Source of the DNA: a virus
Taxonomy: Duplodnaviria > Heunggongvirae > Uroviricota > Caudoviricetes
DNA length: 41,340 nucleotides
Virus record (IMG/VR): IMGVR_UViG_2778261227_000005
Location: 1 to 41,340 of that record
Strand: one strand, 5' to 3'
Shown here: positions 1 to 41,340 of the stretch, piece after piece
Layout of the letters: each line of letters begins with the position of its first letter
Numbering within the stretch: the stretch's first letter is position 1
Translations under genes and position numbers: made by a program
Notes under the pieces: generated by a model
What the model saw: only the letters and a program-made list of their open reading frames with translations
Told to the model about the DNA's origin: nothing
The model's database searches: none

Positions 1-48
1 GAAAAACGAGTATTTTTAGTCATCCTGTTTACCTCTTTCTCAGGAAGT

Positions 49-2802
49 TTAGTCTCCAGGATTCCCGGGGCGGTTCAGAATGACTAGTTGTTGCCAATAA
101 ATTCGTAGGTCAGGAGCCCCGTTAGCTAAGCCTTTACCAAATTCGACGCGATACGGCATTCCATCCCGCAAAAAAAGATTAGGGCACAACTCATCAAGTC
201 CATGGGAAGATACTGCAAATTCGTGCCCCAACTTGAAAGCTTTGGCACAAAGTATTTTCCTGATTTCACTGAATTTATTAGTTCCTTGGTGCTCATAATC
301 AGCATCTAGAGCCCAAAAATCGCGCCTATTACTGAGTACATAAGCCATGATTGCCGAAACCAAGTCTTTAGGTTCTAATTCTCGTTCCAATGTCACAAGT
401 ATTTCCGGCAATGGTTCTACGTCTTCGTTATCTTTTCTTTTTGTATGGAAAAAGTAGATTGTTGAGCGGACAGCTTTCCAGCCTTCACCCCAAGGGCGAT
501 GGGCATGTAACTTACGAGCCGCATCAATTAATTTTGACCTTATTCCTCCATGACGCCAAATCCAGCGAAATTTATCAGCCAAGATCCGCCTGGCATCATC
601 TTCAAGCTCGGGCACTCCTGAGGTTCCTAATCTCACCAAAATATCGATGAAGGCGAATAGCCACGCAACAAGTTCATCGTAACTGGGTCGAAATCCATAA
701 TCTCTTGGCCTAGCACCAAACTCATTAATTCCGAATCCTGTCCACGGAGGTCCGCCGAGAGCAGTTTCAAGCATTTCGATCCCCATCCTTCTACGTTCGG
801 CCATACTTGAATCAATGCATTCATTCATGATCGCAACACGTTGTTCTAAAGAGGCATGGGTACCGGATAGATAAGGTTGGAAAAACCTCTTTATCTTATT
901 TCGAGCCGAATCATAATTATTGCTCGCGCTTTCCTGGTCTGCGATACGGATTAAGAGCTTAATGCATCGTTCAAAGTATTTCGATTCATATGCAAGTAAC
1001 TGCAACAATTTGATAATTGCTGTTCGTTGTGGGTTGTAGCGTGATTTAAAATGCTCAAAATTAGACGTAACAAGCGTTTCTTCAATCCTCTCAAGCAAAG
1101 TTCCTGGGGCAACTGGAGCGATATAATTTAGAATGCGTGTCGATACATCATCTAGGTCTATTATTTTTCCAAGCAGCCCTTCGGGCTGTAACCAAGCTTC
1201 AACAATCTCTTTAGCCACAGCATGGCTATGCAATAGTCCCAACCTGTGCGCGAACGACATCAATAATCGTTGCCGATCCGGAGCTTCAAAGGTCGTTCTA
1301 AGTTGATCAATCGGAATACTATTAAGTGCAGATGCTGCCAACTTGTTAGCAATGGCATGGGGAAGGATGGCTCTCCAGTGGGATCTTTTCTGAACAATGT
1401 GACGTTCCATCAACTTCGTAACAGCTTTGAATAACTGGATTTTGGGATACCCAGAGAGCACACCCAATATTTCCAGTTCATCGGTAGCTGCATCTGGACT
1501 AGATATCGAGAACGAATACACCAGTGACAATATTTCAGCTTGCTCCCGTAAATGGCCGTCGGGATGATTACGTTGTTCAAACAAGCGATTAAACAACTGC
1601 GCATCTGAAAGTAGGGCTAAACTCTCACCTTCTTCCACTCTTTCCGCTATAGCCAAAGCCACTCTTGCATTCCCATCTGCGAACTCTGCAATCCGACGGG
1701 CATTATTCTGACCAATAGAAGGGAAGCGACGGATAAGAAGTTGCTCTGCCACGTCTGGACCATCTGTCTCAATGTGGATGACCTCAGTTGTCTGTGGTTT
1801 GTCATCCCTAATGTCGTACTCGATCGTGATGAGACTTACTTCTTTCCCTGCGGCTGATACTTTGCTGGCAAGCGAAGCATGGAGTTCTGATGGGCAATTA
1901 TCAAGGATCATAATTGCTCGCCGGCCTTCAGCGAGCAGGTTATCAAGCATTGCTGTAGCCGACGGTACTGGCTCATAGCCAGTATCAACATAAATAGCTA
2001 CTGTTCGGTCAAGCGCATCTGTTCCAACAGTTTCATCAAAGAGCGCCTGAACGATTCGAGTCTTCCCAACACCAGACAATCCTGTAATACGAACAGCCTT
2101 GTTTGTCGAACGGATCAGTGCTCGCATTGGGTTAATTGCTTCATCAATTTTGAGTTTTTGCCCCTTTCCCGATGGTAAAGTAATGGTTACGCCTGGGGCT
2201 GAGATTAAAGTGTCTATAACACCTTGTGGTGGATTGCTCCAGGCTCCGTAGGGTTGCCAACCGGAATACCCTTGCCCAAGCTTTGCTTTTACCCACAGCA
2301 TGACTGATGGATGTTGGCGCAACCATTGGATGAGTTTGGAGCGGTCGTAGAAATCAAGATGAAGATAACTTTCGTTAGGATCATCTTTTACTGCATCCCT
2401 CATCGCTTTGAGACGATCCTTCTTTCCTGACGGCGAGCAATCATCACCCAGGCTGACAATGATGTAACTGCCTTGCTTTCTGGCTTGTTCAGAAATGATG
2501 GGAGAAAGTGCTTTGCCGGTGCCAATTTCCCTCTCAATTGCAGACTTAGGCATCTTATGTTTCTTTGCCTGAAAGACCGTATCAGGTCTTACAAGAAAGC
2601 CTGCTTTCAGTTGATCAATTGGAACCTGAACATGGATGTCAATTCCTCCGTCAGGGGCTGTAATTGAACCAGACCAATTTACACATGCTGGGCTATGGCC
2701 GTGCATTGCCACTTCAGCTTCTGCTAGCCGAGCGATCAGCTCTTCCAGCTGGATATCGGAGAGCCGAAGTAATTCGTCCTTTTCAATGTCAAAGATTGCC
2801 AC
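49..2802 (-). CDS. Mrr-like PD-(D/E)xK nuclease domain fused to P-loop NTPase with helical C-terminal region (917 aa); candidate STAND/Avs-like antiviral protein
   Basis: Uninterrupted 917-codon ORF. N-terminus has Mrr-type motifs (APDGGIDIHV ... VFQAKKHK), central Walker A GLSGVGKT and Walker B-like AIMILDNC, long C-terminal region with no motif I recognise. AT-richer than the prophage core. Family call from motif recall only. Confidence 0.7.
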   Translation of the reverse strand: MAIFDIEKDELLRLSDIQLEELIARLAEAEVAMHGHSPACVNWSGSITAPDGGIDIHVQVPIDQLKAGFLVRPDTVFQAKKHKMPKSAIEREIGTGKALSPIISEQARKQGSYIIVSLGDDCSPSGKKDRLKAMRDAVKDDPNESYLHLDFYDRSKLIQWLRQHPSVMLWVKAKLGQGYSGWQPYGAWSNPPQGVIDTLISAPGVTITLPSGKGQKLKIDEAINPMRALIRSTNKAVRITGLSGVGKTRIVQALFDETVGTDALDRTVAIYVDTGYEPVPSATAMLDNLLAEGRRAIMILDNCPSELHASLASKVSAAGKEVSLITIEYDIRDDKPQTTEVIHIETDGPDVAEQLLIRRFPSIGQNNARRIAEFADGNARVALAIAERVEEGESLALLSDAQLFNRLFEQRNHPDGHLREQAEILSLVYSFSISSPDAATDELEILGVLSGYPKIQLFKAVTKLMERHIVQKRSHWRAILPHAIANKLAASALNSIPIDQLRTTFEAPDRQRLLMSFAHRLGLLHSHAVAKEIVEAWLQPEGLLGKIIDLDDVSTRILNYIAPVAPGTLLERIEETLVTSNFEHFKSRYNPQRTAIIKLLQLLAYESKYFERCIKLLIRIADQESASNNYDSARNKIKRFFQPYLSGTHASLEQRVAIMNECIDSSMAERRRMGIEMLETALGGPPWTGFGINEFGARPRDYGFRPSYDELVAWLFAFIDILVRLGTSGVPELEDDARRILADKFRWIWRHGGIRSKLIDAARKLHAHRPWGEGWKAVRSTIYFFHTKRKDNEDVEPLPEILVTLERELEPKDLVSAIMAYVLSNRRDFWALDADYEHQGTNKFSEIRKILCAKAFKLGHEFAVSSHGLDELCPNLFLRDGMPYRVEFGKGLANGAPDLRIYWQQLVILNRPGNPGD

Positions 2803-3269
2803 TTTTAAACCCTATAAAAGATATTGCGACCATAGAAAAAGTTGCTCTTAGTCTAACCAATGAGGGAAGAGATGTCCGCTGAACATTTACAATTAAAACC
2901 ATCCACTTCAATTGGTTAAGATGTTCTGACTCAGAACTGTGATGTCGATCATACCTACTTTTACGTAGAGCTATCAGTATGTATGAAACTAAGGTCTAGT
3001 ATGAACAAAGGACAGGCTCATGCTTTATATGACTGTGAGGTTAACGAGCATTCTAGGTGCAAAAAGTTCCACTAACTTGATGATTTTTTATTCTTGAGGT
3101 GGTTTAGTGCGAGTTTAAAAATTTGGCTAATGTTTAAGATCAATAAATAAGTCCTGATTTTTTACTCTTTAGCAATTTTGTTAGCATTTTGTGTACATTA
3201 AAAATGAATTTTTAATATTAGTTTTTTTTAGATTTGGTTGTTTAAAATTTTATTGGGTGGAGTACCAAT

Positions 3270-6200
3270 ATGAAATGGATAAAAGCACTTAACCTTCAGC
3301 AATGGGCAGATTCTATTCCTGCAAAAGTTATTTTTCCAGCACTAATCGCTGATCTTATACGTGCAACGGCTAACAGTATTACTGAAATTAGATTTCCTAA
3401 TGGTGATAAGGGACAGGTTAGAGGTTATGACGGTGTACTTAAAGCCGAGGGGGTGGCCCCCTATGTTCCTGATGGCGACTCATTCTGGGAATTTGGTGTT
3501 AATGAAAAATTGCTTGATAAAGCTAACTTTGATTACGAAAAAAGAACACGCGAAGTTGCTCCAGAGATACGTCTAAAGACTACTTTTGTTTTCGCTTCAT
3601 TAAGAACATGGGATAATCCTAAGGTAAAGCTTGAAGACTGGCTACAAGAGAAACGCAATAGTGGTAAGTGGAAAGACATCAAATTAATTGATGGTTCTAT
3701 GCTTGAAGATTGGCTCGGTGTTTGCCCTGCTGTAGCTGCTTACTACGCTCGCTACCATCTTGAGCTAATGCCACAGGTTGGTGTTAGAAGCATTAAGGAG
3801 TTTTGGGATGAATTTTCCACTAAATTTAATCCCCCTTTAACTGAAGCAGTCTTGCTGGCGGGGAGAGAAAAGCAAAAAGAGCGTTTTCTGAATGAGTTAC
3901 GAGAAAATGGTCGAAAAATATCTTTAGCTGCAGATTCTCCGGATGAGGTTATTGCTTTTGCGATTGCAGCTATCAGAACCACTGAAGCGGAACTTCGACA
4001 TTCCTTTCAAAGTCGAGCACTAATTATTGATACGGATGATGCTGCAAGACAGCTTTCTGGAAAAAGAGGAATGATCTTCTTACCACGTGATCGAGCAAGA
4101 GCTTTAGCCGGTTTATTACAGCAAGCATCTATCACAGTAGTAAGTGCCGGAGCCGATGAAACACGAACTGATCACGAACTTCTGATCCGCCCAGATAGTA
4201 TATCTTTAGGTAAGGCTCTTGAATCTATGGGGTTTGATTCAGATAAAAGTTATCAAATAGCGCGGCAGTGTGGCCGAAGTTTGTCTGTTTTGGCTCGCCA
4301 GATATCAAGTAGCACGGCTGAATCACCTGAATGGAAAGACAGCCCTGAGTTGCTCCCTGCTTTATTAGCTGGTGCATGGAGTACATGTTCAGAGAAAGAT
4401 AAGTTAATTCTCAAGCAACTAGCTGGCTATACAGACTATTCTCAAGTTGAAAATCCATTAAGGCTATTAACAAAGCGCCGCGATTCTCCAATTGACCGAG
4501 TAGATGATATTTGGTCATTGCGTTCGTCGGTAGATGCTTTTGTACATTTAGGCTATTTGCTGGGTGAAGAACACCTGGAGCGTTTTGAGAAGGCCGTAAG
4601 AGAGGTTTTTTCCTATATTCCTGAACCACCAAAGGCCGAAGATCTGTTTGTACCTGACAATGGTATTAAAACGTCTTATAGCTCGTGGTTACGTAATGGA
4701 ATGACAACAGTTTTGCTACATATGGCAATATTACATGAACAGGCCGAATTCCGGGTTACTGGTATGACACCCCAAGATTTTGTTAACAAAATAGTTCAGA
4801 GTATTCCGGGACTTGCTAACGACCATCGACTATTTGTTAGTTTGCGAGATCAACTTCCGCTGCTGGCAGAAGCTGCCCCTGGCCCTTTCCTTGATGCCCT
4901 TGAGCAATTGCTTAAGGGCAATGGGGAAATGATTGCTCCAATATTCAATGAAGATAAAGGGCTGTTAACTCCTCGAAGTCATTATCATGGATTAAAATGG
5001 GCATTGGAAGCCTTGGCTTGGGAACAAACATATCTATTACGCGCTGCAATCTGTCTTGCAAAACTCGCTGTAATAGATCCCGGAGGAACTTACTCAGATC
5101 GCCCTCTTAATAGTTTAAGAACCATTTTTCTGGCATGGTCTCCTAATACATGGGCACCAGTAAAAGTTAGAAATGCAATTATAAAAAAAATTATCACTAT
5201 TGTTCCTAGTATTGGGTGGAGTTTGTTACAAAATCTCCTTCCTCGCTCCCATGATACCTCTGATCAAAACCAAAAAATGAAGTTCAGAGAGTCGGATAAA
5301 GATGTAGAAAAACTAACGTGGGGCGTTGTTTGGGAGGGGCAAATCTTTATTATCCAAGAAGCAATTAAACTTGCAGGTATACTCCCAACAAGATGGGAAA
5401 TCCTAATCTCTCATTTAAGCTCATTCCCTGAGAATGCAATAGATGAAACACTTTCTCATCTTGAACTTTGCCTTTCTCAACAAACTGAAGAGGATCAGTT
5501 CATCGTATGGGAGGCTTTGCGTCATGAGTATTCTCGCCATAAAAAATATTCAGATGCGAACTGGGCATTTAAATTTGAGTCTATGGAAAAAATAGCGAAA
5601 ATACTTGATAATTATAAACCAATTGACATGGTTAGAGCCAGTTTATGGATTTTCAATGATTGGGATTCTGATATTGAAGAGTCAATTGAAAATGCTGGCG
5701 GAATTTTTTCTTCTGTCGAAGAAATGCGAAGTGAAAAACTTAGGGAAATATACTTTACTTTAGGTTTGTCTGGGGTGAAAGACCTTTTTCAACAAGTTAA
5801 TAATGTTTTTATTGCAGCAAGGCATATATCAGCACTCTCGTTGGATGAAGAAAAATTAAATGATTTGTTTGTAATGCTTATTAACAACAAAAAAAATATT
5901 GATGAAGTTTGTGGGTTGTTAATGCAATATGGTGTTGAATGCTTTGGTGCTGAATGGCTTAATAAAATAAAAGTGTATTTTAAACAGTTTAAAATTACCC
6001 CTGATAGGGCTGGGAAAATCTTAGCATCGTTAAGAGACTCACAAGAGATATGGAGCATTATTGAAGGGTTTGAAGATAACATCAACGAAAAATATTGGTT
6101 GCAAAAACAACCCATTGCAATGATGGGTAAAACTTCGGATTTATTTGTTCTTATGGATAAATATATAGAAAGGGGCCGGGGTCTTGCTGCTATTATATCA

Positions 6201-7016
6201 GCAAATCAACGCCTTTCTGAGATTCCATCTACAACACTTTTATATCTTCTAGATATAGTCGTTAAAGAAATAAATAGCCAGGATATCCAATTTGATACAA
6301 TGCTATCGTACTATGTAAAAAAAGTTTTTGATGAACTCAAACAACGTAACGATGTTTCTGAAACAGATTTGGCATTTAAAGAAATGACCTACTTGCCTTG
6401 TTTTCCGGATAGCGATGAGCCACTTATCCTGCATCGTCTAATGATGAAAAAGCCAGAGGTTTTTATAGAAGCAATATGTATTGTATATCGTAGTGACGAA
6501 GATGAACAAACAGAACCATCGGAGTTGGAAGTTAAAAGAGCTACTTCTATATACAGATTACTTGAAAAATTACGAATACTACCAGGGCAGATAGACAATG
6601 AAATTGATCAAGATAAACTTGAAGATTGGTGTGAGAATGTACGCCATTTAGCAAAATTGCATCATCGCCAAGAAATCACTGATCATGTAATAGGAAAAAT
6701 TCTGGCACATGCCCCTAATAGCTCAGTAGATAATTCCTGGCCACATGAAGCAATTCGGCACATCATTGAAATATTATCTTCTGATGAGTTAGAGCAAGGT
6801 ATACAAATTGGTAGGTACAATAAAAGGGGGGTATTTGCTCGTATGCGTTACGAAGGTGGAAACCAAGAAAGGATATTAGCTGAGCAGTACCGAGAATGGG
6901 CAAATTCAATGCCCCACTGCGTCCGTACTTCTGCAATGCTATTTAGAATCGCTGACGAATGGGAATACTCAGCAAAAAACGCAGATATTCGAGCCGCAAA
7001 GGCTGATTTAAAATAG
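3270..7016 (+). CDS. Large hypothetical protein (1248 aa), no recognisable catalytic motif; candidate defence-island cargo
   Basis: Single 1248-codon ORF, strongly AT-rich, GGTGGAG RBS-like sequence upstream of ATG 3270. No Walker A (GxxxxGK[ST]) or helicase motif found on reading. Divergent from the 917-aa gene across a 467-bp AT-rich spacer. Confidence 0.8.
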   Translation: MKWIKALNLQQWADSIPAKVIFPALIADLIRATANSITEIRFPNGDKGQVRGYDGVLKAEGVAPYVPDGDSFWEFGVNEKLLDKANFDYEKRTREVAPEIRLKTTFVFASLRTWDNPKVKLEDWLQEKRNSGKWKDIKLIDGSMLEDWLGVCPAVAAYYARYHLELMPQVGVRSIKEFWDEFSTKFNPPLTEAVLLAGREKQKERFLNELRENGRKISLAADSPDEVIAFAIAAIRTTEAELRHSFQSRALIIDTDDAARQLSGKRGMIFLPRDRARALAGLLQQASITVVSAGADETRTDHELLIRPDSISLGKALESMGFDSDKSYQIARQCGRSLSVLARQISSSTAESPEWKDSPELLPALLAGAWSTCSEKDKLILKQLAGYTDYSQVENPLRLLTKRRDSPIDRVDDIWSLRSSVDAFVHLGYLLGEEHLERFEKAVREVFSYIPEPPKAEDLFVPDNGIKTSYSSWLRNGMTTVLLHMAILHEQAEFRVTGMTPQDFVNKIVQSIPGLANDHRLFVSLRDQLPLLAEAAPGPFLDALEQLLKGNGEMIAPIFNEDKGLLTPRSHYHGLKWALEALAWEQTYLLRAAICLAKLAVIDPGGTYSDRPLNSLRTIFLAWSPNTWAPVKVRNAIIKKIITIVPSIGWSLLQNLLPRSHDTSDQNQKMKFRESDKDVEKLTWGVVWEGQIFIIQEAIKLAGILPTRWEILISHLSSFPENAIDETLSHLELCLSQQTEEDQFIVWEALRHEYSRHKKYSDANWAFKFESMEKIAKILDNYKPIDMVRASLWIFNDWDSDIEESIENAGGIFSSVEEMRSEKLREIYFTLGLSGVKDLFQQVNNVFIAARHISALSLDEEKLNDLFVMLINNKKNIDEVCGLLMQYGVECFGAEWLNKIKVYFKQFKITPDRAGKILASLRDSQEIWSIIEGFEDNINEKYWLQKQPIAMMGKTSDLFVLMDKYIERGRGLAAIISANQRLSEIPSTTLLYLLDIVVKEINSQDIQFDTMLSYYVKKVFDELKQRNDVSETDLAFKEMTYLPCFPDSDEPLILHRLMMKKPEVFIEAICIVYRSDEDEQTEPSELEVKRATSIYRLLEKLRILPGQIDNEIDQDKLEDWCENVRHLAKLHHRQEITDHVIGKILAHAPNSSVDNSWPHEAIRHIIEILSSDELEQGIQIGRYNKRGVFARMRYEGGNQERILAEQYREWANSMPHCVRTSAMLFRIADEWEYSAKNADIRAAKADLK

Positions 7017-7050
7017 AAAGATTCAAAACCAAAATTAGAATAAATCATAA

Positions 7051-7074
7051 AAACCCTGCTTAAGAGCAGGGTTT
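7051..7074. terminator. Perfect 10-bp stem / 4-nt loop hairpin downstream of the 1248-aa gene; probable intrinsic terminator
   Basis: aaaccctgct-taag-agcagggttt is an exact inverted repeat, 35 nt after the stop at 7016; the following T-tract is weak (aacttcttt). Confidence 0.5.
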
Positions 7075-7154
7075 AACTTCTTTCAGCGTCATTTAAAATT
7101 GCAGACCTTCAGGTTAATCTACCCAAAAACAGAACGGGTTTTAGCTACGACATG

Positions 7155-7349
7155 TCATCCAACTAACCGCATTGCCTTTATCCCTCCTTCAATCATACTA
7201 CCGTGATCTGCAGCCATCACAAAATCAGCCCACCACTGCATCATAGGCCGTCGCTGCTCAAGATAATCACTACGGTTATACGCACGACGAACCTCATTCT
7301 TATCCACATGAGCAAGTGCAGCCTCAATAACATCAGGTGGAAATCCCTG
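7155..7349 (-). pseudogene. 3' fragment of a tyrosine integrase gene (C-terminal ~64 codons including the catalytic-Tyr region), truncated at the prophage boundary
   Basis: Minus-strand translation reads ...QGFPPDVIEAALAHVDKNEVRRAYNRSDYLEQRRPMMQWWADFVMAADHGSMIEGGIKAMRLVG*, matching the conserved C-terminal end of P4/CP4-57-type integrases (from memory). The frame has no start and is closed by a stop immediately upstream at 7353-7355. Confidence 0.6.
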
Positions 7350-7481
<132 letters not shown>

Positions 7482-7510
7482 CAGAACTCGCTCCAGCCTG
7501 ATTGCAGATA

Positions 7511-7900
7511 TTACTCTTTTTTCTCCGTATCTACATCGGGTTCATCAGCAAATAGCTTGCCCTGCATCCGATCCAGTTCTTCTTTTCTTACCCGCTTAAC
7601 CACGCTGTAGACCCACTGAAGCGAAACACCAAATTTGCGGGCCAGTTCATGGTGGTTACGTCCGTTAAACTCCCTGAAGATTTCCCGGTCGCGCTGACTG
7701 ACCTTCCATACCATGCCCATCGGGAAATAAACGTTTTGCCCGCCCCAGACCTGCATCATGCGGTTCGCGACGGCCTGACCAATCTGGTCGGCAATTGCGG
7801 GCTCAATATCAATAATCTCGCGAACGGTTTCAGAGGTATGCTGTGCCAGTTCCACCAGGAGTTCCGGCCCTTTACTTCGAAACTGATTCAGGTCGCTCAT
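7511..7900 (-). CDS. mor: Mor/C-family transcriptional activator (middle/late operon regulator)
   Basis: 129 aa; pattern GGQNVYFP...RDREIFREFNGRNHHELARKFGVSLQWVYSVVKRVR matches the Mu Mor dimerisation and C-terminal HTH region as I recall it. Confidence 0.8.
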   Translation of the reverse strand: MSDLNQFRSKGPELLVELAQHTSETVREIIDIEPAIADQIGQAVANRMMQVWGGQNVYFPMGMVWKVSQRDREIFREFNGRNHHELARKFGVSLQWVYSVVKRVRKEELDRMQGKLFADEPDVDTEKKE

Positions 7901-8324
7901 GTTTTACTCCCGCAGCTCTGTGCTGCCACTTCTTCAGTTTCTCAATAACACTGCTTGCCTGTTCAGTATTGAGCCAGCGCAGGGCGCTGATGCCCGTTTC
8001 CCGCTTGATCCACCGCGCTAATGCATTTTCTGAACGGTCACGAACAATGCCGGCAGCAGCCATTTCAAGCCATAGCGCACGGATTTTCCTGGACTGCGGA
8101 TGGTTATCCAGCGGTAAACCGGAGCTGGCTTTTCTGGCAGGCTTAACGCGAAAGCCTTTCCTTTTCATGGATTCCAGCACGCAGTTTAGTTGTGTGGTAT
8201 CCATTCCTTTGGTTGAGGCTTTACCGGTCAGCCCCTGTAACATCTGGCGGTAGGTGTCTTCATCCATACCCAGTTCATTACGGGCAATATGAATGAGCTG
8301 GATAAGACGTTGTTTAGTCATCAT
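7872..8324 (-). CDS. gemA: Mu GemA/gp16-like protein (DUF1018)
   Basis: Translation MMTKQRLIQLIHIARNELGMDEDTYRQMLQ... is typical of Mu gp16/GemA; start placed at ATG 8324 with AAGGAG 5 nt upstream (the track ORF extends to 8363). Confidence 0.7.
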   Translation of the reverse strand: MMTKQRLIQLIHIARNELGMDEDTYRQMLQGLTGKASTKGMDTTQLNCVLESMKRKGFRVKPARKASSGLPLDNHPQSRKIRALWLEMAAAGIVRDRSENALARWIKRETGISALRWLNTEQASSVIEKLKKWQHRAAGVKHERPESVSK

Positions 8325-8529
8325 CGTTGCTCCTTTTACCTGCGCCACCGATATAATCGACATATAAAGGAAGCGCCACAGGCCAGCACAGGAACATCAC
8401 CGACCAGCTAATCCAGTAGCCGGCACCACTGTAACGTGAATAAAACCCTGAACGGCGGTGCAGTTCAGCAGTACACCAACCGACAAAACAATACCAGAAC
8501 AGGGCACATACAACAGATTCAGCCGTCAT
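8314..8529 (-). CDS. Small hydrophobic protein (~71 aa), putative membrane protein
   Basis: Internal Met of track ORF 8314..8685; hydrophobic segment CALFWYCFVGWC and WISWSVMFLCWPVALPLYV. Start choice uncertain. Confidence 0.4.
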   Translation of the reverse strand: MTAESVVCALFWYCFVGWCTAELHRRSGFYSRYSGAGYWISWSVMFLCWPVALPLYVDYIGGAGKRSNDDD

Positions 8530-8749
8530 TCTGAATATCCCCCCAACTGATATGAATATTACGGGCAGCAATGACAGGGTCGTTATTCCACCATGCACCT
8601 GACATGTATTTTTCAACCTGTTCGCGTCCGGCAATAACACCAATTGTGATCCCCGGCCTGACGTTCTTAAAAAAGGCGCGGGCAAAAAGGTATCTGGCAG
8701 ATATTCGGCAGGCTTTTAATTTCCGGCTGTTACCTGATAGCGTAATCAT
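8519..8749 (-). CDS. Hypothetical protein (76 aa), Mu-like early region
   Basis: ORF whose start overlaps the stop of the upstream gene by 4 nt (ATGA coupling) in the leftward early operon. Confidence 0.4.
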   Translation of the reverse strand: MITLSGNSRKLKACRISARYLFARAFFKNVRPGITIGVIAGREQVEKYMSGAWWNNDPVIAARNIHISWGDIQNDG

Positions 8750-9429
8750 CTGGCCTCCAGTTTCTGTTGTTCCTGCCCACTGACCGGGCGGTGCAGTCTG
8801 ACGTTCTGCCCTTCACGAAACCCCGCATAGCGCGAGGCGTCGCCATTGCGGCTTCTTCCCGGTTTACGCGCCCTGGTGGTTTGCGTCTGCGGGTATTTAT
8901 GTTCCAGCCACTGCTGCATCAGTTCACGTTCGTCATCGGTCAGGGCGAAGGACTGTATTTCACTGATAACGGCCAGCACCCAGCCTTCAGCAAACTGGTC
9001 ACCACGGCTGGTACGGGTGGCAGTTTTTATTCTTTTGTTCTGTGCGCTGATATACTGCTGACGCGCCTTTTTCAGCTGGCGGGCCAGCACTTCCCAGGTG
9101 TACGCAGCCAGTGCGGCCCGTTCCCGGTTGCCGTAGAACCCCACACCCGGATATGTGCCGGGGTGAATTATGGAGTTAACACCAAATGCCTCGCGGATGA
9201 TGTTCATCAGGCCCAGCATGTAGCGCGGTGGACGGAGACTGCCTGTCGGCCAGTAATGACTGATGGTTTCATCAATATCACTCATGGCAATGTCGGAATG
9301 TGTGATGCCGTGAACATCCATCAGTTTACGGGCGCGGCGCAGTGCCAGAGCAGCCTCATACGGGTTGCCGGATGCTGCCAGCGCCAGCAACTTTTTCAGT
9401 TTTTCAATGTGTTTATCCAAGTCTGTCAT
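8746..9429 (-). CDS. Hypothetical early protein (227 aa), possibly DUF2786-like
   Basis: Intact ORF in the early operon; N-terminal helical motif IEKLKKLLALAASGNPYEAALALRRARKLMDVHGI resembles a domain seen in Mu-like prophage proteins (memory only). Confidence 0.65.
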   Translation of the reverse strand: MTDLDKHIEKLKKLLALAASGNPYEAALALRRARKLMDVHGITHSDIAMSDIDETISHYWPTGSLRPPRYMLGLMNIIREAFGVNSIIHPGTYPGVGFYGNRERAALAAYTWEVLARQLKKARQQYISAQNKRIKTATRTSRGDQFAEGWVLAVISEIQSFALTDDERELMQQWLEHKYPQTQTTRARKPGRSRNGDASRYAGFREGQNVRLHRPVSGQEQQKLEAR

Positions 9430-9731
9430 TGTTCAGTATCTCCGGTGTACATGACGCCCAGCCGTGCGGCAAGGCGTTCCAGTTTTTTCTGTTTGTGGAA
9501 GTCAATCAGCCGGTCCATCCCCTGAAGGCGCAACTGCTCTGTCATGATTTCCACGTCTGCCAGCTCTGCCGCGAGGTCACTTTCACTGCCCTGTCCGTTC
9601 AGGTTGCGGGCAGCACAGGCTGCCAGTTCAGCGGCCTCTTCTGTCAGTTTCAGGGCCTGTGCGTCCGGCCCGAAACGCTGCAGGGCCAGACGGTAGAGGG
9701 CGGTGCGGGTGAGTATGGTGTACCGTGTCAT
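9426..9731 (-). CDS. Hypothetical early protein (101 aa)
   Basis: ORF overlapping the downstream gene by 4 nt, same strand as the early operon. Confidence 0.55.
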   Translation of the reverse strand: MTRYTILTRTALYRLALQRFGPDAQALKLTEEAAELAACAARNLNGQGSESDLAAELADVEIMTEQLRLQGMDRLIDFHKQKKLERLAARLGVMYTGDTEQ

Positions 9732-9740
9732 GCTGCGCCC

Positions 9741-10013
9741 TCAGTGCTTCCGGCTGACGGTGATGTGCAGACCGCCTTCTGCAGTGGTTTCCATCCGGTA
9801 CGGCACCTCATGCGCTGCCGTGTGGGTTAGTGTGTTCACCAGTACCTGCAGGGCAGCCGCCTTTCCGTTGGTCGCCACAATGGCCTGAGCGGTCATGCTG
9901 ATTAGCGCCGTCAGGACGTGCTTCACATCGGTGAGGTCGCGGCATTCACACTCGTTGACATAGTGTTCAACAAGGGTTCGGGGGCGCTGTCGTGCTTCCT
10001 GTGGGGTAATCAT
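9741..10013 (-). CDS. Hypothetical early protein (90 aa)
   Basis: ORF in the early operon, 4-nt overlap with the upstream gene. Confidence 0.5.
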   Translation of the reverse strand: MITPQEARQRPRTLVEHYVNECECRDLTDVKHVLTALISMTAQAIVATNGKAAALQVLVNTLTHTAAHEVPYRMETTAEGGLHITVSRKH

Positions 10014-10204
10014 TGCGAGTCCTCCCTGTCAGGGCGGGAGAATTCCATGACGGGCACGTCTGCCGAAAAATGCTGGCTGCAGTACGGGCAGACCAGGGTG
10101 ACGCGTACCGCAGGGATGTGGTATTTACCGGACATCACGGCGATGGCGCTGTGAAAACGCAGGGCTGTTATATCCCTCTCGCACTGAATACATTTAAATA
10201 TCAT
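10010..10204 (-). CDS. Small Cys4 zinc-ribbon protein (64 aa)
   Basis: CIQCERD ... CPYCSQHF gives two CxxC pairs; lies in the early operon. Confidence 0.5.
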   Translation of the reverse strand: MIFKCIQCERDITALRFHSAIAVMSGKYHIPAVRVTLVCPYCSQHFSADVPVMEFSRPDREDSQ

Positions 10205-10301
10205 GATTTAATTCTCCTCTGTTTCCGGCGTGCAGAAGCCCGCGGCGCTGACGCCGGAATAAAAAAGAAAATGTTTTTATTAAATAATTAACGTGGTGTG
10301 T

Positions 10302-10832
10302 TTACTGCACATCCTGTTCAAAAGGAATTATTGAAAAATCCTCAATGTCGCTTTTAATGGAAATACCGGGAATATTTTTCACGGCCTCTTTTTCATTCAG
10401 GATAGCGTCTTTATTTATTTCCTCTTTTACACGAATAAAGCGCTCAAGCCCCAGACGTCTCAGTAATTCAATAACATTATCCGCCCCACGGATACTGACT
10501 GATGGCGGACGGTTTCGCCACTGCACCTCGCCGGTGGTGAGGTTAGCGAACTTCACCTTCCCGTTGCCGGTCAGTTCATCACGGTGTGCCTCACACCATG
10601 TCTGAATACCGGACTGCAGTTCGGCCATGCGTTTTTTCAGGCTCTCGGTGAGCGGGGCATAACGTGCGGTGATATCGCCAATGGCGTCATTCATTTCTGT
10701 TTCAGCCCTGACCAGTTCACGGTGTGCGTCACCGAGCAGTCTGATGCCCTCAATGACCTCTTCACGTGTCCCCGGCACCCAGAGTGCTGCTGCGGCCTTG
10801 ATACGTTTTGCACCTTTTGTACTTTTTGCCAT
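10302..10832 (-). CDS. gam: Gam, host-nuclease inhibitor (Ku-like DNA end-binding protein)
   Basis: 176 aa; MAKSTKGAKRIKAAAA...ETEMNDAI...WCEAHRDELTGNGKVKFANLTTGEVQWRNRPPSVSIRG...IEDFSIIPFEQ is near-collinear with Mu Gam as I recall it. Confidence 0.9.
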   Translation of the reverse strand: MAKSTKGAKRIKAAAALWVPGTREEVIEGIRLLGDAHRELVRAETEMNDAIGDITARYAPLTESLKKRMAELQSGIQTWCEAHRDELTGNGKVKFANLTTGEVQWRNRPPSVSIRGADNVIELLRRLGLERFIRVKEEINKDAILNEKEAVKNIPGISIKSDIEDFSIIPFEQDVQ

Positions 10833-10859
10833 TTTTTATGATTTCTCCAGTTGTGCTGA

Positions 10860-11129
10860 TTACCACAAAGATTCCGGCCACACGACGCGACAGCCGTGCA
10901 GTTCGAAAACGCCCTGACGGAAATATCCCCTGTGGTCATGTCCGGTATACAGATAACAGGCCTTTCCCTGCTCAAGCATGCGCATGCAATGCGCACTCCT
11001 GGAAACACGGATGACAGGTTTGTTACCCCTGATGGTGATGCTTTGTACATCCGTGTTCGTCGCCTTAAGCGCCATAATGGCTGACTGCACTTTACTGATT
11101 TGCTGGTTGATACCTGTGGTGGATTTCAT
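10860..11129 (-). CDS. Hypothetical early protein (89 aa)
   Basis: ORF between B and gam on the early strand; no recognisable motif. Confidence 0.5.
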   Translation of the reverse strand: MKSTTGINQQISKVQSAIMALKATNTDVQSITIRGNKPVIRVSRSAHCMRMLEQGKACYLYTGHDHRGYFRQGVFELHGCRVVWPESLW

Positions 11130-11131
11130 TA

Positions 11132-12325
11132 TTAAACCCCTTTGACAACGTCAGCGTTGACCTGTGGAACCCCGATTTCAGCGGCCAGATTCATGGCGGC
11201 TATTACCAGGTTACTGACGGCCAGCGGATACAGCAGGCTGACCATATTTTTACTATGACTTCCCGGATTGCTCAGGCGGGTACGTATGGCATCCACTGCG
11301 CTGGCGTCCATAATGTCCGTCAGTTGTTTACCGGCCCGTTGCAGTTTGAACGTCAGAAATTCTTCAAGGTGATTGTCCAGAGGCAGAAGTTCGACCACCT
11401 CACAGCGCTGAACGACTTCGCGGACTTCCATGTTGCGTTCAGACAGTTTTGTCGCCAGTTCCGGCTGGCCAATCAGCACGATGGACAGCAGCTTTTTGAA
11501 ACCGGACTCCAGCTCAAAAAAGCGTTTGAGGTGTTTCAGTGTCGGAATGGGCAGACTGTGAGCCTCCTCAATCACCAGAACGTGGCTGAACCCCGCCTGG
11601 CTGCTGTCTTTCAGGACGCGATGCAACTGGCGAAAGCGGGCGTCCTGACTGCGTCTGATGCTTTCCAGTGGTGCGATGGTACTGATAATGGCTTCGGCAA
11701 TCGCTGCTGCCTTCAGAGTTTTCCCTTTCACATCGTTGTCTTCCATAGCGATGACGTATGGCTCGATAACAATTACCGGCGCATTCTCGCGGTTGATACG
11801 TTCAGTCAGGTCGCGGCGCAGCGTGGATTTACCCGCACCGGACTCACCGATGACGGCCATAAACCCACCATGACGGGCTGTCTGGTACAACGCCTCACGC
11901 ACGTAGCGAATGTCCGGGGTGGTGAACACATCATCAGAACCCTGCATGGCTTCGTCGGCGAACGGGTCACGGAAAAGACCAAACGCTTTTTTGGTTGCTG
12001 GAAATAACACCTGTTTTTTGAGTAACATATTCTCTTCCTCACTGAGGCTCGTTTTATCTGTGGTACCCGCTGTACGGGGCGTGGCCGCGCCCTGTACAGC
12101 ATCAAAACTCTTCGTTGTATCAATCCCCTGACTTTCCAGCCAGGACGCAAGACGCCGGCGCACTTCTCCGGGGCTGGTGCGGGGCCACGCGTTATGATTC
12201 ACAATCTGGGCCAGCGTGGCCTCAGAAACATCGACAGCTCTCGCCACCACCGCCTGTGGAATACGTGCCTCTTTCAGTTGCTGCTTCAGTACCAGCATGT
12301 TTCCCTCCTCAGTTGCCGTTAACAA
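11132..12325 (-). CDS. Transposition ATPase, MuB-like target DNA activator (397 aa)
   Basis: Walker A VIGESGAGKST, AAA+-like core, N-terminal HTH-like region; lies immediately downstream of the transposase and overlaps it by 17 nt. Confidence 0.8.
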   Translation of the reverse strand: MLTATEEGNMLVLKQQLKEARIPQAVVARAVDVSEATLAQIVNHNAWPRTSPGEVRRRLASWLESQGIDTTKSFDAVQGAATPRTAGTTDKTSLSEEENMLLKKQVLFPATKKAFGLFRDPFADEAMQGSDDVFTTPDIRYVREALYQTARHGGFMAVIGESGAGKSTLRRDLTERINRENAPVIVIEPYVIAMEDNDVKGKTLKAAAIAEAIISTIAPLESIRRSQDARFRQLHRVLKDSSQAGFSHVLVIEEAHSLPIPTLKHLKRFFELESGFKKLLSIVLIGQPELATKLSERNMEVREVVQRCEVVELLPLDNHLEEFLTFKLQRAGKQLTDIMDASAVDAIRTRLSNPGSHSKNMVSLLYPLAVSNLVIAAMNLAAEIGVPQVNADVVKGV

Positions 12326-14078
12326 TGCTGATAACGCTGCTGCGGGCCGGCGTGGTCAGCGTGGCCATGACTTCATCCAGTGCGGCTTCCGGTACGCCGT
12401 CCGGGTACTGTGCCGTTAACTGGCGGTAATGTTCCGGCGTCCAGGTAAGGCCGTTGGCGCTGAACTTCCCGCGCAGAGCTTTCGCGGCCTCCACATGAGT
12501 CATGGGACGCTGTTCAGTGCGCGTTCCGCGTACGTCAGAGGCCTGGCCTCGCTTCGGCATATAGGCCGGAAGTGTGGCGTCATCAATATGTTTATACGGG
12601 TCAAGCCGCCCGCCGAACGGCAGCGCCTTCGCCTTGCGTGCGGCAGCTGCATCTGCGGCGTTGTCTGTACTGGTGACCAGCGCTTCGGTTTCTTTTGCCG
12701 CCATCTGCGCCGGGGTTTCCGGCAGGGCTTTGTAACTTTCGCCAAATACCGCCGCGCCTTCAGCAAAGCCAAACTCGTTCTTTCTGACCTCTTCGACCAG
12801 GAAGAACGTCTCGTGGCCGTCCTCACCGGTCAGAACCACCTGTGCCACATCGCTGCGCCACGGGTTACGGGTAATCATCAGTTTTTCACCGACCAGTACG
12901 CCCGGTACCGTTGATACGTCAAATTCAGTGCCCCGGAACGAGACACGAAGTTTTGGCGTGACTTTGCGGAGTTCTGGTGCCGCCACAGCCAGTTCACGAC
13001 ATACCTCAACGGAAGGCGCTTTTTTCAGCTGCTCAGCAGTAATCTTCAGCCAGATATCCGTGCGGGTTTTACCGTGGCGGCTGTGAACAGCCGTGGCGTT
13101 AAAGTGGCTGCGCCATTTCGCGGCCAGCGCGTTGAGTTCTTCCAGACTGTGAACCGGCCGGAACTTCAGACCCGGCTCCAGCTTGCGTTCGATAATGTCA
13201 CGCGCCTTTTCCACCTGTCCGGTGGCGCGGGCGTTATGCGGCTTGTGCGCTATCAGGTCAATGCCCAGTGAGCGGCACATGTTTTTCGTCATACCCGCGG
13301 TGTTTGCCGAGCCGGGGTCGAGATAGAGTATTTTTGGCACGCCGTGCAGCACGTCTGCGCCGCCACGCTCCTGCATGGCGTTGATAAGCACAGAACACAG
13401 GTTCTCACCGGATTCCGCACCCGTCACATACTCAACGTAAATCCAGCCGCTGGCATGGTCGGTAATCTCGTAACTCCACACGCGGTCACTGGCGATACGG
13501 GCAAGGTTAGCGGGTTTGTTCTTGTAGAACTTCGCGCTGTCCATCACCTGCAGCCCTTTGTGTCCATTGCTCAGGTAGTAAAGCGTGCAGAGCGAGGCAT
13601 CAATCTGCCAGACATGATTGGGATGCAGACTGGCCACTTCGGTATGCGGCGCAGGGGCATCCAGTTGTTCCGGGTGCAGGCCATAGTTACGCAGGGCACG
13701 ACTGATGGCATCTTCGGACAACGGGAAAAACTCACCGGTGGTTTCATCTGTTCTGCCTGCGGAGATAAAGCCGTTAGCCCGCAGGGTTTCCACTGCATCC
13801 GCGATGGAATAGAGACGCTTACCGTTCTTGCGGGTGGCCTCACGTAGTGTGGCAGATATCAGCGCGGCTTCGTCGCGGGTCAGGGCGCTGCGCCCGGCAT
13901 CGGCGCGTTTTTTGCGTTTATCAGTCACAGATACCTCCTTCAGCCTGCGCAGCAGAGTGGCGCGGGACATGCCAAGTTCAGCACAGGCAGCGTCGTATAT
14001 TGCACCGCGTTTACCATGCCCCGCGTCACGTGCCGCGCGGGCGACATAAACCAGTCGTTCAGTCAGGGCAGCATTCAT
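12309..14078 (-). CDS. Mu-type DDE transposase (MuA-like, 589 aa)
   Basis: N-terminal DNA-binding region, RNase H-like core with HVWQIDAS and ILYLDPGSANTA motifs; positioned ner - x - A - B as in transposable phages. Confidence 0.85.
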   Translation of the reverse strand: MNAALTERLVYVARAARDAGHGKRGAIYDAACAELGMSRATLLRRLKEVSVTDKRKKRADAGRSALTRDEAALISATLREATRKNGKRLYSIADAVETLRANGFISAGRTDETTGEFFPLSEDAISRALRNYGLHPEQLDAPAPHTEVASLHPNHVWQIDASLCTLYYLSNGHKGLQVMDSAKFYKNKPANLARIASDRVWSYEITDHASGWIYVEYVTGAESGENLCSVLINAMQERGGADVLHGVPKILYLDPGSANTAGMTKNMCRSLGIDLIAHKPHNARATGQVEKARDIIERKLEPGLKFRPVHSLEELNALAAKWRSHFNATAVHSRHGKTRTDIWLKITAEQLKKAPSVEVCRELAVAAPELRKVTPKLRVSFRGTEFDVSTVPGVLVGEKLMITRNPWRSDVAQVVLTGEDGHETFFLVEEVRKNEFGFAEGAAVFGESYKALPETPAQMAAKETEALVTSTDNAADAAAARKAKALPFGGRLDPYKHIDDATLPAYMPKRGQASDVRGTRTEQRPMTHVEAAKALRGKFSANGLTWTPEHYRQLTAQYPDGVPEAALDEVMATLTTPARSSVISIVNGN

Positions 14079-14081
14079 TGG

Positions 14082-14993
14082 TTATGCCTCCAGCCCGTTA
14101 ATCTGTGGCGTCGGCTCAGTCAGCCATGAAGGCGCTGCATTGCCTGTTGGCTCGTCCGGCAGGTCAAATGTGGAGCGCAGGCTACGCGCTGTGCTTTCCA
14201 GTTGACAGACCAGGCCTGCCATGAAGTCTCTGGGGGTATCAATCATGTTTTCAGCACAATATGCGCACAGTGTCTCAAAAGCGCTGGACAGTCGAACGGC
14301 GATAGCAGATTCCGCCTCAACCGCTAATGCTGTCACTTCCGCCCGCAGCTTCTTAACCTCCTCATCAGGCTCAGGCGGCTGAATACGGGATTTCTTTTCC
14401 AGTCTGGTAGAGAGAGAATCAATTTTTTCATTTTTATCGGCGAGTACGCGCTGTTGTGCTGCGTTGGTTTCGCGCGCTTCGCGCAGGGCCTGGCGAAGTT
14501 CGCGTACTGACATGCGATCAACGTCGTCAAGCGTCAGGCCGGCAACAGTGCCACCATCAGCCAGTTCGGCAAGGTTTTCATCGTCTTCCGTCATTAACTC
14601 GAATAATTTGGCTTTTCCTAAAAGCGCAAACGTCTGCGCTTTTGACTCAAGTTGTGGTGATAAATATTTTATTGATGCCTGCATCATTACCTGTGCAGTA
14701 CGCTTTGACATTGATAATTCAGACTCGACAATATTTATGAAATCACCATGTGGTTCATTTTCTTTCAGTATTATCAGTCGTTTACCTGCCTCTAGCATGG
14801 CCTCAGCACTTTGTGCCATATAAAAGCGTGCTTCGTGAACAATGCGATCACGTTCATAAGGCAGACCATCGCCGAACTGCTGCATGATCTCCACGCGGTG
14901 TTGTGCCATGGTATTAAGACTGATGTTGAGATCATCAGACAGCGGCACCTCAGCATTCAGATCAGTGGACATTGGTGATTTGGTACGTCCCAT
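14082..14993 (-). CDS. Hypothetical protein (303 aa) between ner and the transposase
   Basis: Intact ORF, coiled-coil-rich middle region; no recognised motif. Confidence 0.65.
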   Translation of the reverse strand: MGRTKSPMSTDLNAEVPLSDDLNISLNTMAQHRVEIMQQFGDGLPYERDRIVHEARFYMAQSAEAMLEAGKRLIILKENEPHGDFINIVESELSMSKRTAQVMMQASIKYLSPQLESKAQTFALLGKAKLFELMTEDDENLAELADGGTVAGLTLDDVDRMSVRELRQALREARETNAAQQRVLADKNEKIDSLSTRLEKKSRIQPPEPDEEVKKLRAEVTALAVEAESAIAVRLSSAFETLCAYCAENMIDTPRDFMAGLVCQLESTARSLRSTFDLPDEPTGNAAPSWLTEPTPQINGLEA

Positions 14994-15003
14994 TGATTAC
15001 TCC

Positions 15004-15312
15004 TTATAAACGACTACCTGAAATGACACGTTGGTTGATTTCGTTAATACGATCCTGCGCTCGTGCCATCTCGTTACTGTGAGCCATGGCGATCTGCAGT
15101 AACTGGATGCCCGGTGCAAAACGTCCATTCTCCAGTTTCAGGGCCAGCCCTTCTTCAATGAGGGTGTTGAGTGCCCGATTAATGTTTGCTGGTGACTCGT
15201 GCAGTGCTGCCGCCAGTTCACCGTTGGAGATACCGTTCAGAGCGTGGCCACGTAACGCCTTAAGAACACGCAAAATACGGGTACCTGCGCTTGATGTATT
15301 TGGTTTATTCAT
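15004..15312 (-). CDS. Winged-helix DNA-binding protein (102 aa)
   Basis: RILRVLKALRGHALNGISNGELAAALHESPANINRALNTLIEEGL is HTH-like; overlaps ner by 4 nt. Confidence 0.65.
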   Translation of the reverse strand: MNKPNTSSAGTRILRVLKALRGHALNGISNGELAAALHESPANINRALNTLIEEGLALKLENGRFAPGIQLLQIAMAHSNEMARAQDRINEINQRVISGSRL

Positions 15313-15533
15313 GACACCTCCTTAAGGATACCGGGGGTAACTTCTTTACCTATTGCAACCGATAGATCTCGCAAAATCCGATAAGTCAAACGACCACGTG
15401 GTAGTTCACTTTTACCAGCCCAGCGACTGACTGCCTGTGTGACTGTTCGTGGCTCATAGCCTGCGTTAAGCGCGAACTGGCGCAAGCTACTGCCTCGTTC
15501 AACTAGTCGTGCCCGAACTTGTTGTTTATTCAT
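15309..15533 (-). CDS. ner: Ner/Nlp-family DNA-binding regulator
   Basis: 74 aa; LRQFALNAGYEPRTVTQAVSRWAGKSE...IGKEVTPGIL fits the Ner winged-HTH pattern; first gene of the leftward early operon, divergent from the repressor. Confidence 0.75.
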   Translation of the reverse strand: MNKQQVRARLVERGSSLRQFALNAGYEPRTVTQAVSRWAGKSELPRGRLTYRILRDLSVAIGKEVTPGILKEVS

Positions 15534-15561
15534 ATGCGGATAGTTCCAGTTGGGTTATCAT

Positions 15562-15581
15562 GTACTCAATATGAATAAATG
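15562..15581. promoter_or_regulatory. 20-bp perfect palindrome TGAATAAATGTACTTATTCA in the repressor/ner divergent region; candidate operator
   Basis: 7-bp arms TGAATAA/TTATTCA around ATGTAC; an ATGTACT half-site recurs just upstream (15550-15556). Confidence 0.4.
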
Positions 15582-15606
15582 TACTTATTCAAAATAAATA
15601 AATCAA

Positions 15607-16038
15607 GTGGAATTACGCAAAATGAATAACAAAGATGTTAACGCTGTGCTTTCCCGGTTAATGTCACTATTCCAAGCAGAGAATGATAGTGAGTTGGCAA
15701 GAGCGCTTAACGTCAACAGGCAGACACTTGCAAGTTGGAGGAAGCGTGATTCTGTGCCTTATGCAATTTGCATAAACATCGCAGAAGAAAAGGGGGTTTC
15801 TTTAGATTGGTTGCTAACAGGTAGAAAACAAGGTTTATCAAAAGAAGTAGACGTAACTCCGACGCAAGTGCAGTTTAGCCAAGCTGACCTTACTATGCTT
15901 GAGCTTTTAAAGCAGCTAGACCCCGAGGTTCGTAACGATCTTCTGCGAGGCGCTGCGGAAAAACAGCGAGTGATCGAGATGGAAAAACAACTGAAGGAAT
16001 TATCCGCAACGATTGAGCGGTTAAAAAATGTGGGTTAA
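15607..16038 (+). CDS. CI-like phage repressor (HTH, phage_CI_repr-type N-terminal domain)
   Basis: LARALNVNRQTLASWRKRDSVPYAICINIAEEKGVSLDWLLTG is typical of the phage CI-repressor HTH; divergent from ner. Frame opens with GTG at 15607; ATG at 15622 is an alternative start; no clear RBS, so possibly leaderless. Confidence 0.75.
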   Translation: MELRKMNNKDVNAVLSRLMSLFQAENDSELARALNVNRQTLASWRKRDSVPYAICINIAEEKGVSLDWLLTGRKQGLSKEVDVTPTQVQFSQADLTMLELLKQLDPEVRNDLLRGAAEKQRVIEMEKQLKELSATIERLKNVG

Positions 16039-16058
16039 TCTATTCCCAATGAGAACAA

Positions 16059-16089
16059 TTGACAAGGTTATCAAACCTCTTCGTTATAT
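16059..16089 (+). promoter_or_regulatory. Candidate sigma70-like promoter (TTGACA ... TTATAT, 19-nt spacer) upstream of the 297-aa gene
   Basis: TTGACA at 16059-16064 and TTATAT at 16084-16089; spacer is longer than optimal, so weak. Confidence 0.25.
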
Positions 16090-16160
16090 GCGCTGATTTA
16101 AACAGTAGGATGTGCTGTTTGCACTAACCATCTGAACTTTCCGCGTTAAGGATTAATCGT

Positions 16161-17054
16161 ATGAGTGGTGATGTGAGAAATTATCGTATTGAGTTTCATC
16201 AGCTATCGTTTAAGGCCACAGATCAGCTGGCAAATCTCGGAGATTCTTTTCAATCTGTAATTGATAAACAGAGCCCTTCCTCTTCAAACCATGAGGGTTT
16301 TACTAGAGAAATTTGGGGGTTGAAAAAACGCGCGGATGGTTCTTTTAGTGGAGAGTTGAGAAAATTTCGCAACTCGAACATTCCAGATAAAGGTGCACCA
16401 GGGAAACAGTCTACCCCTATTCCACTTGCCAAGGATGAAGGGATCATTGAGCGCAATTTCTTTGTATTCTATCCCCGAATCAATGTTATAGGTTGGCACT
16501 ATAATCATATGGCTTGTGGTATAAGCCGTTTTAGTGCATTTCTTTCAACTATCTTTGGTTCAAAGGTTAAGCCCGCACCTTTGCTGGAAAAAGATGCAAT
16601 CGCTAGGCTTATGAGAGGAGATGTCAAAATGAAAAAAATCCAGTTGACGATTCCTCGCCCCCGTAATCCTGAGTTTTACCCTGATACTGATTTCAGTCAA
16701 AAGACACTACAACTGCTTGGTGATGCAGGTGCCGATACAATGCAAATTGTAATGGGGATTAATACTCGCCGTGGCGATAGTGATGGTAGGCTTAAGCAGA
16801 ATATAAAATTTGCTATGCAAGAGTTAGTCGAGTTTGGGGCGAAAAAGGCTGTAATTGATGTGTTCGATGCTGATGGTGTTGTCCATCCTGTGGATTTGAT
16901 TGCCGAGCGTATTTCGTCCTATCAATCGGTGGTTACTGACGCTCGTTTCCCTCCAGCCGAAACCATGTACCGTCTAATCGATACTGCGTATGCTGAAAAC
17001 CGGGAGAGTATCAATGCATATATTGGAGAAGATGAACTCGGCCCTATTGCTTAG
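16161..17054 (+). CDS. Hypothetical soluble protein (297 aa); RexA-like by position and partner, not by demonstrated homology
   Basis: AT-rich ORF immediately downstream of the repressor on the same strand; overlaps the following 4-TM gene by 41 nt; no catalytic motif recognised. Confidence 0.75.
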   Translation: MSGDVRNYRIEFHQLSFKATDQLANLGDSFQSVIDKQSPSSSNHEGFTREIWGLKKRADGSFSGELRKFRNSNIPDKGAPGKQSTPIPLAKDEGIIERNFFVFYPRINVIGWHYNHMACGISRFSAFLSTIFGSKVKPAPLLEKDAIARLMRGDVKMKKIQLTIPRPRNPEFYPDTDFSQKTLQLLGDAGADTMQIVMGINTRRGDSDGRLKQNIKFAMQELVEFGAKKAVIDVFDADGVVHPVDLIAERISSYQSVVTDARFPPAETMYRLIDTAYAENRESINAYIGEDELGPIA

Positions 17055-17451
17055 TTTATTGATTGGATGTGGGATTGGTTTTCTCTACTGGTTCAAGTTG
17101 CCCCATATGCCAGTAGCCGCAATCCCAAACTTCATGACTACATTGTCCAGTGTCTTTGCAACGTTGTTAGGTTTTATTATTACAGCAATTGCACTACTTG
17201 CATCATTGCTTGATAAACCGTTACTTAAAAACATGCAAAAAACCGGACATTACAAGCGTCTGATGACCGATGCATTCTACACTTGCTTAGTTTTGCTAGT
17301 GTTGGTGTTGACATGTTTGATTGGGTTGATGCTGCAAAGTAAGCATCAAGAGATTGTAGCCGCTATCCTCATTGGGCTTGTTGTTATGTCTATGTTGTGT
17401 TTATTACAAACAGGTAGGCGATTATTCAATATAATCAAAGTGATATCATAA
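17014..17451 (+). CDS. Small 4-TM membrane protein (~146 aa); RexB-like by architecture
   Basis: Four hydrophobic segments (LLLSLLIGCGIGFLYWF; FATLLGFIITAIALLASLL; YTCLVLLVLVLTCLIGLML; IVAAILIGLVVMSMLCLL). Start chosen at ATG 17014 with GGGAGAG 5-7 nt upstream; the track ORF begins at 16990. Confidence 0.7.
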   Translation: MHILEKMNSALLLSLLIGCGIGFLYWFKLPHMPVAAIPNFMTTLSSVFATLLGFIITAIALLASLLDKPLLKNMQKTGHYKRLMTDAFYTCLVLLVLVLTCLIGLMLQSKHQEIVAAILIGLVVMSMLCLLQTGRRLFNIIKVIS

Positions 17452-17503
17452 CAATGCACCATCAGGTGCATTGTTATGCAAGACTACTTACCTCCTTCTG
17501 AGC

Positions 17504-18271
17504 CTACTCTAAATTACTTACAATAAGTTCGCGCCGTAGTGTTCCCTTTCCTGCAAGACTGTAGTTGACCTTCACACAGTGAATGTTCAGACCGTTAAAA
17601 ACCTGCCGCATTTCCGGGATATCGTTGACCGATATAATCATCTTTCCTCTGATGCAACGGGCCAGCTCTGCCAACCGCGAGTAGTTCCCTTCAGGAAAAT
17701 CCACACCATAGCCTTCCGTACCCAGGTACGGTGGGTCGCAGTAGAACAGCGTGTGCGGACGGTCATAACGCTCAATGCACTGTTGCCAGTCCATGTGTTC
17801 TATCACCGTTCTGGAAAGTCGCAGGTGTGCCGCTGAGAGCTCTTCCTCAATACGCAGCAGGTTGAAGCGTGGCGGGGATGTGGTGGAGGTGCCGAAACTA
17901 TGCTCTGCCACCTTGCCACCAAACGCCTGCTTCTGGAGGTAGTAGAACCGTGCTGCACGCTGGATATCCGTCAGGGTTTCCTCCGGGGTGATCTGCAGCC
18001 ATTTGTAGATCTGCCGGCTAACCAGCGCCCATTTGAACTGGCGGACAAATTCTTCTAGGTGATGCTTTACCACCCGATACAGATTTACCAGTTCACCGTT
18101 GATATCGTTAATGACTTCGATCTTACCTGGTGTCTTAAGAAAATAGAGCGCAGCTGCGCCGCAGAACGGCTCCACATAACATTCATGCGCTGGAAACAGC
18201 GGCAGAATGTGTTTTGCCAGGCGGCGTTTGCCCCCAATCCATGGAACGATGGGTAATGTCTGCATTTTCAT
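17504..18271 (-). CDS. dam: Dam-family N6-adenine DNA methyltransferase (D12 class), no cognate nuclease adjacent
   Basis: WIGGKRRL, motif I EPFCGAAALYF and motif IV DPPY in Dam-like order; 255 aa. Confidence 0.85.
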   Translation of the reverse strand: MKMQTLPIVPWIGGKRRLAKHILPLFPAHECYVEPFCGAAALYFLKTPGKIEVINDINGELVNLYRVVKHHLEEFVRQFKWALVSRQIYKWLQITPEETLTDIQRAARFYYLQKQAFGGKVAEHSFGTSTTSPPRFNLLRIEEELSAAHLRLSRTVIEHMDWQQCIERYDRPHTLFYCDPPYLGTEGYGVDFPEGNYSRLAELARCIRGKMIISVNDIPEMRQVFNGLNIHCVKVNYSLAGKGTLRRELIVSNLE

Positions 18272-18312
18272 AATCTGTAAGCCTTTTACAATTACTAAAA
18301 ATATGGCAGGCT

Positions 18313-18335
18313 AGTCTGGTCTCGCGAGACTGACT
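18313..18335. repeat. Imperfect palindrome AGTCTGGTCTCGCGAGACTGACT in the Dam / zinc-ribbon divergent region
   Basis: Core GTCTCGCGAGAC (18319-18330) is a perfect 12-bp palindrome; possible regulator site or hairpin. Confidence 0.3.
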
Positions 18336-18472
18336 GAACCTCGGTCGGCTCACAGCCACTTCTGTGGGACGATGGCCAGTCCGGCTTTCGGGTGCCGGGC
18401 TGGTCGTTCTTTCATGATGCGGCAGGAATGAAGTGATTTCTGTTAATGTGGTTTAGAGGATATCGGGGTGCT

Positions 18473-18967
18473 ATGGATACAAACGCTTTATTAACAGCTC
18501 TTGGCTATATCAGCAGTACTGCTCAGAAAATAATAAAAGAGCGTGATCAAATAAAACAGGCCGCTTTGACCAGTGAATTACAGAGTAAAATTATTGAAGC
18601 ACAGGGGCAGTTCTTTGAGGTAACGAGCAAGCTAGGAGAACAGCAAAAAACCATTACCAATCTGGAAGAGAAAATTCGCTCTCTGGAAGACCTTCTTAAC
18701 TTTCGCGGTAATTATAAACTGACGTTACTGAGTGAAGAAAAAGGCTTCTATGCTTATCGTTATACGGGAAACGATGAAACTGAACATTATATTTGCCAGA
18801 CTTGTTTTGATTCCAAAAACCTGAAAAGTATCCTGCGTATACGGAAAGACAGTTTTTGCATGTGTCCGGTTTGTGGTCAAAACAGTGCTGTATGGTTGAA
18901 AGGAGAGCCAAATCCAGTTCGTATCAGGTCTCGTAAGAGGGATGACTTCTATGATGGTTTTATCTAG
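18473..18967 (+). CDS. Coiled-coil protein with C-terminal zinc ribbon (~164 aa), unknown function
   Basis: AT-rich ORF; Cys cluster CQTCF ... CMCPVCG; predicted coiled coil in the N-terminal half. Start at ATG 18473 (track ORF begins at 18446). Confidence 0.6.
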   Translation: MDTNALLTALGYISSTAQKIIKERDQIKQAALTSELQSKIIEAQGQFFEVTSKLGEQQKTITNLEEKIRSLEDLLNFRGNYKLTLLSEEKGFYAYRYTGNDETEHYICQTCFDSKNLKSILRIRKDSFCMCPVCGQNSAVWLKGEPNPVRIRSRKRDDFYDGFI

Positions 18968-18993
18968 TTGTTATCCACGGTTTTATACAAGTA

Positions 18994-19029
18994 ATCCTGT
19001 GGGTGGTGTGTTTTTATCATCCACAGGAT
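18994..19029. terminator. Inverted repeat ATCCTGTGG...CCACAGGAT with T-rich loop between convergent genes; candidate bidirectional terminator
   Basis: 9-bp perfect arms at 18994-19002 and 19021-19029; loop contains tgtttttat. Confidence 0.35.
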
Positions 19030-19042
19030 ACCGATAATATTT

Positions 19043-19468
19043 TTACTTTTCTGTAGATTTAATAACCTTACATAATTCCATTAAAACCAGCTCCTGATCG
19101 TATAATACGAACAATGCAGCAATTGCGGCATGTACAGCATCGGGCAGTATCCAGGGGTTCTTGCCTTCGGGACATATAACTTCCAGCAGTGCATTCGTCA
19201 GGCAAATGCGCTCTTCACTATATGATAGAGTTACCCGCTCAGTGTATTCTTCCAGTCGGATAATTGTACCTGCCCGTGGTTTCTGCCATGTGCTCAGATC
19301 ATCCCCACTCATACGGCGCTCATTCTCCACGTCAGCAGCATCGACAATGACGCTGTTTCCGGGTTCCTGTTTCACCATCTCTTCTATCCGCGCCAGTACG
19401 TAACTTTTACCGCTGCCCACAGGACCGGACACGGTGACAGTGATGACCGGATTCAGTGTCTGCGTCAT
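19043..19468 (-). CDS. Small P-loop protein (141 aa), unknown function
   Basis: Walker A VSGPVGSGKSY near the N-terminus; no other motif recognised; convergent with the zinc-ribbon gene. Confidence 0.6.
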   Translation of the reverse strand: MTQTLNPVITVTVSGPVGSGKSYVLARIEEMVKQEPGNSVIVDAADVENERRMSGDDLSTWQKPRAGTIIRLEEYTERVTLSYSEERICLTNALLEVICPEGKNPWILPDAVHAAIAALFVLYDQELVLMELCKVIKSTEK

Positions 19469-19598
19469 ATCGTATTCTCCTCTGTGAATAATTCATCGTT
19501 TATCCTGCACATCCCGTATCCCCGGCTCTCTTAACGCGCTTTAAAATCCTTTGCGCCCTGTATTTGTGATGCTGTCTCCACCAAACGAGGAGACACAC

Positions 19599-19949
19599 AT
19601 GAAAAACCTGAAAAAATTCATTCCCCCTGTTAAAAAACCTCGCCTCAGCGGCTGGCTGCTGACCTCAGTGCTGTTGCTGGGTACCATCGCTCTGGTCTCG
19701 CCACAGCAGTTGCCTGTTGTGATCTACAAGCTGGCACTCATCACGCTGGCAGCAGTGCTGGGTTACTGGCTTGACCGTTCGCTCTTCCCCAAAGCCCGTC
19801 CCGGCCAGTACCTGAAACATGACGACAGGCTGATGGCTGAAGGGCGTTTCCCGGTACAGACCGGCCTTCACCTGGTGTTTTCTGCTGCGTTAATCCGCCG
19901 TGCACTGATTGTTGCAGCGGTCTGCCTGGCTGTGGCAACAGGACTGTGA
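19599..19949 (+). CDS. Membrane protein, putative holin or lysis-associated protein
   Basis: GAGGAG RBS 7 nt before ATG 19599; hydrophobic segments (WLLTSVLLLGTIALV, LALITLAAVLGYWL, LIVAAVCLAVATGL); stop overlaps the endolysin start (ATGA). Confidence 0.55.
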   Translation: MKNLKKFIPPVKKPRLSGWLLTSVLLLGTIALVSPQQLPVVIYKLALITLAAVLGYWLDRSLFPKARPGQYLKHDDRLMAEGRFPVQTGLHLVFSAALIRRALIVAAVCLAVATGL

Positions 19950-20680
19950 CCATGAACTGGCCTCAAATCACCCTCATTATTCTGTTCGCCTTTGGTCTGG
20001 GCGTAACCGCCATCAGACACGGAGAACCACGTAACGATAAATACAGCTTCTGGTGGCAGCTTGCTGGCAACCTGGTGATTGTCTGGCTGCTCTGGTGTGG
20101 CGGCTTTTTCAGCCAGGCATGCGCAGCGCAGCCCCCGCAGGCTGCGCTGCAGTATCGCGATGATGTGATCCGTAATGCCCGGCTTGAATGGGGACTGTCT
20201 GCGCCGGTGGCCGATTTCGCCGCGCAACTGCATCAGGAAAGCGGCTGGCGACCTGATGCGGTCTCGCCGGCTGGCGCTCAGGGACTGGCGCAGTTCATGC
20301 CTGCCACTGCCGACTGGATAAGCCAGTTGATACCGATGCTGAGCAGTCGTGAGCCGTTTAATCCGGCATGGGCTATCCGGGCGCTGGTCAGCTATGACCG
20401 CTGGCTGTGGCAGCGTGTCAGCGCCGCCAACGACTGCGAGCGTATGGCCATGACACTGTCGGGCTATAACGGTGGTCTGGGCTGGGTACAACGGGACAGG
20501 CGGCTTGCATCACAGAAAGGTCTGGACAGCACCCGCTGGTTCGGACATGTCGCCACGGTGAATGCCGGACGCAATGCGGCCAGCTGGCGAGAGAACCGCC
20601 ATTATCCGCAGCGCATCCTGCGCGAACTGGCACCGCGATATCTCACATGGGGAGGCAGCAGTTGTGTGGCATCTGGTTAA
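19946..20680 (+). CDS. Endolysin, lytic transglycosylase (SLT domain) with N-terminal hydrophobic anchor
   Basis: HQESGWRPDAVSPAGAQGLAQFMPATADW contains the SLT catalytic-Glu motif; N-terminal ITLIILFAFGLGVTAI is hydrophobic. Confidence 0.8.
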   Translation: MTMNWPQITLIILFAFGLGVTAIRHGEPRNDKYSFWWQLAGNLVIVWLLWCGGFFSQACAAQPPQAALQYRDDVIRNARLEWGLSAPVADFAAQLHQESGWRPDAVSPAGAQGLAQFMPATADWISQLIPMLSSREPFNPAWAIRALVSYDRWLWQRVSAANDCERMAMTLSGYNGGLGWVQRDRRLASQKGLDSTRWFGHVATVNAGRNAASWRENRHYPQRILRELAPRYLTWGGSSCVASG

Positions 20681-21314
20681 AAAGCTGCCGTGGCGCGGCA
20701 TTCTGCTGGCCATTCTTATCAATGCCTTTCTGGTCGGCCTGTATGCCATGGGATACAGAAGTGGTCATGACTCTGCAAAGCGTGACGGTGATACCGCGCT
20801 CAGTCAGTTGCAGTCAGCATTTGACGCGTACAAAACGGAGCAGGCAACGCTTGAGAATGCTGCGCTGCGGGCCTGGGCCAGACGGTATCAGGAGCAGGTG
20901 GCCGCCGGGCAGCGGGCTGAAGCCGGTTATCTTGAGCAGATTGCTCAACTGGAGAGCCGGAACAAACAACTACAGGGGCAAATTAACGATGTCACACAGC
21001 GCTGGATTGATGAAAAAGGTAAGAGCCATCCCATTGAGTGCGTGTTTACTCGCGGTTTCGTGCGCCAGTACAACGCCGCACTCGGATATGACAACGCATC
21101 CGTCGACACCGGTCATTCAGACTCAGTTGCCGCCGCTGGCACCCGCTCTGGCACAGCGACCGGGCAACCTGAAACCACTGACACCCGGTTACGCGATTCA
21201 GGTGTCTCCCAGCGTGACGTTCTCGCCAACATCATCGACAACGCAGGACAATGTCGTCGCTGGCGGAACCAGATAAACGCGTTACTGGATGAACGGGAAG
21301 GATTACAGAAATGA
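20664..21314 (+). CDS. Rz-like i-spanin (N-terminal TM, coiled-coil periplasmic domain)
   Basis: GTG 20664 preceded by GGGGAGG; ILLAILINAFLVGLYAM TM segment then a long helical region; contains an embedded +1-frame lipoprotein ORF. Confidence 0.6.
   Translation: MWHLVKKLPWRGILLAILINAFLVGLYAMGYRSGHDSAKRDGDTALSQLQSAFDAYKTEQATLENAALRAWARRYQEQVAAGQRAEAGYLEQIAQLESRNKQLQGQINDVTQRWIDEKGKSHPIECVFTRGFVRQYNAALGYDNASVDTGHSDSVAAAGTRSGTATGQPETTDTRLRDSGVSQRDVLANIIDNAGQCRRWRNQINALLDEREGLQK
21010..21276 (+). CDS. Rz1-like o-spanin lipoprotein embedded in the i-spanin gene
   Basis: MKKVRAIPLSACLLAVSC|ASTTP gives a signal peptide with an AVSC lipobox, followed by a Pro-rich mature region; entirely inside the Rz-like gene in another frame. 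Confidence 0.5.
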   Translation: MKKVRAIPLSACLLAVSCASTTPHSDMTTHPSTPVIQTQLPPLAPALAQRPGNLKPLTPGYAIQVSPSVTFSPTSSTTQDNVVAGGTR

Positions 21315-21637
21315 CACTGCAGGTTGAATTCTGGACGGTGGTGAGTTTTCTGCTCACCTTCATGGGGTTTGTGGGAGGGCTCGCCAAATGGTTGTTCAGT
21401 AAAACAGAAGAACGCCAGGCGGCACGATTCGCCTCCCTTGAACAGGCCCTGCAACAATCCGCCTCCAACTGGGGCGAGCTGGAAAAAGAATTTATGCGAT
21501 TTAAAGCGGATTTACCGCTGAATTATGTCCGTCGAGAGGATTATATCCGTGGCCAGACAGTCATTGAGGCCAAACTGGACGCGCTTTATAACAAACTGGA
21601 AGTGGTACAGCAGTACCGCAATACCGGAGGTCAATAA
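21311..21637 (+). CDS. Small membrane protein (108 aa), late region
   Basis: N-terminal TM FWTVVSFLLTFMGFVGGLAKWLF; start overlaps the spanin stop. Confidence 0.6.
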   Translation: MTLQVEFWTVVSFLLTFMGFVGGLAKWLFSKTEERQAARFASLEQALQQSASNWGELEKEFMRFKADLPLNYVRREDYIRGQTVIEAKLDALYNKLEVVQQYRNTGGQ

Positions 21638-21948
21638 TGGTCGATATTACCCGGGTACGCCGCGAATCCCTGCGCTGGAGTCTGCTGGTTGCCCTGAACA
21701 AGACCCGCCCTTACACCGCCAGCGAGACGCTGCTGCTGGATGTGTCCCGTGCCATCTACCCGGACACCACACCGCTGGAACTGCGCCGCGAACTGGATTA
21801 TCTGGCTGACCGTAAAATGGTTGATCTGGAGAAAAAACCTTCTGGCGACTGGTTTGCTGACCTGACCCGCCTCGGCGTAGACCTGGTGGAATACACCGTG
21901 GAATGTGGTCCGGGTATTGCCCGCCCGGAAAAGTACTGGAGTGAATAA
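21637..21948 (+). CDS. Hypothetical late protein (103 aa)
   Basis: ORF with ATGA-type coupling to its neighbours on the late strand. Confidence 0.55.
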   Translation: MVDITRVRRESLRWSLLVALNKTRPYTASETLLLDVSRAIYPDTTPLELRRELDYLADRKMVDLEKKPSGDWFADLTRLGVDLVEYTVECGPGIARPEKYWSE

Positions 21949-22493
21949 TGGCCAGACGCAGCACAATAGAAAAGCTGCCGGAAGACGTGCGCCGCTGGCT
22001 TGAACGGGCGCTGACTGAATCCGGCTTCAGCGGGTATAACGAGCTGGAGTCCCTGCTGCGTGAGCGGGGGTACGTCATCAGCAAATCCGCTATCCATCGC
22101 TATGGACAGAAGATTGAGCGCCGCTATGGTGCTATCCGTGCGGCAACAGAAGCGGCCCGCATGCTGACCGAAGGCGCAGCAGACGATCAGGATGCGCGTT
22201 CGGAGGCTGTGATAGCCCTTATTCAGACCGAGCTGTTCGAGAGTATTGTCCAGTTGCAGGAGGCGGAAGAAGGCGAAGTCGATCCTAAAGAACGCGTGGC
22301 CCTGCTGTCGAAGGTGGCGAAGAATGTGGCTACGCTGTCCCGCGCGTCCGTCAACCTCAAAAAGTTCCAGTCTGAAGTACGGGCCAGAGCGCAGCAGGCA
22401 GCCAGCAACGCCGAGAAAATTGCCCGTAAGGGGGGACTGTCAAGCGACGCAGTACAGGCGCTTCGTCGCGAGATTCTGGGGATTGCCACATGA
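21948..22493 (+). CDS. Mu gp27-like DNA-binding protein (putative small terminase subunit)
   Basis: 181 aa; basic N-terminus MARRSTIEKLPEDVRRWLERAL; immediately upstream of the large terminase, as in Mu. Confidence 0.7.
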   Translation: MARRSTIEKLPEDVRRWLERALTESGFSGYNELESLLRERGYVISKSAIHRYGQKIERRYGAIRAATEAARMLTEGAADDQDARSEAVIALIQTELFESIVQLQEAEEGEVDPKERVALLSKVAKNVATLSRASVNLKKFQSEVRARAQQAASNAEKIARKGGLSSDAVQALRREILGIAT

Positions 22494-24085
22494 CAAAATC
22501 ATCCGGAGTGATTTTAAACGCCGCTGGCGGCGGCCCCGAAGGGATGAGTCCCATGGACGGGAGGAATAACCTTGCTCCCGTTTTGCCTGATACCTCGGCG
22601 CTGGATGCCCCTCCCGTTCTGTTGCCTTACCAGCAGCGCTGGGTGGCAGACACCTCTCCGCTTAAGGTGATAGAAAAGAGCCGTCGTACCGGTATTACAT
22701 GGGCTGAGGCATCCGATAACGTACTGACCGCCGCCTCTTCTGCGCCAGCAGGCGGGATGAATGTGTATTACATCGCTTATAACCAGGACATGACCGTCGA
22801 ATACATTCAGGCGTGTGCGATGTGGGCACGGGCATTCAACTATGCGGCCAGTGAAATTGAAGAAGGATTCTGGGAAGAGGACGACGACGACAAACACATC
22901 AAGACTTACACCATCAAATTTCCTGACTCCGGCTTTCGTATTGTTGCGCTCTCCAGCCGCCCGTCTAACCTGCGTGGCCGTCAGGGTATTATTGTTATCG
23001 ACGAAGCGGCGTTCCATGAGCAACTGGACGAACTGCTGAAAGCGGCGCTGGCGATGCTTATCTGGGGGGGAAAGGTACGCGTTATCTCCACCCATAACGG
23101 TGACGACAATCCGTTCAATACGCTTATCGGGGATATCCGTGCCGGACGTCAGGGAGGCAGCATACATCGCATCACTTTCCGGGAAGCCGTATCTGAGGGG
23201 CTGTTCCGGCGCGTCTGTCTGCGCACCGGGAAGGAATGGTCGGAGGCATCCGAGCAGGCCTGGATGGCATCGGTGTACAAATTCTACGGTGCCGGCGCAT
23301 CCGAAGAGCTTGACTGTATTCCGGCCAACGGCGGCGGTGCCTGGCTGTCCCGTGCCCTGATAGAGTCCCGCATGTCCGCTGATACGCCGGTATTGCGTCT
23401 GACCTGCAAGGAAGGTTATGAACTGCTGTCTGATGAGGTTCGCTTCCGCGAGACGCAGGACTGGCTTGATGAGTATCTGAAACCATTGCTGGAGGCACTC
23501 CCCACTGATGCCCGCTCTTTCCTGGGGCGCGACTTTGGCCGTAGCGGTGATTTGTCGGTGGACTATCCCCTGCTGCAGGAGAAGAACCTGGTACGACGCG
23601 TGCCATTCGTACTGGAGCTGCGTAACGTGCCGTTCAGACAGCAGGAGCAAATCACCTGGTATCTGATGGATGGCCTGCCCGGTCTGCTGGGTGCAGCGTT
23701 TGATGCCCGTGGTAATGGTGCCTATCTGGCTGAATACGCCATGCAGCGCTACGGCTCCAGCCGGGTTCAGCAGGTGATGCCAACTGAAGGCTGGTACCGG
23801 GAGCATATGCCTCCGGTCAAAGCTGCACTGGAAGACGGTAACCTGGTGGACTTACCAAAGGATGAAGACACACTGGATGACCTGCGGGCCGTTCAGGTGG
23901 TGAACGGTGTCCCCCGCGTGCCGGAACAACGCTCAAAAGCAAAGGCTGACGGTGGTAAACGCCACGGGGATTCAGCCATCGCACTGGCGCTGGCGTATTT
24001 CGCCAGCCGTGAAATTAACAAAGGGCCGGTGAAGGCAAGCTCACGCTGTCGTCGTCAGGCGGCCCGTATGCTGGAGGGATTCTGA
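22490..24085 (+). CDS. Terminase large subunit (Mu gp28-like)
   Basis: 531 aa; position between the gp27-like and portal genes; acidic-patch ATPase/nuclease architecture typical of Mu-type TerL. Confidence 0.8.
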   Translation: MTKSSGVILNAAGGGPEGMSPMDGRNNLAPVLPDTSALDAPPVLLPYQQRWVADTSPLKVIEKSRRTGITWAEASDNVLTAASSAPAGGMNVYYIAYNQDMTVEYIQACAMWARAFNYAASEIEEGFWEEDDDDKHIKTYTIKFPDSGFRIVALSSRPSNLRGRQGIIVIDEAAFHEQLDELLKAALAMLIWGGKVRVISTHNGDDNPFNTLIGDIRAGRQGGSIHRITFREAVSEGLFRRVCLRTGKEWSEASEQAWMASVYKFYGAGASEELDCIPANGGGAWLSRALIESRMSADTPVLRLTCKEGYELLSDEVRFRETQDWLDEYLKPLLEALPTDARSFLGRDFGRSGDLSVDYPLLQEKNLVRRVPFVLELRNVPFRQQEQITWYLMDGLPGLLGAAFDARGNGAYLAEYAMQRYGSSRVQQVMPTEGWYREHMPPVKAALEDGNLVDLPKDEDTLDDLRAVQVVNGVPRVPEQRSKAKADGGKRHGDSAIALALAYFASREINKGPVKASSRCRRQAARMLEGF

Positions 24086-25578
24086 TGGCAAGGGGTATCT
24101 GGGTTTCACCCGATGAATTTGTTGCTTTTTCTGAGCCTCAGAAATCACTGACCGCGCAGATTGCCTCCCGCAGCCGCGCGATCGACTTTTACGGACTGGG
24201 CATGTATCTGCCCAATCCTGATCCCATTCTCAAGGCTCAGGGACGGGATATCCGTATCTACCGCGAACTGCGCACCGACCCGCTGGTTGGGGGCTGTATC
24301 CGCAGACGTAAAGCAGCGCTCAAATCACTGGAGCGTGGACTGGAGCGCGGTCACGCTTCTGCCCGGGTCTTCCGTTTCATCCGCGACATGCTCGACGATC
24401 TGGATCTGTCCCGCATCATCGGTGAGATGAGTGATGCCGTGCTCTACGGGTATCAGCCCTGTGAAATCATGTGGGGCCGTTCGGTCAGGGCGTGGGCAGT
24501 GACGGATATTGTCGGCAAACCGCCTGAGTGGTTTCAGTTTGATACGGACAACTGCCTGCGCTTCCGGGCACGTGATGCGGGTGTGGAGGGTGAGCTGCTG
24601 TCACCGTCAAAATTCGTGGTGCCGGCACAGGATGCCTCGTATGACAATCCTTACGGTTTCCCGGACCTGTCCATGTGCTTCTGGCCGGTCGCCTTCAAGA
24701 AAGGCGGGATGAAATTCTGGCTCCGCTTTGCCGAAAAGTTTGGCTCCCCGTGGGTGATCGGTAAGCACCCGAGGGGTGCAAATGATGCAGAGATTGAAAA
24801 ACTGCTGGACTCCATGGAGCAGATGGTGGAGGACGCGGTGGCCGCCATCCCCGATGACAGCAGCATCGAACTCAAAGCCGCGGATGGTAAGGCGGACAGC
24901 AGCGAGGTATTCCGCGAGCTGATCACACTGTCACGCAGTGAGATCTCCATTGCATTACTTGGTCAGAATCAGACCACGGAAGCGAACAGTAACAAGGCCT
25001 CTGCACAGGCCGGGCTGGAGGTAACGGCTGATATCCGCGATGCGGATGCGGACATCATTCAGGCAGCAGTGAATCAGGTTATCAGAACGGTGGTCACCCT
25101 GAACTTCGGCGATGTGCCGTGTCCGGTCTGGGCCATGTGGGAACAGGAGACCATTGATGACACCCGCGCCACCCGCGACGAAAAACTCACCCGCGCGGGA
25201 CTGCGCCTGACCCCGCAGTACTTCATGCGGGAGTACCAGCTGCAGGAGGGGGATATTGACCTCTCTGATGCACCGGTTGCGGACGGGGCAGTGCCTGCGG
25301 AATTTGCCGAGGCGATAAGCGCCGATCATGATGCACAACAGCAGCTTGACGACGCGCTGGACATTCTGATGAACGGAGGTGTGTTAAATGGCACGCTGGA
25401 ACCCGTCCTGGCACCTCTGTTTAAGCGGGTCGAAAATGGGGTTAACCCGTCTGAGCTGCTGGGCGAACTGGCGGAGCTCTACCCTCAGATGAACACGGAC
25501 GATCTGCAGGAACGGTTGGCCCGCATTCTCTTTGTGGTAAATATCTGGGGGCGTCTGCATGAGCGTGACAACGGCTGA
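24085..25578 (+). CDS. Portal protein (Mu gp29-like, DUF935)
   Basis: 497 aa, directly follows the terminase and precedes the F-like gene. Confidence 0.8.
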   Translation: MARGIWVSPDEFVAFSEPQKSLTAQIASRSRAIDFYGLGMYLPNPDPILKAQGRDIRIYRELRTDPLVGGCIRRRKAALKSLERGLERGHASARVFRFIRDMLDDLDLSRIIGEMSDAVLYGYQPCEIMWGRSVRAWAVTDIVGKPPEWFQFDTDNCLRFRARDAGVEGELLSPSKFVVPAQDASYDNPYGFPDLSMCFWPVAFKKGGMKFWLRFAEKFGSPWVIGKHPRGANDAEIEKLLDSMEQMVEDAVAAIPDDSSIELKAADGKADSSEVFRELITLSRSEISIALLGQNQTTEANSNKASAQAGLEVTADIRDADADIIQAAVNQVIRTVVTLNFGDVPCPVWAMWEQETIDDTRATRDEKLTRAGLRLTPQYFMREYQLQEGDIDLSDAPVADGAVPAEFAEAISADHDAQQQLDDALDILMNGGVLNGTLEPVLAPLFKRVENGVNPSELLGELAELYPQMNTDDLQERLARILFVVNIWGRLHERDNG

Positions 25579-26380
25579 ACTGGCGTACTGCATGACGCTT
25601 CCCCCGAAGCGGGCAATCAGCTACCTGAAGTCCAAAGGGTATCAGATTACCTGGGACTGGGAAGAAATGTGGCAGGAAGCCCATGCCCGCGCCTTTACCG
25701 TCGCTAAAGTGACCCGCCTGGATATCCTGGAAGATATTCGTGGGGCACTGCAGCAGGCTGTCGATGAAGGAAAAACCGATCGCTGGTTCCGACAGGAGCT
25801 GGAGCCGGCGCTGAAGCGCAAGGGATGGTGGGGACCGCGTGACACGGCTGACCCGGTAACGGGTGAGCCGGTCACCATTCAGCAGGGCAGTCCGTGGCGG
25901 CTCGATACCATCTTTCGCACCAATATGTCCGTACTCTACAGCGCCGGTCGTTGGGCGGAACAGATGGAAAACGTCGACGACAGGCCGTACTGGATGTATA
26001 CCGGCATCAACGACAGCCATACCCGCAGGAGCCATCTGGCGCTGCATGGTCTGGTGCTGCGCTGGGATGACCCGTTCTGGCAGGCATTTTACCCGCCGAA
26101 CGGCTGGCGCTGCCGCTGTAGTGTGATTGCCCTGAGTGCGGCGGATGTCCGTGCCCGTGGCCTGAAGGTTATCAGCTCCGGCTCTGCCATGGGCCAGGAA
26201 CTGAAACTGGTCTCAGAGAAAACCGGCGAAATGCGGAACGTGGCCACCTTTAATACCGGCACCACGAAGGTGACCACCGACGTCGGCTGGTCTTATGCAC
26301 CGGGGGCAGCATACCGTCCCGACCTGGCCTGCTATCAGGGTACGCTTCAGCCACTGGCACAACAGGAACTGAGAGGATAA
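25559..26380 (+). CDS. Head morphogenesis protein (Mu F-like)
   Basis: 273 aa; RSHLALHGLVLRWDDPFW...NGWRCRC region typical of Mu F / minor head proteins. Confidence 0.75.
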   Translation: MSVTTAELAYCMTLPPKRAISYLKSKGYQITWDWEEMWQEAHARAFTVAKVTRLDILEDIRGALQQAVDEGKTDRWFRQELEPALKRKGWWGPRDTADPVTGEPVTIQQGSPWRLDTIFRTNMSVLYSAGRWAEQMENVDDRPYWMYTGINDSHTRRSHLALHGLVLRWDDPFWQAFYPPNGWRCRCSVIALSAADVRARGLKVISSGSAMGQELKLVSEKTGEMRNVATFNTGTTKVTTDVGWSYAPGAAYRPDLACYQGTLQPLAQQELRG

Positions 26381-26382
26381 CA

Positions 26383-26841
26383 ATGGCTTCCGATAACCTG
26401 GTCAGTATCACCATTAACGATAAATCCCTGCGCCGGAGCCTCCGTGCGCTGGATCTTGCTGCCACAGACCTGGAGCCCGCGATGCGCAAAATCGCCGGAA
26501 CCCTGCTGGCGGAAACACAGTTTAATTTTCTTGATGAGGGGCGTCCGGGGTGGATGCCCTCGCTGGCAGCGGAAGAACGTGACGGGCAGACACTACAGGA
26601 TACCGGGCGTCTGATGGGGTCAGTATCAACCGACCATGACGACCGGCAGGCTGTTGTGGGGACCAACGTTGTTTACGGTGCCATTCACCAGTTCGGGGGT
26701 AAAACGGGGCGTAATGAGTCTGTTGAACTTCCGGCCCGCCCGTTCCTGCCGGTGACGGGGGATGGAGAACTACAGCCTGAAGTGGTAATCCCCATCCTCG
26801 ATACCATTGTCCGCCATCTTGAATCAGCGGCCCGTCGCTGA
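26383..26841 (+). CDS. Virion morphogenesis protein (Mu G-like)
   Basis: 152 aa; position and size match Mu G. Confidence 0.65.
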   Translation: MASDNLVSITINDKSLRRSLRALDLAATDLEPAMRKIAGTLLAETQFNFLDEGRPGWMPSLAAEERDGQTLQDTGRLMGSVSTDHDDRQAVVGTNVVYGAIHQFGGKTGRNESVELPARPFLPVTGDGELQPEVVIPILDTIVRHLESAARR

Positions 26842-26887
26842 GTTTTCTCTCTTCAGGCGGGTGATTTATCATTGCCAGCGAATGAGG

Positions 26888-26928
26888 GGCTGTATTACCT
26901 TTATAAAGGCTTTACAGCCTCTGTTTTA
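26888..26928 (+). terminator. Compound hairpin plus T-tract after the G-like gene; candidate intrinsic terminator
   Basis: Outer stem GGCTGTA/TACAGCC enclosing inner palindrome CCTTTATAAAGG, followed by tctgttttata. Confidence 0.4.
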
Positions 26929-27055
26929 TAACCGCCTCCGGTTCACCGCATTGCTTTCCCTGTCCTTCTCCCCTGATGTTTTCTAAAGCAGATTAAAATC
27001 GCCGGGCCTGCATTTCTCACAAACTGTCTCCGACAACATAACGCGGGACAGCAAA

Positions 27056-28171
27056 ATGTCAGCCATTCACATTTTTAAAGCCGGTACTCATACCGATATG
27101 CACGGCAAAAAACTGCCGTTCACGCCAGACGATCTTGCCGCCTGCGTGAAAGCCTATGACCCGTCCGTCCATGAAGCACCACTCGTGATTGGTCATCCCA
27201 GAACGGAAGACCCGGCGTGGGGCTGGGTGAAAACCCTGTCGCTCAGCGGTGTCGATCTGATGGCAGAGCCTGCCCAACTGGACCCGCAGTTTGCTGAGAT
27301 GGTCACCGACGGACGATTCAAAAAAGTGTCCGCCTCTTTCTACCTCCCGGATTCACCGTCCAATCCGAAGCCCGGCGTGCTCTACCTTCGCCATGTGGGC
27401 TTTCTCGGGGCACAGCCACCTTCAGTCAAGGGGCTGAAACAGGTGTCCTTCAGTGAGCAGGAAGAAGGTGTGGTGGAGTTCGCCGACTGGCAGGCCATCA
27501 CGAATGCCTCCCTGTGGGGAAAGTTGCGCGATTTTCTGATCGCCCGCTTCAGTCTGGACGAAGCAGAAAAAGTCCTGCCGGAATGGCAGCTCAACAATCT
27601 GCGCGAAGAGGCGTACCGCGACACAGCGTCGCAGGATGCTGCAGGTGCGCAATTCAGTGAGACAGGCCGGGTGCCGTCTTCCAAAAGTAACGAGGAATCA
27701 TCGATGACAAAAGAAGAGATTGAAGCCCTTCAGGAGGAGAACCGCCGCCTGAAGCAGCAGGCTGCTGATCGCGATGCGCGTGATGCACAGGTCAGACAGG
27801 AGCAACTGCATAAGGACAATGTGGCCTTTGCAGAAAAACTGGTCGCAGAGGGCCGTCTGGCTCCCCGCGCCTCTTCCGTGGTGGTTGCCCTGCTGGATGC
27901 CGTCGCCGGTGGCGACAAACCGGTGGAGTTTGCCGAGGGAGAAAGCCGTACACCGCTGGCCACCGCCTTCCGTTCGTTGCTCTCCGACGGGGAGCCGGTG
28001 ATGAACTTCGCCGAACAGGCCACAAAGGATCGTGTCGGCGACGCGGTGAAGGTGGATGTGGCGGAGTTTGCGGAAGCCGATCCTGAACGTCTGGCCCTGC
28101 ATCAGAAAGCAGTGGCCCTGTCGAAAAAAGAAGGCATCAGCTATGAGGCTGCTGTCGCACGCTGCCTGTAA
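27056..28171 (+). CDS. Head maturation protease / scaffold (Mu I-like)
   Basis: 371 aa; N-terminal MSAIHIFKAGTHTDMHGKKLPFTPDDL...PLVIGHP typical of Mu I; coiled-coil C-terminal half. Confidence 0.75.
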   Translation: MSAIHIFKAGTHTDMHGKKLPFTPDDLAACVKAYDPSVHEAPLVIGHPRTEDPAWGWVKTLSLSGVDLMAEPAQLDPQFAEMVTDGRFKKVSASFYLPDSPSNPKPGVLYLRHVGFLGAQPPSVKGLKQVSFSEQEEGVVEFADWQAITNASLWGKLRDFLIARFSLDEAEKVLPEWQLNNLREEAYRDTASQDAAGAQFSETGRVPSSKSNEESSMTKEEIEALQEENRRLKQQAADRDARDAQVRQEQLHKDNVAFAEKLVAEGRLAPRASSVVVALLDAVAGGDKPVEFAEGESRTPLATAFRSLLSDGEPVMNFAEQATKDRVGDAVKVDVAEFAEADPERLALHQKAVALSKKEGISYEAAVARCL

Positions 28172-28185
28172 TTTAAGGAGAGAGC

Positions 28186-29139
28186 ATGTCTGATTACTTA
28201 AAAGGTAAACGTGTCGTTGATCCTGTACTGACCAGTATCGCCCGTGGCTATAAAAATGCTGCATTCATCGGCGAACGTATTTTCCCCGTCGTGCTGACGG
28301 ACAAGGAAGGCGTGCGTGTACCGACCTTCGGAAAAACCGCCTTTGTGGAATATGACACCGAGCGTGCTGTCGGGGCGGACAGCAATATTCTGGTCCGTGA
28401 GAAAACCGGCACGCTGGACCTGGTACTGGGTGAGCACGATCTGGCTGCGCCAGTGGACTATCGCGAGCAAGCGGAGTCCATGTTTAACGAAGAGAGCAAG
28501 GCCATCCGTCGCGCCACGAATGGCGTGAACCTGCGCCGTGAACTTATCGCTGCCCGTCTGGCCCAGGATGAAAAGGTCTACCGTACCGGGCACGTCAAAA
28601 AACTGACGTCCGGCGACCGCTGGGCCGGTGGTAAGGGTGACCCCATCGGGGTGATTGAAGCCGGTATGGAAGCGGTCCGTACTGCCACGGGGCTGCGTCC
28701 TAACCTGATGACCATGGGTGCCGGCGTGATGGCGCTGCTGAAGTTCCACCCGGCAATTCAGGCTGCCATCGGAGCCAACGAGCGCAAGCGCATCACCACG
28801 GAGATCCTGCGGGACCTCTTTCAGATCGAAGAGATCGTCATCGGAGCCCCTGTCTCCCTGCCGTCCATGAAAGCGGCAATGGATAAGGACAGCGTACCGA
28901 CGGATATCTGGGGAGACAACCTGCTGCTGCACTACGTCGGCAAGCCACAGCCGGGGGCGGACAGCGCGGACGAGAACGAGCCGTCCTTCGGCTACACCCT
29001 GCGTCGTAAGGGAATGCCTGTTGCCGACAAATACAACGGAGCCGGCGGCAAGGTGAAGTACTGCCGTTATACCGATATCTACAAAGTCGCCGTGGTGGGT
29101 GGCGATGCAGGATATCTCATCACCGGTATCAGTAAATAA
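28186..29139 (+). CDS. Major capsid protein (Mu T-like)
   Basis: 317 aa; follows the protease/scaffold gene; AAGGAGAG RBS upstream. Confidence 0.75.
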   Translation: MSDYLKGKRVVDPVLTSIARGYKNAAFIGERIFPVVLTDKEGVRVPTFGKTAFVEYDTERAVGADSNILVREKTGTLDLVLGEHDLAAPVDYREQAESMFNEESKAIRRATNGVNLRRELIAARLAQDEKVYRTGHVKKLTSGDRWAGGKGDPIGVIEAGMEAVRTATGLRPNLMTMGAGVMALLKFHPAIQAAIGANERKRITTEILRDLFQIEEIVIGAPVSLPSMKAAMDKDSVPTDIWGDNLLLHYVGKPQPGADSADENEPSFGYTLRRKGMPVADKYNGAGGKVKYCRYTDIYKVAVVGGDAGYLITGISK

Positions 29140-29149
29140 GGAGGGCGTT

Positions 29150-29488
29150 ATGGGAACCACTCAGCAGGTCATTCTGACCACGACCATAACGGCAGGGGCA
29201 CCACTGACACAGCAGCGTTTTGTCGGGGCAGATAATACCCCCTGTCAGGCCGGTGCCGCAGCGCTCGGGGTTGCCGAAGTGGATGCTGTTACCGGCGACA
29301 GCACGCCGGTGAGCGTTCTGGGCATTATTGCTGTCGAGGCCGGGGCCGCTGTCAGCCGTGGTGTGTCTGTACAGTCTGATGCCAGTGCCAGAGCCGTGCC
29401 GCAGGCTGGCGACGGTAAATCCTGTGGTATTGCACTTGATGAAGCCGGGGGTGAAGGCGACGTCATACGTATCCTGCGCGGGGTGTGA
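29150..29488 (+). CDS. Small Gly/Ala-rich head protein (DUF2190-like)
   Basis: Start at ATG 29150 after GGAGGG RBS (track ORF begins at 29099 inside the capsid gene). Confidence 0.55.
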   Translation: MGTTQQVILTTTITAGAPLTQQRFVGADNTPCQAGAAALGVAEVDAVTGDSTPVSVLGIIAVEAGAAVSRGVSVQSDASARAVPQAGDGKSCGIALDEAGGEGDVIRILRGV

Positions 29489-29489
29489 C

Positions 29490-29936
29490 ATGTACTGCAC
29501 CCTGGAGGATTTGCTTGAGCAGGTGCCGGAACGAACGCTGATCGAGCTCACCAGTGAAGAGATGGACTTCGACTCGCCTGCGACAGTGAATACCCGTGTG
29601 GTGGAGAGCTGTATCCGCTATGCCGACGAGCTGATTGATGCCCATCTGCGCGGACGCTATATCCTGCCGCTGGCGGAGATACCGACCGTTCTGCGGGACA
29701 TTGCCATCACGCTGGTCCGTTACCGGCTCTACGCCCGCCGCCCGGAAGGTGATCTCCCGGATACGGTGAAGGATGACCACAAAGAAGCGCTGCGGCAACT
29801 GAAGGAGTTACGTGATAACAGGCTCACGCTGGGGCTGCCGTCCACTCAGAAAGATGTGCCTGAGCCCGGAGAGTTTCGTGTACGCAGCCGCCCGGCCACT
29901 TTCGGCGGTCGTGACGGCTTACTGGAGAAATACTGA
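29490..29936 (+). CDS. Mu gp36-like protein (DUF1320)
   Basis: MYCTLEDLLEQVPERTLIELT... N-terminus; the track ORF start at 29328 was rejected because it overlaps the previous gene. Confidence 0.55.
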   Translation: MYCTLEDLLEQVPERTLIELTSEEMDFDSPATVNTRVVESCIRYADELIDAHLRGRYILPLAEIPTVLRDIAITLVRYRLYARRPEGDLPDTVKDDHKEALRQLKELRDNRLTLGLPSTQKDVPEPGEFRVRSRPATFGGRDGLLEKY

Positions 29937-30400
29937 TGAACGTTCTGCCCGTCCTTGATGCGGTACTGGCCCGGTTACGTGAGAAGCTGCCGCAACTGCA
30001 GGTGGAGTACTTCCCGGAGAAACCGGCTGAATATCGCCTGAACCATCCGGTTGGTGCGTTGCTGCTGAGCTATGCCGGTTCGCGTTTTGACAGGCCGGAT
30101 GATACCGGTGCGGTGATTCAGCCTCAGACTATCCAGCTCTGCGTCACGGTGGTCTTCCGCCAGCTCAATGGTAAAAGAGGCGCGATTGACATTCTGGATG
30201 CAGTCCGCCGCATTCTCGGTGGCCACACACCGCCCGGGTGCCGCCGCCGTATCTGGCTGACCCGTGAGGTGTTTATCGGCGAGGTCAGAGGGCTGTGGCA
30301 GTACGCCCTCGACTTCGCGACTGAAAGCGTCTTTATCGAAGACAGCGATTTACCGTCCGGCCCGCTGTTAACTGAAGTGAACTATGAGGAAAGCGAGTGA
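29936..30400 (+). CDS. Mu gp37-like protein (DUF1834)
   Basis: 154 aa, ATGA-coupled to its neighbours. Confidence 0.55.
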   Translation: MNVLPVLDAVLARLREKLPQLQVEYFPEKPAEYRLNHPVGALLLSYAGSRFDRPDDTGAVIQPQTIQLCVTVVFRQLNGKRGAIDILDAVRRILGGHTPPGCRRRIWLTREVFIGEVRGLWQYALDFATESVFIEDSDLPSGPLLTEVNYEESE

Positions 30401-30651
30401 TGAAAGCATACCGCTATTCCGGCCCGGCCAGCGGCGTCACGCTGTCGGACGGAACCGAAATCCTGCTCTGGCCGGGGAAGACAGTTTCCCTGCCGGAGGA
30501 GCATGACTACGTGAAGGTACTGGTGGCGCTGAAGCATCTGACGCCGGTATCTGAAGAAACTAAACCCGCCGGCACACCGGCTGTGCAGTCACCAAAGCGC
30601 AGGAACGGCGGTGACAGCGAGGTGAAAACGGAGGACGCCCATGGCAGCTAA
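30397..30651 (+). CDS. Small hypothetical protein (84 aa) before the sheath gene
   Basis: Coupled ORF on the late strand. Confidence 0.5.
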   Translation: MMKAYRYSGPASGVTLSDGTEILLWPGKTVSLPEEHDYVKVLVALKHLTPVSEETKPAGTPAVQSPKRRNGGDSEVKTEDAHGS

Positions 30652-32068
30652 CTATCTGCATGGCGTCGAAACCATTGAAGTGGAAAACGGTGCCCGTCCG
30701 GTTAAAACGGTGAAATCTGCCGTTATTGGCCTGATTGGTACCGCACCAATGGGCGACGTCAATACGCTGGTACAGTGCCTGTCAGAGAAAGACGCGGCGG
30801 CATTTGGCAGCCAGTTCACCGGCTTTACCATTCCGCAGGCGCTGGATGCGATTTATGACCATGGTGCAGGCACCGTTCTGGTCATTAACGTACTCGATCC
30901 GTCTGTGCATAAAACCGCTGTGGTCAGTGAGAATGTGTCGTTCGACAAGGCGACAGGCAGAGCCCGGCTGGCTAATCCGGTGGTCGCGCAACTGGTACTG
31001 AAACCGGACAGCGACGGTCAGCCTTATGTTGAAGGTCAGGACTACTCGCTTGATGCACAGACAGGGGTGATTACTAACCTGGGTAAAAGCATTGCTGCAG
31101 ATGCAACGGTGAAGGCCAGCTATAACTATGCTGATCCAACCAGAGTCACCCCGGCTGATATCATCGGTACCGTTAACGCTGCAGGCAACCGTACCGGCAT
31201 GAAGCTGCTTAACGACAGCTTTAACCTGTTTGGCTACTTCGCCAAGATCCTGATTGCTCCGGTATTCTGCACCCAGAACAGCGTCTCGGTTGAGCTTATC
31301 GCCATGGCTGAGAAACTGGGAGCAGTAACCTATATTGATGCGCCGGTTGGTACCACTTTTGCGCAGGCTCTGGCGGGACGTGGCCCGGAAGGCACCATTA
31401 ACTTTAATACCAGCTCTGACCGTGTTCGCCTGTGCTACCCGCATGTGAAGGTATATGACCCGGTGACGAACACGGAGCGTCTGGAGCCACTGAGCCAGCG
31501 TGCGGCGGGCCTGCGTGCCAAAGTCGACCTGGACAAAGGGTACTGGTGGTCATCCTCCAATCAGGAAATTCTGGGGATCACCGGCGTGGAGCGCCAGCTG
31601 TCGGCAATGATTGACGATCCGCAGAGCGAGGTGAACCTGCTTAACGAACAGGGGATCACCACGGTATTCAGCAGTTACGGCAGCGGCCTTCGTCTGTGGG
31701 GGAACCGGATGGCAGCATGGCCAACGGTCACCCATATGCGCAACTTTGAGAACGTTCGTCGCACCGGTGATGTGATCAACGAGTCCATTCGTTACTTCAG
31801 TCAGCAGTACATCGACATGCCGATTACTCAGGCGCTGATTGATGCACTGACGGAGTCGGTCAACGCCTACGGTCGAAAGATGATTAGTGATGGTGCCCTG
31901 CTGGGCTTCAACTGCTGGTTTGATCCGGCCCGCAATCCGGAGACGGAACTGGCCGCCGGTCACCTGCTGCTGAGCTACAAATACACGCCGCCGCCACCGC
32001 TGGAGCGGCTGACGTATGAGACTGAGATCACCTCGGAATACCTGTTAACCCTGAAAGGGGGCAACTGA
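30641..32068 (+). CDS. Contractile tail sheath protein (Mu L-like)
   Basis: 475 aa; immediately followed by a 173-aa tube-like gene. Confidence 0.8.
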   Translation: MAANYLHGVETIEVENGARPVKTVKSAVIGLIGTAPMGDVNTLVQCLSEKDAAAFGSQFTGFTIPQALDAIYDHGAGTVLVINVLDPSVHKTAVVSENVSFDKATGRARLANPVVAQLVLKPDSDGQPYVEGQDYSLDAQTGVITNLGKSIAADATVKASYNYADPTRVTPADIIGTVNAAGNRTGMKLLNDSFNLFGYFAKILIAPVFCTQNSVSVELIAMAEKLGAVTYIDAPVGTTFAQALAGRGPEGTINFNTSSDRVRLCYPHVKVYDPVTNTERLEPLSQRAAGLRAKVDLDKGYWWSSSNQEILGITGVERQLSAMIDDPQSEVNLLNEQGITTVFSSYGSGLRLWGNRMAAWPTVTHMRNFENVRRTGDVINESIRYFSQQYIDMPITQALIDALTESVNAYGRKMISDGALLGFNCWFDPARNPETELAAGHLLLSYKYTPPPPLERLTYETEITSEYLLTLKGGN

Positions 32069-32589
32069 TGTCAAAGATTGAGATAAACCGAATCACGAAT
32101 GCCAACATCTATCTGGATGGTACTAACCTGCTGGGACGGGCTGAGGAAGTTAAACTCCCCGATGTCTCCATGATTATGCAGGAACACAAGGCGCTGGGGA
32201 TGGTGGGTAAGGTGGAACTCCCGGCTGGTTTTGACAAACTGGAAGGCGAAATCAAATGGAACAGCTTTTACCGCGATGCGATGCTGTCTGTCGCGAACCC
32301 GTACAGGTCGCTGGCACTGCAGTGTCGCTCCAGCGTCCAGCGCTACAGCTCGCAGGGGCTGATTGACGAAATCCCGCTGGTCACCTTCCTGACGATTATG
32401 TTCAAGAAGAACCCGCTGGGGACGTTCAAACAGCACGAGAACGCCGAGTTCTCCAGCAGCTTCACCTGTACGTATATCAGACAGGTACTGGATGGTGAAG
32501 AGCTGCTGCAACTGGACTATCTGGCCAACATCTTCCGCGTCGGTGGCGTTGATCAACTGACTGACTATCGAATCAATGTCGGGGGCTGA
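32068..32589 (+). CDS. Tail tube protein (Mu M-like)
   Basis: 173 aa, ATGA-coupled to the sheath gene. Confidence 0.75.
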   Translation: MSKIEINRITNANIYLDGTNLLGRAEEVKLPDVSMIMQEHKALGMVGKVELPAGFDKLEGEIKWNSFYRDAMLSVANPYRSLALQCRSSVQRYSSQGLIDEIPLVTFLTIMFKKNPLGTFKQHENAEFSSSFTCTYIRQVLDGEELLQLDYLANIFRVGGVDQLTDYRINVGG

Positions 32590-32638
32590 CGGTGAGTGTT
32601 GAACTGACTGACAAAGGAGGCGATGTGCGTCACTGGGC

Positions 32639-32872
32639 ATGTCAAATGGTACGTGGTTTACCCTCCTTGATATTCCGGGGGTGGAGACCCTCTTTAATAC
32701 CCGTAAAACCAATGACCCGATTGACTGCACACGTTCAAAGGCCCGCAAACTGGCCGATTTGATTGAAGCATGGGAGCCGCCCGACCACTGGTTCTCCGGC
32801 ACCGGCAAATCTGAGGGAAAGGCGCTTCTCATCGCTTTCCTGCGTAACTGCAAGGGTTTTCGCACTTGCTGA
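32639..32872 (+). CDS. Possible small ORF (77 aa) between tube and chaperone genes
   Basis: ORF only; no convincing RBS at the right spacing. Confidence 0.25.
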   Translation: MSNGTWFTLLDIPGVETLFNTRKTNDPIDCTRSKARKLADLIEAWEPPDHWFSGTGKSEGKALLIAFLRNCKGFRTC

Positions 32873-32969
32873 CATCACAGGGGCTCCGGCCCCTTCTTCT
32901 TAATCCCCTTTAATATCCGTCACGTCCACCGCCAGACATACTGCTCTGAATTTACAAAGGAGTATGATC

Positions 32970-33305
32970 ATGTCACAGACCCAGTCCGATACTTTTACGC
33001 TGTCTTATCCTTTCACCACTGCTGCAGGTACCAGAATTGAACAGATTGAACTGAAACGCCTGACAGTAAAAGACCTGAAGCAGGTGCGCAAAATCAACAA
33101 AGACCCGGCAGACTGGGACGAACCACTGATTGCCCGTAGCACCGGTATCCTCCCGGAAGACCTCGATAACATGGATCTTGCCGACTATATGGAGCTGCAG
33201 AAACGATTTCAGAAAATCACTGGGCTGGGCAAGAGCGACAAAAACACTGATGCAGGCGCAGGGCCTGCTGGCGAGATGGTTCAGGTTTCAGCCGGGGGAG
33301 ATTGA
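32970..33305 (+). CDS. Tail assembly chaperone (upstream frame)
   Basis: Start at ATG 32970 with AAGGAG 7 nt upstream; lies between tube and tape-measure genes; overlaps a +1-frame ORF. Confidence 0.6.
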   Translation: MSQTQSDTFTLSYPFTTAAGTRIEQIELKRLTVKDLKQVRKINKDPADWDEPLIARSTGILPEDLDNMDLADYMELQKRFQKITGLGKSDKNTDAGAGPAGEMVQVSAGGD

Positions 33306-33387
33306 TGCCCTCGATACTGACGATCTGGAGATGTGGCTGGAGCAGGCTGAAGAGCAAATCAAAAGCGAGTTCGGCGACAATCAGTAA
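33130..33387 (+). CDS. Overlapping +1-frame ORF: possible frameshift extension of the tail chaperone, or a separate 45-aa ORF from ATG 33250
   Basis: Open +1 frame spans 33130-33387 and overlaps the chaperone 3' end; an A-run (gacaaaaac, 33237-33245) lies in the overlap. Confidence 0.35.
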   Translation: MPVAPVSSRKTSITWILPTIWSCRNDFRKSLGWARATKTLMQAQGLLARWFRFQPGEIDALDTDDLEMWLEQAEEQIKSEFGDNQ

Positions 33388-33479
33388 CAACGTATCACTT
33401 AACAGCCGCCAGTCGCGGCTGTTCTGCATGGGGTTCAGACACTTCCCTTCCGTTTTTTTGCTTTCAGAGGATAGCCACC

Positions 33480-35945
33480 GTGGCCAGTGAATTTTCAGTC
33501 GGCGTCATTATTGGCGGCATTGTCGGGAGCAGCTTCCGCTCAGCCGTCAGTGGCACCCGACGCGCCCTTGATTCCCTTGGTGATACCTCCCGCCGTCTGC
33601 AGGAACGCCAGAATGCCTTAACCCGGGCAACAGAACGTTATGGTCAACTGGGTTCTTCCCGGATGCAGCGTCTCAACAGCGAGTTGCTGCGGGTAAGCCG
33701 CACCATGGAGCAAATTGAACGTCAGCAGCGCCGTCTGTCAGCAGTATCAGCCACCGGTGATGCGTTGAAGGCTAACCGCCTAGCGCTCTATGGTCAGGGT
33801 GCAGAAACCTATGCTATTGGCAGAACGCTGGGCGCACCGGTCATGGCCTCGGTTAAACAATATGCCTCGTTTGAATCACAGTTACGGGATATCAGTGTCA
33901 CAGGAGACCTGGATGCAAAACAGGAACGTGCAATTGGCCTGGCTATCAGACAGGCCTCGCTGAAGGTTAACCAACTGCAGGAGTCTCTGTTAGGGGGAGT
34001 CGGACAATTAGTCGCTGATGGTATGGCCCCCGAACGGGCAGCAACGTTTGCAGAGATGCTTGGAAAGACCGCTACAGCAACCAAAGCCGATATGACCGAC
34101 CTTGCCAAAATGACTTATGCCTTCAGCGATGCACTCAGAATCACTGATGCGAAAGAACTTGAACAGGCATTTGGTATTGCGGCAACAGGAGCCAAACTTG
34201 GGTCATTTGAGCTGAAGGATATGGCAAAAGCATTACCCGGTATGGCTAAAGCCTTCGCTGCTCGTGGTATTTATGGAAAAGATGCGATTACCCAGATTGT
34301 TGCCAGTCTGGAGGTCGGTAAAGGTAGTGGCTCTGCAGAGGAAGCGGTCACCAATATGTCCAACTGGCTGGCAGCAATGGGCCGCGGAGATACCATCCAG
34401 AAATATGCTAAAGCCGGGGTGGATTACCAGGGGTCAATGCAGAATTACGTCGCTCAGGGTTTTTCGCAGTACGAAGCTTCACTGATGATTGCCAACCGTT
34501 TTATCGACAGTAAAGGCAAAGCGTTTTTGCAGCAATGGAAAGCTGCAGGAGCAAGAGGCGATCAGGAAGGTCAGCAGAAACTCATGGAGTCATTTGGTCT
34601 GGCTGAGGTCTTTACCGATATTCAGACTGTCAACCATTTACTGTCAATGCGACAGGGCTGGGATAAATACCTTTCCAGTAAGCAGGAAATGAATGCTCCG
34701 GCTGCAATTTCTACCCTGGATAAGGATGCTGCAAAGCAGAATGATACGCTTGAAGGCCGCTGGCGCAGAATGCAGATCGGCTTTAATGATTCTGCTATCA
34801 GCATCGGGCAATCCTTGCGTCCGGCTTTGCTCCAGTTGGGTGAAACATTTATTCCTTTAATGGACAGTGTTGGCAAATGGATAGCGGCAAATCCGCAGCT
34901 CGTCAGCAGCACCATAAAGGTTGTGGGCGCATTACTCGCTTTCAGGATGGCCACTATCGGTCTCAAGCTTGGGCTGAATCTCCTTCTTTCCCCCTTTGTA
35001 AGCGTCTGGAAAAATGCTGTTTTACTTCGGGCCAACTGGCTTCGTCTGACGCTCGCACTGGGGGAAGGCGGTAAACTCCGCTGGCTGGTGACAGGCTTTG
35101 GTGCTGTCGCCAGAGGAGCCAGAACACTGGGTGGTGTGCTCTCAGGGGGGCTGGTTCGCGGAATTATGAGCGCCGGGCGTGCCGTTCTCTGGATTGGCCG
35201 GGCGCTGATGATGAATCCCATCGGTCTCGCTATCACCGCCGTCGCGGCAGCAGCTTACCTTATCTACCGCAACTGGGGCGCGGTCAGTAGCTGGTTTAAA
35301 CAGCGCTGGGCTGACATTCAGGAAGCCTTTAACGGCGGTATCGCGGGAACTGGTAAACTGCTGGTTAACTGGTCTCCGGCAGGTCTGCTTTATAAAGCCT
35401 TTGCGGCTGCGCTGAAATATCTCGGCGTTGATTTGCCGGCGAAATTCACCGACTTCGGTGGTCATCTTATTGACGGGCTGATAAATGGCATCAGAAACAA
35501 ATGGGCGTCACTGAAAACCAGCATAACCGGAATGGGTGACAGCATCAGTGACTGGTTCAGCGAAAAGCTGGGCATCCATTCACCGAGTCGCGTGTTTATA
35601 GGCTTTGGTGACAATATCGCGCAGGGTGCCGCCATTGGCCTGCAACGGACCACTCCGCTTGCTGCACTGGCCGGGCAGCGCCTGGCCGCTGAAATGACAC
35701 CGGATGTTCCCCGTATCCCGTCGCCGGAAATCATGGCTGCCGGATATTCAGGCCGTGGCGCAACGGCAACCGGCGGTGGAGCGTCTGGCGGTATCCAGGT
35801 CAGCTTTAATCCTCAGTTTTTCCTCAATGGTAAGGAAACCGCAGCGCCTGCCGGGCTGGCTGGTGCCCTGAATATGAGCCTGCATGAGCTGGAAAAAATG
35901 CTGGAGCGTCTGCTGGCTCAGAAACAACGTAAGGAGTACAGCTGA
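33480..35945 (+). CDS. Tail tape measure protein
   Basis: 821 aa, Gly/Ala-rich with hydrophobic C-terminal segments; GTG start; follows the chaperone pair. Confidence 0.8.
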   Translation: MASEFSVGVIIGGIVGSSFRSAVSGTRRALDSLGDTSRRLQERQNALTRATERYGQLGSSRMQRLNSELLRVSRTMEQIERQQRRLSAVSATGDALKANRLALYGQGAETYAIGRTLGAPVMASVKQYASFESQLRDISVTGDLDAKQERAIGLAIRQASLKVNQLQESLLGGVGQLVADGMAPERAATFAEMLGKTATATKADMTDLAKMTYAFSDALRITDAKELEQAFGIAATGAKLGSFELKDMAKALPGMAKAFAARGIYGKDAITQIVASLEVGKGSGSAEEAVTNMSNWLAAMGRGDTIQKYAKAGVDYQGSMQNYVAQGFSQYEASLMIANRFIDSKGKAFLQQWKAAGARGDQEGQQKLMESFGLAEVFTDIQTVNHLLSMRQGWDKYLSSKQEMNAPAAISTLDKDAAKQNDTLEGRWRRMQIGFNDSAISIGQSLRPALLQLGETFIPLMDSVGKWIAANPQLVSSTIKVVGALLAFRMATIGLKLGLNLLLSPFVSVWKNAVLLRANWLRLTLALGEGGKLRWLVTGFGAVARGARTLGGVLSGGLVRGIMSAGRAVLWIGRALMMNPIGLAITAVAAAAYLIYRNWGAVSSWFKQRWADIQEAFNGGIAGTGKLLVNWSPAGLLYKAFAAALKYLGVDLPAKFTDFGGHLIDGLINGIRNKWASLKTSITGMGDSISDWFSEKLGIHSPSRVFIGFGDNIAQGAAIGLQRTTPLAALAGQRLAAEMTPDVPRIPSPEIMAAGYSGRGATATGGGASGGIQVSFNPQFFLNGKETAAPAGLAGALNMSLHELEKMLERLLAQKQRKEYS

Positions 35946-36829
35946 TGTTTGCCGTACTGGGTGATATTGAGTTTGAACTGATTACCTACTGGGACGGCTT
36001 CGAGGCCACGTTTGGCGTCGATTATGCGGAGCATGCCCGCATCGAGGGTAAACCCGGCCTGCAGTTCGTCGGCGACAGGCTGGACGAAATCCAGATAAGC
36101 CTGGTCTTCCATCAGCATTATTGTGTGCCCGACGTGGAGCTGGCGAGAGTGCGAACAGCCATGAAGGCCCATCAGGCACTGGCGCTGGTCTTCGGCAACG
36201 GTGACTATCGCGGCTGGTTCGTGATTACCGATGTGACCGCAACCAGCGAGCAGACAGACAGCACCGGTAACGTGCTGGCTGTCAGTGCCACCGTGTCTCT
36301 CCGGGAATACACCGGTGACCCGAAAAATCCTCTGCAACCGCCGGCAATACGCAGGCAGGTTCCCGGTGCCGGGGCCATATCTGGTGCTGTTCCATCGCCT
36401 TCCGGGGTGGCGCAGTTCGTCCGTAACGGCGTCAACTATGCGAAACAGGCGCAGTCTGTACTACAGACCACTATCAGTGCCGTTCGGGTGGCGCAGAAAA
36501 TGAAGGGTAACCCTGTTGTCGCGCTGACCCGTGTACCGGGACTGATGAGCGGACTGGGTAATATATCCGGGGCTCTGGGGAAAAGTGTTCCGGCGTTTAA
36601 TGCACTTTCTGAATCCATGCCCGATGCCATCAGTCTGGCCAGAACAGCCAGTGAGGCAGCCACGTATGTACAGCAGGCGCAGTCGGCGCTGAGTGGTGTG
36701 GACAAAAGAAATATTGCAGGTGCTCTGGATACCGTTTCCGGGCAGCTTAACGCCGCCGGCACAGCATTCAACCGCATGTCTCCGGGATTAAGTGCAATGG
36801 CCGCCAGAATACTGACGAGGAGTGTGTGA
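35945..36829 (+). CDS. Tail protein (P2 gpU / Mu N-like N-terminal region)
   Basis: 294 aa; MFAVLGDIEFELI... N-terminus recalls gpU-type tail proteins; position after the tape measure. Confidence 0.6.
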   Translation: MFAVLGDIEFELITYWDGFEATFGVDYAEHARIEGKPGLQFVGDRLDEIQISLVFHQHYCVPDVELARVRTAMKAHQALALVFGNGDYRGWFVITDVTATSEQTDSTGNVLAVSATVSLREYTGDPKNPLQPPAIRRQVPGAGAISGAVPSPSGVAQFVRNGVNYAKQAQSVLQTTISAVRVAQKMKGNPVVALTRVPGLMSGLGNISGALGKSVPAFNALSESMPDAISLARTASEAATYVQQAQSALSGVDKRNIAGALDTVSGQLNAAGTAFNRMSPGLSAMAARILTRSV

Positions 36830-37041
36830 TGTTTCTTGAACATATTACCCGTGACGGAGAGCGCTGGGATTCGCTGGCATGGCAGTACTACGGTGACCCG
36901 CTGGGCTATCCCCGGATTATTGCAGCCAATCCGCACGTGGCCATTACGCCAGTGCTGCCCTCCGGGTTGTTGTTACTGATCCCGGTGATTGAGGCTGAAG
37001 ATGCCCGTACAGAAGAGGATATTGCCCCATGGCTGAGATAA
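36826..37041 (+). CDS. Tail protein X-like (LysM-like small protein)
   Basis: 71 aa; RDGERWDSLAWQYYGDP motif typical of P2 gpX-like proteins. Confidence 0.6.
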   Translation: MMFLEHITRDGERWDSLAWQYYGDPLGYPRIIAANPHVAITPVLPSGLLLLIPVIEAEDARTEEDIAPWLR

Positions 37042-38183
37042 ACAGTACTGCGCAAGCCACATCAGCGTTAACCGGCGTCAGCGATGTGCTGACGCCGGTA
37101 TTCACTCTGTGGTATCTGCAGAAAAACATCACCTCTGATATCGCGCCTTATGTCACCCGTGTGGTCTGGAGCGATAACATCAAAAATGAGTCCGATACCA
37201 TTGAGGTGGAGCTGGACGACACCGATGGCCGCTGGCTGGATAAGTGGTATCCGGGCAAGGGTGACACGCTGACGCTGAAAATGGGTTATCAGGGCGAGAA
37301 ACTGCTGTCCTGCGGTACATTCTCAATAGACGAGATCGAAGTGAGTTCGCCCGCGTCCGTTGTCGCTATCCGTGGGGTGGCCACCTCGGTTAACAGTGCT
37401 CTGCGGACTAAATCCAGCCGTGGTTTTGAGAACACCACGCTGGCAGCTGTTGCGGGGCGGATTGCCAGAAAGCACCGGCTGAAACTGGTGGGCAGCATTG
37501 AGTCCATCAGAATCGACCGGGTGACCCAGTATGCTGAAACCGACGTGGGTTTTCTGCGCCGGCTGGCCAGCGAGTATGGTTATGCAGTGAAAGTGGTCAG
37601 TGACCAGTTGATTTTTTCTCATCTGGCCACACTGCGCAGTCAGGAGCCGGTCAGGCAGTTAAAACCGCAGGATGTGGCCTGCTTTTCCCTGCGTGACACC
37701 ATCAACCGGGTCTATAAATCTGCAAAGGTAAAACACCAGAAAAGCAGCAGTAAAAAACTGATCGTCTACGAAGCTGATGGTGGTACCCGTGAAAGCGACA
37801 AAAAGCTCAAAGGCGGTAAGGTTACCAGCGCTGACTCACTTAAAGTTAACAGCCGCGTCAGCGACCCGGACAGTGCCCGGATTAAAGCGGATTCAGCACT
37901 GGCCAGACATAACGAATACCAGCAGAACGGCTCCCTGACGCTGACGGGAACGCCTCAACTGACAGCAGGCAACAAAATTGAACTGGTGGGCTTTGGACAG
38001 TTATCCGGTCCATGGCTGATAATCACTGCCCGCCATGCGTTTGAGCGTAACAGCGGCTACACCACAGAGCTGGAAGTGGCACGGGGGCCAGTCACAAGAG
38101 GGAAAAAACAAAAAACTCAGAAACTCACGGTTTATCACCCGGATGGCAGTACATCGACGGTGATTAAGGAGAAGAAAAAATGA
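37029..38183 (+). CDS. Baseplate hub / late control D-like tail protein
   Basis: 384 aa; position between the X-like and V-like genes, as in gpD / Mu P. Confidence 0.7.
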   Translation: MAEINSTAQATSALTGVSDVLTPVFTLWYLQKNITSDIAPYVTRVVWSDNIKNESDTIEVELDDTDGRWLDKWYPGKGDTLTLKMGYQGEKLLSCGTFSIDEIEVSSPASVVAIRGVATSVNSALRTKSSRGFENTTLAAVAGRIARKHRLKLVGSIESIRIDRVTQYAETDVGFLRRLASEYGYAVKVVSDQLIFSHLATLRSQEPVRQLKPQDVACFSLRDTINRVYKSAKVKHQKSSSKKLIVYEADGGTRESDKKLKGGKVTSADSLKVNSRVSDPDSARIKADSALARHNEYQQNGSLTLTGTPQLTAGNKIELVGFGQLSGPWLIITARHAFERNSGYTTELEVARGPVTRGKKQKTQKLTVYHPDGSTSTVIKEKKK

Positions 38184-38707
38184 CTGGTGTCACCCGTCAG
38201 GTCGGTACGGTCAGTGCCGTTGATGCCGACAAGGTTCAGGCCCGCGTTCGTCTGCCTGAATGCGATAATCTGCGCACAAACTGGCTTAACGTGCTGCAGC
38301 GCAATACCCAGGATAACAAGGATTACTGGCTCCCTGACGTGGGGGAGCAGGTTGAGGTGCTGCTCGATGCCAACGGCGAGGATGGTGTTATTCTGGGCGC
38401 GGTGTACTCAGACGTCGATAAACCGCCGTTCAGTGATAAAAACGTCCGGGGTACGAAATACGCTGATGGCGCGGAGTTCAGTTATAACCGCGCGACCCAT
38501 ACGCTGACGGTCAGAGGAGGTATTGAGCGTATCGTGGTGGAGGTTGCCGCTGATATCTCTCTCAAAGGGAAAAACATTGACCTCACGGGAGTTACCACAA
38601 TCAACGGTCCCGCGACACTCAATGGTGATCTGGAAATCAACGGAAGCGCCCATGCAACGGGTGACATATTTGCTGATGGTCAGAACTCTAATCACCACTC
38701 CCATTGA
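38180..38707 (+). CDS. Baseplate assembly protein V-like (central spike)
   Basis: 175 aa; GDLEINGSAHATGDIFADG C-terminal beta-helix-like repeat. Confidence 0.7.
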   Translation: MTGVTRQVGTVSAVDADKVQARVRLPECDNLRTNWLNVLQRNTQDNKDYWLPDVGEQVEVLLDANGEDGVILGAVYSDVDKPPFSDKNVRGTKYADGAEFSYNRATHTLTVRGGIERIVVEVAADISLKGKNIDLTGVTTINGPATLNGDLEINGSAHATGDIFADGQNSNHHSH

Positions 38708-38763
38708 ACCTTCTTAAACGCCTTTAATATCGGCGCTTACTTCCCGGGGGCAATACTGCCTCC

Positions 38764-39111
38764 ATGAAAACGACCTCAGTATTCTGGCAACCGGCTCTGC
38801 AGGCTCCCGGCGAAATTGTCCGGGGGCTGGATGATATCCGGCAGTCCATCCAGATCATCCTGCGGACTCCCCGGGGCAGCGACCCGCATCGCCCGGAGTT
38901 CGGCAGTAATCTGCACCTTTATATCGACTGGCCTGTCGACCGGGCCATTCCGCATGTGGTTCGCGAATCCGTCGATGCCATCAGGCGCTGGGAACCCCGC
39001 TGCCAGCTTATGTCGGTTAAACCCGCCGTCGACGGCGAACATCTTACGCTCCGGGTGAGCTGGAAAGGCTCAGACGGACAACCCCGTACTCAGGAACTGC
39101 TATGGCGCTGA
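38764..39111 (+). CDS. Baseplate wedge protein (gpW / gp25-like)
   Basis: 115 aa; RGSDPHRPEFGSNLHLYIDWP matches the GPW_gp25 signature as I recall it. Confidence 0.7.
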   Translation: MKTTSVFWQPALQAPGEIVRGLDDIRQSIQIILRTPRGSDPHRPEFGSNLHLYIDWPVDRAIPHVVRESVDAIRRWEPRCQLMSVKPAVDGEHLTLRVSWKGSDGQPRTQELLWR

Positions 39112-40205
39112 CAGAACCCGATTTTATTGAACGCGATGCCGATAAAATCACGGCAGAAATGATTGCGAAGTATGAAGAGGATACCGGAAAAACGCTGTAC
39201 CCGGCACAGGCTGAACGTCTGCTGATTGACCTGTGGGCCTATCGCGAAATGCTGGTCAGGGTGGCAGTACAGGAGGCGGCGAAGCAGAATCTGGTCGCTT
39301 TTTCCCGTGAGCCGATGATTGATTACCTCGGTGAACTGGTCGGTGTATACCGCCTTGCTGCGCAGCCTGCCACCAGCACACTTCAGTTCTCTGTGGATGA
39401 GGCACTGGCCATTGATGTGCTGATCCCGGCAGGCACCCGCGTCAGCGCTTCCGACAGTATTATTTTTGCCACCGATACAGATGTGGTGCTGAAGGCCGGA
39501 TTGCTGCTGGTCAATGTCACGGCCACCTGTACCGAGCCGGGTACCGCTGGCAACGGCTGGCAACCGGCGCAGGTCAGTCAGTTACTCGATGAGATTGATA
39601 ACATTGACCTGCTGGTGACCAATCTGACGGCCAGCTCTGGCGGTTCAGAGCAGGAAGACGATGACCGGCTCCGGGAGCGTATCAGGCTGGCCCCGGAGTC
39701 ATTCACCAATGCCGGAAGCCGTGGTGCATACCGTTTTCATGCTATGGGGGCGCATCCCGGCATTGTCGACGTTGCTGTTCTTTCTCCCGCTCCCGGCACT
39801 GTCGAGCTGTATCCGCTGCTCAGCACTGGTCTGCCGGACAGCAGTATCCTCACTCTGGTAGAGAGTTTCTGTTCTGACGAAAAAGTCAGACCACTCACTG
39901 ATACCGTGCGGGCTAAAACACCTGTTCAGGTGGATTACACCATTGAAGCCAGGATTACGATCTATCGTGATCAGGATGCAAGGTTGGTAAAGGACAACGC
40001 TAACAGCGCCATACAGAACTGGGTGGCATCCCGTACCGCCACGCTGGGGCGCGATATTGTTCCCAGCCAGATTATCAGCGTGTTGTCCGTTTCCGGGGTG
40101 TACCAGGTCGAACTGGTGACACCGGCACTGAGGGTGGTGGCAGAAAACGAATGGGCAAACTGTACGGCGATCACTCTTAACATGACCGGGGTGTCCGATG
40201 GCTGA
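39102..40205 (+). CDS. Baseplate J-like protein
   Basis: 367 aa; follows the gpW-like gene and precedes the gpI-like gene. Confidence 0.8.
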   Translation: MALTEPDFIERDADKITAEMIAKYEEDTGKTLYPAQAERLLIDLWAYREMLVRVAVQEAAKQNLVAFSREPMIDYLGELVGVYRLAAQPATSTLQFSVDEALAIDVLIPAGTRVSASDSIIFATDTDVVLKAGLLLVNVTATCTEPGTAGNGWQPAQVSQLLDEIDNIDLLVTNLTASSGGSEQEDDDRLRERIRLAPESFTNAGSRGAYRFHAMGAHPGIVDVAVLSPAPGTVELYPLLSTGLPDSSILTLVESFCSDEKVRPLTDTVRAKTPVQVDYTIEARITIYRDQDARLVKDNANSAIQNWVASRTATLGRDIVPSQIISVLSVSGVYQVELVTPALRVVAENEWANCTAITLNMTGVSDG

Positions 40206-40776
40206 GGTGCTACAACTCCCGCCACCGCTTGAGGGTGATATCAGTCTCAGAACGCTGGGAAGACTGGCCGGACGGCTGGATAACATCGACCTGAGCGTAC
40301 TGATGGTCGGTCTCGTCGATATTGTCGACAGTTCCGCGCTGCCATGGCTTGGCGAGCAGTTCTCGCTGTTCGGCGATGGCTGGGAACTGGCGGAATCGGA
40401 CGATGTACGCCGCATGCTTATCAAATCCGCTATCGAGCTACACCGCTATAAAGGAACACCGTGGTCAATCCGGGAAATTATCCGCCGTTTTGGCTTCGGC
40501 GAAGTGGATCTGATTGAAGGTACGGGGCAGATTGGCTATGACGGCAGACACACGTACAACGGGCTTTTCGTCCATGGTGATGCACAAGCCTGGGCAGTCT
40601 ATCGCGTCATCCTTCAACAACCCATCACTAACGATCAGGCGGCGCTGTTACGTCAGACGCTTGCTGCCTTTGCTCCGGCTCGCTGTCATCTGGCAAGTCT
40701 GGAATATCAGTCTGTCGCCATTCGATACAACAGTACTACCCGTTATGACGGTAGTTACAACCACGGGAGCAGTTAA
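40198..40776 (+). CDS. Tail protein I-like (DUF2313)
   Basis: 192 aa; ELHRYKGTPWSIREIIRRFGFG motif typical of P2 gpI / Mu gp48. Confidence 0.7.
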   Translation: MAEVLQLPPPLEGDISLRTLGRLAGRLDNIDLSVLMVGLVDIVDSSALPWLGEQFSLFGDGWELAESDDVRRMLIKSAIELHRYKGTPWSIREIIRRFGFGEVDLIEGTGQIGYDGRHTYNGLFVHGDAQAWAVYRVILQQPITNDQAALLRQTLAAFAPARCHLASLEYQSVAIRYNSTTRYDGSYNHGSS

Positions 40777-40778
40777 TT

Positions 40779-41340
40779 ATGGCAAATCTACCCGAAACCC
40801 CGCAGTGGGAAGACGGCATCTACCAGATTGAGGTCTCTGACCCCGTTCTGGGCGGACCTGACGGAATTTCTAACCGCCAGGCTAAACAACTGGCCAGCCG
40901 AACGTCATACCTCAAACAGAAGGTCGAAAAAAGCGGAACAGACCTGGCTGCACATATCGCGGCAGTTGACCCGCATACCCAGTACGCGACGAAAGCCAGT
41001 CCGACATTCACCGGCACACCAACAGCACCTACACCTGCAAATGGTGATAACAGCAAAAAGCTGGCGACGACGGAGTTTGTGGCCAAAGCACTTGCGGCAC
41101 TTGCAGGCTGCGCCCCTGAGACACTGGATACGCTTAAAGAGCTGGCTGACGCTCTCGGTAATGATCCAAACTTTGCGACTACGGTACTGAACAAGCTGGC
41201 GGAAAAGCTGGCTAAAGACCAGAACGGCGCAGATATTCCTGAGCCTGCGCTGTTTGTCAAAAACCTTGGTTTGGGGGAAGGCTCTGCACTACCTGTTGGT
41301 GTGCCTGTTCCATGGCCGTCAGCCACACCGCCAACAGGGT
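40779..41340 (+). CDS. Tail fibre protein, N-terminal part (truncated by window end)
   Basis: Open frame from ATG 40779 to the window end (absent from the ORF track because there is no stop); contains the conserved fibre motif TGTPTAPT...TTEFVAKALAALAG...LDTLKELADALGNDPNFATT, also present in lambda Stf as I recall it. Confidence 0.75.
   Translation, partial: MANLPETPQWEDGIYQIEVSDPVLGGPDGISNRQAKQLASRTSYLKQKVEKSGTDLAAHIAAVDPHTQYATKASPTFTGTPTAPTPANGDNSKKLATTEFVAKALAALAGCAPETLDTLKELADALGNDPNFATTVLNKLAEKLAKDQNGADIPEPALFVKNLGLGEGSALPVGVPVPWPSATPPTG

What the first reader, a model, noticed from the sequence alone, without database searches (positions are those of the whole stretch)
18473..19468. 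Two convergent AT-rich orphan genes: coiled-coil zinc-ribbon protein and 141-aa P-loop protein
These lie between the Dam gene and the lysis cassette. One is a ~164-aa protein with a coiled-coil N-terminus and a CxxC...CxCxxC ribbon; the other is a small protein with a canonical Walker A (GPVGSGKS) but too short for a typical ATPase. They face each other across a 9-bp-stem inverted repeat, and neither has a Mu counterpart that I recognise, so they may be accessory or host-takeover functions.
Basis: inference. Interest (0 to 1): 0.45.

Follow-up and report, generated by a model that had tools for sequence, protein, structure and literature searches.

The report
Rip1-type prophage defence gene plus neighbour
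The zinc-ribbon gene is a divergent member of the recently described Rip1 family of prophage anti-phage pore proteins, and the short P-loop gene beside it is an unrelated, uncharacterised phage gene whose end was swapped in with the Rip1-like gene.

Summary
Both ORFs are real. ORF A is 18473-18967 (+), 164 aa. ORF B is 19043-19468 (-), 141 aa. Their dN/dS values are 0.14 and 0.19, and a conserved hairpin lies between the stop codons. They are not orphans and not a pair.

ORF A is homologous to Rip1 ("ring interacting pore 1", PDB 9OOX). The single-sequence match has E=3e-5, the profile match E=2.4e-10, and hhalign gives 97.9% probability. The match covers the long N-terminal helix and both CxxC knuckles. 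By a review of Patel et al., Nature 2026, Rip1 is a single-protein prophage defence: it wraps ring oligomers of an infecting phage (portal, small terminase) and forms a membrane pore. Relatives of ORF A are also lone opposite-strand genes in other prophage types.

ORF B is the short allele of a mosaic family (phrog_3787). This family always sits divergent from the holin gene in BcepMu-like enterobacterial prophages. It has a conserved ~75-aa Walker-A mini-domain and shuffled C-terminal modules. It is not an ABC ATPase, and its function is unknown.

About 850 bp (18467-19315), holding ORF A, the hairpin and the 3' two-thirds of ORF B, is one exchanged cassette. It occurs in 2 of 5426 complete E. 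coli genomes.

Verdict: new member of a known kind, of modest interest.

The parts
18473..18967 (+). ORF A, 164 aa: a Rip1-family protein from a divergent enterobacterial clade
   Evidence: The ORF is and RefSeq calls the same CDS. phmmer against PDB 9OOX_L Rip1 gives E=3e-5; the profile gives E=2.4e-10. BLASTP against P0103 gives 28% identity, E=5e-9. hhalign gives 97.9%, E=3.4e-13. dN/dS is 0.14.
18479..18709 (+). N-terminal long helix (aa 3-79). It starts with a weakly hydrophobic Ala/Gly/Ser-rich segment and continues as an amphipathic coiled coil. It is the inferred pore-forming part.
   Evidence: The AF2 model has a helix over residues 3-79 with pLDDT 61-82. The hydrophobicity and hydrophobic-moment profile resembles those of Rip1 P0103 and the H70-type protein. 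The role is taken from the review of Patel et al..
18785..18880 (+). Four-Cys zinc ribbon (H105, C108, C111 ... C131, C134) inside the C-terminal beta-rich domain (aa 82-140). It is the inferred ring-binding part.
   Evidence: These columns are invariant in alignments A2, A5 and A6. Both knuckles are aligned by hhalign.
18994..19029 (+). Hairpin between the two stop codons. It is stronger in the + strand transcript, so it is most likely the terminator or 3' stabiliser of ORF A.
   Evidence: It is not a canonical intrinsic terminator by the scan: the T-run starts 10 nt after the stem.
19043..19468 (-). ORF B, 141 aa: the short allele of the mosaic phrog_3787 family
   Evidence: dN/dS is 0.19. 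The SD GAGGAG is at 19477-19482.
19244..19468 (-). Conserved N-terminal mini P-loop domain of ORF B (aa 1-75). Walker A GPVGSGKS lies at 19403-19426.
   Evidence: The representative search recovers 63 clusters, mostly matching only this domain. Alignment A8 has G-K invariant and S, E50, W61 and P64 conserved. AF2 predicts beta-Ploop-alpha-beta-alpha-beta at low confidence.
19064..19159 (-). C-terminal helical module of ORF B (aa 104-135, PWILPDAVHAAIAALFVLYDQELVLMELCKV). Salmonella alleles share it, including one with a non-P-loop N-terminus.
   Evidence: Alignment A4; sequences.
18467..19315 (.). Exchanged cassette relative to the common (M114/PhiKM-type) prophage. 18467-19075 is unrelated sequence. 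19076-19315 is homologous but only 62-85% identical. The flanks are 97-100% identical.
   Evidence: Alignment A1 with windowed identity. dS is 1.05 for ORF B codons 75-134 against 0.24 for codons 1-75.

Best explanation
**Setting.** The window is an E. coli prophage of the BcepMu type (a transposable phage). Between its Dam gene and its lysis cassette lies a cargo slot.

**ORF A.** In this prophage the slot holds ORF A, a divergent member of the Rip1 family, with its own 3' hairpin.
- By homology (inferred, not shown here), ORF A is made in the lysogen and is harmless on its own.
- When another phage infects and starts assembling ring-shaped oligomers (portal or small terminase), copies of ORF A bind around the ring through the C-terminal zinc-ribbon/beta domain.
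- The long N-terminal amphipathic helices then form a pore in the inner membrane. The infected cell dies before progeny are completed.

**ORF B.** ORF B is not part of this mechanism. It is the resident gene of the position divergent from the holin promoter.
- It belongs to a mosaic phage family with a conserved ~75-aa Walker-A mini-domain and interchangeable C-terminal modules.
- The 141-aa form arose because the recombination that brought in ORF A also replaced the 3' two-thirds of ORF B with a shorter, divergent allele.
- ORF B most likely binds a nucleotide or other phosphate ligand through its P-loop. Its biological role is unknown.
For: **Family assignment of ORF A (shown)**
- PDB 9OOX chain L, 'ring interacting pore 1', is the only significant solved relative: E=3e-5 for the single sequence and 2.4e-10 for the profile.
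- P0103, nearly identical to the fragment of that chain read from the alignments (one H/Y difference), gives BLASTP E=5e-9.
- Profile against profile gives 97.9% probability and E=3.4e-13 over 106 columns, including both CxxC knuckles.
- H70 gp29 bridges the two: E=2e-14 to Rip1 and E=2e-5 to ORF A.
- Length (150-175 aa), the long N-terminal helix followed by a beta domain, and the motifs Y-R, H-Y-x-C-x-x-C, K-S-[IV]-L and C-x-x-C are shared.

**Genomic habit**
- ORF A relatives sit alone on the opposite strand between small-terminase-like and TerL genes in Casadabanvirus. The review names this slot for Rip1.
- They sit between ral and N in a lambdoid prophage.
- They sit between Dam and the holin-proximal gene here and in Citrobacter.

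**Mechanism**
- It is taken from the review of Patel et al. 2026.

**Independence of ORF B**
- 636 E. coli genomes share the flanks, but only 2 carry ORF A.
- The rows listed and the M114 and PhiKM loci carry a 242-aa allele beside other small ORFs.
- Citrobacter ORF A homologues face a 235/262-aa protein whose N-terminus lacks a P-loop.
- phrog_3787 alleles are always divergent from the holin gene, each next to a different opposite-strand ORF.

**Cassette**
Against: - No experiment bears on this particular clade. At 28% identity to Rip1 the trigger, and even the activity, could differ.
- I could not read the primary Rip1 paper. The mechanism is cited from a review and a conference report.
- No convincing sigma-70 promoter was found directly upstream of ORF A. 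A GC-rich hairpin (18370-18412) lies between the only candidate promoter and the start codon.
- In every E. coli locus seen, the 141-aa ORF B allele and ORF A travel together. A functional link therefore cannot be strictly excluded.
Confidence: 0.75

Rival explanations
1. ORF A and ORF B form a two-gene unit. ORF B's P-loop domain would regulate, antagonise or complete the Rip1-like protein, for example as a self-immunity factor that stops the prophage's own portal or terminase from triggering ORF A on induction.
For: - The genes are convergent, 75 bp apart, around a shared hairpin.
- ORF A, the hairpin and codons ~52-141 of ORF B lie in one exchanged block.
- Every E. coli locus with ORF A has the 141-aa allele, and the one 141-aa locus looked up on its own has ORF A.
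- In Citrobacter the ORF A homologue overlaps by 4 bp the 3' end of the gene in the same position.
Against: [quoted passage not shown]
- Rip1-family genes in Casadabanvirus and in the lambdoid prophage have no phrog_3787 neighbour.
- The Citrobacter neighbour lacks the P-loop N-terminal domain.
- The C-terminal module of the 141-aa allele also occurs in Salmonella alleles whose neighbour is an 86-aa ORF, not a Rip1 homologue.
- Physical linkage alone explains the co-inheritance.
Confidence: 0.1
2. ORF A is a zinc-ribbon nucleic-acid-binding regulator, comparable to Mu Com or coiled-coil/zinc-ribbon proteins such as HP0958. It would control Dam or the lysis genes rather than act as a defence effector.
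For: It lies next to a Dam methylase and the late-operon control region. It has a coiled coil plus a four-Cys ribbon and a basic C-terminal tail, RIRSRKRDD. There are weak Pfam matches to RING-type fingers (E=0.006, below cutoff).
Against: No regulator family reaches threshold in Pfam or NCBIfam. The only significant solved relative is Rip1. The gene is absent from more than 99% of otherwise similar prophages, so it cannot be a core regulator. Homologues sit in unrelated slots of unrelated phages.
Confidence: 0.05
3. ORF B is a decaying remnant: a truncated gene left by the cargo insertion, with no function.
For: It lacks about 100 C-terminal residues of the common 242-247-aa allele. Many fragmentary or partial versions exist in databases.
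Against: dN/dS is 0.19 between 141-aa alleles that differ at dS=0.32, with frame, start and SD intact. Other short forms (148 and 158 aa) and stand-alone 78-88-aa versions of the N-terminal domain exist. The imported C-terminal module is itself a conserved element.
Confidence: 0.1

Closest known systems
Rip1, ring interacting pore 1 (PDB 9OOX; Patel et al., Nature 651:1060, 2026, as summarised in PMC13434031)
   Same: It has the same length class (164 aa) and the same order of parts: a weakly hydrophobic N-terminus, a long helix, a Y-R beta hairpin, H-Y-x-C-x-x-C, K-S-I-L and a second C-x-x-C. Homology is significant. Both are prophage-borne stand-alone genes on the strand opposite their neighbours.
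   Different: Identity is only about 28%. The spacer between the zinc knuckles is shorter and there is an extra Cys129. The C-terminal tail is basic. The host element differs (a BcepMu-type transposable prophage) and so does the slot (Dam to holin, rather than small to large terminase or ral to N). Trigger and activity are untested.
Casadabanvirus accessory ORFs H70 gp29, LPB1 ORF25 and the PaMx73 homologue (Pseudomonas Mu-like phages)
   Same: They are homologous to ORF A (27.5% identity over 83%, E=2e-5) and to Rip1 (E=2e-14). The H70 record annotates its gene as an 'accessory ORF'. Each lies on the opposite strand inside a transposable phage.
   Different: They lie between the DUF1804 small-terminase-like gene and TerL, not next to the lysis genes. 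The host genus is different.
phrog_3787 / the 242-247-aa hypothetical protein of E. coli BcepMu-like prophages (e.g. phage PhiKM XRL29432, WP_265752219)
   Same: ORF B residues 1-136 match profile positions 1-136 (E=2e-75). It occupies the same position and orientation next to the holin gene.
   Different: ORF B ends at residue 141 and lacks the ~100-aa C-terminal extension. Codons 75-134 come from a much more divergent allele (dS 1.05).
P-loop NTPases, in particular the Walker-A segment of ABC transporter nucleotide-binding domains
   Same: It has the strand / GxxxxGKS / helix arrangement followed by 'G..I.ID..D', as at the start of ABC NBDs.
   Different: The similarity covers only about 35 residues. 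There is no ABC signature motif, Q-loop or H-loop. The conserved domain is about 75 aa with three predicted strands. The RefSeq name 'ABC transporter ATPase' is not justified.

Membership tests
Rip1 (ring interacting pore 1) anti-phage family | Significant sequence homology to the Rip1 protein of PDB 9OOX | tested here: met
   phmmer gives E=3.1e-5 and the profile 2.4e-10. BLASTP to P0103 gives 5e-9. hhalign gives 97.9%, E=3.4e-13.
Rip1 (ring interacting pore 1) anti-phage family | A protein of about 150-175 aa with an N-terminal amphipathic helical half and a C-terminal half that contacts the ring; four conserved Cys | tested here: met
   AF2 predicts a helix over 3-79 and strands over 82-130. 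Conserved columns are Y95, R96, H105, C108, C111, K118, L121, C131 and C134. Family lengths are 148-175 aa.
Rip1 (ring interacting pore 1) anti-phage family | Stand-alone prophage gene with no conserved partner gene | tested here: met
   The neighbours differ in BcepMu-type, Casadabanvirus and lambdoid contexts.
Rip1 (ring interacting pore 1) anti-phage family | Three-dimensional similarity to the solved Rip1 chain | tested here: inconclusive
Rip1 (ring interacting pore 1) anti-phage family | Protection against phage; activation by portal or small-terminase oligomers; a 12-mer pore around the ring | not testable with these tools
   This needs phage challenge, escaper mapping and biochemistry. 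It is known only for Rip1 itself.
P-loop NTPase | Walker A motif GxxxxGK[ST] after a beta strand | tested here: met
   GPVGSGKS lies at residues 15-22. G-K is invariant and S nearly invariant across 16 diverse members. Some members have GKN or lack the first Gly.
P-loop NTPase | Walker B (hhhhD/E) on a neighbouring strand | tested here: inconclusive
   There are two candidates, VIVD43 and IIRLEE74. An acidic residue is conserved at the end of both predicted strands. No confident structure is available to place them.
P-loop NTPase | A complete alpha/beta core of five or more strands | tested here: not met
   The conserved domain is about 75 aa with three predicted strands. Stand-alone members are 78-88 aa. 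PDB profile matches stop after about 35 residues.
ABC transporter ATPase (name given in RefSeq) | A nucleotide-binding domain of about 200 aa with the LSGGQ signature, Q-loop and H-loop; Pfam ABC_tran above threshold | tested here: not met
   ABC_tran gives E=0.044 and 14.8 bits against a cutoff of 25, over residues 4-52 only. The sequence contains no SGG motif.
phrog_3787 (uncharacterised phage protein family) | Match to the family profile | tested here: met
   E=2e-75, residues 1-136 on profile positions 1-136 of 242. 22 of 23 diverse relatives also match.
Known defence systems in PADLOC-DB v2 (2023) | Match to any PADLOC model | tested here: not met
   There are only weak coiled-coil or P-loop noise hits. 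Rip1 proper (P0103) also gives no hit, so the library predates the family.

The most novel reading that the evidence does not exclude
The ~75-aa N-terminal module of ORF B would be an autonomous natural P-loop domain. It would be far smaller than any characterised Walker-A NTPase and comparable in size to laboratory 'P-loop prototype' proteins. In this reading, phages use it as a portable nucleotide- or phosphate-binding handle fused to rapidly shuffled C-terminal modules. A further possibility is that the module set is matched to the adjacent cargo gene, so that ORF B modulates the Rip1-like protein during the prophage's own lytic cycle.
Probability: 0.15. Interest if true: 0.6.

Novelty: new member of a known kind. 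Interest (0 to 1): 0.35.

Why it matters
- **New Rip1 carrier.** The result adds BcepMu-type transposable prophages of E. coli and Citrobacter to the elements seen here to carry Rip1-family genes. It defines a clade only about 28% identical to the solved protein. That clade could show which residues set trigger specificity (portal versus small terminase).
- **Defence-cargo hotspot.** The Dam-holin slot of these common prophages holds a different opposite-strand ORF in each lineage examined (134, 126, 86 and 85 aa). With the Rip1-like gene among them, the slot is a candidate hotspot for single-gene defence cargo. The other occupants are untested candidates.
- **Annotation fix.** It corrects a misleading RefSeq name ('ABC transporter ATPase').
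- **Mini P-loop domain.** It flags a small, mosaic P-loop domain family that protein-evolution researchers might want to test for nucleotide binding.

Tried and rejected
- **Family libraries.** Pfam, NCBIfam and PADLOC scans of both ORFs gave only sub-threshold coiled-coil, RING or P-loop noise.
- **IMG/VR scan.** The scan for ORF A relatives found nothing, because the back-translated patterns were too clade-specific.
- **Rfam.** A scan of 17400-19700 found nothing.
- **Terminator scan.** The simple scan does not call the inter-ORF hairpin. I therefore call it a hairpin, probably a terminator or stabiliser, not a canonical intrinsic terminator.
- **C-terminal modules of ORF B relatives.** Pfam and PHROG scans of 23 long relatives gave no known domain.
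- **Primary Rip1 paper.** It is not held in the library.
- **Literature.** A search on BcepMu-like E. coli prophages gave nothing on these genes.
- **Alternative start.** I rejected the ATG at 18446 (173 aa). It has no SD, RefSeq uses 18473, and homologues start with MD(T/P)N.

Full report
**1. Observation**

The window is an E. coli prophage of the BcepMu type.
- The phage matches are few and partial. Phage PhiKM (genus Bcepmuvirus) covers 54% of the 18300-19650 query at 89% identity.
- The E. coli JB2 chromosome carries the same region at 99.8% identity.
- Gene order around the finding: transposase, DUF3102 and HTH genes on the minus strand; a cI-type repressor on the plus strand; two plus-strand cargo ORFs; Dam at 17504-18271 (minus); ORF A; ORF B; then holin, SLT endolysin, spanins, Gp27-like small terminase, TerL and a Mu-type portal.

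- The cysteine pattern and the Walker A motif read as described.
- GC drops to 0.39 over ORF A.
- A 12-nt inverted repeat lies between the two stop codons.
- As + strand RNA the repeat extends to a 15-bp stem through G-U pairs: -27.7 kcal/mol, z=-5.2. On the - strand it is weaker: -18.7 kcal/mol, z=-3.1.
- The core stem is kept in relatives whose ORF A and ORF B proteins are about 89% identical.
- Both ORFs are under purifying selection: dN/dS is 0.14 and 0.19 at dS of about 0.3.
- ORF B has a GAGGAG ribosome-binding site.

**2. What ORF A is**

Curated libraries gave nothing above threshold. The one exception was phrog_1244, of unknown function.

The search against solved structures was decisive.
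- The only significant hit is chain L of PDB 9OOX, 'ring interacting pore 1 (Rip1)'. It is 164 aa and matches at E=3e-5.
- A profile of ORF A homologues raises this to E=2.4e-10.
- A database protein from E. coli, P0103, differs at one residue from the part of that chain read from the alignments. It shows the full sequence, including a second CxxC.
- BLASTP of ORF A against P0103 gives 28% identity and E=5e-9.
- A profile-profile comparison of the ORF A clade with the Rip1 and Pseudomonas clades gives 97.9% probability and E=3.4e-13. It spans 106 columns, from the coiled coil through both zinc knuckles.
- Pseudomonas phage H70 gp29 bridges the clades: E=2e-14 to Rip1 and E=2e-5 to ORF A.
- The AF2 model (pLDDT 65) has one long helix (residues 3-79) followed by a small beta domain. 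This fits the published description of an N-terminal amphipathic helix and a C-terminal ring-contacting half.
- Fold searches with this modest model did not recover 9OOX. The structural test is inconclusive.

**3. What Rip1 does**

I could not read the primary paper. A review (PMC13434031), a meeting report and a citing paper summarise Patel et al., Nature 651:1060 (2026).
- It is not toxic alone.
- Escaper phages carry mutations in the portal (Pseudomonas phages) or the small terminase (E. coli phages).
- Twelve Rip1 monomers surround an 11-mer small-terminase ring and form a pore that permeabilises membranes, so the infected cell dies prematurely.
- Homologues are widespread in Proteobacteria, mostly in prophages.

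**4. Genomic habit**

The genomic habit matches in each case; ORF A relatives are lone genes on the strand opposite their neighbours.
- In Casadabanvirus H70 and LPB1 the relative sits exactly between the DUF1804 small-terminase-like gene and TerL, and the H70 record annotates it as an 'accessory ORF'.
- In a lambdoid prophage, P0103 sits between ral and N. From my own knowledge of lambda and P22 this corresponds to the sieB position; I did not test that.
- Here and in Citrobacter it sits between Dam and the gene next to the holin.

No neighbour is conserved across these contexts. The stronger fold of the hairpin in the + strand transcript fits a self-contained gene-plus-terminator unit.

The gene is rare. 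It occurs in 2 of 5426 complete E. coli genomes, even at blastn sensitivity, while 636 genomes carry the flanking prophage sequence.

**5. What ORF B is**

ORF B matches phrog_3787 at E=2e-75, but only over positions 1-136 of a 242-position profile.
- In the M114 and PhiKM prophages, and in the other rows listed, the gene next to the holin is 242 aa. Close database relatives are 247 aa. There the space taken here by ORF A holds a 134-aa plus-strand ORF and a 71-aa ORF.
- Windowed identity against that type shows near-identical flanks up to 18466 and from 19316 onward.
- Between them, 18467-19075 is unrelated sequence. 19076-19315 is homologous but only 62-85% identical.
- Within ORF B, dS is 0.24 for codons 1-75 and 1.05 for codons 75-134.

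So about 850 bp was exchanged as one block: ORF A, the hairpin and the distal two-thirds of ORF B. That exchange is why ORF B is short.

An exhaustive profile search found only 63 representative clusters.
- They share an N-terminal domain of about 75 aa. Its order is strand, GxxxxGKS, helix, 'YG..I.I...[DE]L', ER, W..P, strand, E.
- The rest is a patchwork of modules recombined in different orders. One module is the N-terminal domain of the Citrobacter neighbour of ORF A.
- Some members are just the 78-88-aa domain.
- None of the modules has a Pfam match. PHROG matches are all to families of unknown function.
- Every context examined places the gene divergent from the holin gene of a BcepMu-type enterobacterial prophage. 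The opposite-strand ORF between it and Dam, or downstream of it, differs each time: 164 aa (Rip1-like), 126 aa, 134 aa, 86 aa or 85 aa.

Matches to real NTPases are confined to about 35 residues around Walker A, and the best are ABC nucleotide-binding domains.
- There is no ABC signature motif, and Pfam ABC_tran is below threshold. The RefSeq name 'ABC transporter ATPase' is unfounded.
- The AF2 model is weak (pLDDT 60) and its fold search is uninformative.

My best reading is that ORF B is a phage accessory protein with a minimal phosphate-binding module and an unknown role. It is not a remnant, given the purifying selection and the existence of other short forms.

**6. Are the two genes a system?**

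Linkage is real. The 141-aa allele and ORF A always co-occur in the E. coli loci seen, and they share one recombination block. Three observations argue that the linkage is physical rather than functional.
- Rip1 is reported to act alone, and Rip1 relatives elsewhere lack any phrog_3787 neighbour.
- The Citrobacter neighbour has no P-loop.
- The C-terminal module of the 141-aa allele also occurs in Salmonella alleles that lie next to an unrelated 86-aa ORF.

I put the two-gene reading at about 0.1.

**7. Verdict**

ORF A is a new, divergent member of a known kind, the Rip1 pore-forming anti-phage proteins. It sits in a new host element and a new slot. Its mechanism is inferred from homology only.

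ORF B is an unrelated resident gene from an uncharacterised mosaic family. Its mini P-loop domain is the only part with some claim to novelty.

Overall interest is modest.

Noticed in passing
window 49-2802 (-) and 3270-7016 (+): The low-GC region left of the prophage encodes a 917-aa protein that matches PADLOC PD-Lambda-4_A at E=0. The match covers only positions 1-908 of a 1283-position profile. Next to it is a 1248-aa ORF with no Pfam or PADLOC hit. This looks like a host defence locus beside the prophage; the A protein may be truncated or a short variant.
   Followed up: partly
window 16161-17054 (+) and 16990-17451 (+): Two cargo ORFs lie downstream of the cI-type repressor. One is 297 aa (phrog_7651) and the other a 153-aa hydrophobic protein (phrog_8552; its only Pfam hits are weak matches to membrane-protein families). 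Neither has a significant Pfam or PADLOC match. Related prophages carry different genes here: Flk_N-like plus 177 aa, DUF7424, or Mor. This is a second variable cargo slot and a candidate exclusion or defence pair.
   Followed up: partly
window 18370-18412: A GC-rich hairpin with a 15-bp stem (GATGGCCAGTCCGGC / GCCGGGCTGGTCGTT) lies in the intergenic region between Dam and ORF A. It is conserved in prophages that lack ORF A. It sits between the only promoter-like site (18265-18292) and the ORF A start codon, and it has no Rfam match. Its role is unexplained.
   Followed up: partly
L003 3162-3780; L024 3720-4100; L017 4783-5043; L020 4463-4720: In other BcepMu-type prophages the slot occupied by ORF A holds different small ORFs, mostly on the strand opposite the P-loop gene: 134 aa plus 71 aa, 126 aa, 86 aa, or 85 aa. 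The 134- and 71-aa ORFs have no Pfam or PADLOC match; the others were not scanned. They are candidates for further single-gene prophage defences.
   Followed up: no
L016 5001-5495: The E. coli protein nearly identical to the solved Rip1 chain (P0103) is encoded in a lambdoid prophage. It lies on the opposite strand between ral and N, which by my recollection is the position of sieB in lambda and P22.
   Followed up: partly
proteins P0077, P0086, P0091, P0094: Stand-alone proteins of 78-88 aa consist only of the mini P-loop domain found at the N-terminus of ORF B. The domain may therefore fold and function on its own.
   Followed up: no
L004 5486-6193 (-) and L005 5486-6277 (-): The Citrobacter gene convergent with the ORF A homologue overlaps its 3' end by 4 bp. 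It shares its C-terminal module with long phrog_3787-type proteins (P0051, P0054). Its N-terminal module is shared with P0044 and with the C-termini of P0048, P0067 and P0070. This shows extreme domain shuffling at this locus.
   Followed up: partly

What the first reader, a model, noticed from the sequence alone, without database searches (positions are those of the whole stretch)
33130..33305. Overlapping +1-frame ORF at the tail assembly chaperone: candidate programmed frameshift
Between the tube and tape-measure genes the chaperone ORF (frame 0) overlaps an ORF in the +1 frame for ~175 nt, the conserved position of the chaperone frameshift in tailed phages. The frame relation is +1 (or -2) rather than the usual -1, and an A-run (gacaaaaac) lies in the overlap. 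The alternative is an independent 45-aa ORF from ATG 33250.
Basis: partly seen in the sequence, partly recalled or inferred. Interest (0 to 1): 0.35.

Follow-up and report, generated by a model that had tools for sequence, protein, structure and literature searches.

The report
Tail chaperone +1 frameshift site

Summary
The overlap is real. The chaperone ORF (PF10109; true start ATG 32970, stop 33305) is overlapped by a +1-frame ORF open from 33130 to 33387, between the tube and tape-measure genes of a BcepMu-like E. coli prophage.

In one sequence the overlap is not unusual (about 8% by chance). Comparison makes it real:
- In 222/222 related loci, the conserved downstream domain (LLARWFRFQPxEID..., related to the P2 E' domain PF06528) lies in the +1 frame of the chaperone.
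- Stop codons in relatives confine the frame change to window 33198-33215.
- The only slippery motif there is CGA_UUU_C (33204-33210). TTT_C is invariant in all 104 distinct loci of the first set, even in GC-rich hosts that use 3-8% TTT.
- Codon periodicity switches frame at this point.
- A Trp is conserved in the +1 frame 3-6 codons downstream.

Best model: tRNA-Phe slips +1 from UUU to UUC, giving a 138-aa fusion homologous to P2 gpE+E', which uses -1.

Open points: there is no experimental proof, no stimulator was found, and a Pseudomonas-type subclade has UUG_C instead. RefSeq does not annotate the fusion.

The parts
32957..32962 (+). Shine-Dalgarno sequence AAGGAG of the chaperone gene
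   Evidence: Read from the sequence. It lies 7 nt before ATG 32970 and only 1 nt before ATG 32964. Relatives lack the upstream ATG.
32970..33305 (+). Frame-0 tail assembly chaperone gene (gpE-like, 111 aa, stop TGA 33303-33305)
   Evidence: PF10109 Phage_TAC_7, E=1.5e-22. phrog_166 'tail protein'. RefSeq annotates it as 'phage tail assembly protein' WP_000084227.
33204..33210 (+). Proposed +1 shift site CGA_UUU_C. The P-site Phe codon is 33207-33209, and it re-pairs on UUC at 33208-33210.
   Evidence: TTT_C is present in 104/104 distinct loci of the first set and 54/76 of the second. In enteric sequences the codons are CGA 81/83 and TTT 83/83, while synonymous codons vary at other invariant residues. 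Across 11 clusters the TTT background is 3-49%, product 10^-8.2. The site is bracketed by stop codons in relatives.
33198..33215 (+). Interval within which the frame change must occur (Phe-3 to Phe+2 codons)
   Evidence: The +1 frame opens 3 codons before TTC in L006, L007, L056, L061, L062 and L064. Frame 0 stops 2 codons after Phe in L044, and 6-9 codons after in L040, L054, L057, L059 and L060.
33211..33387 (+). +1-frame extension (58 aa, stop TAA 33385-33387): RKSLGWARATKTLMQAQGLLARWFRFQPGEIDALDTDDLEMWLEQAEEQIKSEFGDNQ
   Evidence: The most variable codon position changes from the frame-0 wobble to the +1-frame wobble within 0-30 nt after TTT. A Trp is conserved 3-6 codons after Phe in 24/27 representatives. 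phrog_8286, E=4e-31.
33265..33384 (+). Conserved E'-type domain (LLARWFRFQPGEID...QIK) inside the extension
   Evidence: Alignment A3. PF06528 Phage_P2_GpE matches the fusion at E=0.0032, below the gathering score, and matches 11/18 clade representatives, best 6e-6. It aligns to P2 E' by blastp, E=0.023.
33211..33305 (+). Dual-coding stretch: the poorly conserved frame-0 tail overlaps the +1 extension
   Evidence: The frame-0 tail length varies from 2 to 36 codons after the Phe among intact relatives (59 in the degenerate L022), and TAG replaces CAG 33282-33284 in KP12 and Phi06_2974B. Substitutions here are synonymous in the +1 frame.
33237..33245 (+).
   Evidence: It is not conserved and lies outside the permitted interval. 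It is a site of assembly indels in database proteins.
33294..33298 (+). G-run GGGGG near the frame-0 stop, a Mu-like -2 candidate; rejected
   Evidence: It lies inside the conserved E' domain, where it codes QPGE. It is absent in other clades (CAG TGA, GAG TGA). Frame 0 stops upstream of it in KP12 and Phi06_2974B.

Best explanation
The gene at 32970-33305 encodes the tail assembly chaperone of a BcepMu-like prophage with a P2-type contractile tail.

Most ribosomes read it in frame 0 and make the 111-aa chaperone. A minority shift when Phe codon UUU (33207-33209) is in the P site. The single tRNA-Phe (anticodon GAA) re-pairs one base forward on UUC (33208-33210). Translation then continues from AGA 33211 in the +1 frame to TAA 33385-33387. 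The product is a 138-aa fusion: chaperone domain (80 aa), a short linker with a conserved Trp, and an E'-type domain.

By analogy with lambda G/GT and P2 E/E+E', the common N-terminal part would coat the tape-measure protein and the extension would recruit tube subunits. The frameshift would fix the ratio of the two proteins.

Shown here: the gene order, the homology, the conserved +1 relation, the bracketing of the shift interval, nucleotide-level conservation of CGA_UUU_C, and the switch of coding frame.

Inferred: that ribosomes actually slip, the direction (+1 rather than -2), the efficiency, and the roles of the two products.
For: 1. Context and homology. The tube, chaperone and tape-measure genes are in the expected order. 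The extension is related to the P2 E' domain. P2 E+E' is 142 aa, the predicted fusion is 138 aa, and both have the same layout.
2. Conserved frame relation. The E' domain is in the +1 frame of the chaperone in 142/142 and 80/80 loci from enterobacteria, Burkholderia, Pseudomonas, Ralstonia and others.
3. Bracketing. Stop codons in relatives limit the shift to Phe-3 through Phe+2 codons.
4. Only one slippery motif fits. UUU_C is the only motif in that interval that permits re-pairing, and no -2 re-pairing is possible there.
5. Conservation of TTT_C. It is present in 104/104 distinct loci of the first set, and the next base is always C although the residue varies (Q, R, L, H). TTT is kept in 11 clusters whose neighbouring ORFs use 3-49% TTT, product 10^-8.2.
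6. Synonymous constraint. In 83 enteric sequences the codons are CGA 81/83 (CGA is 10% of Arg codons nearby) and TTT 83/83, while other invariant residues change synonymous codon freely.
7. Frame switch. Wobble periodicity switches frames at the site, and a +1-frame Trp is conserved just downstream.
8. Precedent. UUU_C is the +1 site of influenza PA-X (PMC3498833). BcepMu itself has UCC_UUU_CGC. UUU-pyrimidine sites are known to be prone to +1 shifting in E. coli (Schwartz & Curran 1997; the title is seen in the reference list, the content is from my own knowledge). Tailed phages use -1, -2 or +1 at this gene (PMC5009743).
Against: - There is no experimental evidence of any kind.
- No stimulator was found. 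The downstream RNA folds no better than shuffles (z=0.03) and shows no covariation. No Shine-Dalgarno-like sequence lies at a suitable distance. The zero-frame A-site codon CAG is common.
- A Pseudomonas-type subclade (21 distinct loci) keeps the +1 arrangement and an intact E' ORF but has UUG_C, and one locus has UUC_C. UUU is therefore not indispensable in every lineage, and another mechanism may contribute.
- The published BcepMu annotation proposes a different slippage, gp42 to gp43.
- The window's own extension matches PF06528 only below the gathering score.
Confidence: 0.72

Rival explanations
1. The frame change occurs in the same 33198-33215 interval but not by simple UUU-to-UUC re-pairing. 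One possibility is out-of-frame binding of the incoming tRNA, or a shift promoted by the I:A-decoded CGA codon in the E or P site. UUU_C would then be only part of the signal.
For: The UUG_C subclade keeps the +1 arrangement without a codon that can re-pair. CGA is conserved at the nucleotide level. CGA is part of the B. subtilis cdd frameshift site, per the reference list seen.
Against: TTT_C is invariant in the window's clade, is kept against codon bias in GC-rich hosts, and is a known +1 slip motif. CGA is absent in the GC-rich clades, which have GCC, TCC or GTG instead.
Confidence: 0.12
2. The E' domain is made as a separate small protein from an internal start in the +1 frame (ATG 33250 in the window), with no frameshift. 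Several GenBank records implicitly annotate it this way (BcepMu gp42, phiE255 gp16).
For: An ATG exists at 33250. Small separate CDSs are annotated in BcepMu, phiE255 and Komp_PAO1_1. PHROGs holds the piece as its own family, phrog_8286.
Against: ATG 33250 is not conserved: it is ACG in PhiKM and Trp or Ile codons elsewhere. No Shine-Dalgarno sequence precedes it. +1-frame conservation, including a Trp, starts 3-6 codons after the Phe, well upstream of any candidate start. The phiE255 annotated start would cut the conserved LLLVL motif. P2 E' lacks a ribosome-binding site and is made by frameshift (PMC3931495).
Confidence: 0.07
3. A Mu-like -2 slip (or a +1 slip) occurs on the G-run CC_GGG_GGA_GAU_UGA at 33292-33305, next to the frame-0 stop.
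For: GGA to GGG re-pairing at -2 is possible. The run sits just before the stop, where such sites usually lie. Mu has a G-run, CGG_GGG_CGA, at its frame junction.
Against: The conserved E' residues LLARWFRFQP lie upstream of the run and would be lost. The run is absent in other clades. Frame 0 ends 3 codons before it in KP12 and Phi06_2974B, and far earlier in L044 and L054.
Confidence: 0.03
4. The overlap is fortuitous, or the fusion arises from RNA polymerase slippage rather than ribosomal slippage.
For: In a single sequence the overlap is within chance, about 8%. T6 runs exist in three relatives.
Against: The +1 relation holds in 222/222 loci, with protein-level conservation of the second frame. 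A run of only three T is far too short for known transcriptional slippage.
Confidence: 0.03

Closest known systems
Phage P2 gpE / gpE+E' (tail assembly chaperone pair, -1 frameshift at T6G)
   Same: Homologous N-terminal domain (PF10109) and homologous extension (PF06528, weak for the window itself, clear for the clade). Same position between FII-type tube and tape-measure genes. Nearly the same product sizes (142 vs 138 aa). In both, the shift sits at a Phe codon at the C-terminal edge of the chaperone domain (PMC3931495).
   Different: The direction is +1, not -1. The motif is CGA_UUU_C, not G_UUU_UUU_G. The shift lies 32 codons before the frame-0 stop, against about 7 in P2. In the alignment the P2 Phe is about 3 residues away from the window's Phe, so identity of the codon is not established.
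Phage Mu gp41 and its -2 frameshift product
   Same: Same gene position in a transposable phage. The second frame is also the +1/-2 frame. Mu gp41 weakly matches PF10109 (PMC5009743, PMC3498833).
   Different: Mu carries the G-run CGG_GGG_CGA at its frame junction, close to the stop, and is reported to shift -2 there (PMC5009743, PMC3498833). Its chaperone belongs to PF23746, and I saw no similarity between its extension and E' on reading it (not formally compared). The window's tail module is P2-like, not Mu-like.
Lambda gpG/gpGT paradigm (Levin 1993; Xu, Hendrix, Duda 2004, 2013, 2014)
   Same: The same logic applies: two nested products in a fixed ratio from the gene pair just before the tape-measure gene. 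The functional model is taken from here (PMC5009743).
   Different: No sequence similarity. Lambda shifts -1 on a heptamer near the end of G, and lambda has a non-contractile tail.
Influenza A PA-X +1 frameshift at UCC_UUU_CGU, and E. coli UUU-pyrimidine +1 sites
   Same: The same proposed event: P-site tRNA-Phe moves from UUU to UUC. BcepMu and L060 even carry UCC_UUU_CGC (PMC3498833).
   Different: The system is bacterial. In the window the flanking codons are CGA and CAG, with no rare A-site codon. The biology is unrelated.
BcepMu gp41/gp42/gp43 as annotated in NC_005882
   Same: Orthologous locus with the same ORFs.
   Different: That record treats the E' ORF (gp42, from an internal ATG) as the 'G' protein and proposes slippage from gp42 into gp43. 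The comparative data here instead support gp41 shifting +1 into gp42 at UCC_UUU_CGC.

Membership tests
Phage_TAC_7 (PF10109; P2 gpE / Mu gp41 / 'gp14' chaperones) | Profile match above the curated cut-off | tested here: met
   79.8 bits against a cut-off of 25, E=1.5e-22, residues 10-84 of the 113-aa ORF.
P2 gpE+E' type fusion | The extension belongs to the Phage_P2_GpE domain (PF06528) | tested here: inconclusive
   The window fusion scores 17.4 bits, E=0.0032, below the gathering score of 23. 11 of 18 clade representatives match at E<=0.01, best 6e-6. blastp against P2 E' gives E=0.023.
P2 gpE+E' type fusion | -1 frameshift on a T6G/T7G run | tested here: not met
   The extension is in the +1 frame in all 222 loci. 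The window has TTT_C, not T6G.
Tail assembly chaperone G/GT-type programmed frameshift (Xu et al. 2004) | Gene pair lies between the major tail/tube gene and the tape-measure gene | tested here: met
   Tube PF04985 at 32068-32589; tape-measure PF10145 at 33480-35945.
Tail assembly chaperone G/GT-type programmed frameshift (Xu et al. 2004) | Second ORF overlaps the first, lacks a conserved start of its own, and the arrangement is conserved in relatives | tested here: met
Tail assembly chaperone G/GT-type programmed frameshift (Xu et al. 2004) | A slippery sequence lies in the overlap and is conserved beyond coding needs | tested here: met
   CGA_TTT_C; synonymous-site and codon-bias tests.
Tail assembly chaperone G/GT-type programmed frameshift (Xu et al. 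2004) | Both products are made, in a low fixed ratio, and both are needed for tail assembly | not testable with these tools
   This needs protein detection and genetics.
Mu-type -2 frameshift | Re-pairing two bases back on a G-run, with CGA in the A site, close to the stop | tested here: not met
   No -2 re-pairing is possible within 33198-33215. The G-run at 33294-33298 is excluded by conservation and by stops in relatives.
UUU_C P-site +1 slippage sites (PA-X type) | In-frame UUU followed by C at the point where the coding frame changes | tested here: met
   The exception is the UUG_C subclade.
UUU_C P-site +1 slippage sites (PA-X type) | The junction peptide shows Phe followed directly by the +1-frame residue | not testable with these tools
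   This needs protein sequencing.

The most novel reading that the evidence does not exclude
CGA_UUU_C, and UCC_UUU_CGC in BcepMu, may be a natural bacterial +1 frameshift signal that works without a stop codon, a hungry codon, a Shine-Dalgarno-like element or RNA structure. It would have replaced the -1 T6G signal of P2 at the equivalent place in a homologous gene. The sister subclade that keeps the +1 arrangement with UUG_C would then shift frame without any codon that can re-pair, which points to an unrecognised stimulator in the nascent chaperone or in the mRNA.
Probability: 0.25. Interest if true: 0.6.

Novelty: new variant of a known kind. Interest (0 to 1): 0.4.

Why it matters
- Annotation. 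The 601-nt region matches 637 of 5426 complete E. coli genomes. In the RefSeq record checked (strain M114) it is annotated as a single 'phage tail assembly protein', with no fusion product and no E' ORF.
- Function for an orphan family. PHROGs lists the extension as a family of unknown function, phrog_8286.
- Correction of a reference genome. The BcepMu reference annotation proposes a different slippage.
- Recoding. This would be a deeply conserved +1 site in E. coli with no stop codon, sharing its core with influenza PA-X. It would also be a case where homologous genes reach the same two-protein outcome by -1 in P2 and +1 here.
- Practical use. Engineering of these prophages or of tailocins derived from them must preserve CGA_UUU_C.

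Tried and rejected
- G-run as shift site. My first idea was a Mu-like -2 or +1 slip on the G-run 33294-33298. I dropped it when KP12 and Phi06_2974B showed a frame-0 TAG upstream of the run and the E' domain proved to start at 33265.
- A-run.
- Downstream RNA structure. Folding gives z=0.03 and the alignment shows no covariation.
- Upstream Shine-Dalgarno-like stimulator. The enteric clade has none at a useful spacing. GAGGUG abuts the site only in the Pseudomonas-type clade.
- Natural in-frame fusions. The 138-144-aa database proteins (P0001-P0010) join the frames at different homopolymers (A5, G5, G3), and several shift again. They are assembly indels, not evidence.
- Searches that failed or added little. 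The search for related loci with the chaperone alignment A2 failed for lack of a conserved stretch. A scan with P2 E' returned only near-identical P2 copies. NCBIfam and the PDB sequence search gave nothing.
- Papers not held. Schwartz & Curran 1997, Christie 2002 and the P2 review could not be read, and Xu et al. 2004 could not be consulted directly.
- Structure prediction was not attempted. The fusion is not a plain translation of the window, and the relatives' sequences may not be submitted.

Full report
**What is there**

The ORF listing and the raw sequence confirm the finding's description. A frame-0 ORF ends at TGA 33303-33305. A +1-frame ORF is open from 33130 to TAA 33385-33387, so the overlap is 176 nt. 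The A-run lies at 33237-33245 and an ATG at 33250.

The frame-0 product is a Phage_TAC_7 chaperone (PF10109, E=1.5e-22). It is flanked by a P2 FII-type tube gene (32068-32589) and a tape-measure gene (33480-35945), with a sheath gene further upstream.

The window is a BcepMu-like prophage of E. coli. It is 100% identical over this region to strain M114. A match to the 601-nt region occurs in 637 of 5426 complete E. coli genomes. The closest phage records are PhiKM (genus Bcepmuvirus), KP12 and Phi06_2974B.

The true start is ATG 32970, which has AAGGAG 7 nt upstream and is the start shared by relatives and RefSeq.

**Is the overlap more than chance?**

Not on its own. 18 of 218 alternative frames at the ends of long ORFs in this window are at least as open, and 8.6% of codon shuffles of the chaperone gene reach the same upstream length. 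The case rests on comparison with relatives.

**The second frame encodes a conserved domain**

In relatives from Salmonella, Ralstonia, Burkholderia (phiE255, BcepMu) and Pseudomonas, the +1 frame encodes LLARWFRFQP[GS]EIDxLxxDDxxxWxxxAxxQIK or the variant LLLVL[KR][IM]QPSEI....

In a Pasteurella phage and in P2 itself, the same kind of domain is reached by -1.

Two collection scans were seeded only with this domain. Both returned loci in which the chaperone, recognised independently, is always one frame behind: 142/142 and 80/80.

The extension matches Pfam Phage_P2_GpE weakly in the window (E=0.0032, below the cut-off). It matches in 11 of 18 clade representatives, best 6e-6. It also aligns to P2 E'.

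The predicted fusion is 138 aa, against 142 aa for P2 gpE+E'.

**Where the frame changes**

Two candidate sites fail.
- The G-run at 33294-33298 was my first candidate, by analogy with the Mu G-run CGG_GGG_CGA seen. It lies inside the conserved domain, and frame 0 already stops upstream of it in KP12 and Phi06_2974B.

Stop codons in relatives bracket the event.
- The +1 frame opens only three codons before a conserved Phe codon in six loci from at least three clusters.
- Frame 0 ends two codons after that Phe in L044, and six to nine codons after it in five others. There are many more such cases in the second set.

This leaves window 33198-33215: AAA CGA TTT CAG AAA. In it, only UUU_C allows a P-site tRNA to re-pair, by +1 onto UUC. 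No -2 re-pairing exists there.

**Nucleotide-level conservation**

All 104 distinct loci of the first set have TTT, never TTC. The next base is always C, although the residue there is Q, R, L or H.

Eleven clusters (60% amino-acid identity) all keep TTT, although neighbouring long ORFs use TTT for only 3-49% of Phe codons. The product of these fractions is 10^-8.2.

In 83 enteric sequences, invariant Asp, Glu, Tyr, Leu and Gln residues change synonymous codon freely. The Arg before the Phe is CGA in 81 of them (CGA is 10% of Arg codons nearby), and the Phe is TTT in all 83.

Upstream of the site the most variable codon position is the frame-0 wobble. From about 30 nt downstream it is the +1-frame wobble.

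A Trp is conserved in the +1 frame three to six codons after the Phe in 24 of 27 representatives. This is upstream of any candidate internal start.

**Mechanism and precedent**

The best reading is a +1 P-site slip of tRNA-Phe from UUU to UUC.
- This is the event shown for influenza PA-X at UCC_UUU_CGU (PMC3498833). BcepMu and L060 carry UCC_UUU_CGC.
- UUU-pyrimidine sites are known to be prone to +1 shifting in E. coli. This rests on my own knowledge of Schwartz & Curran 1997. That paper appears in a reference list but could not be read.
- Tailed phages are reported to use -1, -2 or +1 at this gene, and Mu uses -2 at about 2% (PMC5009743, PMC3498833).

The functional model is inferred from lambda and P2, not tested here. 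In that model the common part binds the tape-measure protein and the extension recruits tube protein.

**What argues against, or is unexplained**

- No stimulator was found. The downstream RNA folds no better than shuffles, and ten diverse sequences show no covarying pairs. The A-site codon CAG is common.
- A Pseudomonas-type subclade of 21 distinct loci has GAG_GUG_UUG_CGG (and one locus has UUC_C) with an intact E' ORF. I found no site there that can re-pair. Its sister clade has UUU at the same place, and both carry a Shine-Dalgarno-like GAGGUG directly upstream.
- Overall, TTT_C holds in 158 of 180 distinct loci.
- Database proteins that look like in-frame fusions are joined at different homopolymers and are assembly indels.

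**Comparison with annotation and literature**

RefSeq annotates only the short chaperone. GenBank records for phiE255 and Komp_PAO1_1 call the tail of the extension as a separate small CDS. BcepMu annotates gp42 (the E' ORF from an internal ATG) and a slippage from gp42 into gp43, which the comparative data do not support. PHROGs files the extension as unknown function.

I found no paper in the held library that describes a +1 shift in this group. Xu et al. 2004 and Summer et al. 2004 could not be consulted directly, so prior description cannot be excluded.

**Verdict**

This is a real feature of a known kind: the tail-chaperone programmed frameshift, homologous to P2 E/E+E'. It is a variant in direction and signal (+1 at CGA_UUU_C rather than -1 at T6G). 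Interest is moderate.

Noticed in passing
window 32592-32872: The small gene between the tube and chaperone genes is 93 aa and intact in E. coli M114, PhiKM and KP12 (RefSeq 'hypothetical protein'; weak DUF7739 hit). In the window it is split into two ORFs by a 1-nt deletion in a G-run (GGAGG-CG vs GGAGGGCG, about 32617-32621). This is either a mutation or a sequencing error.
   Followed up: partly
window 32879-32894: A terminator-like hairpin AGGGGCTCCGGCCCCT followed by TCTTCTT lies just upstream of the chaperone gene and is conserved in relatives. It could lower expression of the chaperone and tape-measure genes relative to sheath and tube.
   Followed up: no
window 33402-33422: A hairpin ACAGCCGC-loop-GCGGCTGT lies between the stop of the +1 extension and the tape-measure start. 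The stem is invariant and the loop varies among four relatives. It has no T-tract and was not called as a terminator.
   Followed up: no
loci L207, L218, L224, L192, L222 and 16 others (about 52 nt before the E' anchor at 1501): A Pseudomonas-type subclade has Leu UUG_C (GAG GTG TTG CGG) where all other clades have Phe UUU_C, yet it keeps the +1 arrangement and an intact extension. How it changes frame is unexplained.
   Followed up: partly
L152 (BcepMu NC_005882) 2603-3364: The reference annotation proposes slippage from gp42 into gp43. gp43 is a frame-0 read-through of GC-rich sequence, and in phiE255 the same stretch carries a gene on the opposite strand. The conserved arrangement is gp41 shifting +1 into gp42 at UCC_UUU_CGC.
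   Followed up: partly
proteins P0001-P0010: Public assemblies contain chaperone 'fusions' joined at the A5, G5 or G3 runs of this gene. These are typical homopolymer indel errors that mimic frameshift products.
   Followed up: yes
window 33302-33490: The -1 frame is also open for 62 codons across the chaperone stop and up to the tape-measure start. I did not examine whether it is conserved.
   Followed up: no
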